Below are positions 1-64,000 of a DNA stretch of 64,000 nucleotides, one piece after another. The notes beneath the pieces are model-generated. The model was given only the letters and a program-made list of their open reading frames with translations. It had not been told where the DNA came from and did no database searches. Numbering within the stretch: the first letter of the stretch is position 1; every line of letters begins with the position of its first letter. The stretch covers positions 62,001 through 126,000 of the forward strand of contig CBFFRP010000199.1 in assembly GCA_965644295.1 (NCBI GenBank), given 5' to 3'. This DNA is from Paraphysomonas bandaiensis. Its lineage: Eukaryota > Protista > Chrysophyceae. The translations under genes and the position numbers were made by a program.

Positions 1-690
1 TACAGATCATCAAGAGAATGTTGATGACGCAACTGTTGGGGGCATTATTGCAGAGTCTGCTGGTGATGATGCTAAATCAGATAGTGGTAGTGCGTCTGGC
101 GTCGAATCGACAGATATAGATCACCATGAGAATGTTGATGGCCCAACTGTTGGGGGCATTATTGCAGAGTCAGCTAGTGATGATGGTGGCGATGGCGATG
201 ATGCTAAATCAGACAGTGATAATGTGTCCGGCGTCGTAACGACAGATACAGATCATCAAGAGAATGTTGATGGCCCAACTGTTGGGGGCACTATTGCAGA
301 GTCTGCTGGTGATGATGGTGGCGATGGCAATGATGTGAAATCAGACAGTGATAATGTGTCCGGCGTCGTAACGACAGATACAGATCATCAAGAGAATGTT
401 GATGACGCAACTGTTGGGGGCATTATTGCAGAGTCTGCTGGTGATAATGCTAAATCAGATAGTGGTAGTGCGTCTGGCGTCGAATCGACAGATATAGATC
501 ACCATGAGAATGTTGATGGCCCAACTGTTGGGGGCATTATTGCAGAGTCAGCTAGTGATGATGGTGGCGATGGCGATGGTGCTAAATTAGACAGCGCTAG
601 TGTGTCCGGCGTCGAATCGACAGATATAGATCATCAAGAGAATGTTGATGGCCCAACTGTTGGGGGCACTATTGCAGATACAGCTGATGC
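1..690 (+). repeat. Coding tandem repeat, 114/132-bp units (38/44 aa) with a 378-bp higher-order period
   Basis: GATCA(T/C)CA(A/T)GAGAATGTTGAT recurs at 5, 119, 251, 383, 497 and 629 (spacing 114, 132, 132, 114, 132). Confidence 0.95.
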
Positions 691-3600
691 GGATAGTGAA
701 GATGAGGATAGTTTGTATGGATGTGAAGCAATTGGCTGTACAATCAGAGATAGACGTGACCGAAAAGTAAATGGATGCGAACGACAATTACAGGGGTCGT
801 CGTTCAAAGGTGAGAATGATTCATACCTCCAGCGGGAGAGAAGTGATAGTGCGTATGGTATAGAATCTATGTGTGGGTTGTCATTATCGTCAGACCGAAA
901 TACGCTGAGTAGTCAGCAGGAATATACAGAGCAGCCCATGTATTATATATTTGATGGAAATAAGTGGAGAGGTGCTACAGAGGATTTAGTGGACACTGTA
1001 CCTCGGAGAGATATAAGTAATGCGCCAGGCATCGAAAGTAAAAGAGAAGAAATGGACAATGAGAGGTCGCCAGAAGTGAAAAGTTTGGAGAAAAGCTTTC
1101 GAGAAGTTTTGCAAGATGGAAAGAATGACCTAATTTCGGAGGATGAAGAGTGTGATGATGCGTCAGTAGCTTCGTCCCCAGTGGTAAAACACTGCAACAT
1201 TATAATTGAGCAGCTGGATGATCTTCGCAACTGGAAATATTCTGCAATTGAATCGCAACCTGGAAGGCCATTGGATACGTATGCGTGTACCGATGAATTA
1301 TATCGAGCGGCACGTGCTAAACAGACACATTCTTCACCACAGCGATTAGTGACGAATGTGTTGTCTTCTCAACACACAGTGAATTCAATAGGAATACCAG
1401 ATCGTAAAAGTTCGAAACCTTCACCTCCACTACGGCAAGCTACGTGGTCTACATCCCCTAGTAATATACCAGAAAAAATGAATATATATGATGCCCCCGT
1501 AATATCCGGTAGCATAGACCAGAAATATAAGCCACGCCATAGAGAGAGTGAGAAGAGTGTTTTCACAGCTCTACGGGATGAAAAATCCGGTGGTTCGTTA
1601 AAGGAGAATGAATATTCTACGCTTTCGCCTGAGTTCAAACCAGGAAGTACTACACATATTCAACCTAGGAGGTCTGGTCTTGACTCGAAACTGGGTACAG
1701 CTTTCATGGTTGATGGAAGAGATGATGCTGTCGACTCGCATATTATCAATAAATCATCTGAAAATGCATTAACTCCTGGAACTGGACACACAAATATACG
1801 ACCAAACGAGAAGCGAGATGTAACTTTCCCTACGACCGATTGCAATTCTCCAAGTCACCTGAGACAAATCCCATATCATGAGCAGCGTACCAGTGGTTCG
1901 GATTGTACTAGGGGTGAGAGGGCTTCCCGTCTTGATACACCATGTATGCTGGGTGGAGTAGATACAAGGGGCGGAAATAGTGAAAATAGTGATACGTATA
2001 ACGGCGCAACGAGCAGTGGTTGTTTTACATGCCAAACGACTCGTGCTGAATTGGATAGTGTGTGTTCTGGCTCCGAATTGGCGAATATGAATAGTAGTGG
2101 TGATAGTAGAAGTAGTAGTGGAAATCGACAGTGGAAAAGTAAACTTAGTGGTGAGGTTTTAAATGTTCATAATGAAATAGAGGCGGACGTTTTCACTCAC
2201 GGGATGAGATTACTAGAACATCGAAGTGAGAAAACCACAACGTATTGTGGAAGTAATTTGAAGCTTAAGAGTAAACCAGCAGCACCTTTGACCCCCCCTG
2301 GAACTCGAAGCAGTGATGTTGACACAGATTTCGGATTTTCTTATTCTATGTCACCTGGTAACAAAGGGTGTAGTGGAAATGAATTGACTGCAGGTCACAA
2401 AGATCATGTCAGTAATGCTTCTGAGAAAATCGAGGTTCGTGAGGAATACGTGGATGAAGATAAAATAGTAAACCATGAAACGTTGATATTGAGAAGTAAG
2501 CCTGCTCCCCGACTTACACCGCCGGGGTTGCATCGAGACAATAGTGGTGGAGATTCGAAATCGTTGAAAGACTCGAGCCCAACGAATGTCGATGTTGAGG
2601 GAAACGGTGATGGAGACAAATGTGAAAATATAGTCGAATTAAAATTTGGCGATAGCCCGACTGAAGGGTTTGATGAATTGACTGCAGGTCACAAAGATCA
2701 TGTCAGTAATGCTTCTGAGAAAATCGAGGTTCGTGAGGATTACGTGGATGAAGATATAATAATAAACCATGAAACGTTGATATTGAGAAGTAAGCCTGCT
2801 CCCCGACTTACACCGCCGGGGTTGCATCGAGACAATAGTGGTGGAGATTCGAAATCGTTGAAAGACTCGAGCCCAACGAATGTCGATGTTGAGGGAAAAG
2901 GTGATGGAGACAAATGTGAAAATAAAGCCGAATTAAAATTTGGCGATAGCCCGACTGAAGGATTTGATACCAGTGCCAAGTTTGATAGATTTGGGTCTAC
3001 CGGCGACAATGTATTTGATGACGAACCATCAGTTCCCCTGCAGCAGTTTGAACGAAACAAAAGAAGATCGCCTGATTTGGATTTATCATCTCCGCAACTT
3101 GATATCGGTAGATCGTCTTATTGTAAGAGTGGAACTATATTGCGGTCGCCAGAGGAAAATGTATCGGGCTGTGTTGTAGATTCTGCTCCTGTATCACCAG
3201 ACAATCGTGTACTGTTCACACGTAGCAATCCAGCGGCCCCGATATCTTACCCCAGTGGTGCCCTTGAAGTCACTAATACGTCATGTTCTGAAGATATCCC
3301 AGTGTGTTCAAATGAATTATCCCGACATTGCAAACCGTCTTCTGCGTCACCTGAGAGAGACGTCGTTCCCATAAAATCTCGTCGATCGAACCTTATGCTC
3401 TCATATACGTCGACCCAGCCTGCAACAGAGAGCAGCAATGTCAATAGCCAAATTGGGGTACGTCCGAAAGTAGATAAAGTGGACCCTAGAAGCGTACACA
3501 AAGATAAAATTGTAGTTGACGGTGTCCGAACTTCTAGAAAGTTATTATCCCTGACCTCAACCGCTGGTGACCCTGCAGTACCCCGAGTTTTAGATGACAC

Positions 3601-6600
3601 AGGTGATCATGTATATGAACCTGGAATGAAAAGAAGCCACAGCGAGTCAACAACGCCTTACCACACGGGTTTCGAGGAAAGACAAGGTCAACAAGCTCTT
3701 TTGGGACGGACTTCTGCTGAGAATGTCGCAGAAGATGTTGACGACGATTTTGACTTGGTTAACCTAGGTAGATTAATTGGCTTGTTTAAAGAAAGTAACT
3801 TGCAGAGAAAATCCGACAATGGTTCAAAGAAACCAAGTAACACAAACCATGTCAGTGACAAAGTGGAGATGGATGTTGACGAGTCGCAGCAGCAGGTATC
3901 AAGTCAAGAGTTATTTGATGACTCAATGTCACGACTGCAAATGGCTCAAAGTGTTACTATCGACGAGCGTGATATGTTTGACGAAAATATGGAAACTCCG
4001 GTTCATTTGACGCCGAGCAGGGTGCCGGGTTATCACATGCAAGACTCCAGACCAGCATTTTGGATAGGCACTCAGTCTCCCAAAAGAAATGCTGAGGGAC
4101 AATCAAAAGCTGATGATGTGTCTAAGGATGACATTGTGAGGCGCAGAATTCGAAAGGATGCTATTTCGGTATTCCGACAGTGTGATAATGATCGTGATGG
4201 TGCCTTGAGCTATTCTGAGTTCTGCATGTTTTTACATAAGTGTGGGTTTTTCTCGTCCTCTGATGTTGAAAAGTTATCATCTGAAAGCTTAGAGAAAATG
4301 AAACGTCCTGCACGTGGTTCTACCATGAAGCACCCACCCAAGACACCTTCGTATCGAGTTGCCGACTTACTGCGCAAGTCGTACTGCCTCGCCGATAGAC
4401 TGCGAGTACCTCCCAACCCAGCAGCTTCTGTGAGTTCGCCTTCGAAACGAAATTTGGTGGGTTCAATGTGTAATTGATACGTCGTGTGCATTAGTTTATT
4501 TGGTACTGTGTCCCATTTGCAGGTGCGCAATACATTTTCACTGAAAGATTTACGCCGAGTAGACATGGTTGATACTGTTTCTTTGGAAGCTGCTGTAAGA
4601 TTGCTGGAGTGTGTACAAGGATTTGAATCTTTCACGGACAAGGTTCTCAAGAATCTTATTGAAGAGCTGAAGGTGCGACGACGAATGAATTCGGTAAGTT
4701 TTATTTTGTCATTGCCCAGTTTGTATATTTGAAGCTTGTTCCCAGAAAGGAGAGCGGAAAGAGGTCACTCCACAATATACTCCATCGAAATCTGGAAAGC
4801 AGACTTCAACACATTCGAAGTTCCCTGGTCGAGGGGCCGCTTATGGTTTAGACTTACATGAGGTAATTATGTATATTGTGTTTTGTATCGGAAGTGATAT
4901 ATATCCAGACCCGGTCTGTTTACAAAGAGAGAAGATGGAAAAAATTGTTACATGAAGTAAATGAAAAAGTTGAACGTGAACTGTCATTTAGCCCTCGAAT
5001 TGGTCCACCACCACCTCCTCCGCATATTGGGCCTTCATGTGGAAGTTCCGTCACGTCTGGTGTAACTTCAGGCACAGGGTATTCATCTAGATATCGCCCA
5101 GCATATGAAAGGACTTTGAGTCCTCATCGTAGTCGTAAACGACGGAGTAAAGTATTCAATACAATTCCTTCGGACTATGCCTATGTGGAGAGAGAAAAAA
5201 TTCGACCCAGTGATCCTCGAACATCAGAAGAAATTGAAATAGAGGAACATTGTACGTTCAAGCCTAAGGCTGGACCAGAATGTCCGTTTGTAAGCACCCG
5301 AACGATTAACAAAGTCGCCGCACCGATCTCAAAGAAACCGCCGCCACCACCTCCGCCACCCTGTCCCCCGTCGGGAGAGGAACGATTCACTGGATCTGGT
5401 GGCATCAAATTAGAAGATGCTTTGCAAATGGAATTGGAGTCATTAGAATTGCGCCCAGGGGCCCCAATATATTACTATAACCCCTCCGCTTGTCCCCCAC
5501 CAATTCCACCTGTAATTATTCCCGATGCTCCTCCGTTACCCTCCTGGGCATGGATGCCGCCTAAAAAACAAGAAATAAAGATAAAGAAATCTGAACCGAA
5601 GAAAAGCGTTGCTAAATCGGATTCTGGTACTGGGTGGGGGTCATTATTGGCCGAGTTAAATGCGAAAATTAAAGGTACAGAAGGTGGCTTGCAGCTAAAA
5701 AAAGTCGAAACTAAAGTAGGAAAGTTGTCCATGAAGAAAAAAAAGAAGTCGAGGAAGCATGGGTTTACTGATGTTATTGATGAGCTGTCGTTTACGTTAG
5801 CAAAGCTGAAGCGTCGAGGGGAAGAGGGGTCAGATGAATCGGAGGAAGAGTCAGATGAAGAATCAGAAGGTGAGGAGCAGAAGTCACCAACTCCAGGGGT
5901 GATGTCTCCGGCAGACAAGTTGCGAGCCGGAATCACTGGTTTGCCTGCTCCAGTATCTCAGCCAGATGCTAGCGACGAGATGCCTGTAGAAGAAAAACCC
6001 GACCCCTCGACGCTTAAACCTGCCACATCACGGAATTCTCTGGCAGTGCCTAAAGCGCCATGTCTACCTGGAATGTCAGAGTGGGCAGAGCCTATAAAAG
6101 TGGACATTCTAAACGAAGAAGATTACGCAAAATTTCCGGAACCTCCGGGATATATAGATGCCGAACAGGGAAACCGCACTCGCCCAACTGGGTACTATAT
6201 TCCAGCACCTTCTTCCGACATGGTGAAGGGTGGTGATGTTATCCTGGCAGGTTACATTGGAGAGAAGGAAGAGCTGGACGAACAAGTACGTAAGCGTATG
6301 TTTAAAGTGATGCCAGTTAGTGGTGCAAAACCTTTACCACCGAGCGTGGCTAGACGCTTGAAAAAAGCAGATTCTCTAACTATGCCAAGAGCTTCTTTCG
6401 CCATGAGAGAGGGTATTGATTTAACAGGGATAAATGAAGTAGATGAAGAGTCATTTGATGGTTCTAGCATTGTATCTGTTGCCTTGAGAGATAAAATAAC
6501 ACCCGGAGATCTACCAGTCCCTGCATCGTATCACGAAAAAGTTGAATTTATTAAGAGTAATGTGCAAAAACGTCAACGGGACGATACAGTCAAGTGGAAA

Positions 6601-9600
6601 ACTGGAATGCGCAACTACGACAGCGACGAGGAGAAAAAGAAAGTGAGGGAACCTCCTCCTGATAAACCTACCCAGCCGACGGAATTTAGTTTTCCAACGT
6701 CACGGCGGAAAAAAGACAAAGTAATAACTTTTCGAAGACCTCCTGAGAGTACGTCACCACCACATAAGTTGCCGTTCGCTGGCTTTATTCGAGAGTCTGC
6801 GACTCTTAACAATCCTCAGGTATCGAGTTCTGTAGACTTAGGAACCAAATACTGGGCTTCGAATCTCCGAAAGGATTCTTCACGTCCCGCACCTTTCTTC
6901 GAGCCATATTGTGGAACAAAGGAAAAGGAAGAGGAGAAAAGAAAACTTGAAGAAGAGAGGGAGATTGCTCATGTGCATGAGTTGCTTGACAGATATGAGC
7001 AAGGGGAAGATGCTGTCATATCGAAAGGAGGCTGCCTCCGAAGTTATCCTGTAGTTCCACGTGGGAAAATTGAAGCTCCTAAACTGAAATACGGGGAACG
7101 TGCTGAGAAAAAGCGAATAAAAGAAGAACGACAACAGCAGGAAGCTATATTAAAACGACAGCGGGAAGAGTTTGAAGAAAAGAAAAGAAAACAGGTGTTG
7201 CGGAAGCGGGCTTTGCGTGTTGCTGAGGCTGTGAGAAAGGAGAGCTTTTCCAGCGGGGTAGGATTCAGTAGGAGTATCAACCATACATCAAGTTCCGGTA
7301 CTATGAATGACTCTTTTGTTCGGAGTATAGACAAAACTACCCAAAAGTATGCCGACAACTTGAAATTCAGTGGAGTCGACACAAATATATTGCAGGAAGC
7401 AAAGGGAAATTTTGTGAATTGGAAACAGATGCAGGAGGATCAGCATATTGAGGGCTCATCGGGGAAGAATTCATGTAGGGATAGTTTTGATGACATTGAC
7501 AGCATCAATAATCATTCTATTTATGAGCGTCCAGCAAATGATATTTTGGACAGTTATATGAGCAATTCAGACAATGACTCTGTTGGGCTTAGCAGCACAA
7601 AAGGTTTGGTTGTTGAGGTAGATTTGGCATCTGAGTGTGGCGGGAGGATGGAAGAAGACGAATTATGTGTGGAAGAGTATACAGAAACTCCTATGTGCTT
7701 TGAATTTAGAAAGCGGAATCGTAACCGTCGTAGTGGGTATATAACAGAGGATATTCCTGTGTATACTTCTCCTTCCCGTGCTAGCAATACTCCTACACCA
7801 CTGATGGTATTTGAAAATCGAAAAAAGAAGGCCGAAATCGAAATGAGGAGAAACGCTTTCGAGGAACCAGATGATGACTGCAGACTAGCCTTAGCAGTCA
7901 AGAGTGTTCCTCGAAGGGGTCGGCTCAGTGTTTTACCAGTTTGGAAGGGGTCCACATCCAGCTCTGGATTTGATGAGAGTGCTGCCAACAGAGTGAAGAT
8001 CCGTCGAATTGCAGGGGAAGAAGGAAGAGAGGGTGCCATTCTTCACAGGAAAAAGCTTCTATCCGCGCACCAAAGTAATAGTTCAGATGAATATACAGAA
8101 AGTGAAAACGAAGATCAGGAAAGCGAAGTTGCCATGGAGAATTTGAAGGACGAAAAGGTTGTGTCTGCCTTACCTCAAACTGTGCGTCCACAACAGAGCA
8201 TCGGTCAGCTTTTTGGGGAGATTGCTGATGATCAAAGTCTGCAGCGATTTTCAGAAAATGATGATGAATGGCAACCTGTCAGTGATTCCCACGTGAAAGT
8301 AAATCAAGCCTCTGTCGAACGTGAACAAATTGCAAGTGGAGATCATATTGATAGCAATGTCCCGGAGCGTCGGAGGACTTTGTCAATAATAGATTTGCAA
8401 AGTTCTGTCGATCACCAGGTATCTGGTGCTAACCGGAGGCGAAATAGTGTAGGGAATATGCCTTCTGCACTCCCAGAAAATGGTATCCGTAACGGTTCAA
8501 GGCTTTCTGCTGTGTTCTTATCTCAAAAAAGTGGTGATGACGACGCTCCTGATGGTGCGTATCCTGGTTCTTATGTTTCTACCGAACACGCACCCGACAA
8601 CTGTAGTGATAACGAAGGCAATAAATGTGATGAATTAGATGTTGAGCAAAAATATGTCGTTCCCACCAACAAAAAAACAATGAAGTGGACTCTTGGTAAT
8701 ATCGATGACCCTTCAATGAATCCAGCACAAATGATGATGAATATATCCGCCGCTCGAAAGACCTTGAAGAGCACTCCATCGAATCTTGGCAGTCAATCAA
8801 GTGGTAGGTTTGAATCGGAGGATAACCCTTCACCGGCTATGCGTAATAGAATTTTGTCAGAATCCGCCACCATGCCTGTCCCAGCAAGCACTGATGATTC
8901 AGATATGCAGCCAGTGCAACGAGTACCACCTCGACGCAGGAGTAGTATGTCTGCAGCAGAACTTAAAGATGCTGGAATTTCGTCTTCCGCCATTCAAACG
9001 TGGTTAGGAGTTGGCCGACCTTTGCATCGTAGTGTTACTGATAACGCATCTCCAGAAAACCTTAAGTCGACCAGTAATATTCCTGTCAGACATCACAGCT
9101 TACACGCAGCTGAAAAAGGCTCGAATCAACAAAGTTGTCTACCCAAACGGCGGAGCAGCTTATCTGTCATTCGTTCAAATAGTTCTCTCGTAAAACCATT
9201 TGATACTCAACATCAAAATTATCAACATGAGAGCACCAATAAGACACCATTTGCGGGTGATAGTTGTCGTACCGAGGAAAATAATGATCCAATGAATGGT
9301 GGATACACATGTGACTATACTTCTCATATAACTCATGTACAACGTGAAAGTAATTTAACCGTTGAATATGACGGTGATAGTCATGATTCAACGATTCAAC
9401 CATGTGAAGCTGGAGCTGACGTAAATGCAAAGTTTGAGGGAAGCGCGAAAGAACTTAATGAGAATGAAGGGGTCGTAAAAATTCCCTTCTCCATGAATTC
9501 AAGTGATGGTGGCCATATAGCTAGACGGAGCAGTGCGAATATTGTATCACATGCGCATGTTGAACAGAATGTGAGTTGTCCAAGTAGGCGTCGCAGCTTG

Positions 9601-10398
9601 TCATCGATAAGTATGGAAGATGTCGCCCCCCCAATGAAGGTTGTAGCAGAGTGGAAAGACAGCCCAAGTCAGCAGCGTCGAAGTCAAAATGATGTCGAAC
9701 TAGACAACGACGAGGCCGATACATATAGCACCGACCTCCTTCCGCCCAAAACACAACAACTTTTTTGTCATGACCCACAGCCTTCAAGTGCTGGGGCTGA
9801 CCAGTCCACTGCTGTTGGTGTCTGGGATGATCATACCCAACCGTCACCTGAATTGAGTGTGCGGTATGATAATGAAAACTATGGAACTCATGAAAGTTCT
9901 TTAGCTGTGCAGGATCTGCAACCTCAACTGCAAGAAGTGTATCAAGATAATTCCGTCCCTGAGTCGCCTTATCAGCGTGATTTATCAACTCAATCTGAGT
10001 ATACATCTTCCAAGCAGACGCCGCCTTTTCGTAGGAAGAGCTCAAGTCTAACGGTATCTCAGATGTATCCAGCTTCAGATCAACCAAACTACCCCAGACG
10101 GCGGCAAAGTATGTCGTCTATCTCATCGCAACCTTCAAATGCTTCAGATATGCAGACCAAAGAAGCTTATGGAGAAACGCCGATCGGAGATATGGACATG
10201 GCGAGTATTTCAGAGTCTAACTGGACCCGACCATTGAATATTGGCTCTGCCCGCCACAGTACTCTGAGTGATTTGCATAATATGAAAATGGCACTAGTGG
10301 AAAGGGAGAAACTGATGGGCCGCAGCAGGAGACAGACGGATGCAGTTTTGTCTGCCGCTGATAAATTGACAGCGTCGGAAATGTTGATGCTGTTGTAA
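1..10398 (+). CDS. Giant (>3400 aa, 5'-truncated) low-complexity protein with N-terminal acidic repeats, EF-hand, poly-Pro tracts, WH2/VCA-like module and coiled coil; exons <1-4456, 4523-4693, 4746-4862, 4909-10398
   Basis: Frame is open from base 2. Three GT..AG introns (4457-4522, 4694-4745, 4863-4908) join ORFs 224..4477, 4484..4732 and 4876..10398 in phase 0. EF-hand loop FRQCDNDRDGALSYSEF; motif SLLAELNAKIKGTEGGLQLKKV. Confidence 0.8.
2379..2968 (+). repeat. Near-identical in-frame tandem duplication of 294 bp (98 aa)
   Basis: GAATTGACTGCAGGTCACAAAGATC starts at 2381 and 2675; peptide ELTAGHKDHVSNASEKIEVRE...FGDSPTEGFD occurs twice. Confidence 0.95.
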
Positions 10399-10844
10399 AA
10401 TCTTTTCACAATGTAGTAATTTCTAGAATATAGTTTGAGTTTATTCTGTGTGTGACCAATATATTGTATTTTGCTAGCATCGTAATAATAGTTCATTTTA
10501 ATATGATGTGCTGTCAAACGGTAATTCGATTTTTTATGTACTTTGGTGGTACGTTGTTCTGTAGACTTTGAAATGAAGTGTAGATATTGCAATTTAAGGC
10601 TGGAAATGATGTGAGGACAAAGTTCGACAGTGATATATTTTTAGAGTTGTTTATTGCACAATTCTTTTAAACAACTCCATACACGTTAAGTACCATGTTC
10701 CATTGGGACGTTTTGATGAAAATCTCCATACTATGAAACTTAGTTTCTCATTCCAGCACTGATAATAAAGGATATATTTCCATTAAGTCCTACCTACAAC
10801 AGTTATGCTATTATGAACTCAGCATCATTAATTGCATGCTGAAT

Positions 10845-11140
10845 ACACAGGCTTCCGGGAATGGGCCCACCTCAACGGCATCCGGGGTATTGGGCTACCT
10901 GCTGAAGTCAAGCATCCGGGCCGTTTACCTTAAGGACTCAATAATCCTAAAGTCAGCATATATAAGGTATATCAATATTCTGCTCGCTCACTGAGTGATA
11001 GAGCGAATGCAGTTGCTCCTTAATGATTGCGGTGATGCACAAGCAGCTTTCGTAGCGGTAAATAGTAGGATAACAGAGTTAAGCACTAGTTAGTTAAATT
11101 GCAGTGCAAAATTAGTTCTGACTCTTAAACGCCAATCGCT
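10845..11140 (+). repeat. Dispersed ~280-bp repeat family, copy 1
   Basis: Aligns by eye to 37452-37725 (same strand) and to the reverse complement of 45533-45705. Shared blocks with copy 2: GGGTATTGGGCT, GAAGTCAAGCA, CCTTAAGGACTCAA, AGTTAAGCACTAGTTAGTTAAATTGCA. Confidence 0.85.
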
Positions 11141-11339
11141 AGTATCAAGACATTCACAACATAGTACACACTAACGGCGCCTGATTTTTTAATTATAGTC
11201 ACTTTTATACTTCAATCAATTAACCTGTGATGTTAGAGCTTAAACTCACAATATAATTTGGTCAATGTACAACACTTTTCATAGCATTAGAAGTCTAAAA
11301 TACTCTACTGACACTTTTCGGATTTGGCCAGCGAAGTCT

Positions 11340-13854
11340 TTATTTACAATCCTGTGATACCTCAATAAATTTTCGACTACAACTTTCAACAGCACGAACA
11401 ACATCAGCGCTAACATCATGAACTAACTGTTTTCTCAGATCAGTCAGTTTATCAGCCAACTTTAATACTTCGTGATTGCTAAGACGTAACGTATTCACTA
11501 AGTTCGCCATCTCTTCTCCCATGAACCCCCGGCTAAGCGCATCCAATGGACATACAGCAGGTGTTTCGCACGAAGATAACGCAGAGGTAGAGTTTATTGC
11601 AGGAAGAAAGCATCTAGAATGCTCACATGTTTGTAAAGCATGTGCAATTGCGCTAATAGGTGCTGCTATAGCTTGTATTTGGCTCACAGTTTGCTTAAAA
11701 TGCCCGTTCAGACTATTTGTCATGCCTTTGAGAATTGGTAAGCATGTAGAAGATAAAGTTTTCCATTTATCTAGATTTGCCTCGACTGTTTGATTACAGC
11801 GTAAGAGAGTATACAACTCAGAGCGACACCTGTCAGCTGCTCGTTGCATGCTGTTAGTCCACAACTTTCGGGTATCCAGCGCTTTAAAAGTCTGTGAACA
11901 GAACAGTTATACACATAAGTCCTCAATACTACTGAGCGAGTCATATATAATACATTCAATTACGCAGGCTTAGTTTCGTACCAATTCAATAAAAGTATCT
12001 AATCCAGTGGAACTTGAGCTCAAGGGCAAACTTCCATCAGTTGGAGTTGACAGCGGAGATAGAGGAGCCATACATGATGTCAATAGCAGCAAAGATCTGG
12101 ACTTCTTCCTCAAATCAGAAATTTTAATGTCAGTTGATACTTCTGTAATCACTGAGTCTAACCCAACAAAAGAAGAGTGTGATATATCACCGCCAACTTT
12201 GGTCAATTCAGCATTACTGTTGTCCGGCATCCCTGCCGACATCGAGTGAGAAACTTCAAAAGCACATTTGCTGAATTCGACGAGCTCTCTTTGTACCGCA
12301 TGAAGTCTTTTTATATCCAAAGCAATGCCCTCACTATCACCGCAACTCTCCATATCACGTTCAAATGTTGCCGTATGCATGCTCGCAGGCGGAAAGACAC
12401 CAAGAATTCGATGCAATTGTGCCTTCGACGAACCAGACGGAGCGTGACCTACGTTGTTGTCATCTGGAGAAGCAAACACGCTACGCGTAGAGCTAAACGA
12501 TCCACCTGCCAATGATGGCTTTTCTCGAGCAGTAGAAGTGTCGAATGCGCCGGAAGAAAGCGGGTTTCTTCTGACCTGGGAATTTGAGTGACAAGCAACA
12601 GTGGGGTGTACTGAAATAAAACCGGTAACGATCTGCCGAGCAGAACGTCTAGCTGACGTCCACTGGTGATGTAGTTCCTGTATTCGCGATTGCATGACTT
12701 GCCAGCCAGAAAATTCTTTGGTATAATCTGTTTGTGAGAAATCTTGTCGTATTAATGGCGGATTCCGTCGACCGCTGCTCCGCGATTGCGTTGATGTTCC
12801 CCGCACACTCCCCCCGCTTCGACTTCGGCGGACTTGAATTCGACTGTTGTGATTTTGCTGTACTTTCTCTCTTTCTATATCCTGGGATACTTCTTCGTTG
12901 GAATCTTCGACCTTGATTTTTCCAATACTGGCGACTTCCTCGACAGCTGATTTGAAATCTGTCATAAGTAAATCCATCTTAGCCTCCGTCTCATCACGAG
13001 CACAGATAGCCTCCTAAATACAATACACACATCACTACCTGTGTATTCATACTGGAGCATATATTGGTTACGAGAATCAATACCTGCAACGTTTTAAGGC
13101 TCTTGGAGAGCTGTTCATTGTGATGCTGCAACACAGCAAAAGATCGTTGTAGAACCTCATAGTCTCCTATCGTATTATCTTCCCCCTTGATAGGTCTATC
13201 AGGTGAAGTTACTTTCTGCTTTGGTCTAGGTGATGTGGGATTGGCTGCTTTACAAGCCAGTTTCTTAGCTGGTGTGCGGACACCTCGGGGTGTGGACTTC
13301 GGCGTTTTCGGGCCAGTCTGGGGACCCAGAAGGCCATCGTATCTAGAGGTTGTGTTATCCAGTAAGCTACTTGCATTCAAATCCAGTTTTGGTTTAGCCG
13401 CAGGAGATTTAATAGAATTTCGATTTTGATCACCACATATATCGATAATACCCACCTGCAACAAATGGGCCACAGCTTGCAGTTTAAATTGTAAATCATC
13501 ATGCATAGACTGTAGAGGATTAGAGAATGCTTCAGTTGCTGGTGGGAATCTTAAATCAATACAAGCTTGAAGAATAATCTCATAAAATTGATGACGATAT
13601 AATTCTTCAGCATGTTTACGATCATCACGTGTAGCATTTTGATTTCTTAATATATTATTTGTATGTATACGTTTATCATTTAAATCAGATAGTTTCTCTG
13701 CATGTAAACGTAAAGATAAAGAATGTTGTATTATAGATGTGAATATGATTCTTTGTGTTTTCCAATTAAATTCTTTTAAATCACTAACAGTTAGATTGTT
13801 GAAATCATCACTGAGATAGTATTGTAATTGTGATCTTAAACTAACTAAATCCAT
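11340..13854 (-). CDS. Hypothetical ~784-aa protein with coiled-coil segments; exons 13854-13084, 13013-11982, 11891-11340
   Basis: ORFs 12994..13854, 11970..12977 and 11340..11864 are joined in phase by GT..AG introns 13083-13014 and 11981-11892. Confidence 0.75.
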
Positions 13855-14298
13855 ATGAATATATGCGATATATATATATATAAATCACAGTATCAGTGAT
13901 AACATATGAAGATCCCCGTATAGTTGATCTCAATATAATTACATAGATATCAATAGAATTCACTTCTTGTTAAACACGTCCACTTCATACTTCTTCTGGC
14001 TACTCTTTGCTATAGTATTTACTTTACGTACACAATAATACACTTTTTTAGAAAATGTGCTATAAAAATAAGGTATATATGCAGCCACTAAAACTGATTC
14101 AGCTAAAAATTGGTGCTTTTAGGTGTATATACAGTACTCAGTACTCAGTGTTTCTGTTTATTGGGGGCTCCTGCCTGTTCTAGATCTGTTTGCTGTGTAT
14201 GATATAACACACATATAGATAGCTATAGCAGTGATTTGCATATAATAGCAATAAACGACATCTGACTTCACTTGTTTGTTCATTTTGAAAATAATTCA

Positions 14299-15195
14299 AT
14301 GGGAAAGGGAAACTGGGAAAGACGAGCGGAAAGAGAGAATGCGAAACGAGAAGCGGCGAGGGCTAAGAAGGCAGCTCGAGGAAATCCCAAGAAAGCGAGT
14401 GCAGAATCCGTAATTAGGAATATATTGAAGAAGGATGATAAATATGGTGTTAATAGTTGCAATATTCGAGCATGGGTTGAACCAGAAGGTGTTCATACAC
14501 CGCTTTGTGGGCTGTGGTTCCGTAGTGAAGCGTGTAAATCTAAAAGGTGCAATGCGTCTCACGAGGTGTCCATTGCGATGTTACGAAACGTTTCTCCATC
14601 TACGACAGAAGCACAGGAAAAGATAACCGAGCCATACGTAGAATGTATTAACTTACAAGATATTTCCCCTAATATGATGGCTCGGGTTAAAATAATTGCA
14701 GTTGATGACACATGTGTATTCGATTATGCACATCCGGAGTTATGGGCTCAGTGGAGCAAGTCTCGGTTAGATCAGCAAAGTGCTGGGAAATCTCTTCCAA
14801 CCGTCGTGGAGTCAGATACGGAAATACGTCATGAGAGTGATGCTGTAGAAGTATGCCTAGAAGACGCAATGGTGAGTTGTTCTATTGATTGTAAGTCATC
14901 GTCGAATAAAACTACTGGGATATGTCACTTTGACTTCCTTAACCCATCCTTAGTCTCACACATTATGCGGTACTTAAGCAATTCAGATGTCTGTGCGTTA
15001 TGCAGTTGTTGCCACAGCCTTCGAAATATTATTCGGAAGGATGACAACATACGAGGTCGAAAACGAGAGCACATGGCTTCCATTGCGAAGGTATTGGTCA
15101 AGAAAAAGAAAGAAGAGAAAAAAAAGAAAACTAAAAGTGCATATGCGAAAAAGTCTGATAAGAAAGATGGGTTTGCCCGTGGTGGTAATAGTTAG
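14299..15195 (+). CDS. F-box-like protein with a CCCH-like zinc finger and basic termini
   Basis: CGLWFRSEACKSKRCNASH (C-x8-C-x4-C-x3-H); F-box-like FDFLNPSLVSHIMRYLSNSDVCALCSCCHSLRNII; ATG at 14299. Confidence 0.65.
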   Translation: MGKGNWERRAERENAKREAARAKKAARGNPKKASAESVIRNILKKDDKYGVNSCNIRAWVEPEGVHTPLCGLWFRSEACKSKRCNASHEVSIAMLRNVSPSTTEAQEKITEPYVECINLQDISPNMMARVKIIAVDDTCVFDYAHPELWAQWSKSRLDQQSAGKSLPTVVESDTEIRHESDAVEVCLEDAMVSCSIDCKSSSNKTTGICHFDFLNPSLVSHIMRYLSNSDVCALCSCCHSLRNIIRKDDNIRGRKREHMASIAKVLVKKKKEEKKKKTKSAYAKKSDKKDGFARGGNS

Positions 15196-15674
15196 TTTAA
15201 GTGTACCCAGAATGTAGTGTATATATGTTGCTTCGTGTTGAACCCAACAGAATATATGTTTTAAAATAATGTATACTTGGAACATATCCTAGTTTCAACA
15301 ATTTTTATTACTGGAAAGTACTTACTATGTTTAGCGACATAAATGATACAGCTTCCGATGTTCTATTGTTTTGTAATGTAGAAAAGGCCTTAAAGAAAAC
15401 AACAAATCATACTAACTAGTTTGTGGCAGTAAAACACTGGTTTGATAGTTAGCTGTTAGCTACATGCAAGTGTTGATGAAGTCAGATAAATATTACCCGT
15501 CATACTTAGAATTCTAGTAAATAATATTCAATTACTAGTCGATTAAAGTATCGTAAATCAAAATTTGAATACTGCAACTGAATTGCAGGTAAAAACAAAA
15601 CGTATTCAAGCGTCAATTATGTAAACAATGGTTTAAAATGATATGTACAAGACTATTATATGCCCACCAGTCCT

Positions 15675-16067
15675 CTACGCCATTGTGTCTGGTGCAATTT
15701 CGATGTCTGCCGGGTCTTCAGGTCCAGTCGGATCTATTACACCCATGTCGGAGTGGTCATTCTGACTGTGGGAGTTTTCATCACCTTCTCTTTCTTTATT
15801 TCCACCCTTACCGGAATCTTTGTCCCCTTCCTTATTCATATGCAACGACTTCTCCACATGAGCGACATTTTCTGCCAATTTGGCTGCCGTTTCTTCAGCT
15901 GAATTGGAGACCTTGTCAATATAATCTTGAGCTTTCTCCTTGATCTCTTTGGCTCTCTCTTCCTCCTTCCTCTCCTCCTTAATCTTTTCCAAATTCGCGG
16001 AATACTCCTCGCCTACATGAGACACAGCGTCCGTAGCTGCCTTGATACGATCGTTCATAGTTGCCAT
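15675..16067 (-). CDS. 130-aa hydrophilic LEA/hydrophilin-like protein, copy A
   Basis: Charged E/K/A-rich helical N-half (ERAKEIKEKAQDYIDKVSNSAEETAAKLAE) and disordered acidic tail; duplicated copy is conserved. Confidence 0.7.
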   Translation of the reverse strand: MATMNDRIKAATDAVSHVGEEYSANLEKIKEERKEEERAKEIKEKAQDYIDKVSNSAEETAAKLAENVAHVEKSLHMNKEGDKDSGKGGNKEREGDENSHSQNDHSDMGVIDPTGPEDPADIEIAPDTMA

Positions 16068-16636
16068 TATAGAATTCTAACGTTACTTATATTAATAGCT
16101 CGGTGTCAGTCAACTGCTTGTGAGACATTAAATTATGAATCAACAATATGTTTGTTTCAGCCATCGCAACAATGAGAATCAACGTGGCAGCATTTATATA
16201 TCTATGAAATCATTTTCTTGGAAGATGTGCGCAGATACTGGAAGAACAAAGAATAGAATAGTCGTAGTTTGAAGGGACACTTTGTAGCTGTACTCTATAC
16301 ACCGTATTGTATTCTGCCCTAAGAGAAGAGAGAGTATCTACTGTACTGAGATGTATCCAGAATTTATGTACTGGAATACAATGTATTCAAGCTATGTGAT
16401 ATACAACTCTATATGCATATATACGGGCGGTACACGTCAAGCTATTCTATTCTTTATTCTTCCAGTATCTGCGCACATCTTCCAAGAAAATGATTTCATA
16501 GATATATAAATGCTGCCACGTTGATTCTCATTGTTGCGATTGCTGGAAACAAGCATCTTGTTGATTCATAATTTAATGTCTCACAAGCAGTTGACTGACA
16601 CCGAGCTATTAATATAAGTAACGTTAGAATTCTATA

Positions 16637-17029
16637 ATGGCAACTATGAACGATCGTATCAAGGCAGCTACGGACGCTGTGTCTCATGTAGGCGAGGAGT
16701 ATTCCGCGAACTTGGAAAAGATTAAGGAGGAGAGGAAGGAGGAAGAGAGAGCCAAAGAGATAAAGGAGAAAGCTCAAGATTATATTGACAAGGTCTCCAA
16801 TTCAGCTGAAGAAACGGCAGCCAAATTGGCAGAAAATGTCGCTCATGTGGAGAAGTCGTTGCATATGAATAAGGAAGGGGACAAAGATTCCGGTAAGGGT
16901 GGAAAGAAAGAAAGAGAAGGTGATGAAAACTCTCACAGTCAGAATGACCACTCCGACATGGGTGTAATAGATCCGACTGGACCTGAAGACCCGGCAGACA
17001 TCGAAATTGCACCAGACACAATGGCGTAG
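16637..17029 (+). CDS. 130-aa hydrophilic LEA/hydrophilin-like protein, copy B
   Basis: Identical to copy A except GGNKE versus GGKKE. Confidence 0.7.
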   Translation: MATMNDRIKAATDAVSHVGEEYSANLEKIKEERKEEERAKEIKEKAQDYIDKVSNSAEETAAKLAENVAHVEKSLHMNKEGDKDSGKGGKKEREGDENSHSQNDHSDMGVIDPTGPEDPADIEIAPDTMA

Positions 17030-18082
17030 AGGACTGGCGGGCATATAATAGTCTTGTACATATCATTTTAAACCATTGTTTACATAATTGACGCTTGAAT
17101 ACGTTTTGTTTTTACCTGCAATTCAGTTGCAGTATTCAAATTTTGATTTACGATACTTTAATCGACTAGTAATTGAATATTATTTATTAGAATGAATATA
17201 TTCTATCTTGTTTGTATTACGTTGTGTCATTCGCGTTGAGCTATACAGGAAGTAGGCAAGGCCGTTCTATATTATATATTGTAGTATATAGTTCTAGATA
17301 TGACGGGTAATACTACGGAATATTATCCATAGGAGGTATATGTATCAGCACTGATATTTACACTATACAATGTTCACAGCATACTCACTACGATTCAACG
17401 GTATTGTATACTGATGTATATATAGACTACTGATTTGTAAAGCCTGACTTCATCAACTTTGGAATGCAACTATCAAATGAGCCCACGGCTTTGAACGAGT
17501 ACGATTTTCTATTTTCATAATGCACTTCCAAATCCGCATTCGAAAACAGTAGAACATCTGTAGATTTGCCTTTTATGGCGCAGAGCATAGCAAATACTGG
17601 TCTGTCATGATCACATGCATTTCGTGCAGCATGCATTATTGTCAATGCTCGGTGTATAATATCATACAGTATCTTGTTTGTGTTTGGTTTCATGGTACTG
17701 TATTTTATGTGCAGCATGGAGACATGTAGAACTTATAACTCTATTATTGACTATTACTGTTTACTTCTAAACATAATTTCATTTCAATGGGTTCATTTTG
17801 AATGCACAGACAAAGAATACGGTTAAACGAAAGAGTACGTATCGAATCAGTTGCTGTTGTACCTACGAGATTTGGAAATCACCAACTCGAACAGATATAA
17901 TAGAACAAGCTAACCACATATAAGGTACTAATGGCTTTTTGCAGATTAACAATATAGCGAATAACAAAGTATAACAGTATGTTATTAACTTGTTGTACTA
18001 GACTTGGATATCACTATCACTAAAAGCTCAATACTGTCTACGTGCAACGTATACTACTACACATATAACACACAACCATGTA

Positions 18083-20138
18083 TTATAATTCGTCATTATC
18101 TTCTTCTGAGTATTTACCCGAATGTAAACAGCTTTGGGGTGTACAATTTAACATATCAGAATTACTATCATCCGTGGGGTCTGCCAATAATATCTGGTGA
18201 AATAAACAGCACTCAAAATACAATAAGTTAAAGATCAAACCTCCTACCGTATCTAAATCCACGCCTGATACACATATTAGTGTGACGAGAGCAAAACGCA
18301 TGGTCAACTCAAACTTACCTTTAGTTTCTGGTAGACAGAGAGTGCACCCCATACCTATTCCATTTATAACCGCTAACGTTATACCGATTGCTGAGAGTCC
18401 TATTCGGGAATGTATCAGAAAAGGACTCAACAGAGAGCCTAGTCTTTCCATCGCTGTCGCAAGTGCATGACCAGATGCCCTCATTTCCGTAGGAAAGAGT
18501 TCACATGTCGCCACCCACGTAGAAAGATTGGTTCCCATCGAAGAAATGCGGGCACACACAGACACAATCATGAGTGCAGTATAATTTAGCTCAAAACCAA
18601 AAAAAAATGCACTAATTCCTGCAATACAGAACATGAAGCTCATTGTTGAGACCCTACCCCACTTGTCGATTAAGATAAAGAGCATTACCACAGCAACCAC
18701 CTGTACATATATACTGTCAGTGCAGAATTAAAATTTCATCTCACTCACTTCTGAAGATGAGTTTAGCAATATATTTCCATAGTCAAAATCACAGATTTCA
18801 TCGGTATTAAGTTCGGATTTCTTTTGAAACAATTTCACCACAAGAAGCACTACACCTGTAACACAGCACCAAATCACATTGCAACTTGATATGATTTAAC
18901 TGTGCTCCACCACAAAATCTCACCGTAATATCCTACGTAATATCATCGTTAAAACGTAAATATACAACTGCGTTCGACACCCACCGAATCCAAAAGTGAA
19001 CCAGACAGTCCATAGAGGAAGGGTAAGCTTTATGTATGCCGGGCTGACGAATACCATTAGATCAGACAAGGTCCCCAATATCTCGCTAACTGCAGTGGTA
19101 GACTGCTGATGGGCTACGGATCCAGCATCGGCCGCTTGCAGTGAAACCTCATCAATATGTATTTTGTTTACTGCGGCCATCTGTCTAACCACTTCTTCAG
19201 CTTCAGAAGTGCGCCCATGCACAAGCAGCCACCTATGTGAAAAATGAAGAGATATACAATTTCAGTAACCAAATTCTACACCTGGGGCTCTCAGGAAGAT
19301 ACACAATAGAGCATATCAGGGAAATACTAACAGGAACAACTGTCACTAGTGCTAGTGCACGCCACCCATGATTGGACAACAGCATCCACGCAAATATTGT
19401 CACAAAAGCAGAGCCGATTGTCCAAAACCCCTGTAGCATCCTCATAATACATCTAATATAACCGGACTTATCTCACCTGTAAATAAATTAGATAAGAGCC
19501 GCGATGAGACGTGGGCAGCATCTCGGCCAATAAATCGAAAGTTACAGCCATTCCGCCTACCCCTGTAAGACAGTTACCTATACCCTCAAATATCAAGTAA
19601 TCAACTCACCGATACCAACAAAAAACTGAAATACAAGTAGAATAGGCAGATTAGGTGCCAACGAAGTCAATATACCAAATGCTGAAACTACTGCAAGTGC
19701 TGGAACGAATATGAAACGTTGCGAATATAAAATATTCCAAATATACCAATAATAGATATTGGTCTCCTGCCAAATTTATCACCCAATGGACCCCATATTA
19801 ATCCTCCAAAGAGTTCTCCCGCGAATACCACACTCATAATTGAAGCGACCTCTGCGGTGCTTAAGTTCCAATTCTCTCCTACACATGCTCCGAGAAACCC
19901 CAGCAAACTAACCTCCTATACACTGGTTAGTAACAAGAATATAGCATACAAATATATGTTATAGCACCATTCCATCCGCCATGTTTCCGAGGCCACATAT
20001 AAGCAGCAGTCGATTATGATACCATCCTAATGGTATTCGCTCCAACCATACGCTTAAACTGGATTTCTTTCCACTATTGGGATGGTTAATATCCTCATCG
20101 TTCGAGTCAATGGCAGAGTATGATGCTACCATAGCCAT
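18083..20138 (-). CDS. MFS transporter, SV2/SVOP-like (multi-exon)
   Basis: N-terminal GWYHNRLLLICGLGNMADGM; MFS motif A GPLGDKFGRRP; YLPESPR; second-half DKWGRV and ELFPTEMRASG. The 3' end is approximate. Confidence 0.9.
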
Positions 20139-20516
20139 ATACGAATTGAAATAATGATAATGTGTTTGTGATAGATATAAACATTAACAGATTCCACTTT
20201 CAGAAAGAGGATGATGCATGACTGTTGTGTGCTATATACATTTTTTACAATAAAAATTATTATTTTTTTCCTTTTGTAAAATAATTTTCTACAGGAATAG
20301 CAATATGTAAAAAAATATTTTACTTATACAAAATTGTAAAAAAAATATATACTGTGGTAACATATGCATGAAGAGTCTTCATATGAATGAATGCACCCGT
20401 TATGAAGGAGAATTCAATTGAGCCAGACAGATCATAGTAATCTACGAAGAAGTATGTATAGTATCCCAGTATAATCTATCTTCTATTTCTTTGGGTGATT
20501 ACAATCAATTGCGAAG

Positions 20517-21312
20517 ATGGAAGGTCTTCTCAATTCATTTCTATCACAGAAACAGAAGAAACCTGATGCAGTACCAGAACCAGACATGTCTGCACTTGCA
20601 GCCATCACAAACTTTAGTAAGAGAGAGTTAAAGAGATTATTTGCAAGATATTGTATGATATGCAACAAGCAGACAGGATTGATTGAGAAGATACCGTTCA
20701 TACAGCAGCCGGAGCTGGTGTATTGCCCAATTGGACACATCGCCTTTGATATGGAGCGACGTAACTTCATCAAACATCGTGCAATGTTAAGAGAAGAAAA
20801 ACTGAAAAAAGATGATGAAGAAACACTAAAAAATGATGATGATGATAAACGCAGTGAGGACAGGGCAGAAACAGCTGATGACAATAAGGGAATGACGACA
20901 GAAAACAATGTACAAGATACTATCATCGGCGAAGCTGATTTGGATGAGTGCGAGGGCATAGATTTTTTTCATTTCGTCAAAATGTTAAGTGAATTTAGCC
21001 CAAAGGCTAGTTTATCTAGGAAAATATCATGTAAGTAATGTTGTATTATATTGTAATATCTAACATTGAATAGATTTCTTCAAAATGATTGCTACAGACG
21101 ACACTCAAACAATAACGAAAGACAATTACTTGGATTTCTTGAAAAACCATACATATGGAATGGTTCCTGCCCATAACTACGATGACATCATAGACGATAT
21201 GTGGGATAACATACTGCAGGAAATTGGGCATGATGCACCTTTATCTCGAAAAGACTTGTCTAAATTAGTCACCGCTATCGACATGCACCTATTAATGACG
21301 ATAAGTTATTAA
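20517..21312 (+). CDS. Calcineurin-B/CHP-like EF-hand protein with degenerate loops and an acidic insert; intron 21031-21073
   Basis: TNFSKRELKRLFARY, FIQQPELVYCP, GIDFFHFVKMLSEFSPKAS..KI and second exon YFFKMIATDDTQTITKDNYLDFL match the CNB-family layout. Confidence 0.7.
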
Positions 21313-21534
21313 ATATATATACTTTAGAGTACGTAACGGTCTGGTACTAATCATATATATTCAGCAAGCATTCGACTATCAAGTTGCCCCATCCTGTGTA
21401 CAGAATGCAAAAAGTGGAAATCATACATACATTTTAAAAGTCATTCTTAATACTATTTCGGTTAAGGAAAATCCATTCAATGGATATAACTGGCTTAGTC
21501 GTTTACTTATGTTTTAAGCCTATTACCACTACAT

Positions 21535-22007
21535 CAGCGCTAGGAAACATTATATTGCAATACTATTGTTAGAAAGAGCCCATTTAATACTATTATTGGA
21601 GTCATATTTTCAACAATACTATTGCAAATTATTCGAATGATGAGAAAAATATTTTCCCTGCTTTCTGCTCTTTTTCCACTCATATACACTCTAGAGGGAA
21701 TCCTTAATTCCTTCATTGGGAACGATTTTGTATGATGGAGAGAGAAAGTGTGACTGAAACCAACTGAGTAACAGTGTATACTATATACTATATACAATAT
21801 TAGGTCGAGTTTTGATAACGACCAACGATACTGAGTGCAGTTACATCGCGCTGAGTGTGAAGTTATACTTCTCACAGCGCAATACTGACTGAATTACATT
21901 AGGAGGATGCGGTGAAATGTGAAATTGTGATGTTACAGGATTCGGTAACAACATATTGTATGGAACGCTATCTAACAATAGTATTGAAATATATTTCCCT
22001 TTCCCTG
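21535..22007. mobile_element. Degenerate MITE related to the 37871-38666 hAT family
   Basis: Imperfect TIRs CAGCGCTAGGAAACATTATATTGCAATACTATTGTTAG versus revcomp CAGGGAAAGGGAAATATATTTCAATACTATTGTTAG. The right end matches 38620-38666. No TSD seen. Confidence 0.6.
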
Positions 22008-22876
22008 TGATATTGTAGCACTGTGATTGTGTAAACACAGCAATCATATCTTTTTCAGCTAATATATATATTATATATTCAGATTTTTTGTGTACTTTTA
22101 ACGGCTACTCCTATATTGTAGTCATGTAGATTCTGTATTTCATTGCTACATAGAATACAGAATGGCTACTAGCGACAGTTTTAGCACTTAAATCTGCATT
22201 GGTTGTACCTTATAGCCTAATAGTGAACAATCATTCTGATCTTCATTAGTAGCCGACGCCATCATCGACACTATGCCTTATTGTATTTCAGAAATCTCGG
22301 TAAAAAAGATGAAAACTCAAAGGTAATCAATTCTTCTGTAGTTGAGTTTCTCGTAATCGTGAGTACTTTGTACTTAACCATGTCGTAATTGTAAGTTAAC
22401 TAATGTAAACTTGCGAGATTTCGGGATGTAAAAAATGCTCGAATTACTTTTCCGATTAAAATCCTGTTTGTATATCTAAATAATATTCACAAATGTAACA
22501 AGTTTGCTGATGCCAAACCTAAACGGACATCATCGTCTCCAAAGACAAGCACTAACAGCCCGCCAAGCAGTTTGAAGAAATCTACCACAAAAATAACAAA
22601 CACCTATCAAACAATTGCGTTAGATTGCAAAAAGGAAATAAATTGGTGTAAAACAAGAAATGCAAATGCTCGCAGGCTCAGCTCTTCCTATTCAAGAGCA
22701 ACACGATCTACCGATAAGGATTCCTCGTTTTAAGGAGTCCTATACGGTTGGCTATCGACTAAGTCGAATGCGTTCAGCAATATATAGCTGTCTTCATTGC
22801 CCATAGCATTGCTAATATATATATACATGACAGTACAGGGTTGAATTACCTGTAATGAGAAATTATGCATGCGCGC

Positions 22877-23683
22877 TTATGAGGTCTCGGTCACTAGTGA
22901 TATGCGTATGTGGTCGCTCTCCGCACTAACAGGGCCCGACATAAAAGAGTAGAAGTCCCCACATACACCAGGAAGATCTAGAACTGAAAACCCCTTTGCA
23001 TCTTTCTCCATGTCTACTAACAGGACCTGGGTAGCGCTCAGGGAGAGGGCCCCAAGTTCGACCAGCTTTGCGAGGCGGTTCGGAGTCCCGACAACTATAG
23101 GAAAATGTGCCCGCAGTGCGACCACCTGATCTTGAACTTTAAAGTGTTTTGCAAACAGTTTGCCGATTTTGCACTTCGCTTCTTTGGATATTGCGTTTAT
23201 CACAGACGCTGCACGGCGAGCACCACTGCAAACAATTACCACGAATGGGCAGCCGGGTTCCACTGCTTCGGAGTTTAACACAGATCTATATGACTCTATC
23301 CCTGATGCAACAGCAACCATAAATGGATTCTTCAGCGAGGGTACTGATGAGGGAGAAAAAAAATGTTCTGGGGTAAAGCTTCCTGGGTTGCTACCACCAG
23401 CAGCACCAGTGGACAGAAATAGTCGACACTGTTCAGCCGGTGATACGAGTGACAACTTCTCCTTAACACAGTTTCCTTTTGCCTTTTTCTTTGCTTTCAT
23501 TTCTTCAAACTTTTGCTTCCGTTTAGCTTTTTTTTCCTGCTTCTTCGCCAAAGCTTGAATCTCTTCATTAGAGGCTTCTTCCTCAGCGTCACTCTCACTG
23601 TCGCTTTGACTATCACTTTTGTTATCATATTCATTTATTTCATTCTCAAATTCAAAGACATCATCTTCTAAATTATCACCCAT
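22877..23683 (-). CDS. CMS1: CMS1/CMSS1-like 90S pre-ribosome protein
   Basis: PFVVIVCSGARRA, KLFAKHFKVQDQV, VVGTPNRLAKL, LLVDMEKDAKGFSVLDLP. Confidence 0.85.
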   Translation of the reverse strand: MGDNLEDDVFEFENEINEYDNKSDSQSDSESDAEEEASNEEIQALAKKQEKKAKRKQKFEEMKAKKKAKGNCVKEKLSLVSPAEQCRLFLSTGAAGGSNPGSFTPEHFFSPSSVPSLKNPFMVAVASGIESYRSVLNSEAVEPGCPFVVIVCSGARRAASVINAISKEAKCKIGKLFAKHFKVQDQVVALRAHFPIVVGTPNRLAKLVELGALSLSATQVLLVDMEKDAKGFSVLDLPGVCGDFYSFMSGPVSAESDHIRISLVTETS

Positions 23684-24130
23684 TGCAAGATTTTAATCTC
23701 GCCAATTGGCTTTAGTTGCGATAATTATGAAGCTGTCACAAGCCTGTCTGTATGTTGTGTCACACTATTCGAGATATGGAAGTATCACTGAATGAACAGG
23801 ACTGTACTTGCTTCCCCACCGTACATTTCATATAACCAATCAAACTACTATATTTATATTTCATTGGAAATAACGTATTTACTTTATCGAAGTGGATGGT
23901 GGTACCATATGACACAAATATTCTTCTATTTCAGTATACAGCAGAATACAGTCACAGTGCAGCAGCCTATAGCTAACTCCTTAAGAGCTTAAGGCTTAAG
24001 AGCTTATGGAACAGAGCAGTTAGAATTTAAGAGCAGAAGTCGTATAATGAGATTTACTTTAGATTAGAATTTATTCTGTATATTATCTGTTGTGATTTAA
24101 TATTATTTCTATCAAGAATTATTGATTTAA

Positions 24131-24631
24131 ATGATTACAAATTTAAGAAATGCAAGAAGAGTTTTATCACCTGCAATAAATGAAATCAAATCACATGCTG
24201 AGTTAACCATTTCAAAGACATCTCCTGATCATGTTATATTTAACTCCTCTACATCAAGTGGGATAACTGATTTAGCGTATGAATGGCGAAAATCTTCCAA
24301 GAAAGTTAGTATACATTTCAAGATGAACGAAGAAGGAATTGCATCTTATAGAAGACTTGCAAAAGTGCTAGCAGATAACAAATCTGTGGAATTAGAGTAT
24401 ACACCTCACTTTGGACAGGTATTTTACGAGTTTTTTAATTACGAATGTATCTTATAATTGTCCCAGTCAAGGATTTCGTTCGAGTGGGATGAGTTTTGGA
24501 ATATTTTAGACCAGAGTCAATTAGGAACACGAGACAATTATTTGCAACTAGAAGGCGGCAGTACCATAGATACAACATTATCTGATATTGTCAGCTCCAA
24601 TATGTCGAATATATCAGAGTCCAAATTGTAG
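24131..24631 (+). CDS. Hypothetical ~150-aa protein, possible N-terminal organellar presequence; intron ~24419-24466
   Basis: ORF 24131.. continues after a GT..CAG intron as SRISFEWDEFWNILDQ...ESKL*. Confidence 0.55.
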
Positions 24632-25310
24632 AGTGTGTGATGTTCATTTCTATTTTTCTGTCTCGTGAGTATCTAGTGTCTAACATTGAAAACTGAGTAC
24701 GTAATTTGTTACCGTTTACAAATTTGTGGAAACAGGGTGGGAGCTTCTTGTCTAAGCCTCGGTGCTTTAAACCAAATATTAATAATATATTACTACGTAC
24801 ATTTTACTTAATACCTACTGTAAGGGTACACTTCCTTGTAGATTGTTGTAGGATTACTGCAAATTTGTAGTCCTTTCCAATTGATTTTGGTATTGTATTA
24901 CGTTTATTTCAAATGTCTGGTAAGCAATCAAATATTCTTCCTTACGCCCATACTATTTGCGGATCAATAATGTGCCCTTGTCCAACATATATGTACTATT
25001 AGTACACACGACTACATGGTATTCTTCTGTATTCTACATTCTACTGACAACTAGGCACAGCTTGTCTCTTCTTATAAAACTCTGGCTCCGTTACTAGAAT
25101 GAAACTTCCTATTAAATAAAGTGCATTCGTAAGTTATAGGATGCAGGAGGTAACATCTACAGCCAGTAAGAACAAACACATAATCGCCTTTCCGGGGGCT
25201 TCATTGTCCATTATTAGTCGGCGTTGTGTGTGTAGGAGACACATGAATAGAGCATTACCTATATTTTTATAATTCTATAGGCAGATTATTAAATAGATTT
25301 ATTATAGCCT

Positions 25311-26672
25311 CTATGTACATTTCTCTACACTATCTGCAGGAATACTAAGTTTTTTATGATCGACACCGAGGAGAAAAAGCTCACTCCACTTTTCATCCTC
25401 AAATCCAACAGGTTCGTCAGAATCCACCACAAAACATCTCTGTCCAGCAGAACCCACGATAACTGCAGAATAGGGGTGATACTCAACGCTATTAACACAA
25501 CTCATTGATATTTGGGACGAATGAACAGCAGCAAAAGTCTTGACATCATACACTATCAGCCTATAGAACACACTATGAGACCTCGCTCTAAAGCAAAAAA
25601 GGCGTCCAATACCTTCCACTCTCAGTACCAGTTGCCAAATAGGCACCCCATGGATCCAGCGCAAAAGTCATACGTTGATTCGTGGTTAAATCTCTGTGTA
25701 CCCTTCCTAGCTCCTGGCCGGTATTCCTGATGTCGTAACATACCAAGTCGCTGTGTTTCCTACCGCCCACCCAGAGCATAGTTCCACAAGGAGACCAACG
25801 CGTACATGTCACTCCAAAATCCAGTCCACGTAATTCCATCGCACATGCCCTCTCATTCTCCACATATATACCAACGCTCATGTCATAAGAGCCTGCAGCG
25901 AAGCATCCAGAACGATCAGGATTGAAACTGAGGTCAGATATCAATCCTTTCTGCCCTATAAACACACTGAAGTCACACAGCAGATAGCTTATATTGATGT
26001 AAAAAACCTTGTTTCGCGCGGCGGGTTTTCGAAGTAGGAATATCGGTGCACTGCTTTCCAGGGTGCTCAACATCAAAGCACCTGGAATATACCTTAGTAA
26101 CTACACTGATGTCAATAATATGCAATACCGTATCATTCTATTTGAGCCTGCATATATTTTGTTCCCATCTAAATTGAAGGTGACGGATAATGCAGAATCC
26201 AGCTCGTCAAGATGGTTGTGACCCAAATAGCTGCACCTTATTTCTCCTATCAGTTCATTACAGTGTGTGATACAATATCCTGATTTCAACCTGATGCAAC
26301 ATCCCATAACTGAATCGGGTGGTCTCTCGAAGTTGAAATGAAGCAACAGCTTGGAGAATATTGGGAGTTCATATGAGGGTACCACGCATAAGAATATATC
26401 GCTTCACCGACTTGATAAGCGCCGGTAAGGGTCATGGTTGAGTTGGAGGGAGGGTCATTACCAGTTGTCGATTCATAATACATATACGCCGACGTGATAT
26501 CACCAACACTCCAACATGTTAAATAGTTGCTTTCTGATGCCATAAGAGTACTGGTACCATCAGGTGACAATATATTCGCTTTCACAAAATCACCAGTTGA
26601 TGATGAGCATAATTTCTTGTCGTCGATTAGCTTGACACTCTCTGTGCCTGCAAACTGAAAAGGCGATGCCAT
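25311..26672 (-). CDS. WRAP53: Telomerase Cajal body protein 1 (WD40), multi-exon
   Basis: GEAIYSYAWYPHMNSQYSPSCCFISTSRDHPIQLWDVASG; HNHLDELDSALSVTFNLDGNKIYAG; RDLTTNQRMTFALDP; GSAGQRCF. Confidence 0.92.
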
Positions 26673-27151
26673 ATTTCCAACAAATATTATTGCTTATGAT
26701 CTACTTATGCAATGCATGACAACTCAATAGAATGTGTGTATGGTCTATATGCTGTTGCTAGAAATGATGTCCATGATAATATACTACTATGCACCTGAAC
26801 ATGATCAAGCAGAAATATCAGACTGACCAAACCATACATACTCCTGTACATACATATACGACACTAAGACCTGTATTGTACTTATGTACCTGTGTACATC
26901 CATATCTGTACAGAGTACACCAGTACATGTATTTTATAGTATGGAATACAGAATATAGAATACCGAATACTACTCTCCATATTTTCTAGATTACAGTGTG
27001 TCATTTTTGTTGAACTTGTCGTTATATCTTCGCTAATATTATGAGGAGATACTGCTGTATATATAACGTTAACTATACACTTGATGCAAAGAGATCAACC
27101 ATATCAATTGTGATTTAACAGTTCTATATACACCAGACAAGATTAAGCTGT

Positions 27152-27541
27152 ATGCCAGACCAAAATGAGAACTCCGTAGTGGAACGAAAGTATCTGCCCA
27201 CGGAAAATGAAATAGTGAACGAAATAATTAAGACAAGGGAGTTGAATCCTGATATAGGTATCAAATCACTCTACCGAACCATTCGAAATGAAAAACAGGT
27301 GGGTAATTCAAGTTTTGATTATGAAATTTAGCATATTCATCACGGTCTGTACTGTCAGGATTGGAGAATGAATGCTAAGGCCTTCAGAAAGATCGCTACG
27401 ACATGCAGTGAAAAATCGACCATTAAGAATAACGACAGCCCGATTTGTGATGAATTTTTGGATGACAGTTATGTTGTTGTTGATGTAAGTGTTGGAAGTG
27501 AGAAAAACACTGACGAAAGTGAATATTATGTGGTGGTATAG
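27152..27541 (+). CDS. 109-aa two-exon protein missed by the ORF track (intron 27299-27358); small helical domain plus acidic LIR-like tail
   Basis: MPDQNENSVVERKYLPTENEIVNEIIKTRELNPDIGIKSLYRTIRNEKQ|DWRMNAKAFRKI...DDSYVVVDV...DESEYYVVV*; phase-0 GTGGGT..TGTCAG intron. Confidence 0.7.
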
Positions 27542-28179
27542 CTTTGAACGAGCTGGTCGCCATGCTACTACAGCGTGTGTTCAATAACATTAGATATTAG
27601 AACATGAACAGCTCTACAATATATAGACTTTTATAAGGTGGATGTGAAGGGTTGGTACTACAATTACATTTTCTGTCGAAAAGTGAGTTCAATATATGAC
27701 CGGTTTGTTTATTGTATATTCTGCAGATTGATAAAAGCATTGTAAAACAATCAGGCAGTGTCTTTATATCATATGCTTTTCTAAAGAATTAACGTATTAG
27801 TATTGAAACAATTAACGACTCAGAATCGTTAACAATACGCGCGATCTGATATGGTTGTACACGCACTCTTTTCTTCACGGCCAATGTGTATTTCGCACTT
27901 TCATGCACGCTCTCTTGCAATAACTATAAAAACACCTAAACCGTTTTGCTCATATGTGTGTTCATTATGCTATTGTCTTTGCAATTGTGCTACAGTGTGG
28001 TTACAAGACAGTCGTAGAGGTATACACATTTCAAATTTAATGCTGGAGAATTGTAGAATAGCATCAAAATGAACTACAGTTTTCTTTGAAACTGCCACAT
28101 ATAGTATTCTTCTTTGATTAAGTCTTACACATCAAGGTTAGAATGGATATCCTAAATTGTTTCCATCGGTGGGTCGAAT

Positions 28180-28470
28180 TTAGTACCTATAGGTCGCTCG
28201 ACCTACCTATAGGTCCATCGCAGGTACCTAATAGGTACCTACCTAATAGGTACCCACCTATAGGCATGCCTAAGGACCCTACCTATAGGTAGGTACCTAG
28301 CTGTCACTACCTATAGGTATACCTAGCTACCCTGCCTATAGGTGATAAGAGTTAGGCACCTACCTATAGGTACCTCAAGTCCCACCTATAGGTATCGAAG
28401 GATTAGGTACTATCTATAGGTAGTGCTACTCGTTGCCTATAGGTATAAGACGAAAGACCTGTAGGTACCT
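28180..28470. repeat. Left subterminal array of palindromic TACCTATAGGTA motifs
   Basis: About ten complete or variant CCTATAGG cores in ~290 bp. Confidence 0.95.
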
Positions 28471-28634
28471 GAGTTTTGAACCATCAGATGTTGTTTTAAG
28501 TTTCACAATGTACATAGGCAAGCAACACAGCGGTGAATAGTATAATATATCTTTTTTTGTTATATATTATTATTACTAAACAAGTATGGCTGTGCATTCT
28601 ATGATCATAATCAATAATAAGCGCGCAACATTAA

Positions 28635-31600
28635 TTATGTGTCATTGTCAGAAGAGTCACCGGTGCTGTAAACAGTACTGGGATTGCTATCACATTCTGA
28701 TGAGTGGTCACTACTGCAACTCTCATTGTTTGCGTTATGACTGTCGTGGCCATGCACATTACGTTCAAGAACAATTGCACCGGAGCTATTTTGTCTGATA
28801 TATTGTTGCATTCCCTCTATATGATGACAGTTAATAAAATCCAAATCATCCCACCCACAACGATCAAAAAACTTCCTCGGAATAAACCAAAAACGATCTG
28901 AAATTTGAGGCTTACCCACGACGACATCGCAAGAAGAATCTGGTATTATAAAAGCTGTGTCAATAATACTTTCAAAATTAATAATATCCTGAAAAAACTG
29001 AGGTTGTCGTCGCCTGTTGTAGCGCAGTACCTCCCACTTATATTTTGAAAACGGGTCAAGAATAGTGGTCGTACATTTTTCCATGTATTGAACAATATAG
29101 AGATATTTAGTGTTGTTGGCCGCTGACAACTGAAGCATCGATACTATTTGAGCAACTTGTATGTCTCCACTTTCCATTTGGATGCATATGAAATCAAAGC
29201 GTGGTTTTCGACTCTCTGCCCCTTTCATGGCATGATGAGATCCTTTACCAATGCCACTCTCTTTGTTGGCATTGTAGGTGAGGGCCTGTATTAACTTCAA
29301 CGAGATGTCACCACGTTGTAAACAGTTCCAGTTCTTATCACCAAGAGCTTGTTTACAAAAATCAGTAAGGGAGTTACTAGATAATTCCTTGTGTCCAATA
29401 AATTCTTCCAATTCTATTCCTTCTTCTTCACAAATAAACAAGGAGTGGTTAGCATCAACACATAACCGCACATGTTTGACATTTCTCATGGGGTAAACTA
29501 GAACGACCTCCGGTGGAATTTCTGGCTTCAGAGAGTTTATGTATTCAGTGTCGTGTGTGTGGCACGCGGCTATAAACTCAAGTACTCGACAATGATCTTG
29601 GCATATTGCTAATGTTAGCATCTCCACATTAGAAGAAGTATACCTCCTGCTTGTGCGTCGCCAGTTTTCGGTTGTAAAATAGCGATTGCTTGATTCCCAA
29701 GTACCCGCATCAGACTTTGATAATGCCCCAAACATGGAAATATTAAGTGAAAGATGCATTACAGAATGGAGTTTGCGCATTAATGGACTTGATGGCTGGT
29801 TACCAAGAAGTGTTTGTTTCAAATCCCATACCAGTAAAACCTTAGCAACCATATCGTGGCACATACGGTCCACATTCAGGATGTCACCATCAGTAAAACA
29901 GCTTTTCTTGCACTCAAAATAGACGTTCAGCACGGCTTTAATTGCTTGTAACACTTTCTTTGTTACATTGCCTAAACGCAGGTGCCGTGAATTTTTGCTG
30001 CAATAACTGTAGTTGGTATCTGTCGGTAGCACTTGACCATCCGTGCCAATCTAATGTAAAAAGGTGATGTCAAGCACATAATATAGAGAATACAATTTAG
30101 AAAAACATACCGCAAACAGAAGTTGCAATAGTGCCGTGATGAATTCACTTGATCTATATCCACCTCCGGAACCAGTCGAGTGGCCCTTTTCCTTTTTACT
30201 TTTATTGCTCATAATGTGCATCAAGCCTTTCTTGAAGACTGTCCAATTCACGTGTGGCATATCAGGAACCTGAGGCATCAACTTAAGTCTGGCATCCAAC
30301 ACGCCCTTAATATTTCGAAATGTTCGGTCTACTGTTGTGCTAATACTGTCAACAACGCTAAGAATCCATAAAACAAGACTTTTTGCAATACCAGCACAAA
30401 ACAGGTGAAATAAGTCTTGAGGATTATTGAAGCAATGGTTGTTGTAGCCCATAAACGCATGATGGAAGGCGTTTACAAACGGCATGATGCATCTATTATC
30501 AAGTAACTTACGAACATACTTCTCTTCTTTGTCTGATAGCTGACCACTATTCACATTTCGGCACTGTTCAGCAATGGCATTGCCATCTCTCCTCGGATGA
30601 AGGTCTGGGTTATAAAAAACACCGGCCCTCAGAGGATACTCACATGTAACACATGCAAAGCGGGAATTTCCTTCGTATAAGCCAAACTGTCGATGGATGG
30701 CCGGGTCATCTCCAATGCTAAAAGGATGAAAGGTATAAACGGTAATTAAACCCTTTCCTAACACATACATCTCTGCACCTCTAGAAGAAGCAGCTTTGAG
30801 AGGAGCCGTAACCATACTCCAGAATTCTTTTTCCAAGTGCAAGTTAAACCACCTGACTTCCTTCCCTGCTGCGGTTCGGCTCATTCCACGTTCCATCAAA
30901 TGAGAAATCAGAGCTTCGACACTTATCGTGCTTGTGATGTCAGGAATAAAACCTAAGCAAAACTTTGCAATATTTTTCCGAATTAACTCATCGCTGAAAT
31001 TGCCGCATGTCCCCAGGACTGGCACAGACTTGATGTTGGCACCATGCCCCATAGCAACCCCGTCATGATACAGTAGACATGGCATTAATTTGCCTTCAGG
31101 ATTTTTTTCTTGGCGTATAACTCGCTCCGTGTTCTTCGCCCAGGATGATGACATGAGATCACCAACATAGTTCTCACCAGTATTAATATCTGTCATGGAA
31201 AATGTATCATAATGAACGTGCTCTTTCCACGAGAACTGAATTGTCGGGTCGACGGCCAGATAACTTAGCATTTCCAATGGGTCTCGTGCTCGAACAATGA
31301 TTTCGTCAGGTTTCTGTCCAGAAATTTTCCAAGATTCCATTTCCCACGAAGATGGCCAACCTATAGACTTTTCAACATATCTGTAATGTTGTGTTCTCTT
31401 TTTGAAATTCGACACAACTGTCTTCCATGATTTTGGAAGTTCTTCACAAGGTTTGAATAAGCGAATCAATTCCAGAAGTGCATCTCCTGTAGATCGGCTT
31501 AACTTGCACTTTCTTCCAAATGCATACAACTTGAGAAGCAAAATATCTGACATGTTATGATTACTCGAAGTGCTGACAGCTTCAATAAAGCTTTCAAGAT

Positions 31601-32012
31601 TCATAGCTCCCAATGCATCCACGCCATAAGACTTGTCGTAAAACACTTCCTGGAGCTTCTTATACGTGGAGAGTGGTTTGTCTTCCGCGTCATAATCTGG
31701 ATGACAGATTGGAAACTCTGTATTTCCAGTTGGGCTTGCTTCCTCCAGTCTCTGATGTTGCCACATGTACATAGGAATTGATGAGTCCTCACAGTCACTG
31801 TACTCATCAATTCCACTGTCATCTTGATTGTAATCATCATGAATAGTGTAAGCCTGAGGTCCATATGCAGCTTTTCGTTTCTTAGAATACTGCTCTGATG
31901 TACAAATCTCTGATTCTGAAGACAGTGGCGAGCAGTATCTTCCATGGTTCCCCAGACTCTGACTTGAACTGAATATTCCCTGACATATTGCGCATTTCCA
32001 CAAGCTGTCCAT
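28635..32012 (-). CDS. Plavaka-type transposase (~1105 aa) with N-terminal C2H2-like finger; exons 32012-30111 and 30050-28635
   Basis: CAICQGIFSSSQSLGNHGRYC; RDPLEML; GDLMSSSW; LMPCLLYHDG...PVLGTCGNFSDELIRK..FCLGFIP; IGDDP; CVTC; QDLFHLFCAG; RKLHSVMHL..ISMFG...TWESSN; a 60-bp phase-0 GTATGT..TTAG intron joins the two long ORFs. Confidence 0.82.
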
Positions 32013-32325
32013 AATATACTGCTACGATCGTATCTACTGCTATCTGTTATACGGTACAGCAGTATACTACAGTGTTGTACTCTGCTCCGTACTGTGCGTA
32101 CAGTAGGAAATTCCTAGTATATAAAAACGAGTGCACGATTATAGCACACACTTCCTGGACTTCTCTCGAAGTTGACTTCGAAGAAGTGCATCACATAACT
32201 ACATATATGAAAGAAAGAAGCAAAGAGGCGAAGTGTGAGTATGTGAATATATTCAGAGAGTATGCGAATATTTGAATTTCAAACATGTGAATTCATGGTG
32301 ACTTAATGCCACAATTTACTCTGAG

Positions 32326-33878
32326 ATGCCCCTGCGAAAACGAACTGCATCTGCTGTGTCTGCGAGGGCACAGAAAAGGCCTTGTCAACAGCAATCCATC
32401 GTGGACGACAACTTCGCCGCCGAACAGTCAGATGCTTCACCTCGAGAAGCCAGGATGCCTCCATGTAACTCTTCGTCCAACTCGACAGTGTACACGACTT
32501 TCAGGCATAAGAAAGTCCAGTCCAGGATTTTGGCGACGGTTCTCACAACGAATGAGCTGTGCATTGGACGCCAGAGCGCCGAAAAACTCTCCACTCTTCC
32601 AGGATTCCGTGCTTATCACAAAGAGATGATGTATGAACGTCTCTTTGTTAAACTGGACACAGGAGATGTGGTTTCAGTGGAAGAGCACTTCGACCTATTG
32701 ATTCAGCTGATTTTGGTGGTGATTTCAAAGGAGGGGGTTGCAACTCAAGCTCCTCATAACAAGGTTATTCATGTTGTTTTCTCTGCCACATATCTTGAAT
32801 CATATAGCATCACATATCATCATATATTGTATACCCTCACATCATCAAATACCATCCTCCTTTTATCATGTATTAACATATCGTACACCGTTATATTATA
32901 CATTTCATATCTATCATTGTATTAGATACCTCTTGTGTTTTTTGAACAACCATATCAAATATTATGATATCGTATGATATACATCGTATAACATATATTT
33001 TATACCATTCATTATTGTATCATTACGTTATATATATATCATATCATACAGTACAGCATAATATATATATCGTGCCGCATCGCATTTTACAGTGCCCAGT
33101 CATCTGCTACTATTATATTATTATTGTGAATAACACACTAGTAGGCATTATCTCTCGCTTATAAAGAAGGTGCTTTGCAAGCTGATGAAAAATTGTTAGC
33201 AAGTGAGGTGGTGTCTGCATTTTCGGCGTGCAAGTATATACTGCTCATATTATTTACTTTTTTCTAATATCATTGCAGGTATGTCAAGAAGTATATTCGC
33301 AAATTGTCGTGTAATTTGAAGACCAAGATTAGATGTTGTCACGCCAAGCTGTTCTCCACACAGCCTTTGTGGGCGACTGCATCATTTAGACGGGAATTAG
33401 CCGAAGTATTGGAAAATGGTAAGTATTTATTATATTGTGCCAATTGATGTAATTCTGTTGAAAAGGTATTAGTCCACGAAAGTATCAAGTGGACAACAAG
33501 GGGTCATATATGCAGACTGCCATTGAGGCAGTATGCATCATGATTGGAGCTTACGACTTCGACGAAAACGAAGGTCCTGGGGCCTTTATGGGCCAGACTA
33601 GCATCATGGTTGAGTCAACGGCTCAACAGATGCTTTTAGGTCCTCCACGAGAAGCATGGACATCTGAAATTTGCTCCAGAGCGACCGACGGTATGAATCC
33701 TATTCGGGATTCCCGGCGTGAGCTTGTGATAAGTGACAGTGATTTGAATTTTTTCAAGAATGAAAGGTTAGTATGGTTCAAACGTTGGGGTATGGTTCAA
33801 ACGTTGGGGAAGTCGAAGAAGGACGACGACAGTCTGAACAATGACGATACTTCCCTGTTAACTTCAGATTGGCGGTGA
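32326..33878 (+). CDS. Transposon accessory gene, 359 aa, unknown function; exons 32326-32763, 33145-33233, 33279-33418, 33466-33878
   Basis: Three GT..AG introns give an uninterrupted frame (...PHNK|ALSLAYKEG...SACK|YVKKYIRK...VLEN|GISPRKYQVDNKGSY...). Lies inside the TIRs, divergent from the transposase. Confidence 0.7.
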
Positions 33879-34137
33879 AGGCTTCTGAAGTGCACAATGC
33901 TTCTACTTCTTAGCAGGTGATTGGGAGCTAGCTTACGATGTGGTTCAAATTTGTCGTGGTATGTATTTTGTAGGTTCTAAGTAGTAATTGCCGTTAATTT
34001 TTACTTCGAACTATGTTAATGCCGTCTATATTAATTGAATACATAGTTTGTCTACTCATTCATGATTACAGATCTGCATTGCTTGCTTTTTCTACTTTGC
34101 AATATATATATTATACTGTGTTTATTATTGCTAATTA

Positions 34138-34485
34138 TAGTACCTATAGGTAGTATTGGTATTATATTTTTAGGTAGTACCTATAGGTAGTATTGATACA
34201 TGTAGGCAGTACCTATAGGTACATTTTAATATAAATAGGGATACCTATCAGTAGGAAATCTAGAGGTCATAGGTACCACCTATAGGGAGACGAATAGGTA
34301 CGTGTATTAGGGGGTACCTATAGGTATACTGGGTAGCTATAGGTGGTACCTATTCGAAAACCTTTAGGTACCACCTATTGCTCAAAAATGTACCTATAGG
34401 TAGACAGAGGTACCTAATAGGTACCTTCGATTTTAATTATAAAAGTACCTATAGGTATACCTATAGGTAGGTACCTATAGGTACT
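34138..34485. repeat. Right subterminal array of palindromic TACCTATAGGTA motifs
   Basis: Many exact TACCTATAGGTA copies, including three back-to-back at ~34446-34483. Confidence 0.95.
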
Positions 34486-35120
34486 CAGCGGGAGTCCCAC
34501 CGATGTCTTTGTCACATGATTCTAGTGAGGTGAAAACACATCCTGTATCTACCGCTTCCCCATTGCAGTGTCATTCAGGATCAAGCAGCAAAAATCAGAC
34601 ACCAGTCACTTACGAATGCCTCAATAAAGGAGCATACAGCACACATATACATTGTTCACATAGCTATCCGACATAGTGGTTTATGTCTATTGAGCTCATG
34701 GATGTGTAAAATTCTATTGCCTGCCATCGAAATGACAGTTTATCTTCATTGCGATTTCATTTTATGCCCGACAATACCATGAAATAAATGACTACACTCC
34801 GTTGCACATGTGTTTACATCGAAGGCCATGTGGTCTTCATACACAAGCCAAATTCCAACATAGCTAACCTTATTGCTCCTATATACACTGTTTACAATTA
34901 ACTCGTATTGATTGGAATACGATACACTTACATTCGGTGGAATATCAAGCCCATAGAGCATATATAGCTACTTCATCTATATTATATCCTGCTGCATATC
35001 CAGAGTGAGATGCACGACTGTGTTGGTGGGACTGATGTATACCGCATATACGTATACAGCATACAGCAGTTTATGTCAGAGGTATATGTACTGTACTCCT
35101 CCTATATACAGGGAGTGGTT

Positions 35121-35235
35121 GTGCATGTCGATTTTGTTCATTGTTTATTTCATTGAAAAGTCGTCGTTTTTTCAGTGAAAATTGAAAAAAAGTGACTTTT
35201 TAATGAAAAAACGATGAACAAAAATCGATATGCAC
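35121..35235. mobile_element. ~115-bp MITE-like element, copy 1
   Basis: TIR GTGCATGTCGATTTT / AAAATCGATATGCAC; a second copy lies at 41057-41190. Confidence 0.7.
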
Positions 35236-35448
35236 TTTTGAAATCCTATGAGGGTATACCAGGTATACCATACCGCATACCTACCCAAATCTGGCTATAG
35301 GTACTGTATACCATAAATATATGTAGCTGCTACACTGCTGCATATATACAGGCAGTGCTGGCTATTGATCTGACTGACCGAGACTGATACCACCCTATTG
35401 AATGATTGTATTATCACTTATTACTGTTTGATTAATCAACTAGTAGTG

Positions 35449-36324
35449 ATGATTCGTATATCATCTGTATGTCGTAGATTTAATGTACCGCGATATGGAG
35501 GTGTTCACAGTCGAGTTATGTGTACTACTCCAACTCCCACACCCATACCTAAAGTCATTTACTCGGAAGGTCTTCCTCGATGGCCAGGAATATATTCTTC
35601 TAATGCTGTTTTACGTGGTTTGGATTGGCTGGGTACAGCTGCCTTTGCTACAAGTGGGACTGTGTCTGCAGGATTCGCCGGACTAGACTTTGGGGGTTGT
35701 GTTACAGTCGGTGCTATTACGGCAGTAGGAGGTGGAACTGTCCGTGACTTGATTATCGGCAATCTTCCTGTATTTTGGACGATTGAGTACGAATACATCC
35801 TAATATGCATTGCATCAAGTATAGTTACATTCATGTTTTGGGGTGACATCAAGGAGATTCCCATGTTTTCGCAAAAAGGCTCACTTATATTTTGGGCTGA
35901 TACTGTCGGTTTGGGCACTTTCTGTATCATTGGTGCCCAGAATGGCATTCGTATGGGTTTGAACCCCTTGATATGCATTCTGTGCGGTATGTTTACGGCC
36001 ACCTTTGGGGGCATCATACGCGACACACTTGTGGGACGCCCCGCAAAGAGTTTACATAAGAAAGGTCAGCTCTACGCTTCTTCTGCACTGAGTGGGTCCG
36101 CGGTGTATGTGCTAATGCGCATTGCTGGTTTTGCACGACCGACACGCATCCTTCCCTCCCTGCTCACTGCCGTGGGAATGAAAGTGGCAGCCGAAAAATA
36201 CGAGTTGCACCTTCCACAGGCAAGCTGGTGCCGGCCAGAGAAAATGCTCTACCCACCCGATGCAGAGGAGGGGGACGATAGTTCTTCTTCTAAAAGTAAC
36301 ACCTCAGTTCCTGAGAAGAAATGA
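35449..36324 (+). CDS. TRIC/UPF0126 (YadS-like) membrane protein with a putative mitochondrial presequence; intronless
   Basis: Two repeats: LDWLGTAAFATSG...ITAVGGGTVRDLIIG and ADTVGLGTF...FTATFGGIIRDTLVG. R/S-rich, acid-free N-terminus MIRISSVCRRFNVPRYGG. Confidence 0.88.
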   Translation: MIRISSVCRRFNVPRYGGVHSRVMCTTPTPTPIPKVIYSEGLPRWPGIYSSNAVLRGLDWLGTAAFATSGTVSAGFAGLDFGGCVTVGAITAVGGGTVRDLIIGNLPVFWTIEYEYILICIASSIVTFMFWGDIKEIPMFSQKGSLIFWADTVGLGTFCIIGAQNGIRMGLNPLICILCGMFTATFGGIIRDTLVGRPAKSLHKKGQLYASSALSGSAVYVLMRIAGFARPTRILPSLLTAVGMKVAAEKYELHLPQASWCRPEKMLYPPDAEEGDDSSSSKSNTSVPEKK

Positions 36325-37451
36325 TGAGCGACCGTTCACTCAGTGCTTCCGCATCATGTATATACTGCACTATCCGCCTAAGTGCAGGTAGCTGCAATTA
36401 CACAAAGATTTCGAAATGTTGTCACGCCTTGAGTTTTATATTGCTATTTTTATGGCTGAAAAGTATACAGTTGGTAGAACATTGACCATCATCCGAACAT
36501 ATACCCTCTATTCTCATATCCGTCGATAGTACTAAGAAGTTACAGAAATGACAAAATATACTGCATTTGTTGCTCTTGCGAGTTGTCTAGAACTTATAAT
36601 ATAGAGTTCACCAAGAAGTAGGGAGCAGTATATTGCAGCAGTATGATGTCAAGAGTATTGTAATAGCTTTGTATCGGTCAGCAATATATATTGATAGTAT
36701 TGCAAGAATTGAGGATTCGTAGTTCATTAGTGATGGATGCTGAGATGTGCCTAAACTCTAAAAATCTCTGAATGCTGATTTAGAAAACTTCTTTTGTTCA
36801 CTAATTTACTGGCATTTTTATCATCATCTTTATCCCCTTCTTGCAAAATGATTTCTGTATCATTTCCAATCCCACAAAATAAATTTAAATATTTTATCCC
36901 AATTATATCTCAAGAAATTGTGGTTTTTATCACAAATGGGCAAATTAAGACATTCAGTGGCACTCGTTCCCTTGCGTTTTTTTGGTCACGTCGTGCTTTT
37001 GTTGGTGTACCTCGTATATTACAATGAACGCAACTTCATCTGTCCCATCTGAATTAAATTAACTTCCAGAATGGAATTACCCGAAGTATGTATGTATCAA
37101 TAACTACGCTAGAATGATTTGCATTTTGTCAAAATACGGGCCATGGAGAGATGAAAAAGCTGTGCACAAGTTTTACAACAAAGTGCTAAAAGACGGTTCT
37201 AAAATTATAGCAAAGCCTATTTTACTAAGACTTGGACAGAATAATTTGTAGCACAGTATTCGCGTCTGTCTGATACCAAAATTTGTTCTCCTCGCAAGCC
37301 ATATATCTGCACATGGCCCCCGCAGTAGCTTACATCAATTTCTTCTATACGAGGACATTGCATTACAATATTCTGCTACCATGTCACAGAGAACCCAAGG
37401 AAATAGTTGAGGGACCGTATCTGTCAAGAATATCATCTTAGGGCATTGATA

Positions 37452-37725
37452 AACAGGCATCCGGCAAAGGGCACACCTCAAGCGCATCCGGGGTATTGGG
37501 CTGCCTGTTGAAGTCAAGCACCCGGACTGTTCACCTTAAGGACTCAAAAACCCTGAAGTCAGAAGATGTCAGGTATATATATCAACATTCTGCTTGCTCA
37601 CTACTTTGGCATTAAGTGATACAGCGAAAGTGGTGACACACAAGCAGCTAAGTAGTAGAGTATCTTAGTTAAGCACTAGTTAGTTAAATTGCAATGCTAA
37701 ATTAGTTCACTTACACGCCAATTGA
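37452..37725 (+). repeat. Dispersed ~280-bp repeat family, copy 2
   Basis: Homologous to 10845-11140. Confidence 0.85.
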
Positions 37726-37870
37726 TAATAATAAAATAATAAGACTTTCACAACAGTTAGAGTACAAAATACTAAATGCAGCAATACTATTTAAAGATAG
37801 AGTGTCATCTATAATATTATTTCAAAACTTCTTAGTCGGCTCAACAATGTTATAGCAATATAATATGATG

Positions 37871-38666
37871 CAGGGATAGGGAACAATAATATATTGTATT
37901 GCAATACATTGTACAATATATTGTAAAATAATATATTGATTGGTGGACTGGTCAAATATTCCATCAATAGTGTTTCTGTTAAAAGAGCTCACAATACTAT
38001 TGCAATATATTGCAATCAATATTATGATAGTCATATAAGAGAAGATTCTCAACTGTAGGGTGCAAAATGGATATAAATAACCGAGAAATTGATTACAACA
38101 TTACAAAGGATAATGAAGCTGATATTGACTATGCGACTAAAATTCTTCAGTCATCTCAAAAAATTAAGAAACGTACAGATCCACGAGTCATTAACGGTTG
38201 CCTGGCCCTGCTATATATACTTCCAATACATGGGAACGTCTGTTCAGCACAGCTAAACATATTATATCAGTGTTGCCAAAAGTGTCCATCCTTCCTAATA
38301 TACGGTTGTTTCTGAACGCTATACGACAGTTATGACCGGATACAAGCACTTTTCAATTAATTATGTGAATGAATATGGTGATGTTGACGTCACCGATGAT
38401 GGCTCAGAGGATGAGGACGAGGTGGATTTTTAGTAGCTATAAGCAGCAGTTGATTTGGTTGTCATGTGATCTTAATGACTAATACTAAAAATGAAATCTA
38501 CGGATACGTTTACCTACTGATTAGTCATACTAATATATTGCAATACATTGAAAATATATTGCAATATATTGTAATTGTATTGTAGGACCGGTTTAAAAAA
38601 TCCATCAATACTATTGATGGCACGCTATCTAACAATAGTATTGCAATATATTGTTCCCTATCCCTG
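37871..38666 (+). mobile_element. Non-autonomous hAT element (796 bp) with decayed transposase C-terminus
   Basis: TIR CAGGGATAGGGAACAATA / TATTGTTCCCTATCCCTG; 8-bp TSD ATATGATG/ATATGATA (7/8); internal frame TSNTWERLFSTAKHII at ~38219-38266. Confidence 0.82.
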
Positions 38667-38767
38667 ATATGATACAATATATTAGGATTATTAATCAATT
38701 ATCAACAGCTTAATACATGTGTATATCGCAATTTTAGTACGAGTCACTAAGGTCACATGATAACTAA

Positions 38768-38882
38768 ACTTACTACACTGCCAAACATCAAAAACATAGA
38801 CAGCCTAAACCTTAGCCAATATAATAATATTTATCTTACTACACTGCCAAACAACAAACTTAGACAGCCTAAACCTTACAAT
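38768..38882 (+). repeat. Short tandem duplication (~67-bp period)
   Basis: CTTACTACACTGCCAAACA..AGACAGCCTAAACCTTA occurs twice. Confidence 0.85.
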
Positions 38883-39333
38883 ATTATGTTCCCTAGCCCT
38901 GGTATAGACACGTAATATAAAGATTTAACTGCATCTTCTTTAGCAGTTACGGTATAGCTTTCATGTATTTGCATTACTCTTATTACAACTGGAATAATAT
39001 ATGCCACTTAGTAGTAATGTGGTAGTAATGTATTACAACCATATATAATTCGTGATGTGAATTCGGAAACATTATATCACTACACGAAAACGATGAGGCA
39101 AGTCTTTTGCCCTCCAACGGGGTATAAACTCTTTCCTATACTTTTCTGCATAACATAAATATAGTGCCTCTTAGTACAATCAATATCGAGTAGTAATCTA
39201 TTGGTATAGATTTTCGGGAACAATTCAAATGGCTCGAATCTTACATACAGATTACAACAGTGTTGCTATGATATCGGCAATAACATGGTGGCAAAGGAAA
39301 TAGTATCGCAGAAATTTAAAACACTGAGATAAA

Positions 39334-40742
39334 CTAAATTCGTTCTAATACACATCTTTTCACTTGACGCCAGTCAACTTCACAAACAAGCTCTCTTTCA
39401 GACAGCTCACCCTGAACCGAAAAGATAAAGACTTGTTAACACAAACATGATGCAATAATCATAGCCAATAATACATACCAGCGGATTAAAGCCTAGCCAG
39501 CACCCACTGTAGTCCTCTCCGTTGTCACTATCTTCACTATCACTCCCATCGTCCTCGTGGCAGGCGTCACTCCTTTCTTCACTATTCTGAGCACTATTCG
39601 ACTGTGACCCTTCTACTGTGCCACCTCGCGTACCAACTGTCGCCCCTGATGCAATAAATGCATTGGGAGTACAATTGCTACTGAGACTTGATAGATCACG
39701 CACCAAACGGAAAAAAGGCTTCCCATTATCATTTTGCTCAAGGAAAGTTTTCAGCATCCACATGGCGACTCTTGTACAGTCACTTGAAAGGTAGACTAAG
39801 GCCCCAGGAGAAATATGAGAAGCAAGATCTCGCACTAATTGAGGTTGAACCAACATGCGCTTCAAGTGACGTTTCCTTCGCCACGGATCTGGAAACTACC
39901 CGAGCAAAATTGCAATGAGATACCGAAGAAGTGGAGTTAGTGATATACCTGTATGCTAATAAGACGCAGTGCACCACGAGGGAAAGCGCTCAGCAACTCG
40001 TTCATAGACGCCACAAAGTTGCATGCCAAAAAGTGAATGTTTTTCTTGGCTTGCTTGCCACTTTCTCTAGCATTAGAGGAGTACGTGTTCTGCACTCGTT
40101 GCATGGCTTCTGCCACGGTATTCGGTCGGATCTCAACACCGAGGTGGTTCCAACCCTCTCGCTCCGGTCGATACGCAAGGCGCTCGATGCACCGTCCCCG
40201 CGCACAGCCCACATCAATGTGTAGAGGTAAGGTAGGGTCGCTGTACCAGGAACAAGTGTCAATATTTCCCAGTGATGGTGTTAAATCTACACTGTGGATG
40301 AAACGTCAAGCTGTTAATACTGCACCAAAAGTAAATAAACTAACCTAAACGGATTTGCCATACGTTTGGGAGCAGATACCCTCAAACCCCTTGTTCTCTT
40401 TCTTTTTGTTCCTTGTCCGACACTGTCACCATCGGGATCAATCTGTTTGATACACTGCAGCAGAACTTCTCTGCACTCATGTAACACTTTTCCCTCTTCT
40501 GCAATACGGCGCGATTCAGCTAAAGCTGATAGATAAAAGTAAGAAAGATGAAGAAACAAGAAATGATTTGTTATATTACCTGATGCTGAATGCTCGGTGC
40601 AAAACCCATCAGTGCTTCCATCAGCTACACGATGACTGCACTTCCTCTGCTTTCTTTTAATCCAGTATTGACAAAACTGTGTTTCACTTGTGTGGTCAAA
40701 CTTCCACATCTCTTTCTGACCTTCACATGATTCAGAACTCAT
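39334..40742 (-). CDS. trmB: tRNA (guanine-N7)-methyltransferase, TrmB type, with N-terminal Trm13-like CCCH finger (multi-exon)
   Basis: DVGCARGRCIERLA..HLGVEIR, FLACN, FPDPWRRKRHLKRMLVQP, VYLSSD, SERELVCE; N-terminal CQYWIKRKQRKCSHRVADGSTDGFCTEH. Confidence 0.85.
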
Positions 40743-41056
40743 AATTATGGCAATCTTTACAATGTAAGATGTAGCTAGGCTATGTTTAATAGAGCACTCT
40801 GTCGTGTATATAACCAGCACCAATCATATCATATCAGCTACAGTTACAGTATACTACCGTATACCACGGTATACCAGTATACAAGGTGGAGTTGTAGTTT
40901 GGAACCGTATTCCAAAATACGGTTTCGTTGGTTAACAAAAAATTTCCCCTTTAAAAATTTAACAGTATACAGTTGTATTCTCTACAGTATATACTCTGTA
41001 TGAAAACATTGACCTAAAATATATGGTATACAGTTGTATATAGATATACAGTATAT

Positions 41057-41190
41057 GTGCATGTCGATTTGTTAATTGTTTATTTCATTGAAAAGTCATC
41101 ATTTTTTCAATGAAAATTGTAAAAAAGTGACTTTTTAATGAAAAAACGATGACTTTTTAATGAAATAAACAATGAACAAATCAATAAAAT
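41057..41190. mobile_element. MITE-like element, copy 2 (right end degenerate)
   Basis: GTGCATGTCGATTTGTTAATTGTTTATTTCATTGAAAAGTC... matches 35121-35235. Confidence 0.65.
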
Positions 41191-41415
41191 CCACAAACCA
41201 CCCCCTCCACCCTGCCTGCCTGCTGCTGTATAGTGTTTTAAAATCCGGAAAAGACATCGACATCCTTCTGTAACCCCACTGCACTCTTCTACTCTGTATG
41301 TATATAATCCACACACCAACATTTCTACTTAAAAAATCATGTATATACTATACAGAGTCACCATAATATGAATGTCTATATATATAATTTCATGATATTA
41401 TAATATCATATTAAT

Positions 41416-43203
41416 ATGTCAGAATCTACACATTGTGATGATTGGGAACGTGATTCAATTGCTGCAAGTAGTGAATCAGGTTTAGGAAATAATTCTAATG
41501 AAAATGGTATGAATTCAAATCAATCCTTATCTATAAACACTAGTTTAGCAAATACATCAAATAAATCTACAGGTAAAAAGAAAAAAACATGGTGTAGATG
41601 GCCAGAAGATGCTGCAAGTCAAATTACATCTGTAGTAGATATGTATATGAATCAGGGATATGCTGCTACAGCATTATGGGATAAAGTAAGTGAACATTTT
41701 GGTGGAATATCACCTTCTGCTTGTAGCAATAAGTGGCGATATGAGAAACGTAAATTAGATTGGATGTGCGAGGACGGCACTTATGCGAAATCTTTAGTTC
41801 CAGACCCTTTGGCCAAAAAATCCCGTAAAATCAATTCTGACCGCGGTGATCCATACGGCACAAAGAGCGGAAGAAAACGGCCATATATATGGAGCTTAGA
41901 TGAATTTAGGCTGCTTGAAGAATCTGTGGAGGAGCTAAAAAAGGAAGGGCTATCGGGAAATAATCTATGGGACAAGGTCAGTGAACGTCTTGGTGGAAAT
42001 GTGGAACCTGTGCAATGTATGAACAAATACAACTACCACCATCCTAAATGGAAGCCCCGGCTATGGAATGATAGCGACACGGCCCGTCTCTCTGAAGTAG
42101 TAGAAGAGATTCGCAAGAATGATATTAAGGGTAGCGAGCTGTGGGAGAAAGTCAGCGAGGCAATGGGCGGGTCTTTCTCTGCTAAGCAGTGCGAGACCCG
42201 TTATCGATCCCTTTCAGATCGGTCTGATCGACCGCAGCAGTGGACACAAAAAGATGTATCTGACCTGCGGCATGCCGTAGACCAATACAAGGTGGCGGGG
42301 TATGAAGGGGCAGTTCTCTGGGAGGAGGTGAGTAAACGGATGTCCGGGCGTCCCCCCAGTGAGTGTCGACAGAAGTACGAGGCCCTACCCCGCGAAAAGC
42401 GAAGCACAGTAACATGGAGGGAAGCGGATACTCGAAAGCTCTGTGAGGCTGTTGAGTCCTGCAAAAAAGATGGCATGCGACATACACGCCTGTGGGCCTC
42501 TGTGAGTGAGGAGATGGGTGGACGATGGTCCGCTTCGGCCTGCGAGCAGAAGTGGCGAAGCGTGGCAGGTTATGAATCAACCAAGTGGTCGGAGGAAGAT
42601 TGTGCAGCTCTCGCTCAGGCTGTGGAGGATAGCGAGGCTGAGGGACTGACTGCTTCTAAGCTATGGGAGAGGGTGAGCGAACTATTAGGTGCCAAGTATA
42701 CGCCCCGGCAGTGCAGTCATGAATACCATAGAGCCAACAAGGCGCGTTCCTCACAGTGCTGGTCGGAGGAGGCCGAACAGAATCTTAAGGCTGCTGTAGA
42801 ATCGTACAAGTATTTGGGCTATCGCAACCAAGACCTATGGAACAAAGTGAGTGAGCATCTCGGTGTAGGTTGGTCCGCAAGGTATTGCAAGTACAGGCAC
42901 CAGCATAGCGTTACGACCAAACCTCCTCTTAGCGAATGCAATGAAGAGTTGGGTCGGCTTAAGGTTATTGTGGAAATACACAAGGACCTGCAGTGTGATG
43001 AAACGGTGTTTTGGGATAGTGTCAGCAGACATATGGGGCCTAAGTGGACACCAGAGCGGTGCTGCAAGAACTTTGAAGTGGTGACGCAGAAGGTGAAATC
43101 AGAGACTTGTACCACATCTGGTGACTGTGACACGCGGGAAAATGGTCGCTTGGAACCCCATAATCAGTCAAGCAGCGAAGTGCCACTAAAAGATGTGAAA
43201 TGA
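41416..43203 (+). CDS. Myb/SANT-like protein with eight tandem repeats, intronless
   Basis: Repeated W-x4-5-L..V...G...LW(D/E)KVSE..GG....C..(K/R)(W/Y) pattern, eight copies. Confidence 0.88.
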   Translation: MSESTHCDDWERDSIAASSESGLGNNSNENGMNSNQSLSINTSLANTSNKSTGKKKKTWCRWPEDAASQITSVVDMYMNQGYAATALWDKVSEHFGGISPSACSNKWRYEKRKLDWMCEDGTYAKSLVPDPLAKKSRKINSDRGDPYGTKSGRKRPYIWSLDEFRLLEESVEELKKEGLSGNNLWDKVSERLGGNVEPVQCMNKYNYHHPKWKPRLWNDSDTARLSEVVEEIRKNDIKGSELWEKVSEAMGGSFSAKQCETRYRSLSDRSDRPQQWTQKDVSDLRHAVDQYKVAGYEGAVLWEEVSKRMSGRPPSECRQKYEALPREKRSTVTWREADTRKLCEAVESCKKDGMRHTRLWASVSEEMGGRWSASACEQKWRSVAGYESTKWSEEDCAALAQAVEDSEAEGLTASKLWERVSELLGAKYTPRQCSHEYHRANKARSSQCWSEEAEQNLKAAVESYKYLGYRNQDLWNKVSEHLGVGWSARYCKYRHQHSVTTKPPLSECNEELGRLKVIVEIHKDLQCDETVFWDSVSRHMGPKWTPERCCKNFEVVTQKVKSETCTTSGDCDTRENGRLEPHNQSSSEVPLKDVK

Positions 43204-43414
43204 TACATAATTACAGGATCTATACTTTGTACAGGGGGCTTTATATTTCCACAAGGCAAGCAAAACAACAATTATAGGAGTACATGGACTAGTAGGGATG
43301 CGCAATCTGGCATGCAGAATATGAGTGAATGCAATGAGTTATATGAATAATATATAATAAACATTACGCAGATGTACGATTAGAAATAATCATAGCTCAT
43401 TAGATGTTAATCAT

Positions 43415-43609
43415 CACGGCATTTTTGTATTCAGATAATGATGTGCACATATCTATATAGTCATGAAACTATATACTGAGCACTGTCTCTCTGTGCTAAT
43501 TAAGGCACTGGAACAACGCTTCTGTAGAAAGGATTAGTTGGAGAAGTACCGGAGAATTCTCCCAGTCCAAGATAGAGTACAGAGTCGACTAGGAGAATCA
43601 AAAGTAGTG
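43415..43609 (+). mobile_element. CACTA-ended MITE (~195 bp), colinear copy
   Basis: Right end CAAAAGTAGTG (revcomp CACTACTTTTG); degenerate left end CACGGCATTTTTG; homologous to 45229-45447. Confidence 0.6.
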
Positions 43610-43732
43610 TCTCTTCATGTGTTGTTCGACGAGAGTAACCCACTAAGGAATCAGAATTACGATGATGAGTTAGAAGCTACTGTCGCAAAGAGTAACCTTT
43701 AGGCCCGTATTGTAGAAGGCTTCACCCAACTT

Positions 43733-44913
43733 CAGGCTTGCGTAACCATTAATGGCCATTAATGGCGACGCATTGCTTCCCCCATTTTTATGGCCATTAA
43801 TTTTAAAAATCCCACCATTTTTATGGCCATTAATGGACCATTTATGGTTTGATTACTATTGCTTTATTGCTTTTTAGAAAGAAGTAAATGGAAAGTGCTA
43901 ATAATTAGACTAAGTACTAGCTATTTAACAGCAATGATGAGCAGTTCGTTCTCATGTTACAGTCAGGTCAGATAGCTAATACGAACAATATTCTTAAACA
44001 TCATCAGCAACTATAATATCATCAATGGTAACTTCGTTCCATAAGAATTTGTTGCAACGCAAAAGAGTAGCAGCTCCAAATGTTGGGGTTCCATTAGCTT
44101 GCGCTGGTCTCTCATAATAAGTTTTGCTCTGCTAAATAATCGCTCAACAATATTGGAAGTCGTCACCAAATGATTCATGGAGCGATATTTAGTGGCTCTC
44201 CTGCTGTTCTTTGCCTTTTTTGCCACAGCTTCTCTCACTATATCCACAGCAAATCCTCCTGTTTCCCCCGTTTCATCATCGCCACTGCTATCGTCATCCT
44301 TATGAGCCGCAAGGAGATAGCCCTTAACGGTTTTAGATTCTGCAACAGTCAGAGTATTCTCCAGTTGGCTTTGGATCTTCACAACAGCTCTCTCGAATAA
44401 TGGGTCAGTTGTAATGGTAGCATTAGCACCAAGATACTGTTCCATATCTGGAAAGTTTTCAATAAGTTTGTCGAACATGCTACGCACAACATAATGATCT
44501 ACAGACGATTTCTGCAGCATCAATGCGACAAGTGGCTGGGCTGTGAATTTAAAACTAGAAAAGAAGGTGGTACAATCAATTCATGTTAACATTATTTCAC
44601 AACATGATTGTGCTGTTATCACATCAATAGAATTTATATGAATTCTTAAAACAGATTGCTTAAATGACTTAAATACGTATATAATATGTTAATAACTAAT
44701 AATGCACCGGAAGGTCGTGGCTTGTCACGTATTCTCACATGATGCTGACAACTGGATACTAACTAATGGATATTGCCATTAATGGCCATTAATGGGCACT
44801 ACATCTCTCCCCCATTTTTATGGCCATTAATGAATTGCTTTTTTTTCCATTTTATGGGGGAAGGCCATTAATGGCCATTAATGGCCATTACCATTAATGG
44901 TTACGCAAGCCTG
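43733..44913 (-). mobile_element. Non-autonomous hAT element (1181 bp)
   Basis: Perfect 23-bp TIR CAGGCTTGCGTAACCATTAATGG; perfect 8-bp TSD CCCAACTT (43725-43732, 44914-44921); GGCCATTAAT subterminal repeats. Confidence 0.95.
43985..44523 (-). pseudogene. 5'-truncated hAT transposase, C-terminal dimerisation region
   Basis: LVTTSNIVERLFSRAKLIMRDQRKLMEPQHLELLLF (hAT C-terminal S..ER.FS motif); the catalytic N-terminal part is absent. Confidence 0.85.
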
Positions 44914-45228
44914 CCCAACTTGTCATTACAACCATATTATAGAGTATACAACGGATAATACATGGTCAGAGCGGTCCCTCTAATAACAAATGTCAAAATC
45001 TGTTCATTTTCACGTCAATCCTGTAATCTATGCTTGCTATGCCGAGCTACACAGAAGTACAGCAGGCAACCTAGCTATAGTACTATTTATCGCATTAACG
45101 GGCATAGTATTTATTGTTTAGTATTACGTGGAACAGAGCTATCACCCTATTGACAACCTATAATATTCGCGCTCTATACATATAAGCATATAATCTTTAC
45201 TTAATAGCACCATTTCGTCCCACGTTTT

Positions 45229-45447
45229 CTTTCTACAGAAGTGTTGATCCAGTACTTTAATTAGAAGAGAGAGAGACAGTGCTTAGTATAGTTTCATGAC
45301 TATATGGATATGCGCTCATCATTAACTGAATACAAAAGTAGTGAATATACACTACTTTTGATTCTCCGAGTCAGACTCTGTACTCTATTTTGGACTGGGA
45401 GAATTCGATAAAATATTCGATCTACGACTTCTCCTACTAATCCTTTC
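45229..45447 (-). mobile_element. Circularly permuted copy of the CACTA-ended MITE with joined ends
   Basis: The two halves are in swapped order relative to 43415-43609. Internal junction CAAAAGTAGTG-AATATA-CACTACTTTTG (45333-45360); CTTTC at both outer borders. Confidence 0.7.
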
Positions 45448-45532
45448 GTCGATTACTCTCTGGAATCATTACGTACGCTTTATATTACGACGTAGTGAAT
45501 GTCTTATTATAATTAGCAGATTAGTAGCAATA

Positions 45533-45705
45533 CGCGCTTAAAAGTCAGAACTAATGTAGGATTGCAATTTAACTATTCGTACGTGTTTAACTCTGGTATC
45601 CTATTATATTATGCCACCAAAGCTGCCTGTGTGTCAGGGAAAGCATTAAGGTGCAATCACTTCTGCTCTATCACATTAAGCCAACCCAGTGAACAAGCAT
45701 AAATG
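45533..45705 (-). repeat. Dispersed repeat family, copy 3 (partial, opposite orientation)
   Basis: AGTCAGAACTAAT..TGCAATTTAACTA..TTAACTCTG.TATCCTA..AAAGCTGC..CATTAAGG.GCAA..GCTCTATCAC matches the reverse complement of 10980-11130. Confidence 0.75.
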
Positions 45706-46134
45706 TATTAGAATATGAATTATATTCTAGTAAATTTAGTGTGGCACTTGAAGACAATGTACGAGATAGTGAAGTATGGTGATGTACAAATGCTGTAATG
45801 ATATTGATAAAGATAAGTTTAGTAGCGAGAGGTTCACTCTTCACACATGCAGCAGATTATGCGTACTCCAGCTACTTCAGGCGACAACCACCCCTAGAAT
45901 TCTATCCTCTACAAGAGTCCAAACCCGAAAGAGGCGAGCGCAACCACTCGTATACATTGTAAGATCGTATATAGTCACGACCATATACAGTATGCAGCCA
46001 TTATATTTTCCATTTAGCTGAGATACTTAATCACATCATTAATGTTTACATAATACGACTTTGATTGCTTACAAACAAGCAAAAATCAACGAAAACACAT
46101 TGTCCGGAATATATTATCAATAAAACAAGAGCAG

Positions 46135-47805
46135 TTAAGGAAAGAGCGATTGCTGAGCAGTCCAAACAATTACTTTTCCATCTGCGCCGCCGGTAGCCAC
46201 CACTCCAGGAAAGCAAGACTTGATACACCACACTTCACCTCTATGCCGTACGTGTTGATCGAGAACAATTAAATCATCAAGACATTTCCACGACCGAATG
46301 ATAATTTTGCCATCCGACAACCCCACTAGCAGAACAATGCCTCCTGCCAGTGATAAAATAAGATATTTTAACATGTCATAAGATTACATATATGAAAAAC
46401 GTACCATATCCGTCTTCTGCAGACGCCAAAGCTGTCACTACCGTGCCTTCATCTGTTGAATAATGGAGCTTACCATTTGGTAACCAAACCTTCACGCTAC
46501 AATCCACGCTTCCGGACACAACGAACTCTCCATCAGTGGGCGTGTTCACTAGGGTCATACATGTGACCGCCTCAATGTGGCCATCCGTAGCAGAGGTTAC
46601 AGAGCCTACCATCTGCACCGTTGCCATATTCCAAACGCATATTGAGTTATCCATCGAACCAGACCATAACATAGAACCTACAGAGCGATCAATCAGTCAT
46701 GGAGATGTCAGCAATAGAAATCTCTCAACACAAGCGCAAATACACTGCCTACAACGCAATGAGGTGGCATAAAACGCTTTCAGAGTAAGCTCATCTATAG
46801 ATCAGTCGTGCAACATACCATTATGGATTGATACACAAACACAGACTATAACATCTACATCTTTCCGCGAAAAAGCAGAATTCTAAGTATAACATGCGTG
46901 CCAGTCCTACATCTTACCTTGGAGTACCATACATGTGACCCCTCTGATGTGCCCTTCCAACGCTGTGACATGAGACACAATACCCGTGGCTGCGCTTAAA
47001 GTCCATATGTGAATATTCCCCTCCAACCCTCCAGTAATAAAATGAAGATCGCCGTCCATCATCCGCACAATGAATTGTAACACAGACATCGGGTGAGTGT
47101 AAGGCCTCTTTTCAGACAGCTGCAGCGGAATACCAAAAAAGATACAATTACATATAAATAGCATGAAGTTACAACGCATGAGCGTAAAAGGATGTAATAG
47201 CAATGTGGAACTATTTTACGGCATGCAGCTGTGAGACGTGTTGTACATTTCGCACCTGTAATTCGAACGTCTTAGAGTCTGTAATATTCATAGCATGCAC
47301 TTGTCCTACAGTCTCTCCAGGAAATTGATCGCTGCTTACATCCATAGACCAGATAATAAAGTTCTCAACAACTTCAATGTGTTTAATTTCACCAGCCAGT
47401 GTACTACTGCCATTTTTACTTAGGGAGTTACTAGCGGAGTTCCAAGACCATTGACTGAGCAATTTATCAGCCGACCCAGTATAAAATGTTCCATCAGCAA
47501 GTACTACTAGACCTTTTATAGGAGCTGAATGTGCATGTTCACATGCCATTAAACTGATATCGTGTGAAAACCTGACATAAGGACTCAGTTATACAAAAAG
47601 ATGTATGTATTTTGTAAGCATACGTGCAATCCGTTCCTTTATTGCATTTTCCAACAATATGAAAATAACACACTTTCTTTCCAGTATTACCACCATGTCC
47701 ACCTCTACCTCCACCTCTACCACTTCCACTACCTCGTCCATGATGATTTGATCGATAAGTATTCCCTCGATTTCCATTATTTCCATTATGTCGTCCTATA
47801 TTCAT
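46135..47805 (-). CDS. CCCH zinc finger + WD40 protein (ZFWD-like), multi-exon, RG-rich N-terminus
   Basis: CYFHIVGKCNKGTDCT|FSH; WD repeats GHIRGVTCM..LWSGSMDNSICVWN, GHIEAVTCM..VVSGSVDCSVKVW, ATGGADGKVIVW. Confidence 0.85.
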
Positions 47806-48339
47806 AGTTTCTTTAATAGAATCACACAAATATTATGATTTTTATGGAATATTATTCGATCTATTAGATTTACTTGCTCTATAATTAAAGTTACTCCAAC
47901 TATATAGAGACATGTATGCATGTATGTATGTATGTATGTATGTATGTTGCTTGTGTAGGAATTCCTCGTAGCAGTGTGATATGGGAATTTCTGTATGGCT
48001 CTTGTGCCTAAATCTTCGTAGGTGTCCATTATTGGTAAATTATCTGGTCATTAAAATCCCTAATTTATACAATATGATCATTAAAATCCACAATTTCTAC
48101 AATATCAGCAAAAAAAATTGGTCAACCTCCTCATAAACTTCTTATGATATCTGCTGCTGGTGATGATTACTGAGAATGGATTGGCTGATAGAGTGAATGG
48201 TGTGAGTATACATGTATATGTATGTAGCTGTATGTATGTAGGTACCTGTATGCGGTATGGAACATAGAGAGACTGCCACTGAATATACAAGTACATTACA
48301 ATCTCATTCTATTTCTATTATTGATAGAATTGTATAGTA

Positions 48340-49935
48340 ATGACAACATTATTCGCTACCTCATCAGAGGTTTCAAAGCGATTACATGACAATAACACTC
48401 CATCTATAGAGAAATCAGATCATGAATTATCTACAGAGATACAGTCGGAATTATCTGAACCAGCTAATACATTTGCTGATTTGGTGTGTGTATGATTATC
48501 TCAAGTTGTTATATGTTTATGTGATGTGTTTGTATAGGGACTGATTGAGTGGGTATGCAACTCATGTCGTGCAATGGGATTTAAGCGTCCCACACCAATT
48601 CAACAAGCATGCATCAAAGCAATCCTTGATGGGAGGAATGTAATGGGTTGCGCTGAAACTGGAAGTGGAAAAACTGCAGCCTTTGCACTTCCAATGCTAC
48701 AACATCTATCTGAAGACCCGTATGGTGTTTATGGCATCATATTGACTCCTACACGTGAGCTGGCCGTTCAAATTGAGGAACAGGTCACAGCACTTGGATC
48801 TCCTATTGGTGTTCGTACTTGTTTAGTTATTGGTGGCATGGGGCTTATCGACCAGAGTATCGCACTCTCTCGACGTCCTCATATTGTTATCGCCACCCCT
48901 GGTAGACTTCGACACCATTTAGAGTCTGCTGATCCCCCAGACCTATCTAGATCCCGGTACTTAGTGCTAGATGAGGCTGACCGACTTCTTTCTGTGGGGT
49001 TTGAATCGGAACTGCGCGCAGTGATTCAGCGCATGACACATCGTCGCCGACAGACGCTACTGTTCTCAGCAACTCTAACGTCATCTCTTGAGCAGCTCGA
49101 GCAGATCGCCTCATCCAATGGAACTCTACGCTTTGATCTTACCACGAATCAAGTTCTCCCTGTCTCTCTTACTCAACAATATCTCTTTGTGCCTTCCCAA
49201 GTAAAGATATGTTTCCTGGTAGCGGTGATTAAACGTTTGTACGAGCAAGAGAGAGAGCAGTCATCCCTAGATGATGATGATATTTCTTCCAAAAAACTCA
49301 AAAAGAAAGTTAAAAAGAGTTCTTCTAGCAAGGAAGATGCACCTGCGAGTGCTACTCCGCCCAGTACATCTATAATTATTTTCGCGAGCTCGTGCAAGCG
49401 TTGCCAGTTAATTACAGAGGTATTGCTGCAGGTTGGCATTGACTGCGTCACGATGCACTCTCTGTTGAGTCAGTCGCGGCGAGCGGCCTCTCTTGGAAAG
49501 TTTAAAAATCAAGCATGCAGAGTACTAGTTGCCACTGATATTGCCTCCAGAGGACTCGACATTCCTCAGGTTAATCTGGTGATTAATCTGGACATGCCGA
49601 AAGTAGCGACGGACTATGTGCACCGTGTTGGCCGTACTGCTCGTGCAGGGAGGGCTGGTCGCAGTCTGTCCATCGTTTCTCCACAGGAGGTAGATTTGGT
49701 GCATAATATCGAGGAGTATACTAAAATAAAGATGACTCTGTCCGAAGAAGTTAGTAATGATGACGTCATACCATTCTTGAATCCAATTGCGAAGGCAATG
49801 AAGCTTGCTGAGCTGAGAATGATGGAAGTTGGTTTCGAAGAGAAAGCTGAACTGGCACAAAAAAGAAAGCGCAAACAGCTACGTAAAGAACATAAAAAGA
49901 TAGCAAAAAATAAAAAACTAAATGGTAGTTCATAG
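48340..49935 (+). CDS. DDX49: DEAD-box RNA helicase DDX49/Dbp8; intron 48484-48537
   Basis: PTPIQ, AETGSGKTAAFALP, LSEDPYGVYGIILTPTRELA, RPHIVIATPGRL, DEAD, SAT, ATDIASRGLDIP, HRVGRTARAGR. Confidence 0.9.
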
Positions 49936-50374
49936 TACTGAAAAATCTTTAACGTATAATAATTATGTATTATGATTCGATATTAATGCTCTCTTTTATT
50001 GTATATACGTCAAAGTTGTTTCAACAGGATGTCACTCTTTGTTGATAAACTAATTTCATAATATAGATGCTTGAGAAGTATCAATAGTGGTTACTACTTT
50101 ATGCATAGAATGTTAAGTACTATGATTTGTGATACTACTTTCAACACTTTAGAGATAAGGTAAATAGAAACTACTACCTATATCATTGATTAGAGCAACT
50201 ACTTTGCAGAATTTACCTATTATTATTATATGTTAGTCTCAAGGACATCAATAATGTGACCGATAATATAACTAATGTCGCTAGAGTATGTGATATATCT
50301 CATTCACTATTCAATCACTTCCAGCAATGATTCAGTCAATGCTGAAGAGTACAACCTGAATAATCCACGATTGT

Positions 50375-53300
50375 TTAGTCCTCAAAATCCGATTCATCAT
50401 CATCAAACTCTGATTCCTCAGATTCATCGTCATACACATAAGATTTTACAATCTTGCGCGTATTTCTAGACGGTTTAGGACTCTTTGGTACGAAAACCTC
50501 TTCAACTTCATCCTCATCATCAGAATCAAGAACAATTTTTCTTATTGGTTTGGATTTTTCCTTCGCAGCAGGAGCAGCTTTTTTAGAGGTGGCTTTCTTC
50601 GTGACTTTACCAGAAGCTTTAGGTTTCGCTTGCTTCGGAATGTCTTCCACGACATCATTCTGGGGTTGTGCTAGAGATAGCAAGCGATCTGTGGCTGCAT
50701 TGCGACCAGTTTGCTTCCTGGATTTCTTCACAACTGGAGGAGTTTGGATACCAGGTGAGTAAGCCTCTCTCGCTGGGGCCGCTGATGCTTTTGTAGGACG
50801 CTTTTTAGACTTCTCAGTCTTTTTTACGGGACTTACTTCTTTGGCTTTAGTAACTGCCTGCTTTTTGGAAACTGGTGCTCTTTTAGCTGGTAACTTTTTC
50901 TTCGCTCCAAAATCTGATTCATACTCACTTTCCGACTCGGAGAGCTCATCGAACTGTTCTTCCATCTCCTCATCGCTGTCAGGGACATTGTATGATTTCT
51001 TCTTGGGAGCAGTAGAACGTTTTGCAACCGTAATAGGCTTTGAATTCAATCCTGAACTGCTCTCTTCTTCGTCACAAAGATTCACAATGTTTTGGCTTTC
51101 TGTGGCATTTGAAGCAACTGAATTTGTTTCTGAAGAACTTTTTTGTAGCTTATTCTTTAAACGCTCTGCAAGGGAGAGGGGTTTACTTGGTGCTTCTTCA
51201 ACAGGAGGCTTGTTCTCTGAAGTTGATTTAGAAGTCGCTACTGCAGTTGTCTTTCTTGAAGAGGCACTAGCATTTGATCGATTTGCAGTGGACTTAGCAG
51301 GTTGACGGGTGGCTGTCTTCTTTACCTTTGGTTTAGTTGGAGCATCAAAGTCTGAATCATCAAGATCGTCGAAATCATCCTCCGAGTCGTCAGAGAATCC
51401 CCGTTTCTTTTTAACTGCAACTTTTTTGCCTCCTTTACGTCCTTTTGCTGCTTTTCCGGCTTTTCTTCGTGCAGATGACTCTTCCATCTTTTCCTTTTCT
51501 ATGTCCGCTTCAAACACGTCTAGTGCATCCTCCAGTGAATCTAAATCTTCCATCCAGAGATCCTCTGGAGATTTGCTCAGAAGAGTGTCTAGTGCCTCGC
51601 GCTTAGCATCCCTTTCACGACATAGCTCTTCCACCTTTTCTAGAGTCAAACTCCAAATCTTCATCGACAACAAATAATCATAGCCTTTGTCGAGATTTTC
51701 ATCAGATTCATCTTGACTATCCACTTCCTCGTCTGGAGTATCTGTAACATTTTTTCTTGAAGGGAAAAAAGCCTTGTATCCTTCTCTTTTGAGTTCTTCT
51801 AAAATCTCAGTTTTCTTTCTGTTTGAAACAACCAGTTCTCCGTGAATAACCGCTAATATGAATCGAACCTATATGCAAACATTCAAATTCATTTCTTACA
51901 CATACAGCGATAGATACCTTGTTGTCAAGTTTCTCCCATTCTTCCGCCAACTTCATTGCAAGGTAGTTCTTTCTCTTGTCGTAGTACTCTATACGCACAT
52001 CAAAGAAATCTTCCATGATGTTCTCAGCCCTATGCAGTACTTTACTTCAAATGAACGCTGATGAGCTAATACTACTACCTGTCGTACTTCTTAATGTGAC
52101 CCTCCATGTCAAAAGCATGCATATTTGTAGTTGCGGCGGATCCATCTATTTTAAATTTCTTAGTAAGTCCGCCATTTTCATGCTCTATTTCTTGCAGTTT
52201 TTCCGGAGGAATAGTTAATGTAAACAATACTGTCGTATCAGTATGATTCTCCTTCAACTCTTTAATAATTCCACTAGAATTGTCAGCGCCATTGATGAGC
52301 ATAGTTTCCAAGAACTGCTTGTAATCAGTGGTAGTTTTACCAACTGGCAATTCAGATATGACAACAGTTGAGTCATCAACTTTTTCAATAATTCCGGAGA
52401 CAACGTAGTTATGGGAGTCTTTTCCAGTTTTAGGCTTTACTTCTCCAGTAAAGCCCCTGTACCACGGCTGCAGCGCTATCTCACTACCATCGTTAGTGAG
52501 CATTGCACGTAAATTATGAATGATATCTCTGGGATTGTAAGTTGGTATAGAGGTACTCCATCCTGTACCGATACCCTCCGAACCATTAACCAGTGCCATT
52601 GGAATAACAGGAACATATGACACAGGTTCGATAGATTGCCCATCGTCATCAAGATAGGTAAGTAAGGCGTCATCATCTGGATGGAATATACAACGTGTAA
52701 TAGGCTCCAGCTTTGTAAACACGTAACGCGGACTTGCCGCGTCCTTGCCTCCCATAAGTCGAGTACCAAACTGACCACATGGTGTTAAAAGGTTAATGTT
52801 CCCACACCCGACAAACTTCTGAGCCATGCCAATAATGGTTTGGGTTAGTGATGCTTCTCCATGGTGGTATGCTGAATGCTCTGATACATAACCCGCAAGC
52901 TGAGCCACCTTTATCTCCTGCTTTAAATTTCTCTTGAAACAAGAGAAAAGGACTTTACGCTGTGATGGCTTGAGGCCATCTAGAAAATGAGGAAGTGATC
53001 TTTGATTATCAGCATGACTGAATAGGATCAACTCGTGATTCACAAAACTGTCGTATGTGATGTTGTCGACAGTATAGTCTATATGTACCCCGGGCTCCAT
53101 AGCCAATAGCCATTGCTTACGATCATCTACCCGCTTCTTTGAAAATGCCATTTCAATAATATCACCGGCATTGTCGTGCCAGGCGAAGTCGATTTCGTGA
53201 GTCCCGAGATGAGAGAAGTATTCCTTTGCCTCGGCGGAAGTTGACGTTCCCAACCCCTTATAATACTTTACCTACAGGCCAAGTCACATATACGAATCTA

Positions 53301-55439
53301 ATAAACAAACGGCCCACTTACTCGCCATCCCTTAGCATCATTGTGTGCTTCTTTCCAGGACATATACTCTGGTATCGTGAAAAAAGACTCTTCTTTCTTG
53401 CCTTTAGTACATTTGACAATAGGAGTAATAAATTGCTGTAAGAATCCTGAAAATACCATTATATATGAACACATATTTATGCATGTAAATAATGTTGCAT
53501 ACCGTCGATTTGCAATAGAGAAGGCCAGAAGTGGTGAAGGAAATTGATCAGCAAACCTTTAATGTGAGATCCGTCGTGATCTTGGTCGGTCATTATCATT
53601 AAATGACCATACCTGAAAGGAGAATAGAGTTAAGTCAACTACGCATCATATATTCATTAAACACACCTAAGACTAGACGTGTCTTCGTACACTTTCCCAA
53701 AAGTAAGACCCAATATTTTAGCCACATTCTGGATCTCTTCATTCTTCAGGATCTGGGCATGCGGAGCTTCGCGTACATTCAACAGCTTACCCCTTAAAGG
53801 GAACACACCATAGTAGTCCCTACCCACAACACCAAGGCCAGATATTGCCAATGCTTTGGCGCTATCTCCCTCAGTCAGTATAAGTGTACAATCTCGACTT
53901 TTAGCTGTTCCAGCAAAGTTGGCATCATCCAGCTTAGGAATGCCAAATAACTTAGATTTCTTTGATCCACCTTTCTTTTTCAGTTCAGCATTTTGCTTGA
54001 ACTTAGCCCAGCTTAATATATTGTCCACAACTCCACTGGTTTCAATTTTCTTCAAAAACTTATCCGATAATGTACATGTTGAACCAAAGGATGATGCCTT
54101 AGTTGTAAGGTTCTCCTTTGTCTGTGAGTCAAATGCTGGATTAACGACAAGGGCATTCACGAAGACAGCTAGGTGGTTCTTAATATGCCCAGCCTTCACC
54201 TCTTGCCCTTTATTTTTCTTCTTCACCGTTCCAATAAGTTTTTGTGTGACTTGATCGACAATGTAGTTTACATGCTGACCACCTTTGATGGTGCATATGG
54301 AATTGACGAAAGAGACCTGCTGGAAAGATCCGTCGCTGACTGCAACACCCACTTCCCAACGCTCATTAATGCGCTCAAATACACAGGGGGCGGCAAGACC
54401 ACGAAACATTGCAATATACTACAATAAATAAACGCAACATTACAGGGAAATGTGGTGTTATAGTTGCATCACCTGCTGAAATGTATGAATATTTATTTTC
54501 TCCCCGTTAAGGAACACGTTGAGCTTAGCTCCCGCAGCTGTATTTGTTCCAGCAATATCAAATACTCTCTTGCTTAGCAATGCAACGATATCGTCATCCA
54601 TGAACTCCATTTTAAAGCGATCAAGGTCCGGCTTGAACGTTACGCATGTGAAATCACTACCAGAGTACTTGCTAATCTCTGGCTCTGACCGCTGGCTCAT
54701 GTTATTGCCAAATACTTGCTTAAATTTAAGTCCTCTAGACTTATCGGCAGTTTCAAGCGTAAATTCGGAGGAAAATATGTTTGCCAACTTGGCACCATAA
54801 CCATTCCTTCCGCCAGTGGTTTTCTGTTCGTCGTCATCGAAGTTACTGCCTGTGTAGAATTAGCACAAGATAGTTATATTCATAAGATTTCCCCTTACCA
54901 GTCAACAAATGTCCAAATATGAGCTCGGGAACGTAAATATTGTGCTCTTGATGAATTGCAATCGGAATGCCGTTACCATTGTTCCACACCCTTATAGTAT
55001 TCTCATCGGGATCAATGTCAACCTCGATGCGGTTCATTGAAGGGTCTCTCTGCTTATTGTCTGCAGCATTTACCACAATTTCATCAAAAATTTTGTAAAG
55101 TCCAGGAACCTAATGAAATAGAATATTGGAATCGATCTTATACATAATTTATGTTGTGGACTTACGAATGTGCATGGCCTGTACACCATATCGTTGGCAT
55201 CTCTGTCATACACCCACATCTGCTGAGTCTGTTTCTCCACAGATCCCACTAATATATATCGTTACAATATATGACATTAATCATATCTATATACCATAAG
55301 TATCAGGTCGAAGCAGTATATGTTCCAGTTGACTCTTCTTCTGATACATCTGTTCAATAGTACGCCCCTTTTGGGCCTTACCAGACGTTTTCTTTCCCAC
55401 ATTAGCACGCTGTGGTCCAACGTTTTCGTCAGCAATCAT
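50375..55439 (-). CDS. TOP2: DNA topoisomerase II (multi-exon)
   Basis: YQKKSQLEHILLRPDTY, FDEIVVNAADNKQRD, GGRNGYGAKLANIFS, TEGDSAK, PLRGKLLNVREA, MTDQDHDGSHIKG, YYKGLGTS, DGLKPSQRK, GKDAASPRY; acidic/basic C-terminal domain. Confidence 0.98.
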
Positions 55440-55620
55440 TATTTCGTTAATAGATTCTGTTATATCACTCTACCTTACCTCTAAAATAATGTTGAGAACT
55501 AAGTATGTGAAGTATATGGAATGATATGCTTGTTACATACTTACATACATACACACACACATACATACATATTATCAACGGTCATTTTTATAATCACTCG
55601 GATTGTCCCAATATTATATA

Positions 55621-55719
55621 TTCATCCCATATGTGGGATCACTCTTTCAGTCCACATGTATATATCCCCTATATGGGATATCTCGGAAAGGAAGTCATAT
55701 ATCCCCAATATGGGATGAA
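55621..55719. mobile_element. ~99-bp palindromic MITE-like element in the TOP2/ABCC divergent promoter
   Basis: TIR TTCATCCCATAT / ATATGGGATGAA; three TCCC..ATA..GGGA palindromes. Confidence 0.55.
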
Positions 55720-55882
55720 CTTCGAAGTGAAGTGAAGTGAATGAATGAAGATGAATGCACATCATATGCATATATACGTAGAGTGTGAGTTGACTTTAAT
55801 GATCAGCTTGTGACTTATATAGTCATTCAGTCATTCATATTGAGAGTGTTTTATTAATATAATCACTCTCATTTCAAGTGAA

Positions 55883-58800
55883 ATGAATTCAGGTTATGAA
55901 GACATTGATCCAATCCCACGAATAGAGTGGGATGAAGCAGGATTCCTCACTAAATGGACATTTTCAGCAGCAAATTCAATGCTTCAGAGAGGATTGAAAT
56001 CACCTTTACAATTCGATGATTTAATGCTATTACCAGAGCATGATAAAGCAAATCGATTGATATCACATTTTGAAGAGGCATACAGAGACAGCAAGTCATT
56101 CTGTGGCATTCCTCGGCTAGTTGTTGCACTGTGGAAGTCTCATCGTAGTGTATTTAATGCATGTGCCTTTTATACATTTTTGGAGGGAGCTTTCCGCATC
56201 GCTAGTCCAGTTATCTTAGGATATTTTCTTGCTGATCTTCAAGATCCTAATTCACCGCGGTCTAATATATTTCTTTGGGCATTGGCCTTGAGTATCTTTA
56301 ACTTATGTCAAGCGTTTGTTCATCATGTCTTATTTTATTTTACGATGCGATTGGGATACAACTTTAAAACGTCCACAGTAGGAATGATATTTGATACGCT
56401 TTTCAAAATTCCTGGAGGGGCGTTCCAGTCCAATGACATCGACACTGGTGTATTAGTAAATATGATATCTAACGATGTCGCTAGATTTGATGAATCTTCA
56501 GTGGTACGTATGTGTCCAAGTATATTACGTCATTTATGTTATGTGGTTTTAGTTTTTTCACTTTCTTTGGGAGCCAATATTGGAGTTAATTGCAATTCAA
56601 ATTCTACTGAGTTTGTCTCTGAACTTCTATGCGGGCCTTGCAGGAGTGGGAATGACAGTGCTTTTTATTCCGGTTCAATTAACGGTAGCACGACGTTTTG
56701 CGGGAATGCGTCGTCAGGTTGCTGGTATGACTGACAAGAGGGTCCGGCACATGTCTGAGGCTATTCAAGGCATTGCCTCTGTTAAGTCATTTGGATGGGA
56801 GAACCCGTTCTTTGCCCTTTTGGGTAGTATCCGTCGCATGGAAGTGCAAAATATCACAACTGCGCTCGATCTGCGTGCAATTAATTATGCTCTTTATTTT
56901 TGTTCGCCGCATGTAGCAAGCTTCGCTACCTTTATGGTGTACATAAACACGGGTGGGACATTGACCCTCCCACTTGTTTACACCACATTATCTTTACTAC
57001 AGATCCTGCGACTTGTGATGGGTAGAATGTGGACACGGGCTATTGAGACCTGCTCTGAGTCGACAGCTTCTTGTCACCGCATAGAGACTTTTCTTTCTAC
57101 CGCAGAGAAGCTGCAGCAGCACTCTCGTCCACAACGATCCCATTCTCTCAACGCGGATAATGTGCCGCAACACGAACTCGAACTCCCAAGAAAACACAAT
57201 GATGATACGATATCTGCTTCTCGAAAGCTTCCGTCGCGTACGGTTGTCGCGATTCCGTCGAAGACATCATTCTCGCATGGTACAGATTGTGTCACGTTGA
57301 CTGATATCCAGTTGTCTGTATCTCCAGGAGAGGTGGTGATGATCGTTGGCCCAGGTGCGTACGGAGGGACTCAATTTGTATTGTCCGATGTGTGCACATT
57401 TGTACTAATATGTAAAATGTAAATAATTGTCTGATATGTTTAATCTAGTTGGAGCGGGTAAGAGCTCATTGCTCGCAGCTATTCTGGGTGACATGGCGGT
57501 CTACCACCGCAGGAAACCTATGGATACCACATCTCCAGATTCACCTGTATTCTGGAGTCGAAGTGACACTCGAATCGCGTACTGTGCACAACGCCCGTGG
57601 ATTGTGGCTTCTACAGTGAAGGCGAATATTACATTGGCTGGGAAAGCCGTGTTGCCTGGCACTGTAATGGATAGCAATGCGGGAGAAGTAGATTTCAAAA
57701 AACCCATTCACATCGACGAGCAGCTCTATGGAGAATGCATTGAGCAGTGTCGTTTGGTAGAAGACCTGCAGTTGTGGCCAGCTGCGGACAACACGGAGAT
57801 AGGGGAGAGGGGAGTTTCTGTCTCTGGTGGCCAAAAGGCTCGTATCTCTCTCGCGCGAGCGGTGTATTCGGACTCTGATCGTGAGTATACGCCTGCATTG
57901 TGTGCTCTTTGTAATGTTGTGGAGTATAGTGTATCTGCTCGATGATCCCCTGTCCGCTGTCGATGCCCATGTTGGCAGATCTCTGTTTTTTGATTGCATT
58001 ATCGACTATTTGAAGATAAAAAAGAATAAAGCTGTAATTCTTGCCACTCACCAAGTCCAATATTTGGAACATGCAGACAAGGTACTTGTGCTAGATAAGG
58101 AGGGGCATCAGGCATTCTTCGGAACTTATTTAGAGTTTTCTGAAAGAATTAGTGAGTTTTCCTATGTCAAGCCTGAAGCCTCTCTAGGCTTGGCGACAGG
58201 TGGTGACGCTGATGCATTTTCAGAAAACGGTACTGTTAGCAGCACAAGTGAGCGAAGACGACGTAATTCATCCGTAGATTTTGTTGAATCAGTTAATGGA
58301 AGTGTGTGTGAGAATTCGATAGGCACAGCTGGGGATGATGAGATGGATATCGTGGAAGACGCGAAACAGAAACACGTCATTATTCAAACTGAAGACAGAA
58401 TAACCGGAAAAGTTACTTATCGCACATATCTTACATTTCTCCGCTCGGGTGGTGTGGTGTTTGGTGTACTAGCGTTTTTCTATGCAATTGCAGGGCAATT
58501 GCTCTCTATGCTGACAGACTATTGGCTCCGTTGGTGGGCCAGTGGAAACTTTGGAGATGACCAAAGTAGCCCCATGTACCAAGGAGTGTTTGGTCTCCTC
58601 GTGGTTCTCACAATAGTAGTCGGGTACCATAAGGCAATGGTCTGGCTCCATTACTCTTTAAACGCATCTTCAAACCTTCATACTCGGTGCCTGTGGGCTG
58701 TACTACATTCTCCTGTGCAATTCTTTATTGCTAACCCTACTGGTAGAATTCTTAATAGGTTTGCGAAGGATCAAAATCAAATAGATGAGATGTTTCCATC

Positions 58801-60439
58801 TACATTTTTTGATTTCGTTCAATGTACTCTATTCTGTGTGTCAGCCCTACTTCTTGCTTGCATATCCCTTCCGTGGATGATATTGCTGATGCCCCCTCTC
58901 TTTTATATGTTCATATCCTTTAGATCCACGTACATTAAGAGTTCACGTGAAATTAAGCGAATAGAGGCTCTCACGCGATCTCCTATCTATGCTGACTTCT
59001 CTGCTGCTCTCGAAGGCATCCAGACTCTGCGTGCCTATAAACTAGAAAAAACAATAATATCTTCTTTTCGACACCAGCTCGATGCAAACACTCGCGTTTG
59101 GATATCTTTTCTCATGACTAGCAGGTGGCTTGGTTTCAGACTAGATTTTCTATCAGTGTCTGTCGTTATTTCCATGGCGTTCCTGTGTGCAGCTCTGAAG
59201 GGATCATTTGATGTTGGCCTCGTCGGGTTTGCGCTAGGTACTTTTTATATTTTGTTTCCGAATCGGCATTTTAATTTTGTGTTGCTAGTGTATACATTGA
59301 GTCTGTCAGGCCTCGCACAGTGGACTGTTCGTCAAAGTGCAGAAGTTGAGAACCAGATGACTGCTATTGAGCGTATAGATGCATACTCATACTTGCCTCA
59401 AGAGAAAGGGTATAAAACATCGTTAGAGTCATACATGCAGAGCTGTGCCTCAAGTGCTTCTGTCCCTGCAAGAAATTCTCTCATACCTCAAAGCCCTGAT
59501 TCTGGGGAGTTAATGTCAGTCTCTTCGCCGCTCGGAGTGACGAGGATTATGAAATCAGGAGGAGACATTATCATCAAAGATCTCAGCGTGACTTATAGGG
59601 AGGACTTGAATCCTGTGTTGAAAAAATTAAACATGCACATCTGGGCTGGCTGCAAGGCTGGTCAGTATAATATATCGTCGTCAGTATTGTAGTACTCATT
59701 GTGCGACCGTGCAGGTATTTGTGGTAGAACTGGAAGCGGGAAATCGTCGCTATTGTTGGCACTGCTTAGGTTAAACATTATTACGGAAGGCGATATTATT
59801 CTTGATGGCAAATCTTTAGTTGAGATGAGTATTGAGGAAGCCCGCAGTCACGTATCTATCATTCCGCAGGATCCGCACTTATTCTCTGGGACGATAAGGT
59901 AACAATCGTAATTGCTTGTGACATTCGTTATTTAATACCCTTTTTGTAGATTCAATATTGATCCATTTGACTGTTACTCCGACCAGGACTTATGGAACGC
60001 TTTGGAGGATGCGCATATCAAGGACACTATAGCGCAAAACCCGTTAGGTCTCTCTGCTATGGTTGAGGAAGGTGGAAAAAATTTCAGTGTAGGGCAGCGC
60101 CAGCTTCTTAGTCTAGCCAGGGCTATTGTACGTAAAAGTGAAGTCGTGTTGATGGACGAAGTAACTGCATCGATCGACTATGCAACTGATAAACTGATAC
60201 AAGAAACAATACGTACTTCCGAAGCGCTGAGGCATGCCACCATTATTACTGTTGCCCATCGGCTACGCACGATTGCGGACAGCGATTTAATATGTGTTAT
60301 TGAGTCTGGTTCATTAGTCGAAATAGGCAGTCCATCGGAATTACTCAGTAATCCGAAATCATCTTTCCGTGAACTCGCGGAAGAATCAAATGAATTCGAT
60401 GAAATCTTTAGCATTGCTAGTGCGAAGAAATCAACGTAG
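55883..60439 (+). CDS. ABC transporter C family (MRP-like, TMD-NBD-TMD-NBD), multi-exon
   Basis: GP|[84 protein letters not shown]. Confidence 0.95.
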
Positions 60440-60732
60440 TCGTAATGATATTGTTCATAGAGATTAGTCGTGGTAGTTGTAATAACTAGCTCCCAATGAA
60501 AACGCAACAATGAATGTGTAATCGTACTTAGATTTTCATGTCGATCAAAGTCATGAATATAGCAAAAGTGAGAGCTTTATTGAGCTATCAAGATGTATAA
60601 AAAAGCAGCTCAAGACATCTTAAAGTAGCTAGTAGTCTTGGTTAAGTATGGTGATATGAGTATATTTAAGGTGTGGGTAGTAGCTTGAGGTGTCGCGTCA
60701 TGACATTAATGTAGTAACTAGTATGCTTTTAT

Positions 60733-61132
60733 TCCCATATTGTCTCTCAGAAAAAGCGATTTTTGACCTGAATTTTGTTCCACAGAACCGGGCAAGTATA
60801 GGCATTCAGCAGCTATATATCGTCCCGATATTCCTTATATCCCTATAGGTTAATTTTAGCGTATTCTCATGATACTGAAAACCAAATATCTATACTGTAC
60901 AGCTGTTTGTTTGTAGGTAATATAGATTTCATATCTAAGGATTTACGGATTATTTTACTGTAATTTGAATCTGAAAGGTTAAAGATAAACTTTGCATCAT
61001 CATCGCATTTATATATTTTCTATTCAAACCGAATATTGAAGCCGAATGTCTATACTTACCCGGGGCTAAAATAAGCATTCTGCTTTGAACAAAATTATGA
61101 TTGAAAAGCGCGGTTTTTGAGACAAAATGGGG
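60733..61132. mobile_element. Degenerate ~400-bp MITE with long imperfect TIRs
   Basis: TCCCATATTGTCTC..AATTTTGTTC..CCGGGCAAGTATAGGCATTCAGC versus GCCGAATGTCTATACTTACCCGG..GAACAAAATT..GAGACAAAATGGGG. Confidence 0.7.
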
Positions 61133-61616
61133 ATATACTAAACATCCAGTAATGAAATTTCTGTATATGTCCGTTCTCATGTAATAATCAGACATTCTTA
61201 AAAAAGTAATGAAATTTCACAGAAATATATATAGCTAAAGGCTTCCCCGCCCGTCAGAATGCACATGTGGAAGTAGTTTAGTTTTGACGTATATTATTGG
61301 ACCCACTTTCTTTGTCTACATTTTTTATTACTTAGTGAAAATTTAAGCGTCAGATCTAGTTAGTATTTACGGTTTCATCATATTTTTAGAATTTAATTAC
61401 AACTAGCAAATGGCAAATTTCTGACATTTCAATGATGACAACAATACCATAATAAAATAACGTATAATAAATGCATTAAAGGTAACAGATGTTTAAAGAA
61501 TGATAATACGTGATCGACAACAGCAATATAGCTGTTACACCTAAACTGGCGCATCGTAATAACCCACAAGTATCAACTCTAAAATATATACATAGAATTA
61601 TCGGTCGCCACCTTAG

Positions 61617-62645
61617 TTAAATAAATACAAAATCATCGTCTTCAAGAGTCTCTCTCACGACGCACTGGTAGTCATCACAATCGGAGTATATGACACAAGG
61701 CTCACACTCCGATCTATCTGACTCACCGGACGTATAGCATAGCTCATCGACAACTGTATCCCTGACATTTAAGGCCTGAACAACGTGCTCCGCGCTCATT
61801 CGCAAATATCGCTTGATCATGTCATACGGTTGAATGCTACTAGACTCGCATGCTTGACATAAGAGGAACCCTCTGCGGACTGTACACGTATAATACGCCT
61901 CCAGCTGCTTGCTCCCGCATTGGGAGCACTGTATCCCATTGTCCGTTCCACGAGAGATTATCCTCATGTCTTTATATGGTGATTGAACTTCTAGATATTC
62001 TCCTGCACATTGGTCTGCAGAATATATCTTCAGCACAGGGGATTGATGGGATGACGCAGGCGCACAGTTCTGGCACATATTGAAGTTTTCTCGTTTCAGA
62101 CAGACATAGCGTGGGCCTCGTATAGGTGATACACCACACACCGAGCAGCAAACATTCTGGTGTACTTGTAGAGCTCCGCATCTTGACAAAAGTTCATACA
62201 TTCCTATATCTGGGTGAGGACACCGGACTACGAAACCGTCTAGACTTTGCTCAGGAGTGGCATGTAGCATGGGATACGGTTGTAATCCCCGCGCCTCACA
62301 TGAGGTACATAAGTAAAACATGTCACGCACTGAGCACTTGTACCGATCACCCAGTATGATGCGTCTACACTCGTTGCAACGTGGATGTTGAGTATATTTC
62401 TTCTCCACTCTCAGAAAGAATTCACGAGAATCTGGGTCCATCTCCCGCAGGGCTTCCTGTATGTCTAGATCGGATGATACTTCCACATACTCTCCATTAC
62501 ACCGCATCCACGTCATTAAAACATTAACATCTAAAGGAATTAAAAATATATGTCGAACTTCCCCAATGAGGCGTCTGTATGAGAGCTGATTGGTGATCGT
62601 CACCTGTCCGGACATCCCATTAAAGCGTAATGAAATCATATTCAT
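61617..62645 (-). CDS. PB1 + three ZZ-type zinc fingers + C-terminal LIR-like motif (NBR1/p62-like, no UBA seen)
   Basis: PB1-like MTWMRCNGEYVEVSSDLDIQEALR; CNEC..RYKCSVR..LCTSC, CSVC..PIRGPRYVC..MCQNC, CSQC..YTCTVR..LCQAC; ends DDDFVFI. Confidence 0.8.
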   Translation of the reverse strand: MNMISLRFNGMSGQVTITNQLSYRRLIGEVRHIFLIPLDVNVLMTWMRCNGEYVEVSSDLDIQEALREMDPDSREFFLRVEKKYTQHPRCNECRRIILGDRYKCSVRDMFYLCTSCEARGLQPYPMLHATPEQSLDGFVVRCPHPDIGMYELLSRCGALQVHQNVCCSVCGVSPIRGPRYVCLKRENFNMCQNCAPASSHQSPVLKIYSADQCAGEYLEVQSPYKDMRIISRGTDNGIQCSQCGSKQLEAYYTCTVRRGFLLCQACESSSIQPYDMIKRYLRMSAEHVVQALNVRDTVVDELCYTSGESDRSECEPCVIYSDCDDYQCVVRETLEDDDFVFI

Positions 62646-63556
62646 CGTCCTAACAGCTGTATTTGATGAGCTATACGAAGAAATGTATATTAGAATTAAT
62701 ATAATGAGTATACAGTGTGATGATTAGTGCTGACACAGAGCCGATACACATAATCCAATGATGATATCTAATCAACACCCCTCTCTAGTAGCTGATGAGA
62801 TTATCAAGAGCTCTATCACGTATATGAATTACATTGAGGAAATGAGAATTACATGAAGGTCAATCTTCACATATCTATCATGTGATTGAGAATTGAGATG
62901 AATTCAGTTAGTTTGATCGGAGTTCCGTGTAGAGTAACAACACTCTGTATGTATCTCTCTATATGTATGTATGTAGATGTATGTAAGTATGTAGATGTAT
63001 GTATCTGTACAGAGTGTAGAGTACGTTATGCTGGTGTCTGTACATATAGTGTACTTCGGCTGCCCACTTGAAGAACAATGTTCGAATTAAATTTTATGTT
63101 AGCCCTGTAATACAGTACTGTAGGACTGTACTACGTTTAAGATATAGACCAGCATTATACGTGCTGGTACTCGTGCTGTATGGTGTGGTTCTCGTCATCT
63201 ACACCGAATATTATTTCGAATTCTCGAATATTCGCATATTAAAACTTCGTGGACAAAGAAACTCCGTCTTTACACAGAAGATGATATATGAATTTATAGA
63301 ATTCCGTAGAGAAAATGAGGTTTTCTAATACAGATAGTGGAATATCGGATTTTTCGTGTTGTGGACACACAGTGTATGACACAGAAGTGTTGTGAGGTTT
63401 ACATTAATTTTCTCTTTGGTGAGAGTTAGAGTGTGAATCCCACTATATTTCCATCTCAATGCCAACATTACAATGATTACTCTGGCTATTCTTTCGCTAA
63501 CTGATGTCTTACAGTTCTAAAGCTTTTATTGGGTTATTTGTGTATCAATATATACA

Positions 63557-64000
63557 ATGGAGGAAGGATCCATAACAATTAAAGTTACTTATGACAAAGT
63601 AACTCGCAGAACAGCTGTTCAGATAGATAAAGACAATGCCTTTAATCAACTTCGAAATCTAAGTGTAATATTATTTCCAGAACTTAAGGATGTCTACTTT
63701 GACTTCGAGTGGATCGATGATGATGAGGAACGTATTACTATTTCGTCGAATCTGGAAGCGAATGAGGCAATACGAGTCATGAGCAGCGCTTCAAAGGGTT
63801 ATGTCAAACTTTATATTACGAATATAAGAGAACTAGATTTCAGAGACCATAACTCTGGTGTGTCTGAGTCCTCGTCCATTGTGTGTAACGCTTCGTCTAG
63901 AATTGAGGCTACAATTGTAAGGGCTGTTTATTTTCCATGTGAGTCCTTGCATTGTATCGAAGTCTACTCTGTTCGAAATACAGGGCAATTTACATGGCCA
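63557..64000 (+). CDS. PB1-domain protein (3'-truncated by window end), probably NBR1/p62-like
   Basis: MEEGSITIKVTYDKVTRR...FEWIDDDEERITISSNLEANEAIR (basic K plus acidic OPCA motif); the frame stays open to the window end. Confidence 0.8.
   Translation, partial: MEEGSITIKVTYDKVTRRTAVQIDKDNAFNQLRNLSVILFPELKDVYFDFEWIDDDEERITISSNLEANEAIRVMSSASKGYVKLYITNIRELDFRDHNSGVSESSSIVCNASSRIEATIVRAVYFPCESLHCIEVYSVRNTGQFTWP

Follow-up and report, generated by a model that had tools for sequence, protein, structure and literature searches.

The window, by which we mean the whole 64-kb stretch of DNA analysed here, contains a 6342-bp element (28164-34505) that we interpret, with a probability of roughly 0.85, as an autonomous cut-and-paste DNA transposon from the Plavaka lineage (CACTA/EnSpm-Mirage-Chapaev-Transib group), recently active and resident in a non-fungal marine protist. 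Plavaka elements are distant kin of the plant CACTA elements and of the antibody-gene recombinase RAG1, and the family was reportedly first named by Iyer et al. in 2014. Seven full copies occur in the genome; they share 99.7-99.98% identity and lie in different flanking sequence, and an older subfamily and deletion derivatives are present as well.

An intact two-gene element

The element is bounded by perfect 10-bp terminal inverted repeats, CATCGGTGGG at the left end and its exact reverse complement at the right, with TC immediately outside each of them, just as the initial annotation had described (Table 1). That annotation had also noted a second, divergent gene inside the repeats, and we find it on the + strand at 32326-33878; we refer to it as ORF2. 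The spacer between the two genes, a putative shared bidirectional promoter, is the region that varies most by indels among copies (7-, 8- and 40-bp indels). Each end carries about ten copies of the 12-bp palindrome TACCTATAGGTA, and 18 of the 19 exact copies of its octamer CCTATAGG in the window fall in these two arrays (0.52 expected).

Table 1. Features of the element, in window coordinates
Feature	Position	Strand	Remarks
Left target-site duplication, TC	28162-28163		2-bp duplication found in 8 of 11 pairs
Left terminal inverted repeat, CATCGGTGGG	28164-28173	+	Read directly; also genome-wide pattern
Left subterminal palindrome array, CCTATAGG (extended TACCTATAGGTA)	28186-28465		9 exact and 2 one-mismatch copies, spacing 20-51 bp
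Transposase exon 2	28635-30050	-	471 codons and stop; H95-x3-H99, predicted catalytic E119 (exon numbering)
Transposase intron	30051-30110	-	60 nt, GT..AG, phase 0; between second catalytic D and E
Transposase exon 1	30111-32012	-	634 codons; N-terminal C2HC zinc finger; Plavaka domain aa 204-550; D317, D435, C454-x2-C457, D533..H536
Spacer between the two divergent start codons	32013-32325		313 bp
ORF2 exon 1	32326-32763	+	146 aa
ORF2 exon 2	33145-33233	+	89 nt; matching exon, same phases, in subfamily B
ORF2 exon 3	33279-33418	+	140 nt
ORF2 exon 4	33466-33878	+	136 aa and stop; four exons give 359 aa
Right subterminal array, CCTATAGG / TACCTATAGGTA	34143-34481		9 exact and 2 one-mismatch copies
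Right terminal inverted repeat, CCCACCGATG	34496-34505	-	Reverse complement of left end
Right target-site duplication, TC	34506-34507		Read directly

A two-exon transposase with a predicted RAG1-like core

The two transposase exons, joined across the phase-0 intron, encode 1105 aa. LYHDG, GDDP, CVTC and DLFH sit in exon 1 and KLHSVMH and TWE in exon 2, and the D-D-E, C(2)C and H(3)H motifs are all kept, which bears out the earlier claim of a spliced reading frame of about 1105 aa with its catalytic motifs preserved. A 17-sequence alignment shows no variation at D317, D435, C454 and C457, and the D-x2-H and H-x3-H motifs and E119 of exon 2 are conserved across relatives. The intron is supported by at least 15 contiguous relatives, in which the residues aligned with position 634 of exon 1 and position 1 of exon 2 are neighbours; subfamily B shows a gap of 47 nt at this point. 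A word search with exon 1 found no transcript or spliced product, its sole return being its own unspliced 653-aa ORF.

Searches and structure models of the transposase and ORF2 were run exon by exon. The AF2 model of transposase exon 1 (pLDDT 75.6) matches RAG1 core chains (Foldseek E 5e-6); all 43 Foldseek matches at E <=0.001 are RAG1, followed by amphioxus BbRAGL (E 6.8e-3). VIA aligned model residues 152-634 with RAG1 458-865 at Z up to 10.1 over 351 residues (rmsd 7.4), and for this exon 1 model 31 RAG1/RAGL entries score Z 6.8-10.1 (BbRAGL 6.8), the next, unrelated rows reaching at most 3.4. The modelled exon 1 appears to contain a RAG1/Transib-like catalytic core fold. A profile search of the transposase against PDB sequences gave no sequence-level chain match, only a weak hint of an N-terminal C2H2 zinc finger. 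The second catalytic aspartate lies 19 residues from the first zinc cysteine, and the second zinc histidine 20 residues from the glutamate, the same spacings as in mouse RAG1 (D708-C727 and H942-E962). The element resembles RAG1, Transib and ProtoRAG (BbRAGL) in the predicted fold of exon 1 residues 152-634 and in these equal spacings, but differs from them in its duplication of 2 bp rather than 5 bp, in its ends, which lack an RSS-like heptamer/nonamer such as the CACAGTG termini of Transib, and in having no RAG2-like partner.

The best relative of the transposase is only 42% identical. Its nearest relatives are a sizeable clade known from environmental sequences only, with 313 representative clusters; all 20 that were sampled come from metagenomes, none from NCBI or UniRef. 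An inverted-repeat search of one 12-kb relative (L059) found no termini.

ORF2 and the subterminal palindromes

ORF2 has the same intron positions in the older subfamily, and it has no recognisable domain and no relative outside this genome. Pfam searches with all four exons at E up to 10 returned noise only, a word search with exon 4 returned nothing, and tblastn of the ORF2 exons against the loci of the closest metagenomic transposases gave no match. The AF2 model of exon 4 is helical at low confidence (pLDDT 47.6). A protein-atlas feature search proposed basidiomycete DUF6532/DUF6698 for exon 4; recognition was low and Pfam gave no support, and we keep it as a lead only.

There is a substantial chance, short of an even one, that ORF2 is a passenger, captured or arisen de novo, without a role in transposition, and that the transposase's own zinc finger reads the palindromes. 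ORF2 is an orphan with no detectable homologue beside the transposase in the closest metagenomic relatives, and it has diverged far more rapidly than the transposase has (amino-acid identity between subfamilies is 37-53% for ORF2 and 72-75% for the transposase). It is apparently frameshifted in three of the seven young copies, two of which have in common a gap of 1 bp within a run of G, possibly an assembly error, and it is a pseudogene in the non-autonomous subfamily, whose copies still bear duplications; it is therefore perhaps dispensable in cis. Against this reading, the four exons and their phases have persisted between subfamilies that are saturated at synonymous sites, and pN is roughly half of pS (0.375 against a saturated 0.774, subfamily A versus B). 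ORF2 is also confined to element copies in this genome, and a trans-acting factor can be broken in some of them. The transposase has a dN/dS of 0.13 in the same comparison, and these comparisons show selection on both genes.

In outline, the element resembles maize En/Spm with its TNPD and TNPA proteins: both combine a DDE transposase of the same broad group with a second element-encoded protein, both carry many copies of a 12-bp motif in the two subterminal regions, and both have deletion derivatives, which in En/Spm are mobilised in trans. Maize En/Spm, however, has CACTA termini and a 3-bp duplication, and its TNPD and TNPA come from one alternatively spliced transcript, whereas two divergent genes are present here; between ORF2 and TNPA we found no sequence similarity (no Pfam match). 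By a speculative extension of this likeness, to which we give rather low odds, the ORF2 protein might be an obligatory dimeric partner that binds TACCTATAGGTA and pairs the ends, a TNPA counterpart evolved or retained in Plavaka.

Placement within Plavaka

The proposal of a Plavaka-type transposase was confirmed by the Pfam profile PF18759 (Plavaka), which the transposase matches at 46 bits against a cut-off of 26.3 (E 5.9e-12) over profile positions 2-325 of 325. No other transposase family in Pfam, including the plant CACTA models (Transposase_21/24 and others), matched at E up to 0.1, and 15 of the 17 aligned relatives match Plavaka only in Pfam (best 5e-20). The termini CATCG..CGATG, present in all subfamilies, agree at four of five bases with the 5'-CATCA..TGATG-3' of PlavakaB from Agaricomycotina, for which duplications of 2 or 3 bp are described (Kojima 2025, PMC12730594), and the 2-bp duplication seen here falls in that range. 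The element likewise has the 5'-CA..TG-3' termini and a duplication within the 2-5 bp of the CMCT group (PMC12730594), but not the CACTA or CAC..GTG termini or the 3-bp duplication of EnSpm/CACTA proper. Together, the HMM match and the terminal features argue for a placement within Plavaka.

Membership of a different lineage within the broad group (Mirage, Lanisha, ESTA or EnSpm proper), with a Plavaka match that reflects no more than the shared core, is unlikely. Such a reading could draw on the moderate Pfam score, on a profile library in which no Mirage, ESTA or Lanisha models compete with Plavaka, on the 2-bp duplications that Mirage also makes, and on rust-fungus elements that resemble Plavaka proteins yet are EnSpm by their termini and duplication length (Kojima, PMC12730594). 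It is opposed by the coverage of the whole Plavaka profile and the scores of relatives, by termini that are close to PlavakaB and not CAC..GTG or CACTA (PMC12730594), and by a duplication that is neither 3 bp nor a fixed TA.

With PlavakaB, the element shares the Pfam match, termini starting CATC, 2-bp duplications (two copies being readable as 3 bp) and an extra gene, which PlavakaB often carries (PMC12730594). It differs in the fifth terminal base (G here, A in PlavakaB), in its non-fungal protist host, in closest proteins that are environmental sequences only, and in an extra gene that is an orphan and not a TET/JBP dioxygenase. The dense arrays of 12-bp palindromes at both ends also set it apart; we found no mention of such arrays for the fungal families.

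Plavaka can no longer be regarded as an essentially fungal family. The family has been reported in red algae (bioRxiv 10.1101/2025.02.11.637652), in green algae and streptophytes (PMC13519894; 10.1101/2025.02.07.637104) and in Amoebidium (10.1101/2024.01.08.574619); our literature search found no report from stramenopiles. The Plavaka elements of red algae (Bostrychia, Chondrus), Spirogyra, Auxenochlorella and Amoebidium are like ours in their non-fungal hosts, EnSpm-like Plavaka transposases and accessory genes. Those of Bostrychia have inverted-repeat arrays proposed as accessory-protein binding sites, comparable to the palindrome arrays here, and those of Auxenochlorella show polymorphic insertions, as here. 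The red-algal and Amoebidium elements, however, reach giant sizes of 17-50 kb and include genes for ParB-like, methylase/SET or recombinase proteins, whereas this one is compact (6.3 kb) and its partner gene is single and unrecognisable. Because non-fungal Plavaka and PlavakaB-like termini are already published, the novelty lies at the family level and in the host group and does not amount to a new superfamily. The suggestion of a new family stands to the extent that the lineage gains a member at family level and a further host group, but CATCG termini with a 2-bp duplication do not make a new signature, differing by one base from that published for PlavakaB (PMC12730594).

A non-fungal host

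The host is not a fungus, in keeping with what the initial annotation had supposed: a fused DHFR-TS gene is present in its genome, and three contigs with element copies (C405, C149 and C150) also bear genes for silicon transporters. Both observations speak against a recent horizontal arrival of the element from a fungus or fungal contamination of the contig, which we consider very improbable. Plavaka is most abundant in basidiomycetes, and the protein-language-model neighbours of ORF2 exon 4 are, weakly, basidiomycete clusters (DUF6532, DUF6698). Yet the element has the same GC content (0.40-0.42) as its surroundings, its introns are short, two subfamilies have diverged to saturation within this genome, and the sampled nearest relatives are metagenomic in 20 of 20 cases and distant even at best.

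Copies, insertion polymorphism and age

A scan for the terminus pattern gave 49 matches in the genome and 0 for the reversed control, and at least 11 paired copies, in differing flanking sequence, end in these termini; the terminal inverted repeat is therefore not a product of chance. The 2-bp duplication also held up genome-wide, being perfect in 8 of 11 pairs (TC, TA, TC, AC, TA, GT, CA and TT), with no strict target sequence apparent. Among the other three, one old copy is off by one base and two have one extra base at one end; these two can be read as 3-bp duplications (CAT/CAT and TAG/TAA), and the metagenome junction for CAT is plain AT. The deletion derivatives, 54 bp to 4.3 kb long, have the same termini as the full element. 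Subfamily B keeps the palindrome arrays and the terminus, and its remaining non-coding DNA fails to align with subfamily A.

Tara Oceans assemblies contain a junction between C230:29360 and the element, in which the flank match ends exactly at the first C of the left terminus; the same site is uninterrupted in this assembly. The search for empty sites was thus successful at this locus, but not for the flank of the window copy, for which no second haplotype (empty allele) was found in the assembly. No excision footprint was seen, and a scan of JGI metagenome contigs for the terminus pattern gave 0 matches. The near-identity of the seven copies, their differing flanks and the insertion polymorphism in Tara Oceans uphold the view of an intact, young and possibly active element, and we conclude that it is intact, young and probably active. 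It is scarcely credible that segmental duplication or misassembly of a dead element, without recent transposition, produced the copies: long-read errors may account for some single-base indels (such as that in the G run at 32733) and a contig end cuts one copy, but the flanks are unrelated from the exact termini outward, the copies have their own duplications, the sequence to the left of the window copy occurs only once in the assembly, and an independent metagenome has an insertion at a site that is empty here.

Proposed mechanism and implications

For the autonomous Plavaka transposon that we favour, we propose that splicing of the 60-nt intron is needed before the full transposase can be made, because the intron parts the second catalytic D from the catalytic E. 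The protein, predicted to combine an N-terminal zinc finger with a RAG1-like DDE core and its C2/H2 zinc module, would recognise the CATCGGTGG termini, excise the element and reinsert it through a 2-bp staggered cut. The palindromes inside each end are most likely binding sites at which the two ends would be assembled; their binder may be the N-terminal part of the transposase or, by analogy with TNPA of En/Spm, the ORF2 product.

None of this overturns earlier work, as Plavaka outside fungi and CATC termini with 2-3-bp duplications were already in print. To our knowledge, few complete, young Plavaka copies have been described so far. This copy provides the complete anatomy of a compact, apparently still active Plavaka, with its termini, 2-bp duplication, splice-dependent triad, putative binding arrays and partner gene, and it extends the host range of the family to a heterotrophic stramenopile-type marine protist. 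If ORF2 does encode an end-pairing partner, the design of a cutter plus an end-organiser would be old or recurrent in the RAG1-related transposon group, and the present element, compact and intact, would offer a tractable model of it as well as a candidate tool for stramenopile genetics. Its predicted RAG1-like fold and identical spacing of zinc ligands and catalytic residues may also make it a convenient relative for comparing mechanisms across this group of transposases.

Boundaries and copies of the element

The element is a genuine, sharply bounded, young Plavaka-type transposon carrying two genes, and it is probably active. Its terminal inverted repeats, CATCGGTGGG and CCCACCGATG, lie exactly where the initial annotation had placed them, with TC immediately outside both termini. 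A lone 10-bp inverted repeat within 64 kb would carry little weight. We searched the host assembly (62.6 Mb, 669 contigs) and found that the same termini delimit many copies. A genome-wide pattern search for the terminus together with its nearest subterminal motif, CATCGGTGG-N(10-12)-GTACCTATAGG, gave 49 matches, compared to 0 for a reversed control. Seven copies are full-length (6291-6351 bp), on contigs C199 (the window copy), C152, C400, C319, C259, C405 and C394, the last missing 4 bp where its contig starts. They are 99.70-99.98% identical and differ chiefly by small non-coding indels, while their flanks are mutually unrelated, beginning precisely at the termini.

Target duplications of 2 bp, previously proposed from this copy, were perfect in 8 of 11 paired copies (TC, TA, TC, AC, TA, GT, CA and TT); a single old copy has a duplication mismatched at one base (TT/CT), and two others have one surplus base at one end. 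On C405 (C405:179244; position 1500 of the extracted locus L056), an extra C lies between the element end and AT, readable as CAT/CAT. In a 230-bp mini-element on C149 (locus L013), the surplus G is the same C on the opposite strand, beside one terminus, giving TAG/TAA. The surplus bases could stem from cutting that is now and then imprecise, from 3-bp duplications or from errors of assembly. Because the C405 junction reads plain AT, with no additional C, in three metagenome assemblies (L051-L053), its extra C either arose later or was introduced by misassembly.

Both genes are open in the window, C152 and C405 copies. In C400 and C259, a run of G in ORF2 exon 1 has the same 1-bp gap, possibly through an assembly error; ORF2 exon 4 is frameshifted in C319, and transposase exon 1 has a 1-bp gap in C394. 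Non-autonomous relatives on C88 (3082 bp), C395 (4331 bp) and C169 lack the segment 28736-32216 and retain ORF2 as a pseudogene with stops. Facing termini also enclose four mini-elements.

Coordinates of the element's features (window positions) and of mini-elements elsewhere in the host assembly
Feature	Position	Strand	Remarks
Left terminal inverted repeat	28164-28173		CATCGGTGGG; mirrored at other end
Right terminal inverted repeat	34496-34505		CCCACCGATG; counterpart of CATCGGTGGG
Transposase exon 1	30111-32012	-	634 codons
Transposase intron	between exons 1 and 2	-	60 nt, GT..AG, phase 0
Transposase exon 2	28635-30050	-	471 codons, then stop
Spacer between divergent genes	32013-32325		313 bp; most indel-prone part of element
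ORF2 exon 1	32326-32763	+	subfamily B comparison
ORF2 exon 2	33145-33233	+	subfamily B comparison
ORF2 exon 3	33279-33418	+	subfamily B comparison
ORF2 exon 4	33466-33878	+	subfamily B comparison
Mini-element, 54 bp	C92:20678-20731		barely more than two fused ends
Mini-element, 135 bp	C210:68294-68428		paired facing termini
Mini-element, 230 bp	C149:125745-125974		paired facing termini
Mini-element, 918 bp	C125:201417-202334		paired facing termini

Recent mobility

The exact 653-aa ORF of transposase exon 1 is present in three marine metagenome assemblies, one of them named for Tara Oceans PRJEB4352. The element's left flank on these contigs matches C230:29164-29360 at 100% identity over 197 bp, and in the host assembly C230 is uninterrupted at the corresponding point, with the element absent. 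The wild population thus carries an insertion missing from the reference. Alignment to the empty site breaks off precisely at the C in CATCGG, and this pins down the element boundary. The right flank on the same contigs is that of C405; these contigs probably fuse parts of two insertions, but each of the two junctions must occur in reads.

Within ORF2 exon 4 (33551-33629), eight transitions form a tight cluster that sets the window copy and that on C152 apart from the remaining five young ones. Several are spaced 6 nt apart, changing G to D/E at three codons, and few base differences distinguish these copies outside the segment. The pattern resembles a short tract of gene conversion in which another subfamily was the donor.

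A Plavaka transposase with a RAG1-like predicted fold

Transposase and ORF2 were analyzed exon by exon. The predicted splicing of the transposase into 1105 aa was confirmed by comparison, since residue 634 of exon 1 and residue 1 of exon 2 align to neighbouring residues in at least 15 relatives with contiguous proteins. Every putative catalytic motif named in the initial annotation is present. D317 (LYHDG), D435 (GDDP) and C454-x2-C457 of exon 1 are invariant in a 17-sequence alignment, and D533-x2-H536, together with H95-x3-H99 and E119 of exon 2 (exon numbering), is conserved among relatives. Exon 1 matches the full Pfam Plavaka profile (PF18759) with 46 bits (cut-off 26.3, E 5.9e-12) and no other Pfam family; 15 of the 17 aligned relatives also match Plavaka, with no match to other transposase families. 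An exhaustive HMMER search returned 313 representative clusters at E <=0.001, with a top identity of 42%. The best 20 of these 313 derive only from metagenomes or Logan/EukProt, with no NCBI or UniRef member, and three carry the IMG label "Plavaka transposase".

One relative, P0005 (1261 aa, 35% identical), is encoded on L059, a 12.1-kb ENA metagenome contig with ORF regions at 798-2471, 2642-6427 and 7157-11962; its cluster occurs on dozens of contigs of up to 15.8 kb. Beside it lie three small divergent ORFs and the gene for a protein of 1601 aa that has a Ulp1-type protease domain (Peptidase_C48). Ulp1-type proteases are known passengers in plant CACTA and Mutator elements.

Modelled alone with AlphaFold2 (17-sequence input; mean pLDDT 75.6, pTM 0.70), exon 1 has a predicted fold that corresponds to known structures of the RAG1 core. 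Foldseek returned 43 matches at E <=0.001, every one of them RAG1 (top E 5e-6), followed by amphioxus RAG1-like BbRAGL (E 6.8e-3). In VIA, model residues 152-634 aligned to RAG1 458-865 with Z up to 10.1 (351 residues, rmsd 7.4); 31 RAG1/RAGL entries scored Z 6.8-10.1, and the rows that followed scored at most 3.4. Mouse RAG1 uses catalytic D600, D708 and E962 and zinc ligands C727, C730, H937 and H942. By this numbering, the spacing from the second aspartate to the first cysteine is 19 residues in both proteins, and that from the second histidine to the glutamate is 20 in both. Searching PDB chains with the transposase sequence gave no match, only a weak C2H2 zinc-finger hint at residues 3-28, consistent with the N-terminal C-x2-C-x12-H-x4-C motif.

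A fast-evolving partner gene

The second, divergent gene seen earlier inside the termini was resolved as four exons by comparison with subfamily B, the older, diverged copies in the same genome. ORF2 encodes 359 aa; its three introns, all GT..AG, measure 381, 45 and 47 nt, and exon order and phases are identical in subfamily B. Between this subfamily and the young copies (subfamily A), pN is 0.375 against a saturated pS of 0.77, which indicates that ORF2 is under constraint, as judged from these substitution patterns; dN/dS of the transposase is 0.13. ORF2 evolves much faster, with 37-53% amino-acid identity compared to 72-75% for the transposase.

In the host genome, ORF2 is confined to element copies. 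It had no match in Pfam, a word search found no relative, and no homologue was found beside the closest metagenomic transposases. The exon 4 model contains helices at low confidence. In a language-model search, exon 4 (33468-33875) fell nearest to basidiomycete DUF6532 and DUF6698 (score 0.95, low recognition); HMM searches gave no support for this kinship. In some Ganoderma genomes, DUF6532 is reported as enriched alongside Plavaka and KDZ domains (PMC8955403). This is a hint that the partner gene may have fungal counterparts.

Palindrome arrays at both ends

In the 64-kb window there are 19 copies of the octamer CCTATAGG, itself a palindrome, compared to 0.52 expected, and 18 of the 19 lie within 28186-28443 and 34143-34481. 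With its flanks it forms a 12-bp palindrome, TACCTATAGGTA, whose copies are mostly spaced 20-30 bp apart and number 0 in the element's 5.6-kb interior. Subfamily B is ~76% identical in transposase coding sequence. Its non-coding DNA is otherwise unalignable, but it retains the CATCGGTGG terminus and a 2-bp TT duplication, and its arrays are larger (17 and 23 exact copies, with a rhythm of 22/23/28 bp). Conservation of the arrays despite this divergence argues that the palindrome is functional, most simply as a predicted protein-binding site.

A non-fungal host and the place of the element among Plavakas

The flanking genes are ordinary eukaryotic ones (topoisomerase II, DEAD-box helicase, Myb protein, CMS1 and ABC transporter), and the element's GC content is that of the surrounding DNA. 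DHFR and thymidylate synthase lie within a single open frame on C410, a fusion that, to our knowledge, neither fungi nor animals nor their relatives possess. At least seven silicon-transporter loci, with two internal repeats each, lie on C348, C406, C398, C150, C405, C298 and C149, and element copies share C405, C149 and C150 with three of these genes. The non-fungal host assumed initially is thus upheld. A whole-genome search detected no light-harvesting-complex gene, a weak negative, and this combination fits a silica-scaled, colourless flagellate. Together, the host tests are consistent with the colourless chrysophyte Paraphysomonas. Elsewhere in the window (224-10398, + strand) are two very long open frames of 1417 and 1840 aa, for which Pfam gave only a sub-threshold EF-hand.

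The initial annotation had also suggested that termini of CATCG, not CACTA, may define a new family. The CATCG termini stand; the claim to novelty is weakened, because published PlavakaB elements have CATCA..TGATG termini and duplications of 2 or 3 bp, whereas PlavakaA has TGT..ACA and 2-bp duplications (PMC12730594). Our CATCG..CGATG agrees with PlavakaB at 4 of 5 terminal bases, and its 2-bp duplications also fit. Plavaka is known from fungi and has been reported in red algae (10.1101/2025.02.11.637652), green algae and streptophytes (PMC13519894; 10.1101/2025.02.07.637104) and Amoebidium (10.1101/2024.01.08.574619). Several stramenopiles are listed with EnSpm-class elements, and our literature search found Plavaka named from none of them or any other stramenopile. 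The element adds a member to an already known Plavaka lineage in a new host group, with a conserved orphan partner gene and striking palindromic arrays at its ends.
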